NCBI GenBank assembly: GCA_052327205.1
Contig: CM126202.1
Span: 393,700,001-393,764,000, forward strand
Direction: 5' to 3'
Source of the DNA: Somniosus microcephalus
Lineage: Eukaryota
Length of the DNA stretch: 64,000 nt
Part shown: in pieces, positions 1 through 64,000 of the stretch
How positions within the stretch are numbered: the stretch's first letter is position 1
Layout: each line of letters opens with the position of its first letter
Program-made: the position numbers and the translations under genes
The notes under the pieces: model-generated
What the model saw: only the letters and a program-made list of their open reading frames with translations
Databases searched by the model: none
What the model was told of the DNA's origin: nothing

Positions 1-40
1 CTTTTGCGCCACTTTGGCGCCCCAACCCAATTTCTAGGCC

Positions 41-2400
41 ATAGAGTCATAGAGTTATACAGCACAGAAAGAGGCCCTTCGGCCCATTGCGTCCATGCCA
101 GCCATCAAGCCCTGTCTATTCTAATCCCATTTTCCAGCACTTGGTCCATAGACTTGTAAGCTATGGCGTTTCAAGTGCTCATCTAAATGCTTCTTGAATG
201 TTATGAGGGTTCCAGCCTCTACCACCCTTTCAGGCAGTGAGTTCCAGATTCCAACCACCCTCTGGGTGAAAAAGTTTTGCCTCCAATCCCCTCTAAACCT
301 CCTGCCTCTTACCTTGAAACTATGCCCCCTGGTTATTGACCCCTCTACTAAGGGGAAAAGTTCCTTTCTATCTACCCTATCTATGCCCCTCATAATTTTG
401 TACACCTCAATCAGGTCCCCCCTCAGCCTTCTCTGCTCTGAGGAAAACAACCCCAGCCTGTCCAGTCTCTCCTTATAGCTGAAGCGCTCCAGCCCAGGTA
501 ACATCCTGGTTAATCTCCTCTGCACCCTCTCCAATGCAATCACATCCTTCCTATAGTGTGGCGACCAGAACTGCACACAGCATTCCAGCTGTGGCCTAAC
601 TAGCATTTTGTCCAGCTCCATCATAACCTCCCTGCTCTTATATTCTATGCCTCGGCTACTGAAGCTAAGTATCCCATATGCCTTTTTAACCACCTTTTCT
701 ACCTGTCCTGCTGCCTTCAGGGATCTATGTACATGCACACCAAGGTCCCTCTGATCCTCTGTCTTTCCTAGGGTCCTACCATTCATTGTGTATTCCCTTG
801 CCTTGCTAGTCCTCCCAAAATGCATCACCTCACACTTTTCAGGGTTAAATTTCATTTGCCTCTGTTCTGCCCATCTGACCAACCCGTCTACATCGTCCTG
901 TAGCCTGAGGCTTCCTTCCTCGTTATTTACCACTCCACCAATTTTCGTGTCATCTGCGAACTTACATACTACATTCATATCTAAATCATTAATGTACACT
1001 ACAAACAGCAAAGGACCCAGCACCGATCCCTGCGGTACACCACTGGACACAGGCTTCCAGTCGCAAAAACAACCTTCGACCATCACCCTCTGCCTCCTGC
1101 CACTAAGCCAATTTTGGATCCAATGTGCCAAATTGCCCTGGATCCCATGGGCTCTTACCTTCTTGACCAGTCTCCCATGTGGGACTTTGTCAAAAGCCTT
1201 ACTGAAGTCCATGTAAACTACATCAACTGCACTACCCTCATCCACACACCTACTCACCCCCTTGAAAAATTCAATGAAATTGGTTAGACATGATCTCCCC
1301 TGACAAAGCCATGCTGACTATCCTTGATTAATCCTTGCCTCTCCAAGTGGAGACTAATTCTGTCCCTCAGAATTCTTTCCAATAATTTCCCTATTACTGA
1401 TGTTAGGCTCACTGGCCTGTAATTACTTGGTTTATCCCTACTACCCTTCTTGAATAATGGTACTATGTTAGCTGTCCTCCAGTCATCTGGCACCTCCCCT
1501 GTGACCAGAGTGGTTCTGAAAATTTGTGTCAGAGCCCCTGCAATCTCCTCCCTTGCCTCACACAACAGCCTGGGATACATCTCATCAGGGCCTGGGGATT
1601 TATCCACTTTTAAGTCCGCTAAAACCGCTAGCACCTCCTCCCTCTCAATACTAATTTGTTCAAGTAAATCACAATCCCCCTGCCTGATTTCTATGCCTAC
1701 ATCGTCCTTCTCCATAGTGAACACAGATGCAAAATATTCATTTAAAACCTCACCTACCTCTTCCGGCTCTACACACACATTGCCACTTTGGTCCCTAATG
1801 GGCCCTACTGTTTCCCTGGTTATCCACTTGCCCTTAATATACTTATAAAACACCTTGGGATTTTCCTTTACTTTGCCCGCCAGTGTTTTTTCATGTCCCC
1901 TCTTCGCTCTCCTAATTTCTTTTTTAAGTACCCCCCCTGCACTTTCTATACTCCTTTAGGGCTTCCATTGTTTTTAGTCCTTTGTATCTGCCAAAAGCCT
2001 CCCTTTTTTTCCTAATCCATTCTGGTATACCCCTTGACATCCAGGGTTCCCTGGGCTTGTTGGTCCCACCCTTGACCTTTACGGGAACATGTTGGCGTTG
2101 TACACTCTCTATTTCCTTTCTGAAAGACTTCCACTGCTCTGATGTAGATTTTCCAACAAGTAGCTGATCCCAGTCCACTTTGGCCAGATCCTGCCTTATC
2201 ATATTAAAATCGGCCTTCCCCCAATTTAGAACCTTTATTTCCGGTCCATCTTTGTCATTTTCCATGACTACCTTAAAACTCACCGAATTATGGTCACTGT
2301 CACCAAAATGCTCTCCTACTGACACTTCTACCACTTGCCCGGTTACATTCCCTAGAATTAGGTCCAGTACCGCCCCCTCTCTTGTAGGACTTTCTACATG
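41..2400 (-). mobile_element. CR1-clade (HER1-like) LINE, 5'-truncated, ORF2 frameshifted
   Basis: ORF pieces 1924-2334, 1284-1853 and 121-1257 give the endonuclease C-terminus (SDHN), KSPGPD, NYRPVSLTS, DFSKAFDKV, GVPQGSVLGP and FADDT. An 8-bp (CTCTATGA)-type 3' tail lies at ~41-56. Confidence 0.95.
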
Positions 2401-2404
2401 TGCA

Positions 2405-2717
2405 GTTTCACTAGTCTTGAGGTATCCAGACTATCTCTCTTTAATCTACCTTAACTTCCATGATCTCTCTCATTTTATGTCCTTATACTAATTATCCTTT
2501 AAATATTGTTGCAATTAATTTTGTTAAGCGAATTCTAAGTTCTATTCAGCATTATAATATGATATTTAATGATTTGAGCTTCACTTGCAGCCTGTAGCTG
2601 TTTGTTATCACAGCTTAGTCAAAACTGCGTTTGGCTGTCCCCGCAGCTGCATTCTGAACAAGTCTCAGCTTTTTAGTTACCCAGGAGTAATTATGGGTAC
2701 AGCTGTAATATTATTTG
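2405..2717 (-). repeat. 3' LTR fragment, left of the PLE insertion
   Basis: Near-identical to ~11945-12256. Confidence 0.85.
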
Positions 2718-4910
2718 TGATGTGGAGATGCTGGTGTTGGACTGGGGTGGACAATTGTGAGAAGTCACACAACACCAGGTTATAGTCCAACAGCTTTATT
2801 TGAAATCACAAGCTTTCGAAGCGCCGCTCCTTCGTCAGGTGAAGTGAAGAGATGCATATAGGCACAGCATATATAGTCAGAGAACACTGCCAGATGATTA
2901 CAGGTAATCTTTCTAACTGCCCTTTATCGCACCTCGGCAGAGAGATAATCACAGCAATCAAAGGTGTGGATGGTGTCCAAACAGATCAGTCAGGAAAACA
3001 TTACATCAAAGAACAATGAGGTGGGGTCACAAGGGGTCAAATGTTGCAGATGCTAGGGTCTGTATGAAAAACAAAAAACAATTTAAAAAAAAAATGTTGC
3101 TGCAAATCACAGCAGGCCCAGCCGCATCTGTGTAGAGAGAACAAGCCAACGACGACTCGAGTCTGGATGACTCCGTCAGGTGGGGTTACATGTAGCGTGA
3201 CATGAACCCAAGATCCTAGTTGAGGCCATACTCATGAGTGCGGAATTTGGCTATCAGTTTCTGCTCGACGATTTTGCGTTGTCGTGTGTCTCGAAGGCCG
3301 CCTTGGAGGATGCTTACCCGAAGATCGGAGGCTGAATGTCCTTGACTGCTGAAGTGTTCCCCGACTGGGAGGGAACACTCCTGCCTGGCGATTGTTGTGC
3401 AGTGTCCGTTCATCAGTTGTCGCAGTGTCTGCATGGTCTCGCTGATGTACCATGCTCCGGGGCATCCTTTCCTGCAATGTATGAGGTAGACAACGTTGGC
3501 CGAGTCACATGAGTATGTACCATGTACCTGGTGGGTGGTGTCCTCACGTGTGATGATGGTATCTGTGTTGATGATCTGGCATGTCTTGCAGAGGTTGCCG
3601 TGGCAGGGTTGTGTGGTGTCGTGGTCGCTGTTCTCCTGAAAGCTGGGTAATTTGCTGCGAACGATGGTCTGTTTGAGGTTAGGTGGCTGTTTGAAGGTGA
3701 GTAGTGGAGGCGTGGGGATGGCCTTAGCGAGGTGTTCGCCATCATCGATGACATGTTGACGGCTGCGAAGAACATGGCATAGTTTCTCCGCTCCGGGGAA
3801 GTACTGGACGACGAAGGGTACTCTGTTGGTTGTGTCCCGTGTTTGTCTTCTGAGGAGGTCTATGCGATTTCTCGCTGTGGCCCGTCGGAACTGTCGACCG
3901 ATGAGTCGAGCGTCATATCCCGTTCTTACGAGGGCATCTTTCATCATCTGTAGGTGTCCATCGCGTTCCTTCTTGTCTGAGCAGATCCTGTGTATTCGCA
4001 GGGCTTGTCCATAGGGGATGGCTTCTTTAACATGGTTAGGGTGGAAGCTGGAGAAGTGGAGCATCGTGAGGTTGTCCGTGGGCTTGCGGTAGAGTGAAGT
4101 GCTGAGGTGTCCGTCTTTGATGGAGATTCGTGTGTCCAAGAATGAAACCGATTCTGAGGAGTAGTCCATGGTGAGTTTGATGGTGGGATGGAACTTGTTG
4201 ATGTTATCATGTAGTCTTTTCAGTGATTCTTCGCCGTAGGTCCATAGGAAGAAAATGTCGTCGATGTATCTGGTGTATAGCGTTGGTTGGAGGTCCTGTG
4301 CAGCGAAGAAGTCTTGCTCGAACTTGTGCATGAAGATGTTGGAGTATTGGGGTGCGAATTTGGTCCCCGTGGCTGTTCCGTGTGTTTGGGTAAAGAACTG
4401 GTTGTCGAAGGTGAAGACATTGTGGTCCAGGATGAAGCGGATGAGTTGTAGGATGGCGTCTGGAGATTAGCTGTTGTTGGTGTTGAGTACTGAGGCTGTC
4501 GCAGCAATGCCGTTATCGTGGGGGATACTGGTGTAGAGTGCCGAGACGTCCATCGTGGCGAGGAGTGTTCCTGGTTCAACTGGTCCGTGGGTGCTGAGTT
4601 TCTGTAAGAAGTCTGTAGTGTCGCGACAGAAGCTGGGGGTTCCCTGTACGATGGGTTTCAGGATGCCCTCGACGTATCCAGAGAGGTTCGCACACAGGGT
4701 TCCATTGCCTGATACGATAGGACATCCGGGTGTGTTGGATTTGTGTATCTTTGGGAGGCAGTAGAAGTCTCCCATGCAGGGAGTACGTGGGATGAGAGCG
4801 CATAGGGGGCTTTGAAGGTCTGGATCGAAGGTCTTGATCAGTCTGTTGAGTTGGCGGGTGTGTTCCTTGGTTGGATCTGCGGGTAACTGTCTGTAGTGTT
4901 CCTGGTTGTC
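2718..4910 (-). mobile_element. Penelope-like element (Neptune-like), left inverted arm, 5'-truncated
   Basis: ORFs 4467-4967 and 3216-4331 contain YCLPKIHK, DVSALYTSIP, RYIDDIF, the Cys linker PCHGNLCKTC and a GIY-YIG domain (VVYLIHC...WYISET). Confidence 0.95.
2806..2842 (-). ncRNA. Minimal type I hammerhead ribozyme motif in the PLE pseudo-LTR
   Basis: TCAC-CTGACGA-A-GGAGC ggc GCTTC-GAAA-GC-TT-GTGA: intact core boxes, stems I and II, and palindromic AAGCTT in place of stem III. Confidence 0.8.
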
Positions 4911-7623
4911 CCCCAGTACCACGGTTGAAACCACAGGGAAGTCCATCGTCAACTTCTCCGACCACACCCTTCAACCAGACGAAATCGAAGTTCTCAGCCG
5001 AGGGCTCAATTTCTGCCCCACCACCAAAATGGACCCCATCGGTCTCGCGGCAGACACAGAGGAATTTATCAGGAGAATGAGGCTCCGGGAATTCTTCTAC
5101 AAATCCCAAGATGTCAGCAGCGAACCCAATGAGACAATCAATGATCCAGAACAGCAGACAGAGGGATCCGCAGTGCAGCAGCCGAAGAAGAAAGAGTCAA
5201 ATTGGACCCCTCCGGAGGGTCACTGCCTAAGCTTGACATGTATGCTCAAGCTGTCAGGAGATGCATCAACGCCAGATTCATCAGCCGTACTCACATGACA
5301 GTCCAGAATGTCACCCGAGCACAACGCAACGCCATCCACGCTCACAAGACCAACCACAACATCACAACATCGTCATCAAACCAGCAGACAAAGGAGGAGC
5401 CATCGTCATACAGAACAGAATGGACTATTGCAAAGAAGCATACCGACAACTGGACAACCAGGAACACTACAGGCAGTTACCCGCAGATCCGACCAAAGAA
5501 CACACCCGCCAACTCAACAGACTGATCCAGACCTTCGATCCAGACCTTCAAAGCACCCTACGCGCTCTCATCCCATGTACTCCCCACGTGGGAGACTTCT
5601 ACTGCCTCCCAAAGATACACAAAGCCAACACACCCTTACGTCCTATCGTATCAGGCAACGGAACCCTGTGTGAGAACCTCTCTGGATACGTCGAGGGCAT
5701 CCTGAAACCCATCGTACAGGGAACCCCCAGCTTCTGTCGCGACACTACAGACTTCTTACAGAAACTCAGCACCCACGGACCAGTTGAACCAGGAACACTC
5801 CTCGCCACGATGGACGTCTCGGCACTCTACACCAGTATCCCCCACGATGATGGCATCGCTGCGACAGCCTCAGTACTCAACACCAACAACAGCCAATCTC
5901 CAGACGCCATCCTACAACTCATCCGCTTCATCCTGGACCACAATGTCTTCACCTTCGACAACCAGTTCTTTACCCAAACACACGGAACAGCCATGGGGAC
6001 CAAATTCGCACCCCAATACGCCAACATCTTCATGCACAAGTTCGAGCAAGACTTCTTCGCTGCACAGGACCTCCAACCAACGCTATACACCAGATACATC
6101 AACGACATTTTCTTTCTATGGACCCACGGCGAAGAATCACTGAAAAGACTACACGATAACATCAACAAGTTCCATCCCACCATCAAACTCACCATGGACT
6201 ACTCCTCAGAATCGGTTTCATTCTTGGACACATGAATCTCCATCAAAGACGGACACCTCAGCACTTCACTCTACCGCAAGCCCATGGACAACCTCACGAT
6301 GCTCCACTTCTCCAGCTTCCACCCTAACCACGTTAAAGAAGCCATCCCCTATGGACAAACCCTGCGAATACACAGGATCTGCTCAGACAAGGAGGAACGC
6401 AATGGACACCTACAGATGCTGAAAGACACCCTCGTAAGAATGGGATATGACGCTCGACTCATCGATCGACAGTTCCGACGAGCCACAGCGAAAAATCGCA
6501 TAGACCTCCTCAAAAGACAAACACGGAACACAACCAACAGAGTACCCTTCGTCGTCCAGTACTTCCCCGGAGCGGAGAAACTATGCCATGTTCTTCGCAG
6601 CCTTCAACATGTCATCGATGATGACGAACACCTCGCTAAGGCCATCCCCACGCCTCCACTACTCGCCTTCAAACAGCCGCCTAACCTCAAACAGACCATC
6701 GTTCGCAGCAAATTACCCAGCTTTCAGGAGAACAGCGACCACGACACCACACAACCCTGCCACGGCAACCTCTGCAAGACAAGCCAGATCATGAACACAG
6801 ATACCATCATCACACGTGAGGACACCACCCACCAGGTACATGGTACATACTCATGTGACTCGACCAACATTGTCTACCTTATACGTTGCAGGAAAGGATG
6901 CCCCGGAGCATGGTACATCGGCGAGACCATGCAGACACTGCGACAATGGATGAACGGACACCGCACAACAATCGCCAGGCAGGAGTGTTCCCTCCCAGTC
7001 GGGGAACACTTCAGCAGTCAAGGACATTCAGCCTCCGATCTTCGGGTAAGCATCCTCCAAGGCAGCCTTCGAGACACACAACAACGCAAAATCGTCGAGC
7101 AGAAACTGATAGCCAAGTTCTGTACTCATGAGAATGGCCTCAACCAGGATCTTGGGTTCATGTCACACTACATGTAACCCCACCTGACGTAGAGTCATCC
7201 AGGCTCACGTCGTCGTTGGCTTGTTCTCTCTATACAGACGCGGCCGGACCTGCTGTGATTTCCAGCAACTATTTTTTTTTTTTTAATTACTTTTTGTTTG
7301 TTTTTTGTTTTTCATACAGACCCCAGCATCTGCAACATTTGACCCCTTGTGGCCCCACCTCATTGTTCTTTGATGTAATGTTTTCCTGACTGACCTGTTT
7401 GGACACCATCCACACCTTTGATCGCTGTGATTATCTCTCTGCCGAGGTACGATAAAGGGCAGTTAGAAAGATTACCTGTAATCATCTGGCAGTGTTCTCT
7501 GACTATATATGCTGTGCCTATATGCATCTCTTCACTTCACCTGACGAAGGAGCAGCGTTCCGAAAGCTTGTGATTTCAAATAAAGCTGTTGAACTATAAC
7601 CTGGTGTTGTGTGACTTCTCACA
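4911..7623 (+). mobile_element. Penelope-like element (Neptune-like), right arm, disrupted ORF
   Basis: ORF pieces 4906-5298 (VLSRGLNFCP), 5261-6235 (IKPADKGG, RT) and 6284-7177 (GIY-YIG IVYLIRC...WYIGET). An in-frame TGA lies at 6233 and frameshifts lie near 5230-5370. Confidence 0.95.
7537..7573 (+). ncRNA. Minimal type I hammerhead ribozyme motif in the PLE pseudo-LTR
   Basis: TCAC-CTGACGA-A-GGAGC agc GTTCC-GAAA-GC-TT-GTGA. Confidence 0.8.
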
Positions 7624-7713
7624 GTAATATTATTTGGTCAATGACTACACTTGAATTTATACATATATGATTCTTGTCTACTAAATATCTCTAAATATCA
7701 GCCTTTCATACCA
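7624..7713 (-). repeat. 3' LTR fragment, right of the PLE insertion, including the TG start
   Basis: Matches 12244-12308. The minus strand starts TGGTATG right after the purine tract. Confidence 0.75.
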
Positions 7714-10700
7714 GTTCCCACCTTGAGGATGAAATACTTTAAACATTGATTCCTCGACTACTTCAATCTATTCTCTGACAAGCGTTGCTGCAAATTGGAG
7801 TCCTTTAATTGAGGGGAACAGAGCGCTTCTCAAATTAGGTTTTATCCCCCTTTTCATTATAGGCCTGGGTGCTAACTATGACACTCACAGGTGCTGCCTG
7901 CCTATCCTCATGGATGAGGGACATCCCGGGTCTCCTCAACCATCATGTCGGCCGTGCTGATATGTCTTGCCTTCTAGTGCATCCCAGTCTATCATTTGTC
8001 CTCCGCCTGCTGCTTCTATTGCTGCATCATACGATCTGACCCCTTACTTAAATTCAATTCACTGTTCCGGTGGTCCAATTCTGCCCCGCCTGGGCTATCT
8101 TCTGTTTCTTCTATCTTTCCTGCTCTTACCCCGCCTGGGGTCTCCTCTACGTTGCTTCGGATCTTCTCTTTCGGTGTGCTCAATTAATTTGTTAGTGCTG
8201 GTTAGTCATAGGCATGAGTACACAATTGGCTTATGCATCAAAGTCTTAGTACATAGGTTACATATATCAAATACACTATCATTACAAGTTGGAGAACTAC
8301 CAGAGCGTGTGAAATAATATGAACCTAAGGGGGTGCTCATATATTAAGCCCAATATTCCACCAGTGTGAGTTGTCCTCTGCTGTCAATTTCAATATCCAT
8401 TCTCGAGTTGTCTTGCTCCAAAACATAAAAATGCTTTAGGGAGGAGTTCAGTCGCATCACAAGCTCACTGAAACCCTCAGACAACAGGGGAATGTAGTAT
8501 CCGAATTGTGCCACATAATTGTGCAGCTCATACTTAAGTATCTCATTTACTGTCAGTTTCACTTGAGCATAGGTTTTGATATTGAGTAAAACATGTTGGT
8601 GATGGGACAGGTCCTGTTAGACCCGTAAAACATGGTAGTTGCGGTAGTAGGGACACAGGAGGCACCACCAAAACCACCTCATACTGGATTCATACTGGTT
8701 TTTCCCACGCTTTGTCATCTACAAAACACAATTATTACAGTTACAAGTTAAATTCAGTCTTGCAATCATTTCACGTGACATTACAGTTTAACATCTAATC
8801 AACAAATCATGGACTTAAAAGATTCTCCAGATCTCTCTTTTACTCGTATCCATCTTGTGGATAATTCTTGCTAAACATGATTTCTCCTTAGCCCTCAATT
8901 GTCCCAATCCAAATTCCATGTAACTCTCCACTTCAACTTCAATTTCAATCCCTCTAACAGGTACCAGTGTGTTTAACTCTATTCTGATTGTTTCATTAAT
9001 TAGATAGTTTCTCGATGGAGTATGTGCCAATGCTTTAAAAGTTGTCTCACTCTCCTGAGCCACATTAACCATTTCATGTCTTGCTGTTGTCAATTAACTG
9101 AGCATGTCTGAGACGCGTTCTTCAGTGCAAATTCACCACGCATTTCCAGATGGTAATTGCTTCATACGTAACAAATCACATTTGCACACTCATATCGGTA
9201 TCTCCAAATCATGCCACACAGGCCATCCGATACAAGCCTTTCTCGGGCTTTCAGGTGATCTTATCAAAAGATTGTCTGGAGGTCTTTGTTCATCTTCCAC
9301 CGTATGGTTCTGATGTCTTGGATAGAGGCCGGACTATAAAATTCAGTTTTCTTAAAAGGTTCATTATAGGCAGGGACACAAATGTCTCCAAGAGAAAGCT
9401 ATCAATTTACTATTCTTAACTACACTTTACTGACTTTCACTAGAAAGTTTGGAAAATTCTCAATTGGTGGTGTAATTCTCCTGTTTCTATCTCACACCCT
9501 CAACCACTTCCTCTCTCTATTTTACACATCCCATTAATTACCACTCATATCTCATTCATGAGCCCTGGAGGAACTTTACTGTCCAGTATAATATTTAAGA
9601 TTGAAAACAGATCAAGCATTCTCACTCGGTCCAAGTTATTAACACTTTTATTATTATTATTTTAGAGGATCTTTTATTTTCCCAAAAGTAACCCAACATA
9701 GTGCCTGAGTCCATTTTGTTATTTCAAAATTATCCCAAAAGCCAAACAGCAGTACTGTTAAACTGACAGGTTTTGTCAATGTTCAATTTCATTTCTATCA
9801 ATTTATCTTCCATTTCCAATTTCAGAAACAAATGATTCCCAGGCTAGGTGGCTTACACAGTGTTTTAACATTAGAGACAGAAGTGCTGCAATTAGTTTAC
9901 AAGGTAACTTCCATGTAACAAAAGAAAGAAGAGAATACATTGTGAGTCTGCTTAGAGTTAATTTATCAAATCATAATTTTCCTTCTGTCACGCTGGGGAA
10001 ATATTAACTTAAAATTAAGAAACTTAAATATAATAACATCCAATATCTTTAAATTTCATACTAAAGTTGTTGCTTGGTGAATTTAAACAGCTGTCAGTGG
10101 AAAGGGTTAACTCTTTTGCAGGTTTTTAAGAAGGTGGAGTGAAACATTGTCAGGCGCATGTAATTGCGTCACTTCACGTAAATTTAAAAAACTTTCCCGA
10201 TCGAAAAAGACAGTTGTGTTTTCACACTTTAACTAAACACAAACAGAACAGCTAAAACAAAATAAAATAGCACATGCTTGTAGAAAACAGTAAATTACAT
10301 CATATTTCTTATTGTCCTTTCTTCAGATGCCTTTCCAAAATACTGTAAAAACATTGAATACAACTGGAGAAAAATTAGTTTTTCACATTTAAACAAATCA
10401 AATCAAACTGCTTTGGAAGATTTCACCATAGCAACCACAACTCCAAGGTTAAATCTTAGACTGAAACTTAATCTTTTGTTAAACAAACTTTTTGTTGTTC
10501 TTCTCAGTTTTTCCATGCCAGCTTAACTTAAATTGTAGTTCAACGTTTTTTTTTCTAATTCTGGGTGCACAATCTTATTCGCACATTCTTAAAACTTCCA
10601 AAATCCAAGACAAGACAAAAGTGTTAAATGCTTTTAACACAGAGAAGTGGGTGGAGCTAAAACAAACATTACAGAATCTTTCTTTTAATGACAGACTTTC

Positions 10701-10953
10701 AGACAAAAGGAATATTGTAACTTCTTAAACATTTATAGTCAGGAAAACTTTCACACTTTAACACACACTTTCACACAAACTGAAATTCCAGCATTTTCTT
10801 GAGGTTCCTTTCACTCAGCAAATCTTGTGTTTTATTTGTCTCGGCACAGACGTTAATAGCTTCCATGTCGGTAAAACTTTAGTTTTTTCTCTTTTTAAAT
10901 CGGCGTCTCAGCAGATTTTCCTGGCTTTCCAAATCTCTGTTTTTTTCCTTCCT

Positions 10954-11232
10954 TTACTGAGTTTTCAGATTGGTTAGCCTGCAAATTAGATCTTTTTCCT
11001 TCTTTATCTCTCCCTCTCTCTCCTGCAATTTATGCTTAACCACCTGACTATGTTTCTCTCTTAACTCGTGTTTTTTCTGATTCACACGTTCCGGAATAAA
11101 GTTTATCACTTCTTCAAAGGGGACTCGGTCTCCTTTGATTAAACGTTCCATCAATAATATCTGTACTTCCTCTGCACAGGTGCCTCTGTCTAACTTACTC
11201 TTATATGCATTAACAAAACTTTCACTAGCCAT
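10954..11232 (-). pseudogene. First internal ORF of the ERV-like element, possible gag N-terminal remnant (charged, coiled-coil-like)
   Basis: ATG-initiated 92-aa ORF about 160 nt downstream of the PBS. Assigned by position only; no diagnostic motif. Confidence 0.4.
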
Positions 11233-11394
11233 TTGGTGATTTTCCTAACAGACCTCGAACATCAATAACTATCGGTGTGCAATTCACGGGCACTCCCCAC
11301 TCCCCATGGGGTATATCCCTCTTCAAGAGCAGCAGCTGATCAGGAAGCTACTTTTGAGGTCCAAGCTAATACACAATACTAGCTGCTTTGTCTT

Positions 11395-11412
11395 GTCACA
11401 TCTGGGTCGCCA
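11395..11412 (-). promoter_or_regulatory. Primer-binding site complementary to tRNA-Arg(CCG)-type 3' end
   Basis: Minus strand reads TGGCGACCCAGATGTGAC, a 17/18 match to the complement of the vertebrate tRNA-Arg 3' end GTCCCATCTGGGTCGCCA (tRNA sequence recalled from memory). Confidence 0.8.
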
Positions 11413-11415
11413 ATT

Positions 11416-12309
11416 TGTAAGGTCTTAATGATCCCTGAGTTCTTGGACAAGACACCAATAGGCAGCAGCTAGTATGTTTGAGCAATAGATCAAGATTTAT
11501 TAAGCTTACAGCGTAATTAATACTTAATATTAGGTGATAGTTTTAATGAGTAGCTCACAGCCCTTGGTCTCTGAAATCTCTCGGACACAGATGACGTCGT
11601 CTTAAGTCTATTCCTTTGTTCTTGCAGTATGGCTGTATAAAGTTGTTCTTTGAGTATCGAGGTTTTAACCCTTTTCTTATCAAAAGTTGGTTTGGCCAGT
11701 GTCCATATATGGTCTTTAACAAAATCACTTTTTTTAATTGGTTCTAATGGTCAAAATACCATTGTCACTCAGGTTAAGGCTAGTAACCTGGCCACTCCTT
11801 TTCCAGCATGTTTCCACTAACTCTGCCCCGCTGTCGTGTTATCTTGTTTATAGTTTTTCACACCATTGGAATTTATCATATCTCTTTCACTTCATAGCCT
11901 CCCTGGTACAAGGCCTTTATACCAAGGGCCCATATCAGCGCTGTTTTACCAGTCTTGAGGTATCCAGACTATCTCACTTTAATCTACCAGATAAATACCT
12001 TAACTTCCATGATCTCTCTCATTTTATGCCCTTATACTAATTATCCTTTAAATATTGTTGCAATTAGTTTTGTTAAGCGAATTCTAAATTCTATTCAGCA
12101 TTATAATGTTATTTAATGATTTGACCTTCACTTGCAGCCTGTAGCTGCTTGTTATCACAGCTTAGTCAAAACTGTGTTTGGCTGTCCCCGCAGCTGCATT
12201 CTGAACAAGTCTTAGCTTTTTAGTTACCCAGGAGTAATTATGGGTAATATTATTTGGTCAATGGCTACACTTGAAGTTATACATATATGATTCTTGTCTA
12301 CTAAATATT
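11416..12309 (-). repeat. 5' LTR of the ERV-like element (outer ~25 bp missing)
   Basis: Ends ...TTACA on the minus strand, 3 nt before the PBS. Contains AATAAA (minus) at 11496-11501 and a CArG box CCATATATGG at 11703-11712. Homologous to 2411-2717 and 7637-7688. Confidence 0.8.
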
Positions 12310-12329
12310 TTGTACGGTAGAGTTGTCAC

Positions 12330-12569
12330 CTTTCCTGACCTCATGAGATCATTGAATCGTTTCCTGCATCGGATCCAGGTCCTCGTCACCACATCCCTGC
12401 TGCTGACCTCCTCAGCTCTATCCAGCCAGGCTCGTTTGGTCTCTTTTGGAGGTCTCCTTCACCTATCAGCAGGGAAGAGGACCTCCCTGCGTGCTCTGAC
12501 TGCCTCCAACAGAGTATGCAGGGATGAGTCTGAAAACCATAGTGCAGCCCCCTGCCTTTGGCTATCCAT
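12330..12569 (-). pseudogene. PIF/Harbinger Myb/SANT-like DNA-binding protein exon with one in-frame stop
   Basis: Manual translation: MDSQRQGAALWFSDSSLHTLLEAVRARREVLFPADR*RRPPKETKRAWLDRAEEVSSRDVVTRTWIRCRKRFNDLMRSGK, then a GT donor. A TIR-like AAATTCTGGCCC lies at ~12999-13010. Confidence 0.8.
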
Positions 12570-12790
12570 CCTTGCTACTTTATAACAGTGCTCAGGCCTT
12601 TGTATGTCAGGTTCCGCCCTCCTCTAGCAACCTTCAAATGAGTTGAGTGCAACCTGCTTTTAAATATGGGCGCTGGAAATGAGTCATCGATTACGTCATC
12701 AGCCCCTCTCCATTTAATAGGGCTGGGAAACACACGAGTCTTTCAATTGGGGCCATTAAGTTAAAGTCGTTCTGAACAACGTGCTGCTCA

Positions 12791-12936
12791 GAACATAGAA
12801 ACATAGAAACATAGAAGATAGGAGCAGGAGTAGGCCATTTGGCCCCTCGAGCCTGCTCCGCCATTCAATGCGATCATGGCTGATCATCCAAATTCAGTAC
12901 CCTGTCCCTGCTTTCTCCCCATATCCCTTGATCCCC
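12791..12936 (-). mobile_element. Very short CR1 LINE 3' end inserted in the Harbinger remnant
   Basis: (CATAGAAA)n tail plus 3' UTR, matching the reverse complement of ~39340-39460. Confidence 0.85.
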
Positions 12937-13084
12937 AAGAACATCGCGTTCCCGACTCGCTACGCAGCCCACACGCACCTGACCCGACTCCAAGGTAAAA
13001 ATTCTGGCCCTTATTATTGCAGCGCCTTGGGACGTTTTACTACGTTAAAGGCGCTATATAAATACAAGTTGTTGTTGTTGTTGA

Positions 13085-13565
13085 ACGATGTCAAGACCAT
13101 GGAAAGGGTACAGAAGGGATTAACTAAAATGATAGAAGGGATGAGAGGCTTCAGTAATAAGGATAGTCAAGAAAAAAAAAATTTTCATAGGAACAAAGAA
13201 GAATATATGATACAGAAGTTTAAAATTTTGAGGTTTTGATAAGGTACCTTTCATTTTTGGTGAGTCAATAACTGGAGGGTATAAATTTAAGGCCATCACC
13301 AAAAGAATGAAGGAAAAGGTTAGGAGAAATGCCTTTATGTAGACAGTTGTTAGGACATAGAATGCCCCACCAGAAACAGTGATAGAAGAAAAATCCATAA
13401 TAGCTTTTAAAAGAGAAGTGGATAAATCTTTGACAAAGAAAATGTTAAAAGCTCTGGGAAAAGGGCAAGGGAATGGGATTAAGTGGATAGTTCTTTTAGT
13501 GAGCCTGCACAGACATGATGAGCTGAACGGTGTCCTTCTGTGCTGTAAAATTCTATGATTCTAAG
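13085..13565 (+). mobile_element. Old CR1 LINE 3' remnant, preceded by an L2-type 3' tail at ~13020-13083
   Basis: MERVQKGLTKMIEGMRG matches the CR1 C-terminus. A TTCTATGATTCTA tail ends the fragment. Confidence 0.7.
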
Positions 13566-14799
13566 TAGAGAGATGGACAGAGAGTTAAATTCTACCACCC
13601 AATTCTATACTCCGGCATTCTATATTTTCCCCCTTCCCTTTGCCCCACCAGTGGTGGCAGAACCTCCACCCTCAGGAACTCCCTTCCTAAACTCCTCTGC
13701 CTCTCTTCTCTCTCCACCATTTAAAGCTTTCTTAAAACCCAACTTTTCAACCAAGCTTTCACTCACCTCTTCTAACTCTCCCACACTCATTCAGCATTTG
13801 TTCCCTTTTATTTTTCTCTGTGAAGTGCCTTGAGCCATTTTTATGTTAAAAGTGCCAGATAAATGCAAGTTCTCATTATTGTTGCACCCAGTTTTAATTT
13901 TAACAAATGAAAACTGTAAGTGGTATGTGGGTTTATTCATGTACAATATACCAATCAGGCAATCATTTCCCCAAAAGCTACCTGAACAGTGACTCTCCCC
14001 CTTAAACCTCCCCTGGATTCACAAAAGGAACTTGTGTCCAATTAAAACATGGTGCCAGATTAAGCAAGACCTGTCAAGGTTGCATGCCAATATACTAATT
14101 AATGCGTTACAATGCTTGAGTAGATAAGAGTAACTAGTGAGGAAGAACCTTAAGTATTCCTAATATCAGAAGAGGTGTCAGCCTATTTTGAATTAGGCAT
14201 TGGGAAACGGAAAGGAGTGTAGTGCCTTTGTCAAACTAATTCAAATCTGACCGTTCTAGTTTCTGACATGTGTCATATTGAATGATATCTTGGAAAGGAT
14301 CCATGTGACAGAATCAACCATATTTGTTGGCCATTTGTAAAAATAGAGGTACTGTATATGAAAATATTATGCTTTGGCCACCAAACCAAGAAAAATTTTG
14401 AAAGATTCAGTAAGGGTACAAAGTTAAAGGAAGTTGCAAAGAGCTTTGGAATCGGGTCTACCAAATTGAGAAAGTGCTAAGAGTGAAAATTAGAAGGTTA
14501 AGTGATTAATCGAACAAGGGTAAATCTTACAAAATGTATCACAAATTCCCTTTTGATAGCTAAAGTCTCTGAACAAAGATACAGAGAAAAGTAACTTTAA
14601 CAATAAATAGAAACATGTCCATGCAAGGTTAGTTAAGCTAGAACGAGCAGAGAACTGAAGTGTTGTTACAGGCATCCCCAGAGGTGGAGCCGAGCATTCA
14701 AGCTGAAGGAAAAACTACCCAACGCTACACCAGCCAACATACTAGAAGGACAAGGTTATTTGTTTATGCCATATTACAGAGGGATAGCTTGAATATTTG

Positions 14800-15140
14800 A
14801 ATGCTGGAAACTGAGCAAGAAATGCTGCATTGTTGGAGATGCTGGCCTTCAGAAGAGATATTAATCCAAGGCCTTATCTTCTTGTTTTGTTGGTTCTGGT
14901 GTCTATTTGAAGAAGAGCAGGGAGTTCAGGGTGTCCTGGCCAATATTCCTCCCTCAAACAGCTACACCAAAAATAGATTAACTGGTCATTCATTTCATTG
15001 TTGTTTGTAGGATCTTGCTGTGTGCAAAAAGCCACATATGCCTACATAACTGTCACTGTGCTTCTATGTAATTGATTGTATGTAAAGCACTTTGAGATAT
15101 TTCCAAAAGTGTGATAAGATGCTATATAAAGCTATATATA
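14800..15140 (+). mobile_element. Decayed Deu-domain SINE
   Basis: GAAGAAGAGCAGGGAG...GGTGTCCTGGCCAATATT core, shared with 21485-21870. Confidence 0.65.
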
Positions 15141-15725
15141 AGCCTATTTTTCCTCAGAGACTGATTTAATAAAATATCTCCATTTAGCTCACCCCTCAGA
15201 AACCATCTCCATTTCGTGTTTTATGCTAGTTTCACTTGGAGAAAATTAAAACAGTTTGAAAATGAGTGAATCCCGATCACTACTCTGTTAATTGTTCATT
15301 AACAGGTACCCAACAAGCAAATAAAAGCCTTTAATACCAAATCTGTGCATTAAAGTGGGCAACAATTATAAATGCACAAGTAATTTCAATAGAGGAAAAA
15401 CAGAAAAGAATGGAGGTAGTAGCAACAACAACTTGTATTTATATTGTGGGGGACTACGGTCTCCCGCGTAAAGAAATAGGCAACACAGCGAGCTACAAGA
15501 AATAGGTCTTTACTCCAACTCTCAATACAGTACTGAATTCGTGAAGCCCGCGAACCTGTGATGACACACGGATTAGTCACCTGCTGGAACCTGGTTGGTT
15601 TTCCTTCTATCAGCAGCAGGCAAGTCTGAACGTGCCTTATTCCTCTCAGCTTGCAACTGTCTTGCGGGGGGAGGGGAATACAGCAGTTAAAAGGGGATTA
15701 TACAGGTTTATCTACATACACACAG

Positions 15726-18700
15726 TGATGTAAGAAAAAGGAGGCTTACCATCAAGTAACTTTAAAGTAAGCTTTAAGTAACTTATAAACACACTATATA
15801 CACAAGAGAGGTCTTTACCATGCCTCTGGTAGAAGCCTCTTACAATACTGAACAGACCAGTATTTATACCAGTCCAACAGGAAGTGACACATGACAGGAA
15901 GTGAGGTATGTACACAGTTCATAGTTCATAGTTCACAGTTCACAGTAAGTGATGACATAACTTCCCGGAAGTTATTATTTTTATCACATTCTTCCCTCCT
16001 GCAGGTTTAGGAGGCTGTGGTCTACCTTTTGGTCCGCAGCCGCCGAACAAGGAAGAGTCGCACCCGTTTGGATTCCCGTCGTAGAGGGTCGCTGGTCCGC
16101 TTACATGCGGTTGGCCATTGGCCAGAGTCCGTGTGGCCTGGATTGCCCTGTGAAGGGTCGGGGAGATCATGGCTTCGAGTACGAGCCCCAATAGGTTCAA
16201 AGTCAGACTGCCTCTGTTCAGAGGGAGGTGCAGAGCTGGTCTGTGGCAGACCAGTACTTTCATGCGTGGTACTGGGAGGGTCGCAACCTTGAGCACGGGG
16301 TTCTACCGGCACCAAGCTAGTTGGTGTCCGATCAGGATCCTGGAGAGGGGTACCCGATAGGTCCCAAGAGTTTCCTGGTGAAATGCCATCACCCGATGTC
16401 CCACTAGGTCCTGGTGGGCAGGGAGCCAGATCCCGTAATGATACGGTAGATTCTCGGCCGTCGGAATATCGTATGTTTGCATAGGTGGGGTTGGCATCGG
16501 TTAGTTCGACCTCGTCTACAAGAGGGTCATTTTTAGACGTCCGAACGTATCTTCGGAGTAATACAGGTCCAGGAGTAGTTAGCCATGACGGGAGTGATGT
16601 CCCATGAGATGAGCGACGCTGGAATCCAAAGAACCGCTCATGAGGTGTAGTATTTGTGGCTGTAGAAAGCAGGGACCGTATAGAGTGCAATGCATCCGGA
16701 AGCACTGTTTCCCATTGCTGGTCTGGTAGGCCCCGAGATCTTAAAGCGAGACGTACGGAATTCCAGATGATACCGTTATACCTCTCTACCTGCCCATTTC
16801 CGATGGGATGGTATGGTGTTGTTTTGCTTGTAGCAATTCCCCGTTCTGCGAGGTAGTCCTTGAGTTCCCTTGACATAAAGGATGGACCCCGATCTGAGTG
16901 AATATAAGCCGGCATGCCACAGAGAGAAAATACCTGCTCAAGGCAGCAGATTACTGTGGACGCCAGCATATTGGAGCAGGGGAAGGCAAACGGAAAACGT
17001 GAATATTCGTCGATCATGGCGAGCAAATATGTGTTCCGAGTTGAAGAGGGCACTGGGCCCTTAAAATCGATGCTAAGTTGTTGCATCGGTTGGGTTGCAT
17101 GTATGAGTATACCATCTGAGGGGCGGAAGAACTGAGGTTTTAATTCCGCACAAAGCCGGCATTCTGAGCATATTTTCTTTACATCTCCAGTGGAAAAAGG
17201 GAGATTCCGTGATCGTACGAAATGTAGCATGCGCGTAACGCCAGGATGGCACAAACCATTGTGGACATCCATGAGGGTGGAGGATGACATAGTGGAGCAG
17301 AATGCCCGTGTGAGGGTGTCCGGGGCCACATTCTCCTTGCCAGGCCGATAGAGAATGGTATAACCAAAAGAGACCAGTTCCATCCTCCAAAGTTGTATTT
17401 TATTATTCTTAATTTTGGTTCGTTTTCGATTATCGAGCATGAAGGCGACTGATCGTTGGTCCGTGATCAATGTAAAGTGCTGGCGAGCTAGAAAATGGTT
17501 CCACTTCCGTACTGCCTCTATGATGGCTGTGGCTTCTTTCTCAACCGGAGGATAATGTAGCTCGGCACCTTGTAAGGTCCTGGACATAAATGCTACAGGA
17601 CGACCTTCCTGATTCAGAGTAGCCGAGATCGCCACCTCCGAGGCATCACATTCAACCACGAAAGGGAGATTCTCATCAATGGAGTGAAGAGCCGCTTTCT
17701 CCAACTGTTTTTTTGAGAAGGTTAAAGGCTGCAACAGCCGCTGTTCCCAGTGGAAATGATCTAGCATGCAGCAAGGGTTGGATTTTGTCCGAAAAATGAG
17801 GAATCCATTTAGCGTAGTATGCAAACAGACCGAGAGCCCGACGTAAAGAAGCCGGATTCTTAGGTGACGGGAGCTCTTGGAGCGGGCGAAGTCTTTCTGG
17901 GTCTGGCTTAATGATACCATTGCCTACGCAGTAGCCAAGGATGTTGATGGTCGGTTGCGACTCAACAGATTTGGATTCATTCAGGGTCAAATTACGGCGA
18001 TGGAGGGCATCCCGAAATTTTTGGAGGTTGGAGTCGTGTTCCTGTTGATCGTGACCTGCAATGGTAATGTTATCAAGATAGGGAAAAGTGTCCCTTAGGT
18101 TTTCCTGCTTAACCAGGCCATCCATTGCCCGTTGAAAGACAGCCACTCCATTAGTAACCCCGAATGGGAGGCGACGAAATTGGTACAGCCGTCCATTAGC
18201 CTCAAAGGCTGTGTACTGCTTATCTGAGACCTTCAAGGGTAACTGATGATAGGCACTTTTTAAATCGTAAGTTGAGAACACTTTGTATTCGGCCAGTTTA
18301 TTAACCATATCATCAATGCGTGGCAATGGGTAGGCGTCCAAGTCGGTATATTGATTGATGGTTTGTGAATAATCGATGCATAGTCGCTGTTTGTGAGGTT
18401 TTAGAGGGTTCTTGACAATGACGACTTGAGCCCGCCAGGGCGACGAACATGGTTCAATGATATCCTCTGCTAGAAGTCGAGAGATTTCAGCCGCAATAAA
18501 AGATTGGTCTTCCTGATTAAAGCGCCGCGATTTCGTTATTATCGGTTGGCATTGAGGCGGAATACTGGCAAATAATGAGGGTTCATCAAGTGAAGCTGCT
18601 GATAATGCACAAAATGGTAATTTAGACGGTATATTAGAAATAGTAAGTCCGGGTTTGGATCCACCAAACTCAATGGGGAGTTTCTTATGCTGTTTTTGGA

Positions 18701-20297
18701 AGTCCAGTCCTAAGAGGAGATCACTACATAAGTCCTTGAGCACCGAAAGTCGGGTGGAGGGATACATACGACCATGAAGTGTCATATCAACAACACAAAA
18801 GCCGGAGATTCTGGTATTAAGTGATGACTGGGCCATCGCAATTGCCTGGTCCGATGGGAAGACATGTAGTTTCAATTTCGCAACAATCTGTTCCTTAATG
18901 AAACTATCAGTACTTCCTGAGTCAATTAAGGCATCCAAGGTATGCCCTTTAATTGAAATTTTTGTGGCAGCATGAGACAGGTTCTGTGGGCAAGCAGCTG
19001 TAATTGGTGTCGTTGCACAGAGAGTGGCTAAAACTCTCGGTGTGCTTCTTCGGGAGAGAGCTCGAGAGGAAGCTTGATAGGTCCTAGCTGGAGCATCTTG
19101 ATAGGCCCTAATTGGGGCAGTTCGGTAGGCCTTAGCTGGATTGGCCCTCGTAGAGGCCCTTGATAGGCAAACTTTAGCAAAGTGTCCTTTTTTCCCGCAA
19201 TAACTGCAGATTGCATTGCGAGCAGGGCAGGTTTTCCTAGGGTGAAAAGCATCTCCACAAAAGAAGCATTCCTTCCTAGATTGCCAAGAGGCTGCTAAAG
19301 TGGGGTCGTCCTCCTCTTCTTCATCAGAATTATCAGAATTAGATTCCCCCATGATAGGGTTCACCTGAGACCGCTTGAATTGTCTGGTTGCAGCTACAGC
19401 AGCAGATCGAGATCTGGGCAGCTGATAGAGGTCTGCATTTCTCTTTGCCAAATCCAGTGAACAAGCTAGGTCAAAAGCTTTTTGTAGCTCAAGTGTTTTA
19501 CTTTCTAGTAGACGCTGGCGTATAAATGGAGAGGCAATCCCGCAGATGAAAGCATCACGAATCATTTCTTGGCGGTACAGCTCAGCTGAGGCTGCCTGAA
19601 AGTTACAATCTACGCTGAGCCTGCGAAGTTCTTGCAGGAATTCGTCAATTGATTCCCCTGGCCCTTGTCGGGCTGTGGCCAGTAGATGTCTAGCATAGAC
19701 CTCATTTGGGGTCTTCGCATACAGTTTCTTAAGTGCCCGAATCACCTCTTCGTAATTATCCCAGTCATCAACATATTCGAACACTTTTGGGGTCACATAA
19801 TTGATAAGTATCTTCAATCTAGCAGGAGCATCCGCTTCACATTCATCCAGAAAATTCTCAAAAGTACGGTACCAATGCTTCCATACCCTGCCAGCTGCTG
19901 GTGCATTCGGGTCCAAGTCCAGACGAATAGGTCTAAGGATTTTCTCCATGATGGGTGGTTCCCTGGATCCTTAATTCCGAGTTTGTCCGAAGGTCTAGTA
20001 TTCGTGAGTGTAAATACTAAGTTACTTAAATTGATGTAAGAAAAAGGAGGCTTACCATCAAGTAACTTTAAAGTAAGCTTTAAGTAACTTATAAACACAC
20101 TATATACAAGAGAGGTCTTTACCATGCCTCTGGTAGAAGCCTCTTACAATACTGAACAGACCAGTATTTATACCAGTCCAACAGGAAGTGACACATGACA
20201 GGAAGTGAGGTATGTACACAGTTCATAGTTCATAGTTCACAGTTCACAGTTCACAGGAAGTGATGACATAACTTCCCGGAAGTTATTATTTTTATCA
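15726..20297 (-). mobile_element. Full-length young Ty3/Gypsy LTR retrotransposon
   Basis: LTRs at 15726-15986 and 20032-20297 (TGAT...ATCA) are nearly identical. TSD CACAG at 15721-15725 and 20298-20302. Polypurine tract AGGAGGGAAGAATG. Domain order is PR-RT-RH-IN. Confidence 0.97.
16022..19949 (-). CDS. gag-pol polyprotein with a single frameshift in the A7 run at ~17708-17714
   Basis: Two zinc knuckles (CFFCGDAFHPRKTC, CSYCGKKGHFAKVC), protease LIDSGS, RT DLKSAY/LPFG/YLDN, RNase H CDAS, and integrase HHCC plus DDE. Confidence 0.93.
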
Positions 20298-20312
20298 CAC
20301 AGTGTTTCCCCA

Positions 20313-20570
20313 ATATAGCGCCTTTAACGTAGTAAAACATCCCAAGGCGCTGCACAGGGGTATTTTAAGACAACAAATTTGACATCGATCCGCATAAGGA
20401 TAAATTAGGACAGGTGACCAAAAGCTTGGTCAAAGAGGTAGGTTTTAAGAAGCGTCTTAAAGAGAGGTAGAGAGGTGGAGAGGTTTAGGGAGGGAATTCC
20501 AGAGCTTAGGGCCTAGGCAACAGAAGGCACGACTACCAAAGGTTGAGCGATTATAATCAGGGATGCACTA
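20313..20570 (-). mobile_element. L2 LINE 3' end (its tail lies at 15423-15444)
   Basis: The first ~40 bp are the reverse complement of the L2-type terminus at 13020-13083. Confidence 0.75.
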
Positions 20571-20839
20571 ACACATACAACCACTGATTCCTAATGTTCA
20601 CTTAACATATGGGCTACTTTTAATGCACAGAAAGGAATTCCCCCAAATTCAGGGTTTTTATAAATAATGTCCATTTTTCCACGTTTTGTACCCTGTATTG
20701 TGGAGCCATTAGTTAATAAGGTTTCCAACATTGCTTTATTACCAAACATCAGAACTTAATCCATTATCCCACCTGTTGACTTATCCCTATTGTACCCCAG
20801 CCTAATTTGGAACTTGGCAACAATGGCTAATTCAAACCA

Positions 20840-21350
20840 TTGAGCTGTCCTTTCACATTGGGGCTCTGGGGTGGAGAGTGCTGCACGGAGCAGTCCCGAC
20901 AAACCGTTTTTTATGCCACTTCACGACTTCCAGGCTGCCTGTAACTTTTGTGGACTGGATAAGTCCGTGTTTCACATTAGCACGGAGTGTGAGAGGTTGC
21001 AGCCCCTGTTCCATTATTTGAAGGGGCTGCTCCTCAACGTCTGGCTCCACTTCAGTCCCACGTTCCTGATCTTTAGGCAAGTTGGAGGAGTGGGTCTACT
21101 CCTAGGCCTAACCAAGGTAGTCATCCACAGGTCCAGGTTGGATGCAGCCCACGGGGGTGATTGTCTGGCTCTCTGCCGCTCTTCCGCAGCTTTGTTGGCG
21201 CCCAGGTGACCCTGGAGAAGGAGCATGTAGTGTCTGCCAGTACGCTTAAGCCCTTCGGCGACCGATGGACACTGCAGGGACTGGAATGTGTAGTAGATAT
21301 GGGAGAATTTGTGTTTTTTATGATTTGGGTTTTATTAGTTGTGCCCTTCT
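20840..21350 (+). mobile_element. L1/Tx1-clade ORF2 C-terminal fragment
   Basis: CNFCGLDKSVFHISTEC zinc finger (C-x2-C-x7-H-x4-C) followed by a typical C-terminus, LEKEHVVS...FGDRW. Confidence 0.75.
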
Positions 21351-21484
21351 AAAAAGTGGCACTTTTGTTTAGACTTTTAGTTGATGGCACTGGGGCAACC
21401 CAGCGTCTCCTTAAGGGTACAATTAAAGGAGTTAGAGCTGTCCTTATCATAAAAATTTTAGGATTTAAATTTAGATTTACCATT

Positions 21485-21870
21485 CCAGAGCACAAAAATC
21501 TAGGCTGACACTCCAGTGCAGTACTGAGGGCTGCACTGTCGGAGGTGCTGTCTTTCGGATGAGATGTTAAACCGAGGCCCCGTATGTTCTCTCAGGTGGA
21601 CGTAAAAGATCCTGTGGCACTATTTCAAAGAAGAGCAGGGGAGTTATCCCCGATGTCCTAGCCAACATTTATTCCTCAATCAACATCATTAAAAAGAGTA
21701 TCTGGTCATTATCACATTGCTGTTTGTGGGCGCTTGCTGTGCGTTAATTGGCTGCCGTGTTTCCTACAACAGTGACTACACTTCAAAAAGTACTGCATTG
21801 GCTGTAGAACGCTTTGGGACATCCGGTGATCCTGAAAGGCGCTATATAAATGCAAGTCTTTCTATCAAGC
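21485..21870 (+). mobile_element. Deu-domain SINE (SacSINE1-like) with an L2-type tail
   Basis: TCTAGGCTGACACTCCAGTGCAGTACTGAGGG...GGATGAGATGTTAAACCGAGG core and GCTATATAAATGCAAGTC tail. Multiple copies occur in the window. Confidence 0.85.
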
Positions 21871-22019
21871 TTATAAGCAAAAAGCTTTGCAGCCCCCGTT
21901 TATATATACTCGGTTGTTTATTTTGAGATATGAGATAGTAAAAAGTCACATATTTAAAGCGAGATGTGTTAAGAGTTAGCAGTCTAGCCAACCCTTTATT
22001 TAAGAGCAGAAACCCGCTT

Positions 22020-22545
22020 CTTTCTGCTGCGCTCAAGAGGAGCGGCGGATGCTTCCACACGCGGGAGGGCGGCGCTCCGCGCGCCAGCCAGTGAGGTGGC
22101 GCCGCTCTTGTCTTGCCTTTGTGGGAGGGGCGAAGTCGTTGGCGTTGGCTGAGTGGAGCTATGGCGCCGAGCTGAAAGGACGGGATCTGTAGCCGGGGGA
22201 TCAGCTGTTGGGGGCGAGCCGAGTGTCTACTGACTTTATGGATAAGCCGGCACCGACAGCGAGAAGCGCCGCTGGGAAGTCTGTGATAATATCCTTTAAC
22301 CTGGGGAGAGGAGCAAATCGGCAACGGGGTGTAGCATAGGGCCGGGATCCTGGCAACCGACAAAAACAACAAAATAAGCCCGGGTCACGGAGCAGAGTCA
22401 GCCCGGGTCGCTGGAAATAGCGCGGGGCCGGGCTGGGCCAGGATGTTCCTGCCGTCTGGCAATAGACGTCCCCTGAAGCGGTTCTCGCACCGCTGCAACT
22501 TGTCCAGACTCTCAGCCTTGTAAGATGTGCAGTGACTCGCGGTCC
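22020..22545 (+). promoter_or_regulatory. CpG island / probable promoter and first exon of an unidentified host gene
   Basis: Non-repetitive GC- and CpG-rich block in a CpG-depleted background, with GC boxes (GAGGGCGG, GAGGGGCG) and ATGGCG at 22161. T-rich intron-like sequence follows on the + strand. Confidence 0.75.
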
Positions 22546-24217
22546 TTTCTTTTCACTATTCAGTTTATTTTTTTTTAAATCCAGACTATTTTGGAGGATT
22601 TATTCTCAGCGTTTTTATTATAGTGGTTGCTGGGAATGCTGTACTCCCAGAGTATGTGGGAAATGTTTGTTTTAAATGGTTGCTGTATTTCAGAGTTGGT
22701 GCTTTGCAGTCTGCCCTTTTGCAGTGATTTTTGAGTTTTGATTTACAATAATATTGATGCGCGCTACATCACTAATTAGATCAGCCTTCATAAGTGTGGT
22801 AGAGACACTTTTCAATGTCCTTTTTTAAACTCCAATATTAAACGGAATTGTCCTGTTTAAAGCTATCCAATTTTGCAAAAAAAATTATTGAACTGCACAG
22901 GTGCTAACAAATTCGTAGTGGATTCCACCCCGTCACAATTTTTCCCTTCCCCATTAGAAAGACATGCATTTATGTTGTGCTCACTTATGCAGGGGTAGTG
23001 TCCCACAGATACTGATAGCCCTCCAGTATTGCACCCAGATGGCAATTCTGTTTGTGAGCCAAAAGTGAATGTTGATGGGCCATTGTCCCATGGTGGGCAT
23101 CACAGCTGAGCCTGATCCTATCTTCACCTGTGTCAGCGTGTGCACTTGGAATCACTGGATAGCAAACAGGAGTAGGATTCCTGTATGATTTCTTTTGCTG
23201 CCTTTTCCCCACTCAAGTGTTGAGGCCAATTATAACTGTCCAATTATTGTGTCACCTTAGATCAACTAACTGCATGCACAGACTTTCAGGTCTGTATGGT
23301 TTAATATAACATCACATGGTGCATTTGCCCACTAGCTCATAAAATGAGCTGGCATATTTGTTTATAATGTGCAGGCATTCTGATACAAATAACAAAATTT
23401 GGCCAGGAATTTATGCATTTAGTTTTAATGTAACTTTAGTCAAAATGTTCAACACCAAAGATTCCAAAACTCAAATATTTATGATTTTTGTTACATAAGT
23501 ACCAGTGGTTGAATGTTATGGAAATATATTTAATTTAAAAAGTAACTATTTGACAACCCAGCTTTAACATGAGAATCAAGACTTTTAATAGATTTACTAG
23601 AGCATTTTGAGTGATTTTGGAACAAAGACATACTCAGATGCTCCTTTATTTCTCAAACACTGCAGGTATAAATGAGTTGTTATGCAGCTGCCTTGCTTTC
23701 TGCAACTGTTTTATACTGGGGGATCTCTTACAGTGTTGCTCATGGTACATTGCCACAGAAGGAACTGGTAAGGGCAGTATGCTGGGCCAGAAGTAGAGCA
23801 AGCAGTGGCAGATGGGATTTGGTAGCCAGTTGCAAGTGATGCTCACAGAGCAGGTAGATTTCTTTAGAACACTCCATTTGTTTCTCGGGTGCTTGAAGAT
23901 GAAGTTGGTTTTGAACTGTCATGGCTGCTTTGTTTTTGGTTTTGCAATGTTTAGTTACTCTTATGCATATGACTGACAATACTGCATGGCTAGCATGCAC
24001 TGATTGCAAAGTCAAGAAGCTTCTCTGCAATACAGATGAAAAGTTTTATTATTGCTACTAGATTTCCTGTGGTCTTGCGTCCAGTTGGTGAGGTGTGGGC
24101 TTTATGACTGCTTTTCTTATGGCTCTGGGATCATATTGGTCCCTGCTAAGTATGTGATGGATAATACCCAGTGGTTAGCAGACACCAGTAAGAAAACTGG
24201 TAGAAACACTACATATA

Positions 24218-24533
24218 CAGGTAGACTACCCTTTATCCGGACTTCCGAAAACCGAAACCCTCTAAAAACCGAAGGTTTTTTCGTTCAGCGTAAGTCGTGC
24301 GTACGACTTACGCTGAACGAAAAAACCTTCGGTTTTTAGAGGGTTCCGGTTGCGGAAGTTCGGATAAAGGGTAAGTCGTGCGCACGACCCCCCGCCGACC
24401 CCCGACCCCGCCAGCCCCGACAACCGCCGACCCCCCCGCGGACCCCCGCCGACCCACCTTCCGAAATCCGAAATTCTCCTTTATCCGAAACTCGGCTGGT
24501 CCCGAGGTTTTCGGATAAAGGATAGTCTACCTG
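24218..24533. mobile_element. Tc1/mariner (Tigger/pogo-like) MITE with an internal fold-back
   Basis: TA|CAGGTAGACTACCCTTTATCCG ... CGGATAAAGGATAGTCTACCTG|TA. Confidence 0.9.
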
Positions 24534-24869
24534 TATTGCATTTCAGACGCACAACGGTTTTTTGTACAGTGATCAGAATTGACAAACTCGTTATCATTTT
24601 CTGGTTCTTATGCTCCATCCCTCTGGCTATACACCCTAAATAAAATCAGAGTAATTTGCAAGGCATCAATCCAGTCAATCAGAAAAATCACTTTCTTTTG
24701 ATTTATGCCTTCTGTTACAATTTTCAGGCCCACACAGGTTCAGCATCACTGGTCATGGAGTATACCTTCACTATCCAATATATGATAGCATAGCTTTGAA
24801 GCCACAGCAATAAGACCCTTAGTTGTATGTAATGGATTCTGTAATTTCACAGGTGCCTCATGTTTGACA

Positions 24870-25298
24870 TTGGCGAAAGTACAGTGACAGCATTGATCTC
24901 TTGCATCAGACATGTGAACTGCAAAAATAGATTAAGGAAATTGGAGAAAAGCGAGGTTTTGGGATATATTATTGAGTTATTCAAAATTCTAAGGGGTACA
25001 CATACAGATAAGTTGAACCCTAATAATTTTGCAGTCATAAATTTGACAATTGGGAGCACAGATTCCATTCAGAAGAGATGATGAACAATTCAGATTTACC
25101 TACTTTTTACATAGTTTGATGAATATTTGGAACATGCTGCCTGTGGAAAGCGAGTCATAGCATCGAATTCAGGAGGATAGATATTTGGCAGAGAAATGGG
25201 GTTAAGGAGTATGATAGTGTATGTTGATTTTTGAACTTTGGTTTATCCAGAGTGTCTACAATGGTCTCTTCCAGGCCTGTTCGTTCCTAAGTTCCTAT
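24870..25298 (+). mobile_element. Ancient CR1 3' remnant
   Basis: RLRKLE...GYIIELFKILRG resembles the CR1 C-terminus. A GTTCCTAAGTTCCTAT tail ends it. Confidence 0.6.
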
Positions 25299-25684
25299 GC
25301 ACATTACATATGAACCAATGATTTTTTTTTTTCTGTTATATTCTATTATCATCAGTCCCTGATCGCTGCCAGATAGCCACTTAATTTTTTTGTAATTTCT
25401 ATCACTTTTGGTCACCTAATCAAATCCCTTTTGACGAACAAATTCATTGCAATTAATATTTGGTAAATCTTGTACTTAAAGAGCAACTTTACTACTGTGC
25501 ATGTAGGGAGGGGGTTTGAGGTACGTTCTCTATAATGTACATCCTGCTCTACCTAGAAGAAGATGTGTGTATTTTAAATTTACATTCCTTGTACAGTGCT
25601 TGGCAATACCCACCAATACTAAATTTTGCTAATTTGGACATCTAATTGTCATCCTGATGCTGATTGTGAAGTTGCTTACTGGCT

Positions 25685-26160
25685 GATATAGCCACAGCTC
25701 AATGATGGCACTCTCGCCTCATAAGTCAGAAGGTCTTGTGTTCATATATCATAGAATAGTACAGCACAGAAGGAGGCCATTCGGCCCATCGAGTCTGCGC
25801 CAGCTCTTTCGATGAGCAATTCAGTTAGTCCCACTTCCCCACTCTTTCTCCATATCCCTGCAATTTTTTTTCTCTTTCAAGTATTTATGAAATTCCCTTT
25901 TGAAGGCTACTGTTGAATCTGTGTTGAGTGGATAATCTAAGTTGACGCTTTTGTGCAGTACTGAGCGAATACTGCATTGTCTGAGGTACTGTTATTCGGG
26001 TGAGACGTTAAATTAAAGCTCTGCCTGCCTGCTCAGGTGCACATAAGATCCCAAGGCACAATTTGGAAAATAGCAGGGAGTTCTCTCGGTGTCCTGGCCA
26101 ACATTTATCCTTCGACCATTACCACCAAAAATAGATTTATTGATCATTCCAGCAATTACT
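25685..26160 (+). mobile_element. Deu-domain SINE interrupted by an antisense CR1 3' end (~25750-25921)
   Basis: SINE head, then ATAGAATAGTACAGCACAGAAGGAGGCCATTCGGCCC, then the Deu core resumes. Confidence 0.7.
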
Positions 26161-26247
26161 GGTTGTGGCACAGAGAATGAGAGAAGCAGATAAAAAAGTA
26201 CAAACTTATACTACCAGTGAGGACTTTTCCCCCCCCCTCAGACTATC

Positions 26248-28248
26248 CATAAGAACATAAGAAATAGGAGCCCCTCGAGCCTGCTCCACCATGCAATAAG
26301 ATCATGGCTGATCCAATCTTGTCCTCAACACCACTTTCCTGCTCTCTCCCCATACCTCTTGACTCCCTTGAAGTTCCAATGTCTGTCTATCTCAGCCTTG
26401 AATATATTCAGTGACTCCACCTCCACAGCTCTCCGGGGTAGAGAATTCCAAAGATTCACGACCCTCAGAGAAGAAATTCCTTCTCATCTCTGTCATAAAT
26501 GGGCGACTCCTTATTCTGAAACTATGCCCCCTAGTTCTAGACACCCCCTACTAGGGGAAACATCCTCTCAGCATCCACCCTGTCAATCCCCCTCCGAATC
26601 TCTTATGTTTCAATAAGATCACCTCTCATTCTTCTAAACTCCAATGAGTATAGGCCCAATCTGCTCAACCTTTCTTCATAAGTCAATCCCCTTCATCTCG
26701 GGAATCAACCTAGTGAACCTTCTCTGTACTGCCTCCAGTGCAAGTATATCCTTCCTTAAATATGGAGATCAAAACTGTACACAGTACTTCCGGTGTGGTC
26801 TCACCAGCGCCCTGTAAAGTTGCACCAAAACTTTCCTATTTTTATACTCCATACCCCTTGCAATAAAGGCCAACATTCCATTAGCCTTCCTAATTACTTG
26901 CTGTACCTGCATGCTAACCTTGTTTCATGTACTCGGACCCCCAGATCCCCTTGTACCGCAGCATTTTGTAATCTCACTCCATTTAAATAATTGCTTTTTC
27001 ATTCTTCCTTCCAAAGTGGATAACCTCACATTTTCCCACATTGTACTCCATCTGCCAAATTTTTGCCCACTCACTTAACCTATCTATATCCCTTTGCAGA
27101 TTCTTTGCGTCCTCCTCACAACTTGCTAACCCCCCTATCTTTGTATCATCAGCAAATTTGGCTACAGTACACTCGGTCCCTTCATCCAAGTCATTAATAT
27201 AGATTGTAAACAGTTGAGGCCCCAGCACTGATCCTTGTGGCACCCCACTAGTCACTGTTTGCCAACCTGTAAATGACCCATTTATCCCGACTCTGTTAGT
27301 TAGCCAATCCCCTGTCCATGCGAAAATATTATCTGCAACCCTATGCGCTCTTACCTTATGCAGTAACCTTTTATGTGGCACCTTATTGAATGCCTTCTGG
27401 AAATCCAAATACACCACATCCACAGGTTCCCCTTTATCCACCCTGTTTGTTACATCCTCAAAGAACCCTAGCAAATTTGTCAAACACGATTTCCCTTTCA
27501 TAAAACCATGTTGCCTCTGCTTGATTGTCTTATGATTTTCTAAATGTCCTGCTATTACCTCCTTAATAATGGACTCCAGCATTTTCCCAATGATAGATGT
27601 TAGGCTAACTGGCCTATAGTTTCCTGCTTTCTGTCTCCCTCCTTTCTTGAATAGTGGCATTACATTTGCGGTTTTCCAATCCGCTGGGACCTCTCCAGAA
27701 TCCAGGGAATTTTGGTAGATTACAACCAATGCATCCACTATCTCTGCAGCCACTTTTAAGACCCTAGGATACAGGTCATCAGGTCCAAGGGACTTGTTGG
27801 CCTTTAGCCCCATTAGTTTGCCTAGTATTTTTTCTCTAGTGATAGAGATTGTTTTAAGTTCCTCCCTCCCTATAGCCCCTTGATTATTATTATTGGGATG
27901 TTTTTAGTGTCTTCTACCGTGAAGACCGATCCAAAATAATTGTTTAGAGTCTCTGCCATTTCTCTATTTCCCATTATTAATTCCCCAGTCTCATTCTCTA
28001 AGGGACCAAAGTTTACTTTAGCTACTCTCTTCCTTTTTATATACCTGAAAAAGCTATTACTGTCTGTTTTTATATTATTTGCTAGTTTACTCTCATACTC
28101 TATCTTCTCCCTCTTTATAATTTTTTTAGTCATCCTTTGCTGGTTTCTAAAAATTTTCCAATCCTCTGGCCTACCACTAATCCTCGCAACATTGTATGCC
28201 TTTTCTTTCAATTTGATACCATCCTTAACTTCCTTCGTTATCCAGTGG
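26248..28248 (-). mobile_element. CR1-clade LINE, 5'-truncated
   Basis: ORFs 27870-28322 (part) and 26983-27813 carry RT motifs (GVPQGSVLGP, FADDT). (CATAAGAA)n tail. Confidence 0.95.
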
Positions 28249-28724
28249 TAAAGGAGGATATAGTTTATATTTAAAATACTTCCCTCTCCCGTAGTACTGT
28301 TCTTTTTACTTGTTAGTAGCAATAATGTAATTCTATTAAATACATTTTAAAATTTTACAAGTGAGATTTTTAATACGCTCCTATGATTGCCATTTTGCTT
28401 GAGGCAGACTGGCTTTCCATCCCCGGCCACCTGTAACCTGACCTTATTTCTTAGGCAGATGGTGGGGAAATTGTTGCATCTTGCTACAGTTGTTATACTG
28501 ACTGGAGGGAGGCAACAACTGGCATGATTTGGCAAAAAATGCTCCATTTAAAACATGCTTTCATGAGGTTTGAGAATAAAATAAATTGGTGTTAAACAAA
28601 AATGTATACCTTTATTAACTATGAATCACAATCTGAACATTTTTTACTTTTTAAAATGTAGTTTTAATTTTAACAAGACAATTATAACAATGAATATACC
28701 AAAACAAATTTCCCTAAACATAAT

Positions 28725-30560
28725 ACAAAAGCAAAATACTGCAGATGCTGGAAATTTTAAATAGAAACAGAAAATGCAGAAAATACTCAGCAGGCCAGGC
28801 AGCATCTGTGGAGGGAGAAACAGAGTTAACGTTTCAGGTCGATGACCCTTCGTCAGAACTGGAAAAAGTTAGAGATGTAACCGGTTTTAAGCAAGTACAG
28901 AGGAAGGGGAGGGAAGAACAAAAGAGAAGGTGTGTGATCGGGTGGAAGGCTGGAGAGATTAAATGACAAAAGGGATGATGATGCAAGGCAAAAGGAGATG
29001 GTAATGGGACAAGAAAAGTAACAAAAGATGGGTCTAGAAGAGGTGTAAATGGGTATAGCAGAATCATTACCAACAGCTGCCATCTTGGAAAAAAATAGGG
29101 GCAGAGGTTAAGGTCTGAAATTGTTGAACATGATAGAGTCCAGAAGGCTGTAAAGTGCCTAATAGAAAGATGAGGTGCTGTTCCTCGAGCTTGCATTGAG
29201 CTTTGTTGGAACCATATAAGAGGCCAAGAACAGAGAAATCGGAATGGGAGTGCAGCGGAGAATTAAAGTGACAGGTGACCGGAAGCTCATGGTCATGCAT
29301 GCAGACTGAACAGAGGTGTTCCGCAAAGCAGTCACCCAATCTGCATTTGGTCTCCCCAGTGTAGAGGAGACCGCACCGTTGGCAGTGAATGCAGTATATT
29401 AAATTGCAAGAAGTACAAGTAAATCGCTGTTTCACCTGGAAGGAGTGTTTGGGGCCCTGGGTGGCGAGAAGGGAGGCGGTAAAAGGGCAGGTGTTGCATC
29501 TCCTGCGCTTGCACGTGACGGTGCCGTGGAAAGTGGAGGGGGTGTTGGGGGTGATCGAGGGGTGGAGCGGTCCTTTTGGAATGCTGAAAGGTGAGGGGGA
29601 AGATATGTTTGGTGGTGAGATCAGGCTGGAGATGGCAAAAATGGCGGGAGGGTGATCGGTTGAATGTGGAGGTTGGTGAGGGGAACCCTATCATGGTTCT
29701 GGGAGGGAGGGCAAGAGGTGAACACGGAAGTGCAGGAAATGGAACGGACACAGCCAAGGGCCATTTCAACCACAGTAGAGGGGGATTCTCGGTTGAAGAA
29801 AAAAGAAGACATATCGGAAGCACTAGTCTGGAAGGTGGCATCGTCGGAACAGATGCGATGGAGAAGGAGAAACTGGGAGAATGGAATAGAGTCCTTTTTT
29901 ATAGGAAGCGGGGTGCGAGGAAGTGTCATCCAGGTAGCTGTCGGGAGTCGGTGGGCTTATAGAGACTGTCGATAGACTATCCCCAGAAATGGAGACAGTG
30001 AAGTCGAGGAAGAGAAGAGTCAGAAATGGAACATTGTGAAGATGAGGGAAGGGTGGAAATTGGAAGCAAAGTGATTGAAATTTTCCAGTTCCGGGCGAGA
30101 GCAGGAAACTGCAATGATACAGTCATCAATGTACTAGAAAAAGAGGTGAGGGAGGGGACCTGAGAAAGAGAAAGACTTGCATTTATATAGCACCTTTCGC
30201 GACCACCGGACGTCCCAAAGCGCTTTACAACCATTGAAGTACTTTTTGAAGTGTGGTCACTGTTGTAGTAGGACTGGAACAAAAAATGTTCCACATATTG
30301 CACAAAAGGCAGGCATAGCTAGGACCCATGTGGGTTCCCATAGCAACACTTTTTATTATTTGGAGGAAGTGAGTGGAGTCAAAGGAGAAGTTGTTCAATG
30401 TGAGAACAAGTTCAGCCAGGCGGAGGAGCGTGGTGGTGGATGGGGACTGGTTGGGCCTCTGTTCAGGGAAGAAGCGGAGTGCCCTCCGGCCGTCCTGGTG
30501 GGGGATGGAGGTGTAGAGGGATTGTACGTCCATAGTGAAAAGGAGATGATTGGGGCCAAG
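28725..30560 (-). mobile_element. Second Penelope-like family, decayed, with its pseudo-LTR; a SINE tail is inserted at ~30163-30270
   Basis: DVQSLYTSIPH, AMGTHMGPSYA, SIPFSQFL..HRICSD and GIY-YIG LIYCIHC..LYTGET fragments. Confidence 0.9.
28824..28860 (-). ncRNA. Minimal type I hammerhead ribozyme motif
   Basis: AGTT-CTGACGA-A-GGGTC atc GACCT-GAAA-CG-TT-AACT, with palindromic AACGTT. Confidence 0.8.
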
Positions 30561-30630
30561 AAACTGGAAATTTCCCTAAACTCTGGTTGTCCTGTATGAG
30601 GTAGAAAATTGTTTGTACAATTTATATATA

Positions 30631-30956
30631 CAGGAAACTTTGTGCTATCCAGCACCGACGGGACCGAGCTGTTGCCGTCCCATCAAAACTGCCAGACAAA
30701 CCAGCGCTAATGTTGAAACATACGGAGATTTTGAGCTCTGTATCTGGCAACAAACCCTGTTGCAGCTTCTAAACAGCCGGCCGTACCTTGCAAGTGTCTC
30801 TGTAGCTTAGCAACAGCTTCAGCGAGACCTTGCAGAGCCTGACTGGTGGGGAAAAAAGCAACAAAAGGAAAAAAAAACCAACGAAACGGCTCCTGATTTT
30901 TGCCGGTGGCTTGAGCATTCCGGACAGTTAACCTCCGGATAAACCAAAGTTTCCTG
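30631..30956. mobile_element. Tc1/mariner (Tigger-like) MITE
   Basis: TA|CAGGAAACTTTG ... CAAAGTTTCCTG|TA. Confidence 0.85.
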
Positions 30957-31677
30957 TACTTCTTGGCTTTGGCAGATTCATGTTAACATGGCGCTTGTGT
31001 TTAAAGTGTATTAAAGTCCTCCTTCATTATGGAATGTTCTTGACTACTGAGTTCTATGCTGTTTGTCACAATTCAGATGATGCACTGTTCTACAAGAACA
31101 AAAATGTTATACCATGTAATGTACAATATATTCTACTGCTCTTGATGGCCACAAAGACCATCTGTTATTAAGTAAACATTAGGGAACTTCAGTTTAATTG
31201 ACTGAGGTTGTAAGTCAGAACCCTAGCTTTTTTATTGTAGTGTTGATTGATGTGTATAATGCTAGGAAGCCCTTCAGGGACTCCAACCTGACTGGAAAGA
31301 GAGCCATTTTCCTACATGTGACTGGGAATAGGCTTAAATTGCCTTCTGTTTGTTTGTTATGATAGTGAAAGCACTTTAATAAGTTGAAGCCTGTTCCCAT
31401 TAATGGCTGGGAATATGGCTTTTTTTAACAGAAAGGAGTGGAGTGGGAGCAGCAGTGCTGAGAGGGGGAGAGAAGTCTGGTGCAGCAAGAGAGGGACCAA
31501 TTTGGTAATGAGTCTGATTATTTTTATAGGCCTAAGGTAGGTGATGCTGTGGAGAATAGGGCCACCTGCCTTGCTGACTGAACTAGAATGACTCATTCTA
31601 ATGTAAATATAACATATAGGTTAAGTTTAAGGGTGGCAGATATGGAAAAGTGTTACGGGTAGTGCACACTATAGCAA

Positions 31678-31700
31678 GTGTGTGTGCATATGTGTCTGTA

Positions 31701-31732
<32 letters not shown>
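31678..31732. repeat. Compound (TG)n(TA)n microsatellite
   Basis: Seen directly; it abuts the 3' end of a PLE pseudo-LTR fragment. Confidence 0.9.
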
Positions 31733-31988
31733 AAAGCAAAATACTGCTGATGCTGGAAATCTGAAATATAAACAGAAAATGCCAGAAATACTCAGCAGGT
31801 CAGGCAGCATCTGTGGAGACAAACCGTTAACGTTTCAGGTCAATGACCTTTCGTCAGAACTGGAAAAAGTTAGAGATGTACCAAGTTTTAAGCAAGGGCA
31901 GGGAAATGGGTGGGGAGGGGAGGAAAGCACAAAAGGGAAGATTTGTGATGGGGTGGAAGGCAGTAGTGTGATTTAAATGACAAAAGGT
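31733..31988 (-). mobile_element. Solo PLE pseudo-LTR fragment with a hammerhead motif at 31826-31861
   Basis: Homologous to 28728-28970. Motif AGTT-CTGACGA-A-AGGTC att GACCT-GAAACGTT-AAC. Confidence 0.85.
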
Positions 31989-31991
31989 ATT

Positions 31992-32696
31992 GGGCCAGAA
32001 ATTCGGGTCGGAGGCTTCCCGCAAGTGCAAGCCCTCGACCTGCACTTGCCTAGCGCGCCGGCCGTTGTGCTGTGGGACCGCGTGGGATTCCGAGCCTGGG
32101 CCTGCTCCAGCTGCTGGCAGGCAGTGCTTGCGTATCCCAGGGGCGCAGTTAGTTCGAAGCGTCCCCTGGGATCACGTGGGCCATGGAAGACCTGTCAAAT
32201 CTATGAATAGAAATCGGCCTCAAAACCTAACTAAAACTTCAAAAAAAAATTAAATAACTATAAATTACATAAATTTAAATTATTGTTTAAAATAGTTATT
32301 TTTTGAAAAAATTAATTAGTTTTTAATAGGGCTAAAAATAAACTTAACCTTTTTAAAGTATTTAAAAATAATAAATCTGTGGGGGAAAATGTTTTAATTT
32401 TACTTAATTCTCCACTTACCTTGTTAAAAGCAGACCTTGCAACTGCTTTTTAAAAGCGTAGCTGCTGGAGACTTACCCTCCCGGAGAAACCTGTAATAAA
32501 AAAAACCCCACAAGTTCCAGGCGTACGCGCTGCCTCTCCGGCGCGCACGTTCGACCTGTGAACTCCTTTCAAGGGAACGGACGGAAGATCCGGTTTCCCG
32601 CGCATGCGCCATGCATGCACGAAACCGGCACTTTCGTTGGCCCTGCGCGTGAGTACACAGCGCGTACTCACCCGTGGGGACCCAAATTTCTGGCCC
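31992..32696. mobile_element. PIF/Harbinger-type MITE
   Basis: TIRs GGGCCAGAAATTCGGGTC / GACCCAAATTTCTGGCCC, 3-bp TSD ATT, AT-rich centre, CpGs retained. Confidence 0.85.
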
Positions 32697-35600
32697 ATTG
32701 TACCTATTTGCGTGTGCGTGTGTCCAAAATGGTTCACGGTATTAGGAGTGGCTGGGGTAGTATGCCATGATTAACATTAATTCAAATTCACGCTCCAGCT
32801 AGGTTTATTAATGGGGTGGGGGGAGGAACTGAATGCCTCTTCTACTTTTCCTTTGTGAAAATGCAATACATTTTTTAAAAGCCATCTGTGTTTTGCATTT
32901 TAAATATCAACAAAAGAACCCACAGGTGTTGGTGAGTTTAATATTGACTAATTCAGAACAGTAAAGGACCTGTTAATATTTTTAATGGAAATCTTGCCTG
33001 AAACACATTTTTGAGATTTACTTTAGCAAAGAAACTCTAGAAATCATCACAGGATGAGGGGAGACAACGAATCCCTTCAACATCAAGAAGGCTACTGATG
33101 CATTTTGGAAAATTTCTGCAAATTGCATGCATTTAGAATGCACATATGTGGTTGGGAAATCCATTCAACTGTTTTGGTAAGAAAAAGGGTAAAATCCAGT
33201 GCTTTTGAGACAGGTTGAGGTGATGAAATAAAAAGTTTAATGAAGGTATTAAAAGACATTTTAATGGGTAAAATTGTGTGCCTTTCAACAGACATCCAGT
33301 AGAATAATGCTTAGTACATTGGATGCTATCATACTCCTGTCCTTATAACAGTGCTTCCTCTGACTTACCTTGAGCAGCACCATGGGAAAGCCACTTTACT
33401 AGAAAGAAAGTCAGCTAGTGACCTGTAGTTAAAATAATCAGCATTTCCAACTGACCTCTGACTTCAGTTTAGAAGTTACTATAATTACCTGGATTTGCTT
33501 ATTTACCACAGAAAATGTTGGAGGCATTTTAAACACACAAGTTCTATAAGTTTAATCTGAAATATTATGTTATTCCATATTTTCTGTACTAAGTGTCTCA
33601 GTGCGAATCCAAGCTGGTAGCTAAAGGTGTGTGGTTGCTGCCCTGTAATTGCCCCAATTTTTTTTCTCTGCTCATCCCAACTCCAAGACTAATTTTTGCA
33701 CATCTCTCTTAAGGGGAAAGTTCTGGCATAGGTTTTCCTGATGACTATCAATTAGTACCACTTTTATTATATGTTTACTTTTGTCCTCTTGTTCTGAAGT
33801 GTATGGTTCCTTAACAATTTGAAAAGCTGTCAATGGTTCGGAGCTGAAAGATGGAATGAAAGTGCCCAGGGTTTTGCATCTCATTGAAAACAAAGGTGAA
33901 TATGAGTAAGTATTTGCATGTTTTTATTTGGTTTTATGTGTTTGCTGAGACTGTTAATTTTGTTTAGGACCCTTAACTGCAGTTGCAAAGAAAATGCCAT
34001 AATTTCACCCCTTGGTTATATATGACTACAGGTATTTGGATGCATGTACATAAGTGTGAGATTAAAGTAGACTTTTTGGTTGATCTGTGTGATCCAGTGG
34101 GGTTGATCCAGTGGGGTTTGAATCCCTTTGCCACCAAAAGTTCCTATGTAAGTATTCCTTTTAAGCAAGGGACTTGGTACAAGTGGACTCCATTCTAATA
34201 TACTTGTTCAGGTAGACTAGAGCCTACTTGTACTAGCATTGCTGGGAAGTCAGCAAGGTGTGTGAATGAATGCCCTTGCCTGCAAGACTCGCGCACAAGT
34301 TTATGAAAGGGAGCTGGGCACTTTCTAATGGCCAATCTTCGATTAAGAGCTGGTTGTGGGGAAACCTGTCTATGATTGCAGCTGCTTGTGTGTGATGAAT
34401 TTTAAACTGGCTGATTAACAAAACACCAATTGCTTCAACAGTTGTCTACTCTGCAATTGTTACTTTTAATATTGTTCCTCGATTTTGACACTTCCTGTAA
34501 ATGGGACTTGTATTCTTACCCATCATTTGTTCACTGAAAAGAACATTAGTTTAATTGTTACTTTCTGGGCTTTTCATCTGATCCATGAGTGATAATGATT
34601 CAAAAAATAATAAACAAAATAGCCAATAGATTATTAGTATGGTGAGGATTTTATGCCGCAGCATTTTAGAATAAGAATTCCCACCTGTTCTTGAAGGCTC
34701 CATTTTAAAATTTAGCAATTAAAAATCCCAATTGTGTGATTGGTTTCATGACATCTGTGCTAGCCTTACCTAACCACTAAGTTTTGCTGAAATTAAATTG
34801 GCTGTTACTTATACTCTTAACATAATGGTCACGATACCAGTAAGCATATGAGGAAAAAGTTAATTTTTGGTTTTTGCCTAGTATAGTAACAGTAAAGATT
34901 AGCATTTATGTTTGTTGAAAATTTGTAGATTTTCTTCCCCCTACTATCCTCCCCTTATTACCTTGGAGTCTCTTGCCCTTAGGAAGGGTGGGATGGTCTA
35001 GGATGCAAATTTGCATTTTGGCTGCCATCAACTTTGAAGACCCACATGTCAGCATCAACTGATCCTAGGTCAGGTAAGGCATAGATTATAAAGTCGCTCT
35101 GTTCTGCTCAGCAATGTTCCTTTTGTTCAAGCCACAGAAGGATACCCCATACTGTACCAGTGTGACATTTTCCCTTTCTCAAACCAATATGCTTATGACC
35201 TTTGAGTGAGATTGCTAACTTGGGACAGTTTTATGTTGTTACTTTGCTGGTTGTGATAGCTTGTCCTTTCCGACCACATTAGGTGTGGTATTTTACTGCA
35301 GTTCAGCACTCTATCCATCAGCTTGATGGAGAGGTAAAGTTCTGCTAACGAGGCAAATATTTTGAATGTTTCCTGCTACAAGAGCACTCAAGACCTCTTG
35401 CACATATGTCATGAAAAATGCACTTTTTGTATAAAATTCATCTAATTTCCCTATGGGCAACAGGATGGACAGCCTGTTCCCAGGCTGCTGCTAGTACTGG
35501 CTATAAGGAGGTTCTTTTAGAGTCATCTGAGAATGACTTCCTCCCTCTGATTTTTCCCTCCTAATAGTAGCATAGCTAAACTCAATAGCTCTGCACATTG

Positions 35601-35964
35601 GTGTTGCACTAGAAAATATTTCCATTTCCTACTCAACCTTTTTATGTTTGACTGTAATTTGCCTTGTGCAGAGTGCCCTGGCAGAGGCATTTAATTTTGT
35701 CAAAATGGCACTATTGCAATTTGGGTTTCTTTCCCCAACACTTGCTCTTGTGTTCTTAAATAGGCACCAAATTCCATAAGTAGACTGAGTCCCTTATGAA
35801 CTGAAACGTCTGTCTTCTTCACCACTGTGTATGGGTTAGAATGTCTTAAGTTTAGAAAGCAACATCTAATTGCAGTATATTGCTCACTGGAAAATACATG
35901 GGGTGTCCACTGTAAACCCCCGTCACTTCCAAAGACAGAAAATAACATTTCACCAGACCAATGT

Positions 35965-36410
35965 TAGGTTTCAGCTTTAGCTCAATGATCGCACTCTTGC
36001 CTCAGATTCATGAGTTCAAGTCCTACTCCAGAGACCTGAGCGCACAATCTAGGCTGACACTTCAGTGCCGTGCTGAGGGAGTGCTGCAATGTTGGAGAAG
36101 CTGTTTTTCAAATGAGGTTAAACTGAGGCTCTGTCTGGCCTATTGGGTGAATGTAACTGATCCCATGGCAGTATTTGAAGAAGAACAGAGATGTTTTCCC
36201 TGTGTCCTGGCCAACCTTTATCCTTCAACCAGCATCATTAAAAACAGATTTTCTGTTCATTTGTCTCATTGCTGTTTGTGGGAACTTGTTGAGTGCAAAT
36301 TGGTTGCTTTGTTTCTCTATGACGGCGTTTCAACAGTAATTTATTAGCTGTGAAACTCCTTGGGACATCCTGAGTCATGAAAGATGCTACATAAATGCAA
36401 GTTCATTTGT
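35965..36410 (+). mobile_element. Deu-domain SINE, near full length
   Basis: tRNA-like head (TAGCTCAATG...GAGTTCAAGTCC), Deu core and GCTACATAAATGCAAG tail. Confidence 0.8.
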
Positions 36411-36479
36411 TCATTCTTTCAATATGTACAGGCTAAAGATGTTTGGTCAAATTTATTTACAGGTTGAATAATACACAGA

Positions 36480-39460
36480 AACAAAAGTGGCAGTCAGAGA
36501 AATCAACGGTTTAAATCAAACGTGGCCACAGTAAATAATAATTCTAATAGGTCTAAGAGCGTTAAAAAAAACAAGCCTGAAGGCTTTGTATCTTAATGCG
36601 AGGAGCATTTGTAATAAGGTGGATGAATTGGCTGAGCAAATAGAGGTAAACGAATATGATTTGGTTGGGATTACGGAAACGTGGCTCGAGGATGGCCAAG
36701 ACTGGGAACTCAACATCCAGGGGTATTCGATATTCAGGAAAGATAGGCAAAAAGGAAAGGGAGGAGGGGTAGCATTACTGGTTAAAGAAGGGATTAACAC
36801 AATTGTAATGAAGGATATTCGCTCTGATGATGTGGAATCTGTATGGGTAGAATTGAGAAATACTAAGGGGGGAAAAAAACATTAGTGGGAGTGGTATATA
36901 GACCTCCAAACAGTAAGGCGGAGGTTGGGGATGGCATTAAAAGGGAAATTAAAGAAGCGTGCAATAAGGGCACAGCAGTCATCATGGGTGACTTTAATCT
37001 ATATATAGATTGGGCTAACCAAATTAGTAACAATACTGTGGAGGAGGAATTCCTGGAGTGTTTATGGGATGGTTTCCTGGACCAATATGCCGAGGAACCA
37101 ACCAGAGATCAGGCCATCTTAGACTGGGTATTATGTAACGAGAAAGGATTAATTAGCAATCTTGTTGTACGAGGCCCTTTGGGTCGGAGCGATCATAATA
37201 TGATCGAATTCTTCATTAAGATGGAGAATGAAGTAGTTGACTCAGAAACTAGGGTCCTCAATTTAAATAAAGGAAACTACGATGGTCTGAGGAGCGAGTT
37301 GGGTAGGATTGATTGGGGAATGGCACTCAAAGGGTTGACGGTGGATAGGCAATGGCAAACATTCAAAGGCCGAATGGATGAACTACAGAAGTTGTTCATC
37401 CCAGTTTGGCATAAAAATAAAACAAAAAAGGTGACTCAACCGTGGCTAACAAGGGAAATTAGAGATAGCTTAAGATCCAAGGAGAGGACATACAAATTGG
37501 CCAGAAAAAGCAATAATCCTGAGGATTGGGAGCAGTTTAGGATTCAACAAAGGAGGACAAAGGGATTAATTAAGAAAGGGGAAATAGAATATGAGAGTAA
37601 GCTTTCAGGGAACATAAAAACTGACTGTAAAAGCTTTTATAGATATGTAAAGAGAAAAAGACTGGTGAAGCCAAGCGTAGGTCCCTTGCAGTCAGAATCG
37701 GGGGAATTTATAATGGGGAACAAAGAAATGGCAGACCAACTAAATACATATTTTGGTTCTGTCTTCACAAAGGAGGACACAAATAACCTCCCAGAGATGC
37801 CGGGGAACATAGGGTCTGATGAAAGGGAGGAACTGAAAGAAATTAGTATTTGTAGGGAAATGGTGTTAGGGAAATTGATGGGATTGAAGGCCGATAAATC
37901 CCCAGGGCCTGATAATCTACATCCTAGGGTAATTAAGGAAGTGGCCCTAGAAATAGCAGATGCATTGCTTGTCATCTTCCAAAATTCGATAGACTCTGGA
38001 ACAGTACCCATGGATTGGAGGGTAGCTAATGTTACCCCACTATTCAAAAAAGGTGGTAGAGAAAAAGTGGGGAATTATAGACCGGTAAGCCTGACATCGG
38101 TAGTGGGGAAAATGCTAGAGTCCATTATAAAAGATGTAATAGCAGAGCACTTGGAAAGCAGTGACGGGATCGGACAAAGTCAACATGGATTTACAAAAGG
38201 TAAATCCTGCTTGACTAATCTACTGGAATTTTTTGAGGATGCAACTGGTAAAATAGATAAGGGAGAATCAGTGGATGTGGTGTATTTGGACTTTCAGAAG
38301 GCTTTCGATAAGGTCCCGCATAAGAGATTAGCGTGCAAAATTAAGGCACATGGGATTGGGGGCACGGTATTGACTTGGATAGAGAACTGGTTGGCGGACA
38401 GAAAGCAGAGTTGGAATAAGCGGGTCGTTTTCCGAGTGGCAGGCAGTGACTAGTGGGGTACCGCAAGGATCAGTCCTAGGACCCCAGCTGTTCACAATAT
38501 ATATTAATGAGCTGGACGAGGGAATTGGATGTAATATCTCCAAATTTGCAGACACAAAGCTGGGTGGGAGGGTATGCTGTGAGGAGGATGTCATGAAACT
38601 CCAGTACGATTTGGACAGGTTGGGTGATTGGGCAGAAACATGGCAAATGCACTGTAATGTGGATAAATGTGAGGTTATCCACTTTGGTGGCAATAACAGG
38701 AAGGCAGATTATTTGAATGGCAATAGATTAGGAGAAGGGGAAGTGCAAAGAGACCTGGGTGTTCTTGTGCACCAGTCGCTGAAGGTAAGCATGCAGGTGC
38801 AGCAGGCGGTTAAGAAGGCAAATGGTATGTTGGCCTTCGTAGCAAGAGGGTTCGAGTACAAGAACAAGGATGTCTTGCTGCAGTTGTACAGGGCCTTGGT
38901 GAGACCGCACCTTGAGTATTGTGTGCAGTTTTGGTCACCTTACCTGAGGAAGGATGTTCTTGCCATGGAGGGAGTGCAGCGAAGATTCACCAGGCTGATA
39001 CCTGGGATGGCAGGAATGACGTATGAGGAGAGATTGTGTCGATTGGGCTTATACTCACTGGAGTTTAGAAGATTGAGAGGGGATCTCATCGAAACCTATA
39101 AAATTCTGTCTGGTCTGGACAGACTAGATGCAGAAAGGATGTTTCTGATGGCCGGGGAGTCCAGAACCAGGGATCATAGTCTAAGGATAAGGGGTAAGCC
39201 ATTTAGGACTGAAATGAGGAGGAATTTCTTCACCCAGAGAGTGGTGAACCTGTGGAATTCTCTGCCACAGAGGGCAGTGGAGGCCAGTTCATTAAATATA
39301 TTCAAGAAGGAGTTGGATATATTTCTTAAGGCTAAAGGGATCAAGGGATATGGGGAGAAGGCAGGGACAGGGTACTGAATTTGGATGATCAGCCATGATC
39401 TCATTGACTGGCGGGGCAGGCTCGAATGGCCTACTCCTGCTCCTATCTTCTATGTTTCTA
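36480..39460 (+). mobile_element. CR1-clade LINE with an almost complete ORF2 (AP endonuclease + RT), frameshifted
   Basis: YLNARSI, GITETWL, YRPP, GDFN, SDHN and RT motifs across ORFs 36586-36885, 36885-38453 and 38446-39378. The catalytic FADD is reduced to FAD. Confidence 0.96.
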
Positions 39461-39784
39461 AGCCGAAAGAGACATTATGATACCCAAGCAGCACAGTACT
39501 TAAAAACAAAACTAGAATCAGTTTACAAAATGTTTGTGTGTCCTTTTATAGCAAAGTGTTTCTTAAACTATGACAGGCAGCAGAACTTATGGATGAAACA
39601 TTCAGACATGTCTCTTAATAGACCTTCAAAATGCAATGTTGATTATAGGTTACCTGAAATCCAGTTCACCCACAGAGTTCAATTTTTTTTTTGCCAAACT
39701 GAACACTAGCAGTGAAATATTTGATGCATGCCATAATACTACTTTTATGTTAGCTGTTTCTTTTCAACTAAAGGTGGCTGCAGT

Positions 39785-40375
39785 ATATAAGAGTAAGGAA
39801 GTCCTGCTGCAATTATATAGGGCTTTGGTGAGACCACACCTTGAGTACTGTGTACAGTATTGGTCCCCTTACCTAAGGAAGGATATACTTGCCATGGAGG
39901 GGGTGCAGCAAATGTTCACTAGATTGATTCCTGGGATGAGAGGGCTGTCCTATGAGGAGAGATTGAATAGAATGGACCTATATTCTCAAGTTTAGAAGAA
40001 TCAGAGGTGATCTCATTGAAATGTATAACATTCTTAGAGGGTTTAACGGGGTAGATGCTGAGAAGCTGGTTCCCTTGGCTGGAGAGTCTAGAACTAGGGG
40101 TCATAGTCTCAGGATAAGGGGTCGGCCCTTTTGGATGGAGATGTGAAGAAATGTCTTCACTCGGGGTTGTGAATCTTTGGAATTCTCTACCCTGGAGGGC
40201 TGTGATGCTCAAGTCGTTGAGTATATCCAAGACTGAGATCGATAGAATTTTGGACGCTAAGGGATACGGGGGTAGTGCGGGAAAGTGGAGTTGATGTAAA
40301 AGTTCAGCCATGATCTTATTGAATGGCGGAGCAGGCTCAAGGGGCCGTATAACCTGCTCCTGCTTCTTATGTTAA
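39785..40375 (+). mobile_element. CR1 3' fragment
   Basis: YKSKEVLLQLYRALVRPHLEYCVQYWSPY and 3' UTR. Confidence 0.9.
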
Positions 40376-40899
40376 CAGATTTTATATATTCTGAGATCTA
40401 TGTCCGGAAATTGCCACTTCCTTAGTTTATTGCCCCATACATTTTTTATTCCTGATCATTAATTCCCCTAAGGGCCGTTTATGCAGAGAAGAATCCTCTC
40501 CGTCACTGTCTGTCAAGTTGTACACATTAGCACCTGCAAATTTATTTCCCCCCCCCCCACCCCGCCTGCAACCTTCAAAGGGAACCCTTTTGATGGGTAT
40601 TTATTTTCCTGCACACTGGGTCTCTCTGCCTGTCATTTTGTAACTTGGTAAGGGAAGGCAGCTTCTGTTTTCCCTGATTTTTTTTTTTTTTTTTTAAAAA
40701 GAGCAACAGAAGCTTCCCTAATTATTACAGGCACTTCTGGTTGTTAAAATGATGGCAACATTTTCTGTTTCCAGTCTTTCTTTATCATTTTAACATAATT
40801 GATGACCGAATGGCTTTTGGAACATTACAAGTTAATCCACTAAGATTTTTGTAGGCTCAGTGTAAGAAAAGAGGATCAGTTAGTTTTTCTGATGTGCAG

Positions 40900-41482
40900 C
40901 ATAGCAGATCCCAGGGGCGCACTGTGTGCAGAAGTGTACCTGGGATCACGTGGGCCAGTGCTCCAGTCAGCAAACAGATGTTTATGCACATTAAATCCTG
41001 GAAGGCTCTAACATGGGTTTATTTTTTCCTTTCCTCCACTTTCAGTACAGATTTTATTAAGCTTATGTTCCACATAGGTGCAAAAAAAAAAAAAAAAACC
41101 CTCAATGTACCAACTGCTTCCTCTGAACTTTTCATGGACAATAAATACCTTTCATGGACAAAATCCTAAAATGCTTCCATTTCTGGCCTTTTATAGCTTT
41201 TAAAATTACTTGGATTTGTCAGGAGGTAATCCCCTTGCACTGTGCAAACAAGTCCTGTGCCTGTAAAATTTTCATATGTAATTGCTGGGCAGTTGGTAGG
41301 CAATTAGCCCAACTCTGTGCCAGCAATTAGGATTTCCCCTCGGTGCGGATCATCTGTCGGATCGCAAGTTCAGGATTTGGCGCAAGTGCATGCGGAAATC
41401 CCAAACTTGCGGTCCATTTCAAAGGTGGTATGATAGCGTACTTTGAGAGTACACTGTCGTAGCGACCACAAATTCCGGGCCA
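40900..41482. mobile_element. Decayed Harbinger-MITE-related fragments
   Basis: GATCCCAGGGGCGCA...CCTGGGATCACGTGGGCC is shared with 32134-32182. A TIR-like AAATTCCGGGCC|ATT lies at ~41470-41484. Confidence 0.5.
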
Positions 41483-42237
41483 TTGTTCTAGAAAACTGTT
41501 CAGAATACAATACACTCTAGAAATTCATTGCCTTTACTACTTGAGCTGTTCTGCTTCTTGCAGTCTGAAAATTAAAATCTCACGATAAGAGTAATTTGGC
41601 TGCCAGTATCATCTGGTATCATCATTGTCAAAAATCTCAAATTCAAGGTTAATTTTGATTCTACTGTTGGCCAACTGGGCTACTCCTGTCATATGTGGAG
41701 GACGCCACAGCATAAGAGAACTTAATTTCCTCTCTTAACTTGAAGTTCTTGACACTCTGAAGAATAGCTCATAATTATCAGTCTGCTTCTAAGTGTTTCA
41801 TAAAGGGGAAAAAAAGGCCTGTAAAAGAAATACAGAAAATTTGGGTATACATGGTATTACCTCATATCATTTGTGGACTTGGTTGATATTGTGTGGTTGT
41901 TGCCTGGTTTGGATATGAATTACCACAAGGATTTCTGACCTACTGTACATATTTATTGAGGTAATGTTTTGAAATGGTGACATTTTATTATTAAACATTT
42001 TTTTTAAAGTAGACTAAATTATGTAAATTGAGTAAATAATACACATCAGTGCACTCTGGGCATTGATGCCTTCATACAGACAGTTGCAATTTTACTCTCG
42101 GTTGGTATTTGTTAATTCTAGTTTTGAGCACTGACCTAGTTACCTAAGACATTTTCCAATTCTAATTGATCTTGCTACATGGAAAAAAAAAACTGTAATG
42201 GAATTAGTTAAATTAATGTGTGCACTATTGATGGTAT

Positions 42238-42621
42238 TGTAGCGATTCGTGTGCATCACCACTAAATAATCGAGTTCGACTTCAACGAACTATAAATAAG
42301 TTGTTTATTTACAGGAACAGGTTAAATACAACAAGTAAGGTAGCAGGTAAGATGGCTGACTGTAGGAGCACCGTGGTGTAGGTCTTTCCCCAGCGGGGAT
42401 GCCACGAGGACTAACTAGAAGTTTCCCAGCTCCACTGCCAGCAGGTTCCGAGCTCAACTGCCAGCAGGTTCCGAGCTCTTCTGTTGGAAGGTTCTGAGCT
42501 CTGACGTCATGACGCAGAGTACAGGAGAGAAGCCTGAGTATAGTAACAGACACATACAGTAAGGTAAGTTTAAAGGGAATTATGTATCTCAATGTAAGGG
42601 ACAACCAGTGGTACCGCCACA
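42238..42621 (-). mobile_element. Solo LTR (Gypsy-type)
   Basis: TGTAGCG...CGCCACA ends with 4-bp TSD GTAT. AATAAA on the minus strand at ~42304-42309. Internal direct repeats and a TGACGTCA site. Confidence 0.85.
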
Positions 42622-45600
42622 GTATTATAATGGTTTACTTACTAAGAAAATAAAGGAACTTGAAGTTTGCAAATGTTTTAAAATTCTGTGCAATTCAATT
42701 TTTGTATGCTATAACAACAACAGATTGTGAGATAATTGTCTAGGACTGTGTAAGCTTAAAAATATAGTGGAAAGTAAAAAATTACTTCATAACTTCTACA
42801 TTGTGGATTGAAATTTGGTTATTTAATGGTGCAGTGCCACATATTTTATACCCTAAGGATAGCGGTTCCTGTAATGGGAAGACAGTTGGTTATATTCTGA
42901 AGGATGAGGGAAGATAAACTGACAATTTAGCTTCATCCAAACTATTCTTGAGATTAATAACTCTTGTCTTACAGAGAACTGCTCCAAATGTATTTGGTAT
43001 CTGCTACTGAGGTCAGTGCTACCTTAACTGGCACTGTAATGTAAATACAGTATAATTTAATTGTGTGTATTTGTTAGATGAGCTATGCTGGGACCAGAAT
43101 GTAGGTTGGCATTAATAAATTAGGGTTGAGGTGCAGCAAGACAGAATCCAAAGCTTTTGGTTGAAATCCAGGGATGTTGTCTTTTGGTGGCCAGCAGATT
43201 TTGCAAGATGGTATAATGGTCACCAGCAGAGTTTCCTTTTAATTAATAAAACCACTCAGGACACTGATGCTGTTACAGAAACGATTTTTACGTCAAAATA
43301 TACACCAGGTTTATAACAAAACCAGGATGGTTAGATTTCAGTGTAACTGACCATAAATCATCCAGACAAAGCATGTGTTGTAGGTGACATAAATGTTGAT
43401 GGGCCATTGCCCTATAAATAATGTTTTCTGGTGCATTGGCTTCATCAAAAATAATTTGTATCAGTCATAGTAATTAACTTTTTTTTTAAAAGGCAAAGAT
43501 TGCAATTTTTTAAAGAAGTTGGCAACATTTTTTTAAAAACTCACCCATACACTTCACTCAACTGTGATGTATGCTTGATGGGCTTATCTATTTTGAAGAT
43601 AGTCTCTGCTTCTGTATCTCACTTTTCTGTGCATTTCTGATGTGCTTGTTTATGTGTATTGTCTGTTTTATTCTCTTGTATCATCTCTCCTTCCATGAGG
43701 AAAATTGGGGCTTGTCAGAAATTTGATTCTAAAACTTTGTTCAGATGTGCAAATTGATACCAAAATTATTAATTTGGATAATTCTGAACAGAAAGGAAAT
43801 ATTAAGTGCTAATATTCCATGGAGTTGTCACTTTTTTTACTGGATGTTATTTGAAAATGTTACTACTTTCCATTGATGCTCCCTATTGTTACCCAGCTGT
43901 GTGTGCACCGTTATCTTGTAAAGGAAAAACATTAACCAACTGCAGATTCCTATGTGGTTTGTGACAGCATTGTCGCTTCGTGATTCAGCCAGCATGAAAA
44001 GCACGTCAAAGGACTCTGGAAAATTAAGTGTTTATCCCTAGTAGCTGGCGTCGCAATACAAAATGGTAAAACTGTTGCAGTGAGGCAAGAACCTAATATT
44101 GCCTATATGTTGTGTTGTCCGCAGCAAGTGGCAGTGCTCTCATTGATGATAACACATTACTGGCATAAATTAGACCAACTCCTTGCATCAAAAGGCAGTT
44201 AGAACCCAACTTTTTGTGAGTCCTAGGAGCTGCCTTCAGAGGCAGTGCAAAACATTGGCAGAATAAGGGCCAGCAGGACTCTTGTATATTTAAAAAAAGG
44301 GAAAAGCAGTGCTTGTAAGACATGGGTCTCTGCTTGAACATAGATATCTTGGACTTCTGTTATCAGCATAAGATTGCTGTAAACGAAATGGCCGTACAAG
44401 TGAAGCCATGCAGGGTTTGACACTATTTCTTGCTCGAAAGGACAGGCACACTATTTTCTAACTTAATTTAAGCTAAAACGGTATTTAAAATTAAATGTTA
44501 AATTTATCCAGAAGTGATAATACTACCAAGCTGCTATTGTACAGTTGCATTCAATGTTTAAATATACAGCTTAATTAAGAATTGCATTTCCATTAAAATA
44601 ATGAAATCAATTATCAGTAGTAAACTTGAGGATCATCTGTACAACAACGCCATGGATTCAGAGGGGAAAACCAACCTCCTTGCCTTTTAAAGAAGTGACA
44701 ACCCAAGTGGACTGTGGTAAGCCCTATGGCATGGTGTACATTAATTTCCAAAAGGTTTTTGATGAAATCCCACACGGAGACCAGTGTAGTGTTCAGGTGG
44801 AGTGAGGTTAGAGGACCAGGATGCACAGATGTAATTAAGTCATCATTTTTAAAGATACATCACTTGCACTGGCAGATGGGTATAATTATAGTGTTACAAG
44901 TTTACATAGGCAGTTTCCATTCAAAATGTGGACGTAGGAATTTATAATGGAAAAGATTATAAGGGAATGCATGCAGATGTAAGATTTTTTTTTTTAATCT
45001 ATTACCAGCTGTGGTGTTGCACATGGGGAGTCCAGCACAAGTGCAGTCTTCAAATGAAGCAGACTAAAACAATGAGGGATAGATAGTTGGACCAAAGCAC
45101 GTAGATATAATTCAATCCCTATTTAAAAGTCATATTTTCTGTCCTTGTTTTTTCCATAACACATTTGTGTGTCTACATTTAGAATGGAAAGTGCCTATGT
45201 ATTCTTTTCATGCTCTAATCACCTTTACTTTCACACATGGCCGCCATTGTTTTCTGTTTAATATAAGCATGGCTGATGTTGGTTATATTGTGGCTTTATT
45301 TTGCGATTAGAATATCTATATCAAATAATAAGTCTTGGGCTGCATGCATTTCCTGTTTGTAGTACTTAATTTCTGTGTCAGTTTCCTCATGTCTGGGGTG
45401 TAATGATTTGGGTAGCACCAGGATGCTTGCCCTTAAAATGCCTACATACTTGTTAATTACCACGTAGTGCAGACTTCCTGACAGTAGATCGTGTTATTGC
45501 ATCTATTTCTGTCTTTCCGTTGACCCAACCCCCACCTTTCTTTTGTGGCCTCGCCACTTTCCCTCCGGCCTCACCCTACTATTTGCTCTCCAACCTGAGG

Positions 45601-45679
45601 CATGTTTACTACGTGGGTAGGATTGAAGTTGCCAACAAGGGAATTGAACGACATCCAAGGGTATTAGTTAATTAATCAC

Positions 45680-46302
45680 TCACGGCATTTAAACAGTGTG
45701 AGGTGTCAATAAATAATGCAAATAGGGTGCTGGGTTATGTTGCCAAATCAGTTGAGTTCATATCCTTGGAGATCTTGCTGAAGCTGTACTTTCCCTCTGG
45801 TTAGGCTTTCTTGGAGTACTAGGTACATTTGTTTGCTGAAATGGAAGGGGACTGTTGAGCTGCTTGAGGCAGTGCAGAGGTGAGCAATGAGTCCGATTCC
45901 TCGTATCTAAGAAAAACACATCAAAATATTTTATTAAAAGTGAGAGACTAGGAGCTGTGGAGCAGCACATGGATATAGGTGTCCCTGTACTTAAATCTCA
46001 AAGCTAGTGCACAGTTACGCAAAATAATCAAAGTCTAATGAAATGTTGGCCTTTATCTCAAGGGGATTAGAATTCAAAAGTGAAGTGATGCTTCATTTGT
46101 GCCTGGTCAGACCTCCTCCTGGAGTACTGCATTCAGTGTTGAGCACCAAACCTCAGACTGAGAGTGATTGATTGATTCAGGGTAGTGAGGGATATGGATC
46201 AAAGGTGAGTAAATGGAGTTGAGATACAGATCAGCTATGATCTAATTCAATGGCGGAACAGACTTGAGGGGCTGAATGGTCTACTCTTGTTCGTATGTTC
46301 CT
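45680..46302 (+). mobile_element. Decayed CR1 3' remnants
   Basis: AATAGGGTGCTGGGTTAT / AAATGTTGGCCTTTAT and a 3' UTR resembling the other CR1 copies. Confidence 0.6.
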
Positions 46303-46439
46303 TTCCAAGAGAAGAAACATGAAGAACAAATTGCTAATATAAGCATAGAACTAGGTTATATGTACAAAGACTTTTCATTGACCTTTGGAACAAGTTGCCG
46401 GCTCGTGCAGATTCGCTGCAAAAGTTCGAGGGAGCTGGA

Positions 46440-47300
46440 CATGTTCTTGGCTGTGGTTCATCCTTCTCGACTTGTCTTTAGCCTTTTATGCTGTTGAACA
46501 CACCATCCTCCTCCAACGTCTTTCCTCTGGTCCAGCTGGGAGGTACTGCCCTCGCCTGGCTCCATTCCTGTCCATCCAGTTGTAGCCAGAGAATCACCTG
46601 TAATCCCACTCTTGCACCGTTAGCTCTGGAGTCCCCCAGGGATCTATCCATCGCCCCTCCTATTTCTCATCTACACGCTGCCCCTCGACAACGACATCTG
46701 AAAACACAACTTCAGGTTCCACATGTACGCTAACGACACCCAGCTCTACCTCACCACCACCTCTCTCGAACCCTCCGCTGCCTCTGATTTGTCACGTTGT
46801 TTGTCCAACATTCTGTATTGAATGAGCAGAAATTTTCTCCAATTAAATATTGGGAAGACCAAAGCCATTGTTTTTCTGCAGTATTTTGCTATCGTACCAT
46901 TGTTTTTGGTCCCTGCCACAAACTCCCTGGCCACTGGTCTGAGGCTGAACTAGACTGTTTACAACCTTAGTGTCCTATTTGACCCTGAGCTGAGCTTCTG
47001 ACCCCCACATCCTCTCCATCACCAAGACCGACTATTCCAATACTCTTCTGGCCAGCTTCCCACCTTGCACCATCTGTAAACTTGGTCTCTTCTAAAACTC
47101 TGCTGCCTGTATCCTAACTCGCACCAAGTATTGTTCACCCATCATCCCTGTGCTTGCTACATTGGCTCCTGGTCCAGCAACATCTCGATTCTAAAATTCT
47201 CATCCTTTTCAAATGCTGCTGTGGCCTTGCCACATCCTATATCTGTAACCTCCTACAACCCTCAATTTCTGTGCTCTGCCTATTCTGGCCCCTTGCGCAT
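46440..47300 (+). mobile_element. L2 LINE RT fragment
   Basis: LLDLSLAFYAVEHTILLQRL (L2 consensus LLDLSAAFDTVDH), GVP-G, and MYANDTQLY. Confidence 0.85.
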
Positions 47301-48277
47301 CCAATTGTCAATGTTTCTCATGACCACTGTGGTCTCCTGGAGCTCATTTTGATCACCTTTGGGCATTGGAGAGGCAGCACCATGACTGTACGGGGCTACC
47401 TCGATGGACCAAGTGGTCTTTTCTTGTGTCATTTACGTATGTTCGTATAAGCTAGAACTCTTAAGTCTTGAAAACAAATGTTTGAGTGATCACGGAGACA
47501 TATTATACTTAAGATACAGAAGTAAAGCTGAAGTAATACCTTCATACACCAGTGTATAGCAGGCCAAGAGGGTTCAGGCTCTGGGGTGTAAAGGGCAAAT
47601 CTAGGACAGATGTCAGAAAGCAATTCTTTACACAGAGGGTGATCAACAGCTGGAACGGATTACCTGGACTTGGTTAAGAAGCAATTAGAGGCTGGTATGA
47701 GATGGAATAGTTGGTATGCTGAAAGGATTGGAATAAATGATCCTAATTTATTTTGTGATCTTGCTCTCCCTTGCCTAGTCCATTATAGTGTCTATACTGC
47801 CGCCCTGGGTGAAACCGGGTAACTCAGCACAGCAAGTAAATCAACCTGGAACCTTCCAGCTTGGTACAGAGTCTTAACACAACATTTATTCCATGAATGA
47901 TTGAAAGGGGAAAGAAAATCTGTAATCTTGCTTTATAATCAACAATGGAAACGGACTTTTTTGATATGTTGTCGTTGTTTACTCGGTTTGCAGCAAACTT
48001 TGTGCATGGCTTCTCAGTTGGCAATTTTGAGATTTCAGCTTGATGAAATTGAAATGTGTTCTTACTTTACTCTAACTTTTTCAAATGTATTTTATTGCTA
48101 TAAATAAAATTGCTAAAGATTAGCTATGTTTTTAATTTCCATTTGTTGTGATGAGAAACTGATTTTGACTCTAAACCATGTACAGATGTGTTTTTGAATA
48201 CACATTAGAAAGCTGGGCAATGAGTATCTAGATACAGAGAAATGTTGCAGCATAACATGTTCCTTCATGTAATGACA

Positions 48278-48462
48278 TTCACAGAAACCCCACAGTGCAG
48301 ATAGAGGCCATTCGGCCCATCGAGCCTGCACCGACACATATCCCACCCGATCCCCGTAACCCCTACACAACACATATCCCACTCTATCCCCATGTATTTA
48401 ATCCCCCTAACACAGGGTCAATTTATCATAGCCAATCAACCTAACCCGCACATCTTTGGACA
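48278..48462 (-). mobile_element. HE1-like V-SINE 3' fragment
   Basis: Reverse complement of ~53620-53815. Confidence 0.85.
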
Positions 48463-48504
48463 CATTGTGACCATGCCAAAAACAAGCTACATTTCAGTAA
48501 AGTT

Positions 48505-48722
48505 CTAAATCTCAAATAACAACAGAAAATACTGGAAACACTCAGCAGGTCAGGCAGCATCCATGGAGAGGGAAACCGAGTTAAAGTTTCAGGTCTGTGA
48601 CCCTTCGTCAGAACTGGAAAAAGTTAGAGATGTAACAGGTTTTAACCAGTGCAGAGGCGGGGGAAGGGGAGGAAAGAACAAAAGGGATGGTCTGTGATAG
48701 GATGGGAGGAGAGGTTAAATGT
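48505..48722 (-). mobile_element. Solo PLE pseudo-LTR fragment with a hammerhead motif at 48579-48615
   Basis: AGTT-CTGACGA-A-GGGTC aca GACCT-GAAACTTT-AACT; the stem III palindrome is mutated. Confidence 0.8.
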
Positions 48723-49109
48723 CAAACACGAGAAGGGAAACCGAAAGCAATGAAGATTTGTTGGTGGGTGTGGAGGATGAATTGAAATTTGTTGTGCTAG
48801 CTCTTTATGAAAGTCTTCAGTGAAAATCCATGATTAAAGTAGAATAATTGGTCCAATAGGTGTGGCAGCAAGTTAAATATTTTGGTGGTCCAATTTCCCT
48901 CTTGTTTCTTTGCTCACCCCCCCCCCCGCAAGGATTTTGCACAAGTTGAGCGATGTATTTGACCCCTGCTTGACTTGAACAGAACTGAACTTATCTGAAT
49001 TTCCAGATTCCGCTCAATTTCAATTTGTGAATGTGTACAAAGCAGGCTTAATATCTGGGATTCACTGCATGCCCACTAGTGATAGGGAATTTGAATGCTG
49101 CTGCTGGCA

Positions 49110-49345
49110 GCAGTTTTGGAAGAAGGCTACCCTATTTTGATGAGGCTGTAGAAATTTTTGCTGCAATAAGTGTAGCTCAAGAGAAAAGGGGTGCTTTCCT
49201 AAAATGGCTGTCAAGTACCGAGAAGGGCAAGGCACAGAGCTAGGCAGGAGGTGACTGATTTGCTGAATGCAACCTGCACTTCACTCCATCCACATCCTCA
49301 GAGTTGTAATAAGATCAGGGACCTCACCAGGAGTGATAAGTTAGA
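49110..49345 (+). pseudogene. Highly decayed Harbinger Myb/SANT-like remnant
   Basis: QEVTDLLNATC...QSCNKIRDLTRS parallels the W.EV...QCRK.FNDL.R pattern seen at 12330-12569. Confidence 0.45.
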
Positions 49346-49764
49346 AAACTGCATAGCCATCTCATTTATGCACTGCAGCAGCAGTTATTGGCATGAACTC
49401 TTCCTCCGACCCATGTATTCCTATATTTCTAGTTTTTTATGGGTGCCATTTAGCCTGCACTGTGCACTTACTAGCAACTCAGTAGGGGACTGCAAACAAG
49501 GCCCTTTTCATGTGCAACTCCTGCATGTTACACATTAATGTCTTCCCAATACCTACAAGTAGCTCCCTGATGCATGGGTTTCTGTATATGACTGACCACC
49601 AACGTTAACTAATCAATGCCTACTTCAGCATTTGTAAGAGAAGGCACCACATAACAAAAGGGAGAGGGCAAATATAGGAGAAGTCCTGGAAAAGCGAGAC
49701 TGGGACGTGGAAAAAGACGCAGGCATGGTTTCGGTTCTGGTTTTCCCCACACTTGTCCTTTTAC

Positions 49765-49955
49765 GTCCACCTGAGAGTGTAGATGGGGTCTCTGTTTAAC
49801 GTCTCATCCGAAAGACTGCACCTCTGACAGTGCAGCACTCCCTCAGTAGTACACTGGAGTGTCAGCCTAGATTGTTCTCAAATCTCTGAAGTGGGACTTG
49901 AACCCACAAACTTGTGACTCAGGTGAGAGTGCTTCGAACTGAGCCAAGGCTGACT
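49765..49955 (-). mobile_element. Deu-domain SINE 5' half
   Basis: Reverse complement of the tRNA-like head and Deu core. Confidence 0.8.
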
Positions 49956-50034
49956 CATAGCTTTGCAAACCATAGGTCCAAAGTCACGTTTTTCCTCCCA
50001 AGCATGCTACACTTAACACATGTCATGTCTCAAA

Positions 50035-50360
50035 TTATATAGAATATACAGCACAGAAACAGGCCATTCAGTCCAACTAGTCTGTGCTGGTGTTTATACT
50101 CCACACGAGTCTCCTCCCATTCTATCTACCTCATCTCAGCCTTTCAGCATATCTTTCTATTCCCCTTTTCTCTCACGTGGTGGTCTAGTTTCCTTTTGAA
50201 AACATCTAAGCTATTTGCCTCAAGCAGTTCCTGTGATGGCAAGTTCCACATTCTAACCAATTTACTCGATTTCTCCCGCAAGTGGAATTATAATATGGAG
50301 ACCAGAACACTGCACTGTACTAGAGTGGTCTGACCAGGGTCCTATACAAGTTTAACATAA
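50035..50360 (-). mobile_element. CR1 3' fragment
   Basis: ATAGAATATACAGCACAGAAACAGGCCATTC terminus. Confidence 0.7.
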
Positions 50361-51087
50361 CTTGTTACTCATACTGTATCCATAAATGTTATTTTCTGAA
50401 AGAAATCTATCTCATTAACATTTGAATGAATCCGTATTAACTGTTGGCACCGTTTCCCTAGGGAGTCTGTTCCATCGATTGACCACTTCCTCACTGAAAT
50501 ATTGTTTCTGCAGATTAGTTTAAAATTAACCCCCCTTCTGGTTCACCCTATCGCTATCTCTAACCTCATCCATCCCTACAATTCCCCCCACCCCCAGAAC
50601 TCCGTTGCTCCAAATCTGGTTTCTTGTGCATCCTCCCTTCCTTTTCGTCCCCCCCATTGGTGGCCATGTCTTCAGTTGCCTAGGACCCAAGTTCTGAAAT
50701 TCCCCTCCTTAAACCAATTTGTCTTTCTACTTCCCTTTACTCCTTCAAACCTACCTTTTGGACCAAGCTATTGGTTGCCCGTGAAGCAGGAGCAGTTCCG
50801 AGGAATTTCTTGACCTAGTGAATGCTAATATAATTGGACTTTATATTAAAACCCAAAAGTGCAAGCTGGCAGAATTGGAACAGCTAATGTGACAAAACTA
50901 CTGAAGCATTCTGGGTTACCAATTGTATCTGCATTAATTATGCAAAAAGATGGTATCTTCGGGAGGGGGCACATGGGACGCAAATCTCCGATTGGGGGCG
51001 CAGCAAAAAAAAAAATGGGAACCTATGATGTAGATAATTTAATTATATGGATATAGATTTAGGATCTTTTATAGTTTTCAGTATTTC

Positions 51088-53965
51088 CATAACATAAGAA
51101 CATAAATAGGAGCAGGCGTAGGCCATTCAACCCTTTGAGCCTGCTCCGCCATTCAATGAGATCATGGCTGATCTTCTGCCTCAACTCCATTCACTGGCCC
51201 TATCGCCATATCCCTTGATGCCCTTACTAGTCAGAAATCTATTGACTTCTGTTTTGAATATACCCAATGACTGAACCTCCACAGCCCTCTGGGGTAGAGA
51301 ATTCCAAAGATTCACCACCCTCTGTGTGAAGACATTTCTTCTCCTCCTCTCAGTCCTGAATGGTCTACCCTTTATCTTGAGGCTGTGGCCCCTGGTTCTA
51401 GACTCCCCAGCCAAGGGAAACATTCTCCCAGCATCCATCTTATCAAGCCCTGTAATAATTTTGTATGCTTCAACGAGATCCCCTCTCATTCTTCTGAATT
51501 CAAGAGAATACAGGCCTAGTCGACCCAATCTCTCCTCCATATGACAGTCTTGCCATCCCAGGAATCGGTCTGGTGAATCTTCGTTGCACTCCCTCTATGG
51601 CAAGTATATCCTTCCTTAGGTAAGGAGACCAAAATTGTACACCGTACTCCAGGTGTGGTCTCACCAAGGCCCTATATAATTGGAGTAAGGCTTCTTTACT
51701 CCTGTACTCAAATCCTCTTGTAATGAAGGCCAGCATACAATTTGCCTTACTAATGCCTTGCTGCACCTGCACATTCACTTTCAGTGACTCATGTACAAGG
51801 ACACCCAGGTCTCTTTGAGCATCTGCATTCCCCAATCTTTCACCATTTAGGAAATACTCTGGCGTTCTGTTTTTTCTACCAAAGTGGCTAACTTCACATT
51901 TATCCACATTATATTCTATCTGCCATGTTCTCGCCCACTCACTGAGCCTGTCGAGATCCCCTGGAAGCCTCTTCACATCCTCTTTGACACTGACACTGCC
52001 ACCTAGCTTTGTATCGTCAGCAAATTTGGAAATGTTACATTTAGTCCCCTCATCCAAATCATTGATATAGATTGTGAATAGCTGGGGCCCAAGCACCGAT
52101 CCTTGTGTTACCCCACTAGTCGCAGCCTGCCATCCTGAAAAAGACCCGTTTATCCCTACTCTTTGTTTTCTGTCTGTTAACCAATTCTCAATCCAAGCTA
52201 GTATATTACCCCCAATTCAATGGGCCCTAATTTTGTTCACCAACCTCTTGTGTGGAACCTTATTGAAGGCCTTCTGAAAATCCAGATACACCACATCTAC
52301 CAGTTCCCCTTTGTCTACTCCACTAGTTACATCCTCAAAAAACTCCAATAGGTTTGTCAAACAGGATTTCCCTTTCATAAATCCATGTTGACTCTGCCCA
52401 ATCTTACTATTAGTTTCTAAGTGCCCAGTTATTGCATCCTTTATAATAGATTCCAGCATTTTCCCAACTACTGATGTGAGGCTAACAGGTCTGTAGTTCC
52501 CCGTTTTCTCTCTCCCTCCTTTCTTAAATAGCGGGGTTACATTTGCAATCCTCCAATCTGCAGGGACCATTCCAGAATCTCTAGAATTTTGGAAGATGAC
52601 AACCAATGCGTCCACTATTCCAATGGCCACCTCTTTCAAAACCCTAGGATGTAGGTCATCCAGTCCTTGGGATTTATCGACTTTTAGTCCCATTAATTTT
52701 GCTAGTACTGTTTTTTTGTTAATAATTACTTTAAGTTCCTCATTCTCGTCACACCCTTGGTTTTCTCGTATTTATGGGAGTTTTTTTGTGTCTTCCTCCG
52801 TGAAGACAGAAACAAAGTATTTATTTAATTTCTCTGCCATTTCCTCATTCCCCATTATAAATTCTCCCGTCTCTGACTGTAAAGGACCTACATTTACCTT
52901 CGCCAGTCTTTTCCTTTTCACATACCTATAGAAGCTTTTACAATCTGTTTTTATATTTTTTGCTAGTTTGTGCTCATTTTCCCTTTCTTTATCAATTTCT
53001 TGGTCCCCCTTTGCTGATTTCTAAAAAGATCCCAATCCTCAGGCTGACTGCTTTTTCTGGCAACTTTATAAGCTTCCTCTTTTGACTTAATACTAGCTTT
53101 AATTTCTTTTGTTAGCCATGGTTGGATCACTTTTCCTTTTGGGTTTTTATGCCCTAGAGGAATATATGTTTGTTGCAAATTATGCATTATTTCCTTGAAT
53201 GTTAGCCATTGCATGTCCACCTTCATACCTTTTTAGTGTAGTCTCCCAATCTACCATGGCCAACTTGTCCCTCATACCCTTGTAGTTTCCTCTGTTTAGA
53301 TTGAAGACCTTAGTTTCAGATTGGACTACATCACACTCAAACTTCTGTAAAATTCAATCATATTATGGTCACTTGTCCCTAAAGGCCCATTTACCACAAG
53401 ATTATTGATTAGCCCTTTCTCATTACACAGTACCAGATCCAGAATAGCCTGTTCCCTGGTTGGTTCCTCCACACACGGTGGCATAGTGGTTAGCACTGTT
53501 GCCTCACAGCGCCAGGGACCCGGGTTCGAATCCGGCCTCGGGTGACTGTCTGTGTGGAGTTTGCACATTCTCCCCGTGTTTGCGTGGGTTTCCTCCGGGT
53601 GCTCCGGTTTCCTCCCACAGTCCAAAAATGTGCGGGTTAGGTTGATTGGCTATGATAAATTGACCCTTAGTGTTAGGGGGATTAAATACGTGGGGTTACG
53701 AGGATAGGGTGGGATATGTGTTGGTGTAGGGGTTACGGGGATCGGGTGGGATATGTGTCGGTGCAGGCTCGATGGGCCGAAATGGCCTCTATCTGCACTG
53801 TGGGGTTTCTGTGATTTCTGTGATACTGATCCAGGAAACCATATTGCGCACATTCCAAGAATTTGTCCTCCACACCATTAGTGGTAATTTGATTTGCCCA
53901 GTCAATATGTAGATTAAAGTCTCCCATGATTACCGTATTGCCCTTGTTACATGCACTTCTAATTT
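51088..53965 (-). mobile_element. CR1-clade LINE (endonuclease part + RT), interrupted by an HE1 SINE
   Basis: MGDFN, EEPTREQAILDL, SDHN, NYRPVSLTS and FADDT in ORF fragments across 51181-53927. Confidence 0.95.
53474..53823 (+). mobile_element. HE1-like V-SINE, full length
   Basis: Box A TGGCATAGTGG, box B GGTTCGAATCC, V-domain TCTGTGTGGAGTTTGCACATTCTCCCCGTG..., and a CR1-derived tail. Confidence 0.92.
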
Positions 53966-53977
53966 TTTGATAATAGC

Positions 53978-54230
53978 AAATAAGATTATTGCTGTATAAA
54001 ATTAGAAAACATGACTGTCAAAGGGATGTGGTTGGAATCAAAGTAGTTGTGTTTTGTGTTGTGGTTTTAAGTATATAGCTTAAGTTAATAACTTGAAGTA
54101 TAGTCTTGAAATGTTTAAAAGTTAAACATTAAACGTGAATGTTTTGAAGTTGGGATTATGCAATACAAATGTGCCCTCTTGTACTACATGCTGTGTGAAA
54201 TGTTTGTGGAGCAACATAGATGAACCGTTA
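53978..54230 (+). repeat. Diverged direct repeat, copy 1
   Basis: Aligns to 56271-56550 (TTAAGTTAATAACTTGAAG.ATAGTCTTGAAATG, TTTAAAAGTTAAACATTAAA, ATGAACCGTT). Confidence 0.85.
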
Positions 54231-54249
54231 CTACTATCACTTTTAAACT

Positions 54250-54680
54250 CCCTACTGTTGATCAAATAGTGCCATAGAATCTTTTATATCATGAACAGGC
54301 AAATTGGGCCTTGGTTTCACGTCTTCACTGAGAGAGCAAAGCTCCAACACACTGCACTCCTTTAATCCAGGCTGATATTTCAATGCAGTACTAAAGAAAG
54401 AATGAAATTGCATTTATATAGGACCTTTCACAACCTCCAGATGCCCCAAAGCACTTCACAGCCAATTCATTACTTTTGAATTGTTGTCACTGTTGTAATA
54501 TAGGGAAATGCAGCAGCCAAATAGTCTGTTTTATTGGTGTTAGTTGAGGGATAAATGTTGACCATGACCCTGGGAGAACCCCCCTGCTGCTCTTCAAGTA
54601 GTGCCGTTGGATCTTTTATGGCCATCTGAGAGGGCAAATGGGGCTTCACTTTAATCTCTCATCCAAAAGATGGTTAGTGC
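54250..54680 (-). mobile_element. Two decayed Deu-domain SINE fragments
   Basis: TTGCATTTATATAG tail and AGTGCC...GGATCTTTTA core on the minus strand. Confidence 0.7.
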
Positions 54681-55584
54681 TGACATTCTTCTTGCTCCTT
54701 CCCCACTTAAGAATAATGCTCTCTGTCTCGCTATCCTTCCACCCCCCTCCCAATTAAAGTTGTACACTATCCTCCCCCACCCCAAGATAATGCTGACATA
54801 CTTCATCCCACTTGCGTGCTGAAGTCCTGAAGTGGAACTTAAACTCAAACTTCTGTGAAATATTTTGTTGCTCAAGATATAAGTAAATTTGTTTTTTCTT
54901 CCCTCCTTAATACTTTTGAGTTATTTGCGTCCTGAAATACTTATGTTTGCTCTATCTCCCACAGTGGGGTTGTGGTATTTGATGTAAGTAGTTTTGTTTG
55001 TTCCCTCCATGAAACCTTCTTTCTTTCCTAAGTTTATATATATTATCAGGAATTTTCTCTCCTTTCCCACAATAAATTCTTCCTGAAGCTATTGGTGTAG
55101 CACTGCCAAGTGAAATTTTTCCCATTACCACATCTCCATGACCAGCATCTGAACATGGTTGCAATGCCCTAGGTTACTATCAAGGTGGTGCCCAAATGTC
55201 CCCTCTGGATCCAGTGCACATAACATTCTCCCTCAGCAACACAACAAAAAAAACTCATCTCAGGTAACGTTGTTTACTCATTTTGTTATTTAATAATTCC
55301 AATAACAACAGCAACTTACTACATTAAATACGCTATATAAAATGTAAAACTTCTCTAGGCACTTCAAAAGAGCGATATCAAACATTTTTTAACTGTGTAA
55401 AAATCAAGAAAAAAAATGATTTTTTTCCCCACCACCGCTCATGCCTGTTACTTTGTAAATTTTCTACCTGCATCACATTAAGCTTGGGTATTGTAGTTCC
55501 ACAGGAGCAGCATGAAAACTGCAACTCATGGTTCTTTTTTATCCCCTCTCCTGTCTTTCCTCCTCTCTCTGTCTTTCTCCACAG

Positions 55585-55826
55585 GATCTAGAACACTCTG
55601 GCCCCTTCTATCTGGTTGCCGTGTGACCTGGGTCTCCTGCTGTGCTTTGGGTTCTGTAGTTCCACAGTAGCAGGGTACAGTCAATTCCCTTGTTATATTT
55701 CACTCCAGCAGCTGGAATTTCCCGCCCCAGGTGAAATTTCCAATTCAGACTCCTGACCGACTAAGTCTGCCTTTCTGAGGGAACCTTCTTGCAAACATTT
55801 CTAGCATTTATCAGCCAATTCTATGG
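55585..55826 (+). other. Candidate exon (probably 5' UTR) of the host gene
   Basis: Long polypyrimidine tract plus CCACAG acceptor, TGG|GTAAGG donor, and non-repetitive sequence. Confidence 0.65.
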
Positions 55827-56270
55827 GTAAGGTTTAGTGATTTAAAAAAAAAAAAAAAATTTTAATCTGTAGTCATAAATGTTATTTTTAGCTCTACTCT
55901 CTCCTTGAAGAAAAATTGGCACGAAAACTGGAATTTATTTGATTGGTTTTGTCATATTTGCTCCTTTAGTTAATGTTAGCGCTGAAAAAATGTAACCATT
56001 TGCTCACTTTTCTCCTGCTTAATCATTCCTTATTAGCAATTACCAACTGAATCAAATTGCTTTAGATTTATTCACATTTAATCAGTTGGATATTTGGCTA
56101 AAAGCAGGGCTCATTTGAAAATTACTAACCACTAATTTTCATGCTGTAGGCAATTAACACCCCAAAATGTAATACTTGCAGATGCAATACGTCTAGTGCA
56201 GATCAATTGCAGGCCTTTTATATTGTATAGATAGTTAAAAATGTTAACGTTTTCACCATTTCCATAGTTC

Positions 56271-56550
56271 AAATAAGTCTATTGCTATGTAAAATTGGAA
56301 ATCCGATGGCTATCAAGTGGATATGGTTGGGGTCAAATAAGAACATCAAAGTGGCTTTATGTTGTGGTTTTAAATTTATAGTTTTAAGTTAATAACTTGA
56401 AGGATAGTCTTGAAATGCAATTCATTTAAAAGTTAAACATTAAATGTGTACAATGTTTAGAAGTTGTGACTATGCAGTACAAATGTCCTTTTTTATACTG
56501 CATGCTTTGCAACATGTCTGCTTTGTGGTGTGACATGCATGAACCGTTGC
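56271..56550 (+). repeat. Diverged direct repeat, copy 2
   Basis: Aligns to 53978-54230. Confidence 0.85.
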
Positions 56551-57564
56551 ATTGAATTTACTCCTATTTATATTTTATGATCCTCATCACTATGAAGCCC
56601 TTCAGTGTTCTCTGCATTGGTTGTTTTGAGCTTTAATCTTTGTAGAATTTGGGAGATGTGAGGAACACCTTTTTAGGGTAGCTAATATTCTTAAAAATTG
56701 CAAAAGAATTCCAGGAAGTTAGAATTTTGTACTTGGTATGTCATCAAAGTAGTCCCATTTCAAATAGGTGGCAGATTCCACATATGTAAAGTAAGATTTG
56801 ACCTGAAGTGGTATTATTCTGTGTGACGAATATGAAATAAGAAGAAAAAATCTATTTATTTTAATATCTTCATCTGGCCATCACCACAATTTTTTGTTAT
56901 TGTTGACTGCTCCCTCAGGCTGTAGAGAATGCACATTATGAGCTGGTATGCAAAAGTTACTTCAAAGCCATTTATTTCTCAAACATTTTCTGACCCCTAT
57001 CTGCTTAGGTGTCTTATTCAATTTGGTCAGCTTGGCAACTGTGTCAAGTGCAGACAGCTGTATTTGTGTAAGCAGACACTATTTTGATTCCCTTTGGCCC
57101 AGGAATTTAAGGAAGACTTGAGTCAGGTCTGTGTGAGGGGCAGGTCTGTGATTCATAGTCCATTTGACAAACAGCCCTGTAACTCTGAGCTGCTGGTTAT
57201 GGGTTTACATATGGAACCATTGACCAGCACACCAGTCCTGCAGTTAACAGCAATAAGGTAAGTCAGCGACTCTGATATTGAATAGTCTCATAAGACGTAA
57301 AGGGACCAGGTTACAAGGAACAGTTTTATGTTGGATATTTGTATAGGAGAAGCACTTTTTGATGATCTGAGAATAGTGAAGTCTGCAATTACTGTAAATG
57401 TAGTTACACCTTTCCACCAGTTGTGCTGTTGCACCTCAGTATTGTATCTCCCAGCGCCTCAGCCTGTACTGCAGTGACACTCCAATGCTCCAAGCAGCTC
57501 TACTTCACTGCTTCCCAAATTGTCGTATGTTTTGCTAATTAACTATAAATAATAGGTGCCAGCA

Positions 57565-57785
57565 TTGAGTCAGTGGTAACGCACTAGCCTCTGAGTGAAA
57601 GGGTCATGGTTCAAGCCCCACACCAGAGACTTGAATACATAGTCTAGACTGACACTTCAGTGAAATACTGAGAGCTACCTTATTGGAGGTGCTGCCTTTT
57701 AGATGAGACATTAAACTGAAACTCCATCTGTCCTCTCGGGTGGAAGTAAAAGATCCAATGGTAGTAATGTATTTGAAGAGCAATG
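57565..57785 (+). mobile_element. Deu-domain SINE 5' part
   Basis: tRNA-like head (GGTTCAAGCCC) and Deu core. Confidence 0.75.
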
Positions 57786-57873
57786 CCTATAGGATTGAAC
57801 AGTGTACATACACCCCTTTTTCATACATAGTCAATACTAAAATTAATTTGAATTGCTTAATGGTGCCTGTAAC

Positions 57874-58038
57874 CAATGTTCCCTTTAAGCTGCGCAGCCA
57901 CGCAGCGCTCTGGACCTCCCGAGTAGCCGACTCACCGGCTTTTCAATGAGGAAAAACCACGCATGCACAGTATTTTGAATGGGGCACACAGCTCCTTAAA
58001 GGGGCAGCGCACCCAAAAATAAATGAAAGGGAACATTA
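57874..58038. mobile_element. Short hAT-type MITE
   Basis: TIRs CAATGTTCCCTTT / AAAGGGAACATTA, with flanking (C)CTGTAAC direct repeats. Confidence 0.75.
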
Positions 58039-58997
58039 CTGTAACATTTGCATAGTGAATTATCATTGGCCCGCAGGCATCTGTAAGGAATACCTATTAT
58101 ATTCACATGGATGGGCGGCGCAGACACGATGGGCCGAAGGGCCTCTTTCTGTGCTGTAAAACTCTATGACTCTATGACATGCTGAGTTGTCATTGGCCTG
58201 CAGGCATCTGTAAGGGGTCCGGACTCTCTCTTGCCCCACTGTACTGCTGAGAGTAAGATCAGACCTAATGCTTCATAAGGGAGTTTAAACTGTAATACTC
58301 TGTTGTCCTGCAATTTATTATTTTTGTACAAAGTGTACAAAACAAGACAATTACCTGTAACTTTATTTTTTAAGCTATTGGTTGTCAAGTTGGTAAGTAA
58401 TATGCGTAATCAAATTGGAGTGCACTTGGATCTCAAGGTATAAAATACCACATCACTGATACTATGACACCAATAATCTAGGTAGTAAAAATTTTAAATA
58501 GATATGGTTACTGAGGAGCGAACAATGGCTGGGCATCAAGAAATTAAAGTGCCAATAATATATTTGTGAGGAAAAATAATATTGGGCCACTAGTAGCTGC
58601 CAACGGTATAATTCATCTCATGGAATATGTTTCAAAACATGGGAGGAAAATAACTTGACATGGTATAGGTAATGGGTGGAGTCAAGAGATGCACATTAAT
58701 GATTTATTTATTGCAAAACAAAGATTTACATTTCAATGGCTCCGTATCACATTCCTTGTAAGCATTTGAAAGTGCTTCACATACAATGAATTACTTTGAA
58801 TTGCAATGACCATGACGGAGGCAAACTATCCACTGCAAGATCCTACAAATAACAGTGAGATGGATGACTGCTTAATCAGGTCCTGGTGTGGAGCTTGAAT
58901 CCACTGGGCAAGTGCATGACCAATTGAGCCAAGCAGTTGCTATTGTAGAATGGTAGAAGTTAAATTTCCCATTAGACCCAGCATTACATGAAGTTGT

Positions 58998-59698
58998 AAT
59001 AAAAACAGAAACTGCTGGAAATACTCAGCAGGTCAGGCAGCATCTGTGGAGAGAGAAACCGAGTTTATGTTTCAGGTTGATGACCTTTGTCATAACTGGA
59101 TAAAATAAAAACAAATTGGGGCAGAGGTTATGGTAGAGGGGAATCCTCGATTTAAGGGAAAAGGAAGACATATTGGAAGCATTAGTAATGGAAGCTAACA
59201 TCGTCAGAACGGAAACGGAGAAACTGGGAGAATGGAAGCGTGAGGAACAGCACCTCCTCTTTCGATTAGGCACTTTACAGCCTTCTGGACTCCACATCGA
59301 GCTCAACAATTTCAGACCATAAACCTCTGCCCCTATTTTTCACACGGCAGCTGTTGATTCTACCATTCCCATTTACACCTCTTCTAGACTTCTCTTTTGT
59401 TTCTTGTCCCATTTACTATCTCTTGCTTTGTACTATCATACCTTTTGTCATTTAATCTCACCTGCCTTCCACCCTACCCTAGACCTTCCATTTTGCTCTT
59501 TCCTCCCCTCCCCCCTTCCCTGCCTCTGCACTTGCTTAAAACCTGTTATATCTCTAACTTTTTCCAGTTCTGACAAAATGTCATCGACCTGAAATGTTAA
59601 CTCTGTTTCTGTCTCCACAGATGCTACCTGACCTGAGTATTTCCAGCATTTTCTGTTTTTATTTCAGATTTCCTGCATCCGCAGTATTTTGCTTTTGC
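58998..59698. mobile_element. Inverted composite of PLE family 2 fragments with two degenerate hammerhead motifs
   Basis: Minus-strand pseudo-LTR end at 58998-59100, internal scraps, then a plus-strand endonuclease end and pseudo-LTR at ~59230-59698. The motifs at ~59062-59097 and 59566-59602 have mutated cores. Confidence 0.8.
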
Positions 59699-61011
59699 AT
59701 GAAGGTGTGTTGCTTGCATGTTCTTAGTAGTGGTTGTGGTTTAATAATTGTAAACCGTACAGTTTGTGCAATGGCGTTATGTCTCATTCCCACCAAGAAA
59801 GCTCAAGATGGTTTTATTGCATCTTCCACTGATAGCTGTAGTGTTAGTGAAGCTTACTTCTACTGTTCCCAAAATTATTTAAATTGAAAATGTGTTTTGC
59901 TAGTTCAGAAATGTTAAATACTGCAACAAACTATTAGCCTGTCCAAGTGAAGCATCTGTGAAATCTGAGTAGGTGTTTAGCACTTAATATTTCCACTGTA
60001 AAACCAAAATCGTCTGTCTGTCTTCCCCTCCTACCCCCAACTTAGCAAGTAACTCTAGCCAATTCCAAGCTGTTCTAGTCTTCCTAACCCCAGATGTGTG
60101 CTGCATTTCTCATTGATAACCTGAACATTAGCCAGTGTTTAACTGCAACTTGGTATTCACAAAACGCCTTTTTTTCAAAAAATAAATAGAATACTGTCTT
60201 AATATGAAGGGTTTGCGATGGAAGAATTTAAACTTTAGTCTGAGAAATACACAGCATTATTGAGCTCACAAATGATTGGCCGGCAGTGCCTCATACATTG
60301 GGTGTGATCATACTTGTGAGTTATGCACCCACATTACATAGTTGTTTTTAAATCATTTTTTTAATAAATTGTCCCACAGCAGCTGCTTGCTGCTGAGTGA
60401 TCTTATCAGCTATGAGTGGGACAGTCAAGACCTGGAGTATTCCATGACTTCAACCAGTACACCTTTGCAGTCATTGGGAGTGCTCATACAGTGGGGTGCA
60501 TCAGTACTACCCAAGGTGTAGAATCTTGCCATAAAAGAACCCTCAACCAAGCAGTCTGCTAGAGAACGGAGGAAACTTGCTCTAGTCCGTGGCAGGTGAT
60601 CTTAAAAGGATACTGTCAGCACAAAAGACTGGCGCACTTTTTTTTTTGTTTTGTAACTGGTAAACTATGTCAAAACTCTGACTTTTTTGATGTCATGCTG
60701 AAAATAGCTCCCCACTCTCCTACCACTTGAAGTACAAAGATGTCTTTTTCTACATTTTATGGCCTGACTTGGATTTTGTTTCATTTTCTGCTACAGTATA
60801 GAAAATGTAAAAGAAATAGATGTGATTAATGGGTTTCTAAATAAAACATATTTGTATTGAAGGTGAGGTAACAATCCTATTGGGGCACATTTTGGGGTAT
60901 AACACACTACATCAGTTTTCTGTTTTAAACTGTTGGGATCTTGAAGCTTTTATTAACTAGTTGCAATTGTTTTACGGTTAATTTAAAAAGGTGGTTCTCT
61001 TTTTATTACAG

Positions 61012-61103
61012 ATTATCCATCTCTACAACTCCAGAAGCTAATGTTGGAACTATCGCTTCTCAGACAGTGATCCCCATTAATAACCAGTTTCACATTATAC
61101 AAG
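61012..61103 (+). other. Candidate exon of the host gene
   Basis: TTCTCTTTTTATTACAG acceptor, AAG|GTACAG donor, and unique sequence. Confidence 0.55.
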
Positions 61104-62167
61104 GTACAGGGAGCAGCAGCTCTGAGAAATTTTTAATCTGGAATAATACCCATCTGTAAAAGGAAGTTGCGGTGGGAAATGTGTGTGTATTTTTAATAAC
61201 CTTAATCCTGCTCTACCCTCTGTAATTATGTTATATAACATAATTACAATCATTTTCAATTTTTAACCAATCTGAATAAGTTTGAGTAAATTAAATAATG
61301 ATTTGATGTTAGTGTTGTGATGCAGTGTGCTGTACTATGACATGGAGAAATAGGGTGTGGGTTTGTGGGCCTACAATTCTTGCATAGCCTCAGCCATGTA
61401 GGTGGCAGGTGCTGAGCATAAGCCAGTGCTTCCCTACAGGGGGGAAAAAAGGGAAGGAAAATATGAAGTTAAACCCCTCCGGACCTCAGTCACACATATA
61501 GCATCCAGTTGCAAAGTGATTCTGGCAGGGACCTGAGTGGCGGTTGCCTGTCTGTCCTCTTTACTAGGGAATTCTGCATGATTTGTGGAAATCATCATCT
61601 TGGCTAATCACAGGACTTGGAGCAAAATAGGAACTAGAACCATGACCAGTAGGGAGGATGTTTGGCAGTGATCCTTTCCTTCTCTAATTTATCTAGTTCC
61701 CATGGATCACCAGCAGTCCTGCTTTTGGACATATTGCTTACTCCTGAAATTGTTGGACACCCTGATATCCATAGAAACAAGAGACTTGAACACATGGGCT
61801 GTGGGCACAATGGGGAAATGGGTAGATAGAGGAATAATTGCAGGCAGGTGGATTGGGAACAGAAGCACAATTATCTTGGAAAGACCAATATAACAAATAT
61901 TTGTTTAGGTTATCTGAGACCGTTTTCTCATCACCCTTACCACCTACATTCCTCCAACTTCGTCTAACCCTATCACTCTCCTCTGCCACACCAACCATCA
62001 TAACACTACTACTGTAGACTTCCTCAGTCCCGTGACTCTTCCTATAAAGCCCTTGTTTCCACCAAATTATTTGCCTTCTCCCACACTTGCCATTACTCCC
62101 CAGGATAATTTTCAGTGTCGCTCCAAGTCCAAGGCTAACAAACTTAAGCACATCTGGCACATGACTA

Positions 62168-62568
62168 AGGGGTATGATAGCACGTTGGTTATGTTACTGG
62201 ACTAGTAATCCAGAGTCCTGGACTAATGATCTTGAGACACTGGTTCAAATCCCACTACGGCAGCTGGGGAATTTAAATTCAGTTAATTAAATAAATCTGG
62301 AATAAGAAGTCTGGAATAAGTAGTATCAGTATCAGTAATGGTGGCCATGATTGTTATAAAAACCCATCTGGAAATCTGCAGTCCTTACCCGGTCTGGCTT
62401 ATACGTGACTCCAGACCCACAGCAAAGACTCTTAACTGCCCTCTGAAATGGCCTACCAAACCACTCGGTTGTATTCATGAAGACTCCACCTTCTTGAGGG
62501 CAATTAGGGATGAGCAATAAATGCTGGCCTTGCTGGCGAAGTCCACATCCTGTGTATGAATTTTAAAA
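62168..62568 (+). mobile_element. tRNA-derived SINE
   Basis: TAGCACGTTGG / GGTTCAAATCCC box A- and B-like motifs and a GGGCAATTAGGGATGAGCAATAAATGCTGGCCTTG 3' region. Confidence 0.7.
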
Positions 62569-62589
62569 AAGTCTAGTCATTTATCACCA

Positions 62590-63520
62590 GATCTTTGCTC
62601 AGACATTTCCTTTCAAAACCACCATCTGTGCCCACTCTTCAAAAAGCCTATCTTCAACCTTTATGTTCTCCAACTGCCACCCTAAATCAAACCTCCCTAT
62701 TCAAATCCCTTCTGCCTTGCTCACATGACCAAAGTCATGAATAACATTCTTTGTGATGGTGGCCATAGTGAATCATCCCTTCTTATCTTCCTTGACCTCT
62801 TCAGCATTTAATATGGTCAACCATGCATTTTTCCTCTATTGTCCTTCAGTTGTCCAGCTCTGCAGGCTGCCACTTTTACATGCTGAACAACGGCTTCACT
62901 TCCCAACCCCCAGTGTCCTCTCCAGAAGCCCCCAAAGGTCTATTCTTGCCACCTCTTTTTCATTATCTTCACGATGCCCCTTGGTAACACCATCCAGATG
63001 CACAGGGTCAACATCTATACGCTTTGCCTGTCTACCAGCACTTCCCTTAACCTGATGACCGCCTCTCTGTTAACAGGCTGCCTGTCTGACATTTATGTCA
63101 CGGATTAGTCAAAGTTTGCTGCGACTGAAAATCGGGAAGACCAAAACATAGTTTTCAGTACCCAATATAAAATTTGTTCTTTTGCAATTGACTTTATTCT
63201 CTCACCACGGCCACTTGCTCAAGCCAAACCTGCACAAAACCATGGCATCCTGTTCAACCCAGAACTGAGTTTCAAACCCTATACTAGCCACCTCCAGGGC
63301 TGGTGACTTCCACCTGCATGCATTGCTGCTGTTTCACCTTCATTGCCACTGAAACCCTTATCCACACTTTGGTTACCTTTGACTCAATTTCTCTAATATC
63401 CCCACCCCATCACTGTCTATAATTCATTCCAACTTATTGAAAACTCGGCTGCCCCTATCCTGTCCAACTCGCCCATCACCCCCATCCTTGTTGACCTACA
63501 TTGACTCCCTATCCTCCAAC
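62590..63520 (+). mobile_element. Decayed L2 LINE RT fragment
   Basis: CTTCCTTGACCTCTTCAGCATTTAATATGGTCAACC (LLDLSAAFDTVDH-like) and ATCGGGAAGACCAAA, as in 46440-47300. Confidence 0.65.
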
Positions 63521-64000
63521 ACAATGGAGGTGGTTTTGTCAATGGGGGTGTGTTGGAGGCGGGACTGCTGCTTGTCGGGTTTTAGTCCCGCCTCCATTGA
63601 CTTGTGGCCAACCCACGCTATTTTCCCTTGATTGACCTTGTTAAGCCCGCCCAGCGAGCTTAGCAGGCCAGTTAAGGGGAAGCCAGTTACAGAGAACGTC
63701 TGCGTATGACGTTTCATCTGTTGTCATTGTTTGCCAGCTCTGTGAAGCTGTCAAACACTGACATTCTCTGTTGTTTGATGAGTCCTTGTATTCAAGACTC
63801 ATCAAACCTCTTTTGAAAGCAGAAATCAGATGGTTGTTGCATCAGAGAATGCTGCAGCCATCTGTCATCTCTGTGGGTGAGATGCGAGAGTCTCTGCATC
63901 TCCAATGGTTGAAGCCTGCAGGAAGAAACAAAGGTAAGTAAACATTTTCTATCACTTTCCACTCGCCTCACATACTTACCTCTCCACACTTGCACCCATC

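Follow-up and report, generated by a model that had tools for sequence, protein, structure and literature searches.

Tf1 and Tf2 of Schizosaccharomyces pombe, Tj1 and the Tf1/sushi elements carry a self-complementary primer site right past the 5′ LTR and have no tRNA site; the self-priming mechanism of Tf1 is treated in the available text of bioRxiv 10.1101/2022.12.06.519325 and PMC5341516. According to the accessible part of PMC6317226, self-priming has also been predicted for Tcn1 and for TAR copia elements, with a complement of at least 10 bp lying 0–5 bp past the LTR. An unexplained priming type has been proposed for Skipper, self-priming being given for Tf1/sushi, in the passages available from PMC6317226, PMC3601003, PMC6934838, PMC5445492 and PMC5006619. 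As far as the available text of these papers goes, self-priming of gypsy elements is tied to the Tf1/sushi chromoviruses, and PMC3601003 asks whether hairpin priming preceded tRNA priming. In the literature that we searched, which lay outside subscription journals and Repbase Reports, no animal gypsy clade apart from the chromoviruses is described as self-priming. Some Repbase entries reportedly call animal Gypsy families self-primed. Here we report on a Gypsy element that shares the self-complementary site with these systems and lies in a window of 64,000 nt (the whole stretch of Somniosus microcephalus DNA that was analysed).

Results

Structure of the element and its family

The element is a young Ty3/gypsy LTR retrotransposon on the minus strand of the window, from 20299 to 15726; all its features are given on this strand. 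It has TG...CA LTRs, a target-site duplication (TSD), a polypurine tract and the order gag–protease–reverse transcriptase (RT)–RNase H–integrase, and the solved structure closest to its RT is that of Ty3 RT (E = 9e-38). The 5′ LTR (20032..20299, 268 bp, TG...CA) had been recognised, with its self-complementary site, in a preliminary description of this DNA, but its start had to be corrected to 20299, where the family begins with TGTG, as seen in 20 sister copies. It ends in ...CATCA at 20032 and is followed by a single A at 20031 and by the 13-nt primer-binding site (20018..20030), which reads TTTAAGTAACTTA; as described earlier, no TGG stands directly past the LTR. The 3′ LTR (15726..15988) is 263 bp long, and two indels, of 7 and 2 nt, set it apart from the 5′ LTR. 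It adjoins a polypurine tract (15989..16000) that is identical in 29 of 33 full-length copies, the other four not being parsed. The 5-bp TSD, CTGTG (15721..15725), matches 20302–20298, and both can be moved by 2 nt without loss of the match. One LTR end of the window insertion is 2 nt short relative to the TSD (20302–20298, 15727–15721); since the LTR starts with TGTG, the inner TG/CA may have been used at this insertion.

The coding region comprises gag with two CCHC knuckles, protease and RT (17676..19949, a frame that ends early in the window copy), followed by RNase H and an integrase with zinc finger and DDE core (16022..17923). The single gag-pol frame of the window copy is broken between RT and RNase H, which leaves ORFs of 764 and 633 aa from stop to stop. 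The two-knuckle gag of the preliminary description was borne out, both Cx2Cx4Hx4C knuckles being located (19268–19227 and 19208–19167), and so was the lack of a chromodomain: Pfam finds none in the two window ORFs, and neither a chromodomain nor SH3_Tf2-1 was matched in ten proteins (these two ORFs and eight full-length relatives). In RT, the motif YLDN stands in place of YxDD (18080–18069), as it does in 43 of 55 relatives, and it occurs despite the recent activity of the family. U3 (20283–20182) holds a 7-nt tandem repeat whose copy number varies, three CACTTCCTG motifs and one palindromic ACTTCCGGGAAGT motif; we take the last two kinds to be ETS-like sites.

Searches of the 6.45 Gb assembly revealed that the family is young and abundant. 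All 150 listed RT matches scored 100% identical, and by a hand count about two thirds of these sister copies have one open frame of 1314–1316 aa. Twenty full-length copies differ by 0–4 substitutions between their LTRs, 18 of the 20 are flanked by a 5-bp TSD, and intact primer-site junctions of the family number over 3000. Elsewhere in the window, 2447–12308 holds Penelope-like RT and GIY-YIG-like ORFs (3216–4466 and 5237–7177, recognised by eye), repeats of 96–97% pair 2447–2699 with 11996–12246 and 7624 with 12244, and CR1/L2-like LINE fragments and repeated SINEs, also named by eye, occupy 121–1955, 26983–27903, 36867–39378 and 51500–52216.

Complementarity between the primer site and the LTR

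The 13-nt complement noted in the preliminary description was confirmed: 20030–20018 is the exact reverse complement of 20091–20079, a segment also present in the 3′ LTR. On the basis of this complement search and of the relatives described below, we refer to 20079..20091 as the predicted self-primer. Among 20,000 dinucleotide shuffles of the LTR, a complement of at least 13 nt to the site 0–3 nt past the LTR arose three times. Between the predicted primer and its site lies an R–U5 loop (20032..20078) with short predicted stems (20078–20073 with 20055–20050, or 20060–20051 with 20040–20032) that differ between the MFE and centroid structures; the central duplex is present in both (z = −2.8). 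When compared with a three-duplex "pretzel", the flanking stems lie within the LTR and change from one model to the other, and a short stem adjoining the duplex was seen by eye in many relatives.

RNA reads vary at 20085 and 20024, which are duplex partners. Genome-wide counts of exact junction patterns at one paired position gave 2522 A:T and 658 G:C copies (662 minus 4) and 13 mixed ones (nine A:C and four G:T), and the A:T and G:C copies stand for a single compensatory change that separates the subfamilies rather than for 658 of them. A second 9-mer in the LTR (20068–20060), which is able to pair with the site, does not track the A:T/G:C change. The 13 mixed-pair copies were fetched as candidate recombinants, but most look like single point changes; L249 has discordant LTRs, and L244 is a deletion.

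Conservation of the pairing in relatives

Relatives were collected as 86 loci from public contigs, 44 of them with a gag start and upstream DNA. Related proteins of ~1200–1230 aa were found in cnidarians, crustaceans, a nematode, a mollusc and a tunicate, and none among the viral contigs searched; members of this animal clade that occur in contigs classed as bacterial MAGs (L174–L179) are probably host contamination. The relatives keep the pairing of the two 13-mers with changed letters, as the covariation check in the preliminary description had envisaged. When no position was imposed on the primer site, the best duplex began in most cases one base past CA. When the register was fixed at CA+1, 34 of the 44 relatives had at least 11 Watson–Crick pairs with at most one mismatch, compared with 12 of 920 shuffles, and both entries from the same genome as the element also passed. 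Several of the ten relatives that failed (L032, L042, L045, L050, L052, L063, L064, L082, L084 and L109) look degraded or without an LTR. The fixed register is kept across RT identities of ~40–73%.

The passing entries contain 27 distinct LTR 11-mers, 25 from relatives and two from the own genome. At positions 4–9, on average 5.9 of 6 bases pair with the entry's own site versus 3.0 of 6 with the site of another family, a value reached by none of 20,000 permutations, which overstate independence: the 27 entries were selected for the duplex and include sister variants, and independent families are nearer 20. In these duplex-selected entries, positions 1–13 are paired in 24–27 entries and position 14 in 15; some relatives have duplexes of 15–19 bp, and TGG is found at the primer site in 0 of 27. 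Certain identities are kept beyond the needs of pairing, namely G at −10 in 25 entries, A at −11 in 21 and T at −13 in 24; these positions, which belong to a conserved T-W-A-G motif, may be read as an initiator.

Scars in genomic copies

Position +14 (20017), directly past the 13 nt of the primer site, is a recurrent site of A-rich substitution and insertion among copies, the window copy having the common G. We sampled 80 of the first 82 A:T junctions, skipping two tandem neighbours, and 30 G:C copies. The common GTA at +14/+15 was changed in 27 of the 80 A:T copies (ATA in 15, AATA in 6, AA in 3 and AAA, AAT and GA in one each), and +14 was changed in 4 of the 30 G:C copies, whereas the median minority count per site in the copies was 0; no CpG is present at +14. 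Four haplotypes carry the change, which has an r2 of 0.03–0.06 with five other variable sites, four of which are mutually linked (r2 0.85–1.0; 0.19–0.26 for the fifth). Some of the changes are surely inherited, yet not from one master. Runs of six junctions (G000:C2:283210696-283232177) and three junctions (G000:C1:214819208-214827868) spaced ~4.3 kb apart have the same +14 change throughout each run, and by analogy with the Tf1/Tf2 tandems described in the available text of PMC11042837 they are probable tandem arrays with common LTRs.

A pattern search for junctions with a displaced leader returned 155 matches, and nearly nine in ten of the 100 listed, as judged by eye, have one extra base directly past base 13 of the primer site and none elsewhere. 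The accessible part of PMC11042837 reports that Tf1 RT adds untemplated bases and that Tf1 cDNA retains a copy of the primer site. By analogy, the simplest cause of the +14 scar would be untemplated addition of A where the plus-strand copy of the primer ends. The scar would then set the primer length at 12–13 nt, or at 12 nt if the A at +13, present in 24 of 27 entries, was itself added. The deletion in L244, a jump from base 13 of the site into RT via a short shared word, fits the same end point.

One copy, L363, records a different event. Both of its LTRs lack the same 22 nt (−22 to −1), a gap that can be placed so as to end at the 3′ end of the duplex, and a 23–26-nt complement of the missing stretch stands behind the primer site and runs on into integrase sequence; the 5-bp duplication and the purine tract are intact. 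Because the deletion is in both LTRs, the change arose during reverse transcription. This one event is a sign that the primer site was templated by LTR RNA and that this RNA had been cut at 20079/20078. Taken together, the +14 scar and L363 point to priming, not to a mere hairpin. Two other candidate deletions, L364 and L369, proved instead to be insertions of other elements at +13/+14: in both copies a related element, GC-rich, ~700 bp long and with a short duplication, which we take to be possibly a TWA-targeting DNA transposon. L257, L366 and L367 were discarded, as they are not LTR junctions.

Start of the transcript

The preliminary description had placed the best TATA box at 20172–20165, and this holds: TATAAATA, 81 nt upstream of 20091, is the only perfect TATA and is kept in both subfamilies. 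Its corollary, a start ~50 nt upstream of the pairing segment, proved unsupported, since the +14 scar and a step in RNA depth point to a 5′ end at ~20090. RNA was taken from two runs (X7 and X8) whose species label is that of the best-matching DNA data, from an organism in which 0.70–0.79 of the sampled words occur. The depth of presumed-sense reads, the strandedness being inferred, falls from 137.5 to 99.5 across 20079–20096 in X8 and from 35 to 10 across 20073–20102 in X7; being random-primed and drawn from many copies, these reads weakly place the start at 20085–20096 and do not map it. In X7, 12 of 23 molecules, which may be duplicates, end at 20096, 5–6 nt upstream of the predicted start, and in X8 about 98 reads continue upstream, which may come from 5′, 3′ or solo LTRs alike. 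The only step near a start dictated by the upstream TATA (~20142) coincides with reads of the diverged subfamily that cease to align at 20141. A primer built by splicing was rejected: RNA reads have no joints over 20001–20180, and a contiguous complement needs none. The loose RNA-read ends listed include no poly(A) junction.

Self-priming could also take another form, in which the usual source of the primer is the 3′ LTR copy, the RNA ends pairing and the 3′ end being cut after ...AAA, or in which a longer leader starts at the upstream TATA. L363, where the 3′ copy looks as if it had been consumed, is in fact best explained by use of the 3′ rather than the 5′ LTR copy, although it is one event and the only such copy among the 100 listed of 155 matches. 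These variants would also suit the conservation of TATAAATA in both subfamilies, the presence of TATATAG at 20106–20100, 28 nt before 20078, and the 15–19 bp duplexes of some relatives. Against a start at ~20090 stands that the window element, unlike sushi, has no TATA 25–30 nt upstream of the predicted primer. Against the variants, TATA-like boxes occur in only 2 of 25 relative entries, the RNA depth steps above 20079, and the +14 change in the 80 copies is A-rich and never the T expected of a longer primer. We therefore regard these variants as unlikely, and a mechanism closer to that of Tf1 than the preliminary description feared is probable in view of the +14 scar and the RNA step.

Other roles for the duplex and other primers

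In 15 of 27 entries the last six paired bases are AATAAA or ATTAAA, so the duplex, which can form only at the 5′ LTR, might serve merely to hide a poly(A) signal there or act as a structural hairpin of the U5-IR type while another primer is used. Such a role needs no fixed CA+1 register and leaves both the +14 scar and L363 unexplained; moreover, the window family has CTTAAA, one relative has TGAAGA with a compensated partner, and no other primer site is visible. It is accordingly improbable.

An outside primer, such as a 12–13 nt host tRNA fragment or another small RNA annealing to the site, would also leave a scar where the primer site ends, and half-tRNA priming exists in copia lineages according to the available text of PMC6317226. 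Without TGG, the site does not match a mature tRNA 3′ end, and each of 27 different site sequences is matched by the LTR of the same element. An Rfam tRNA search returned 63 genes, those read being tRNA-Lys and tRNA-Cys only, and in this incomplete set the longest complement was 4 nt in six distinct genes; the exact 11-mer followed by a T-loop motif within 33 nt had 0 matches in the assembly. The tRNA match that could have overturned the preliminary proposal was thus not found among these Lys and Cys genes or with this one pattern, and we consider an outside primer very improbable. A tandem array of tRNA genes with ~1.6 kb spacing lies at G000:C24:42.9-43.2 Mb, those read being tRNA-Cys(GCA). 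Finally, that the complement is a functionless by-product of template switching at an inverted repeat is hardly credible: the sequence is AT-rich and hairpin switches can homogenise inverted repeats, but the register stays the same across the whole range of RT identities and the L363 deletion, being in both LTRs, arose during reverse transcription.

Discussion

We propose that the element primes itself in the manner of Tf1, with the first 12–13 nt of its own transcript, and that it does so as a member of a non-chromovirus animal clade; by sequence and by analogy with Tf1, we put the probability of this reading at roughly 0.75, and self-priming in any form is highly probable. The tRNA-independent self-priming suggested in the preliminary description remains the best reading, given that the complementarity is kept in relatives and that a thin screen produced no tRNA match. 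According to the model, the RNA would start at ~20090, at the conserved T-W-A-G motif read as an initiator and without a TATA at −30, and its 5′ end would fold onto the primer site. The RNA would be cut after ...AAA, between 20079 and 20078, probably by the element's RNase H as in Tf1. Strong-stop DNA would be copied up to this cut and then jump to the 3′ R, and plus-strand synthesis would copy the retained primer and add untemplated A's, so that a scar is left at +14 once the second jump is made. In relatives, the poly(A) hexamer would as a side effect be masked in the 5′ LTR only.

A broader reading, to which we give somewhat less than an even chance, is that a large animal Gypsy clade, extending from cnidarians to vertebrates and remote from the chromoviruses, evolved self-priming independently, that its 13-nt word acts as initiator, primer and poly(A) signal, that either LTR copy is usable, and that scars record the primer length (+14) and the cut site (L363), so that the chemistry of priming could be read from assemblies alone. 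If self-priming is widespread outside the chromoviruses, it is either a repeated invention or an older and wider trait, and such elements would be out of reach of silencing by tRNA 3′ fragments (PMC7472051). Annotation software that insists on a tRNA site will mis-score such elements. With the +14 scar, primer length could be measured without an experiment in any LTR family of high copy number, and the over 3000 junctions of this family lead to sharp predictions, namely a start near 20090 and a cut at 20079/20078.

As for the known systems, Tcn1 (plant chromoviruses) and TAR, Houba and Osr-1 (copia) are predicted self-primers, and the 13-nt complement one base past the LTR lies within the limits used to predict them; they belong to other lineages and hosts, whereas ours is an animal non-chromovirus gypsy element. 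An RT from the same genome (L228), which by one motif we take to be Mag-like, is 33% identical to that of the element. The Mag C-clade (SURL, Steamer) presumably shares with it a single ORF and a two-knuckle gag. Short LTRs are a further likeness, but a TGG site for tRNA-Leu is present in Steamer and in the C9/C10 branches, as the available text of PMC8905726 reports, in contrast to 0 of 27 entries in the clade studied here. The relatives, at ~1200–1230 aa and with a tunicate among them, may be compared with a further group. A candidate name for the clade is Cigr-1 of Ciona intestinalis, which reportedly has LTRs of 245 bp, one ORF of ~1210 aa and a gag resembling that of echinoderms. The Cigr-1 clade is named in the available text of PMC6238403, which gives no primer site; YLDN was not found in the papers and supplements searched (including the accessible parts of PMC8556966 and PMC6238403).

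The Tf1/sushi group remains the closest in mechanism. In the genome of our element, the sushi-type chromoviruses have CA, one base and then an 11-nt complement of their own LTR, which is the same CA+1 register, and most have a TATA-like box ~30 nt upstream of the primer; a single 11-nt self-primer is common to diverged sushi families (L180–L193, L238 and L239), while in the studied clade it varies by family. The +14 scar likewise fits the untemplated addition by Tf1 RT in the available text of PMC11042837. The RT of the element is 29–30% identical to that of sushi. For an RT tree, 67 rows were extracted, 62 were kept after short or stop-rich ones were dropped and 46 after 90% de-duplication; with midpoint rooting and outside rows labelled by features, the element fell in a clade of 41 rows (100/100) apart from the two sushi rows. 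The RT phylogeny called for earlier thus supports the separation, with the reservation that it includes only five outside rows and carries a long-branch warning. Unlike Tf1/sushi, the element has this separate RT branch, YLDN, no chromodomain or SH3_Tf2-1, a two-knuckle gag, LTRs of ~150–270 bp in its clade and no TATA at −30, and its duplex is of 12–13 bp or more versus 11, with a primer that differs from family to family and shares bases with a poly(A)-like hexamer. Judged by its sequence, the element works like Tf1/sushi, yet is not a member of that group.
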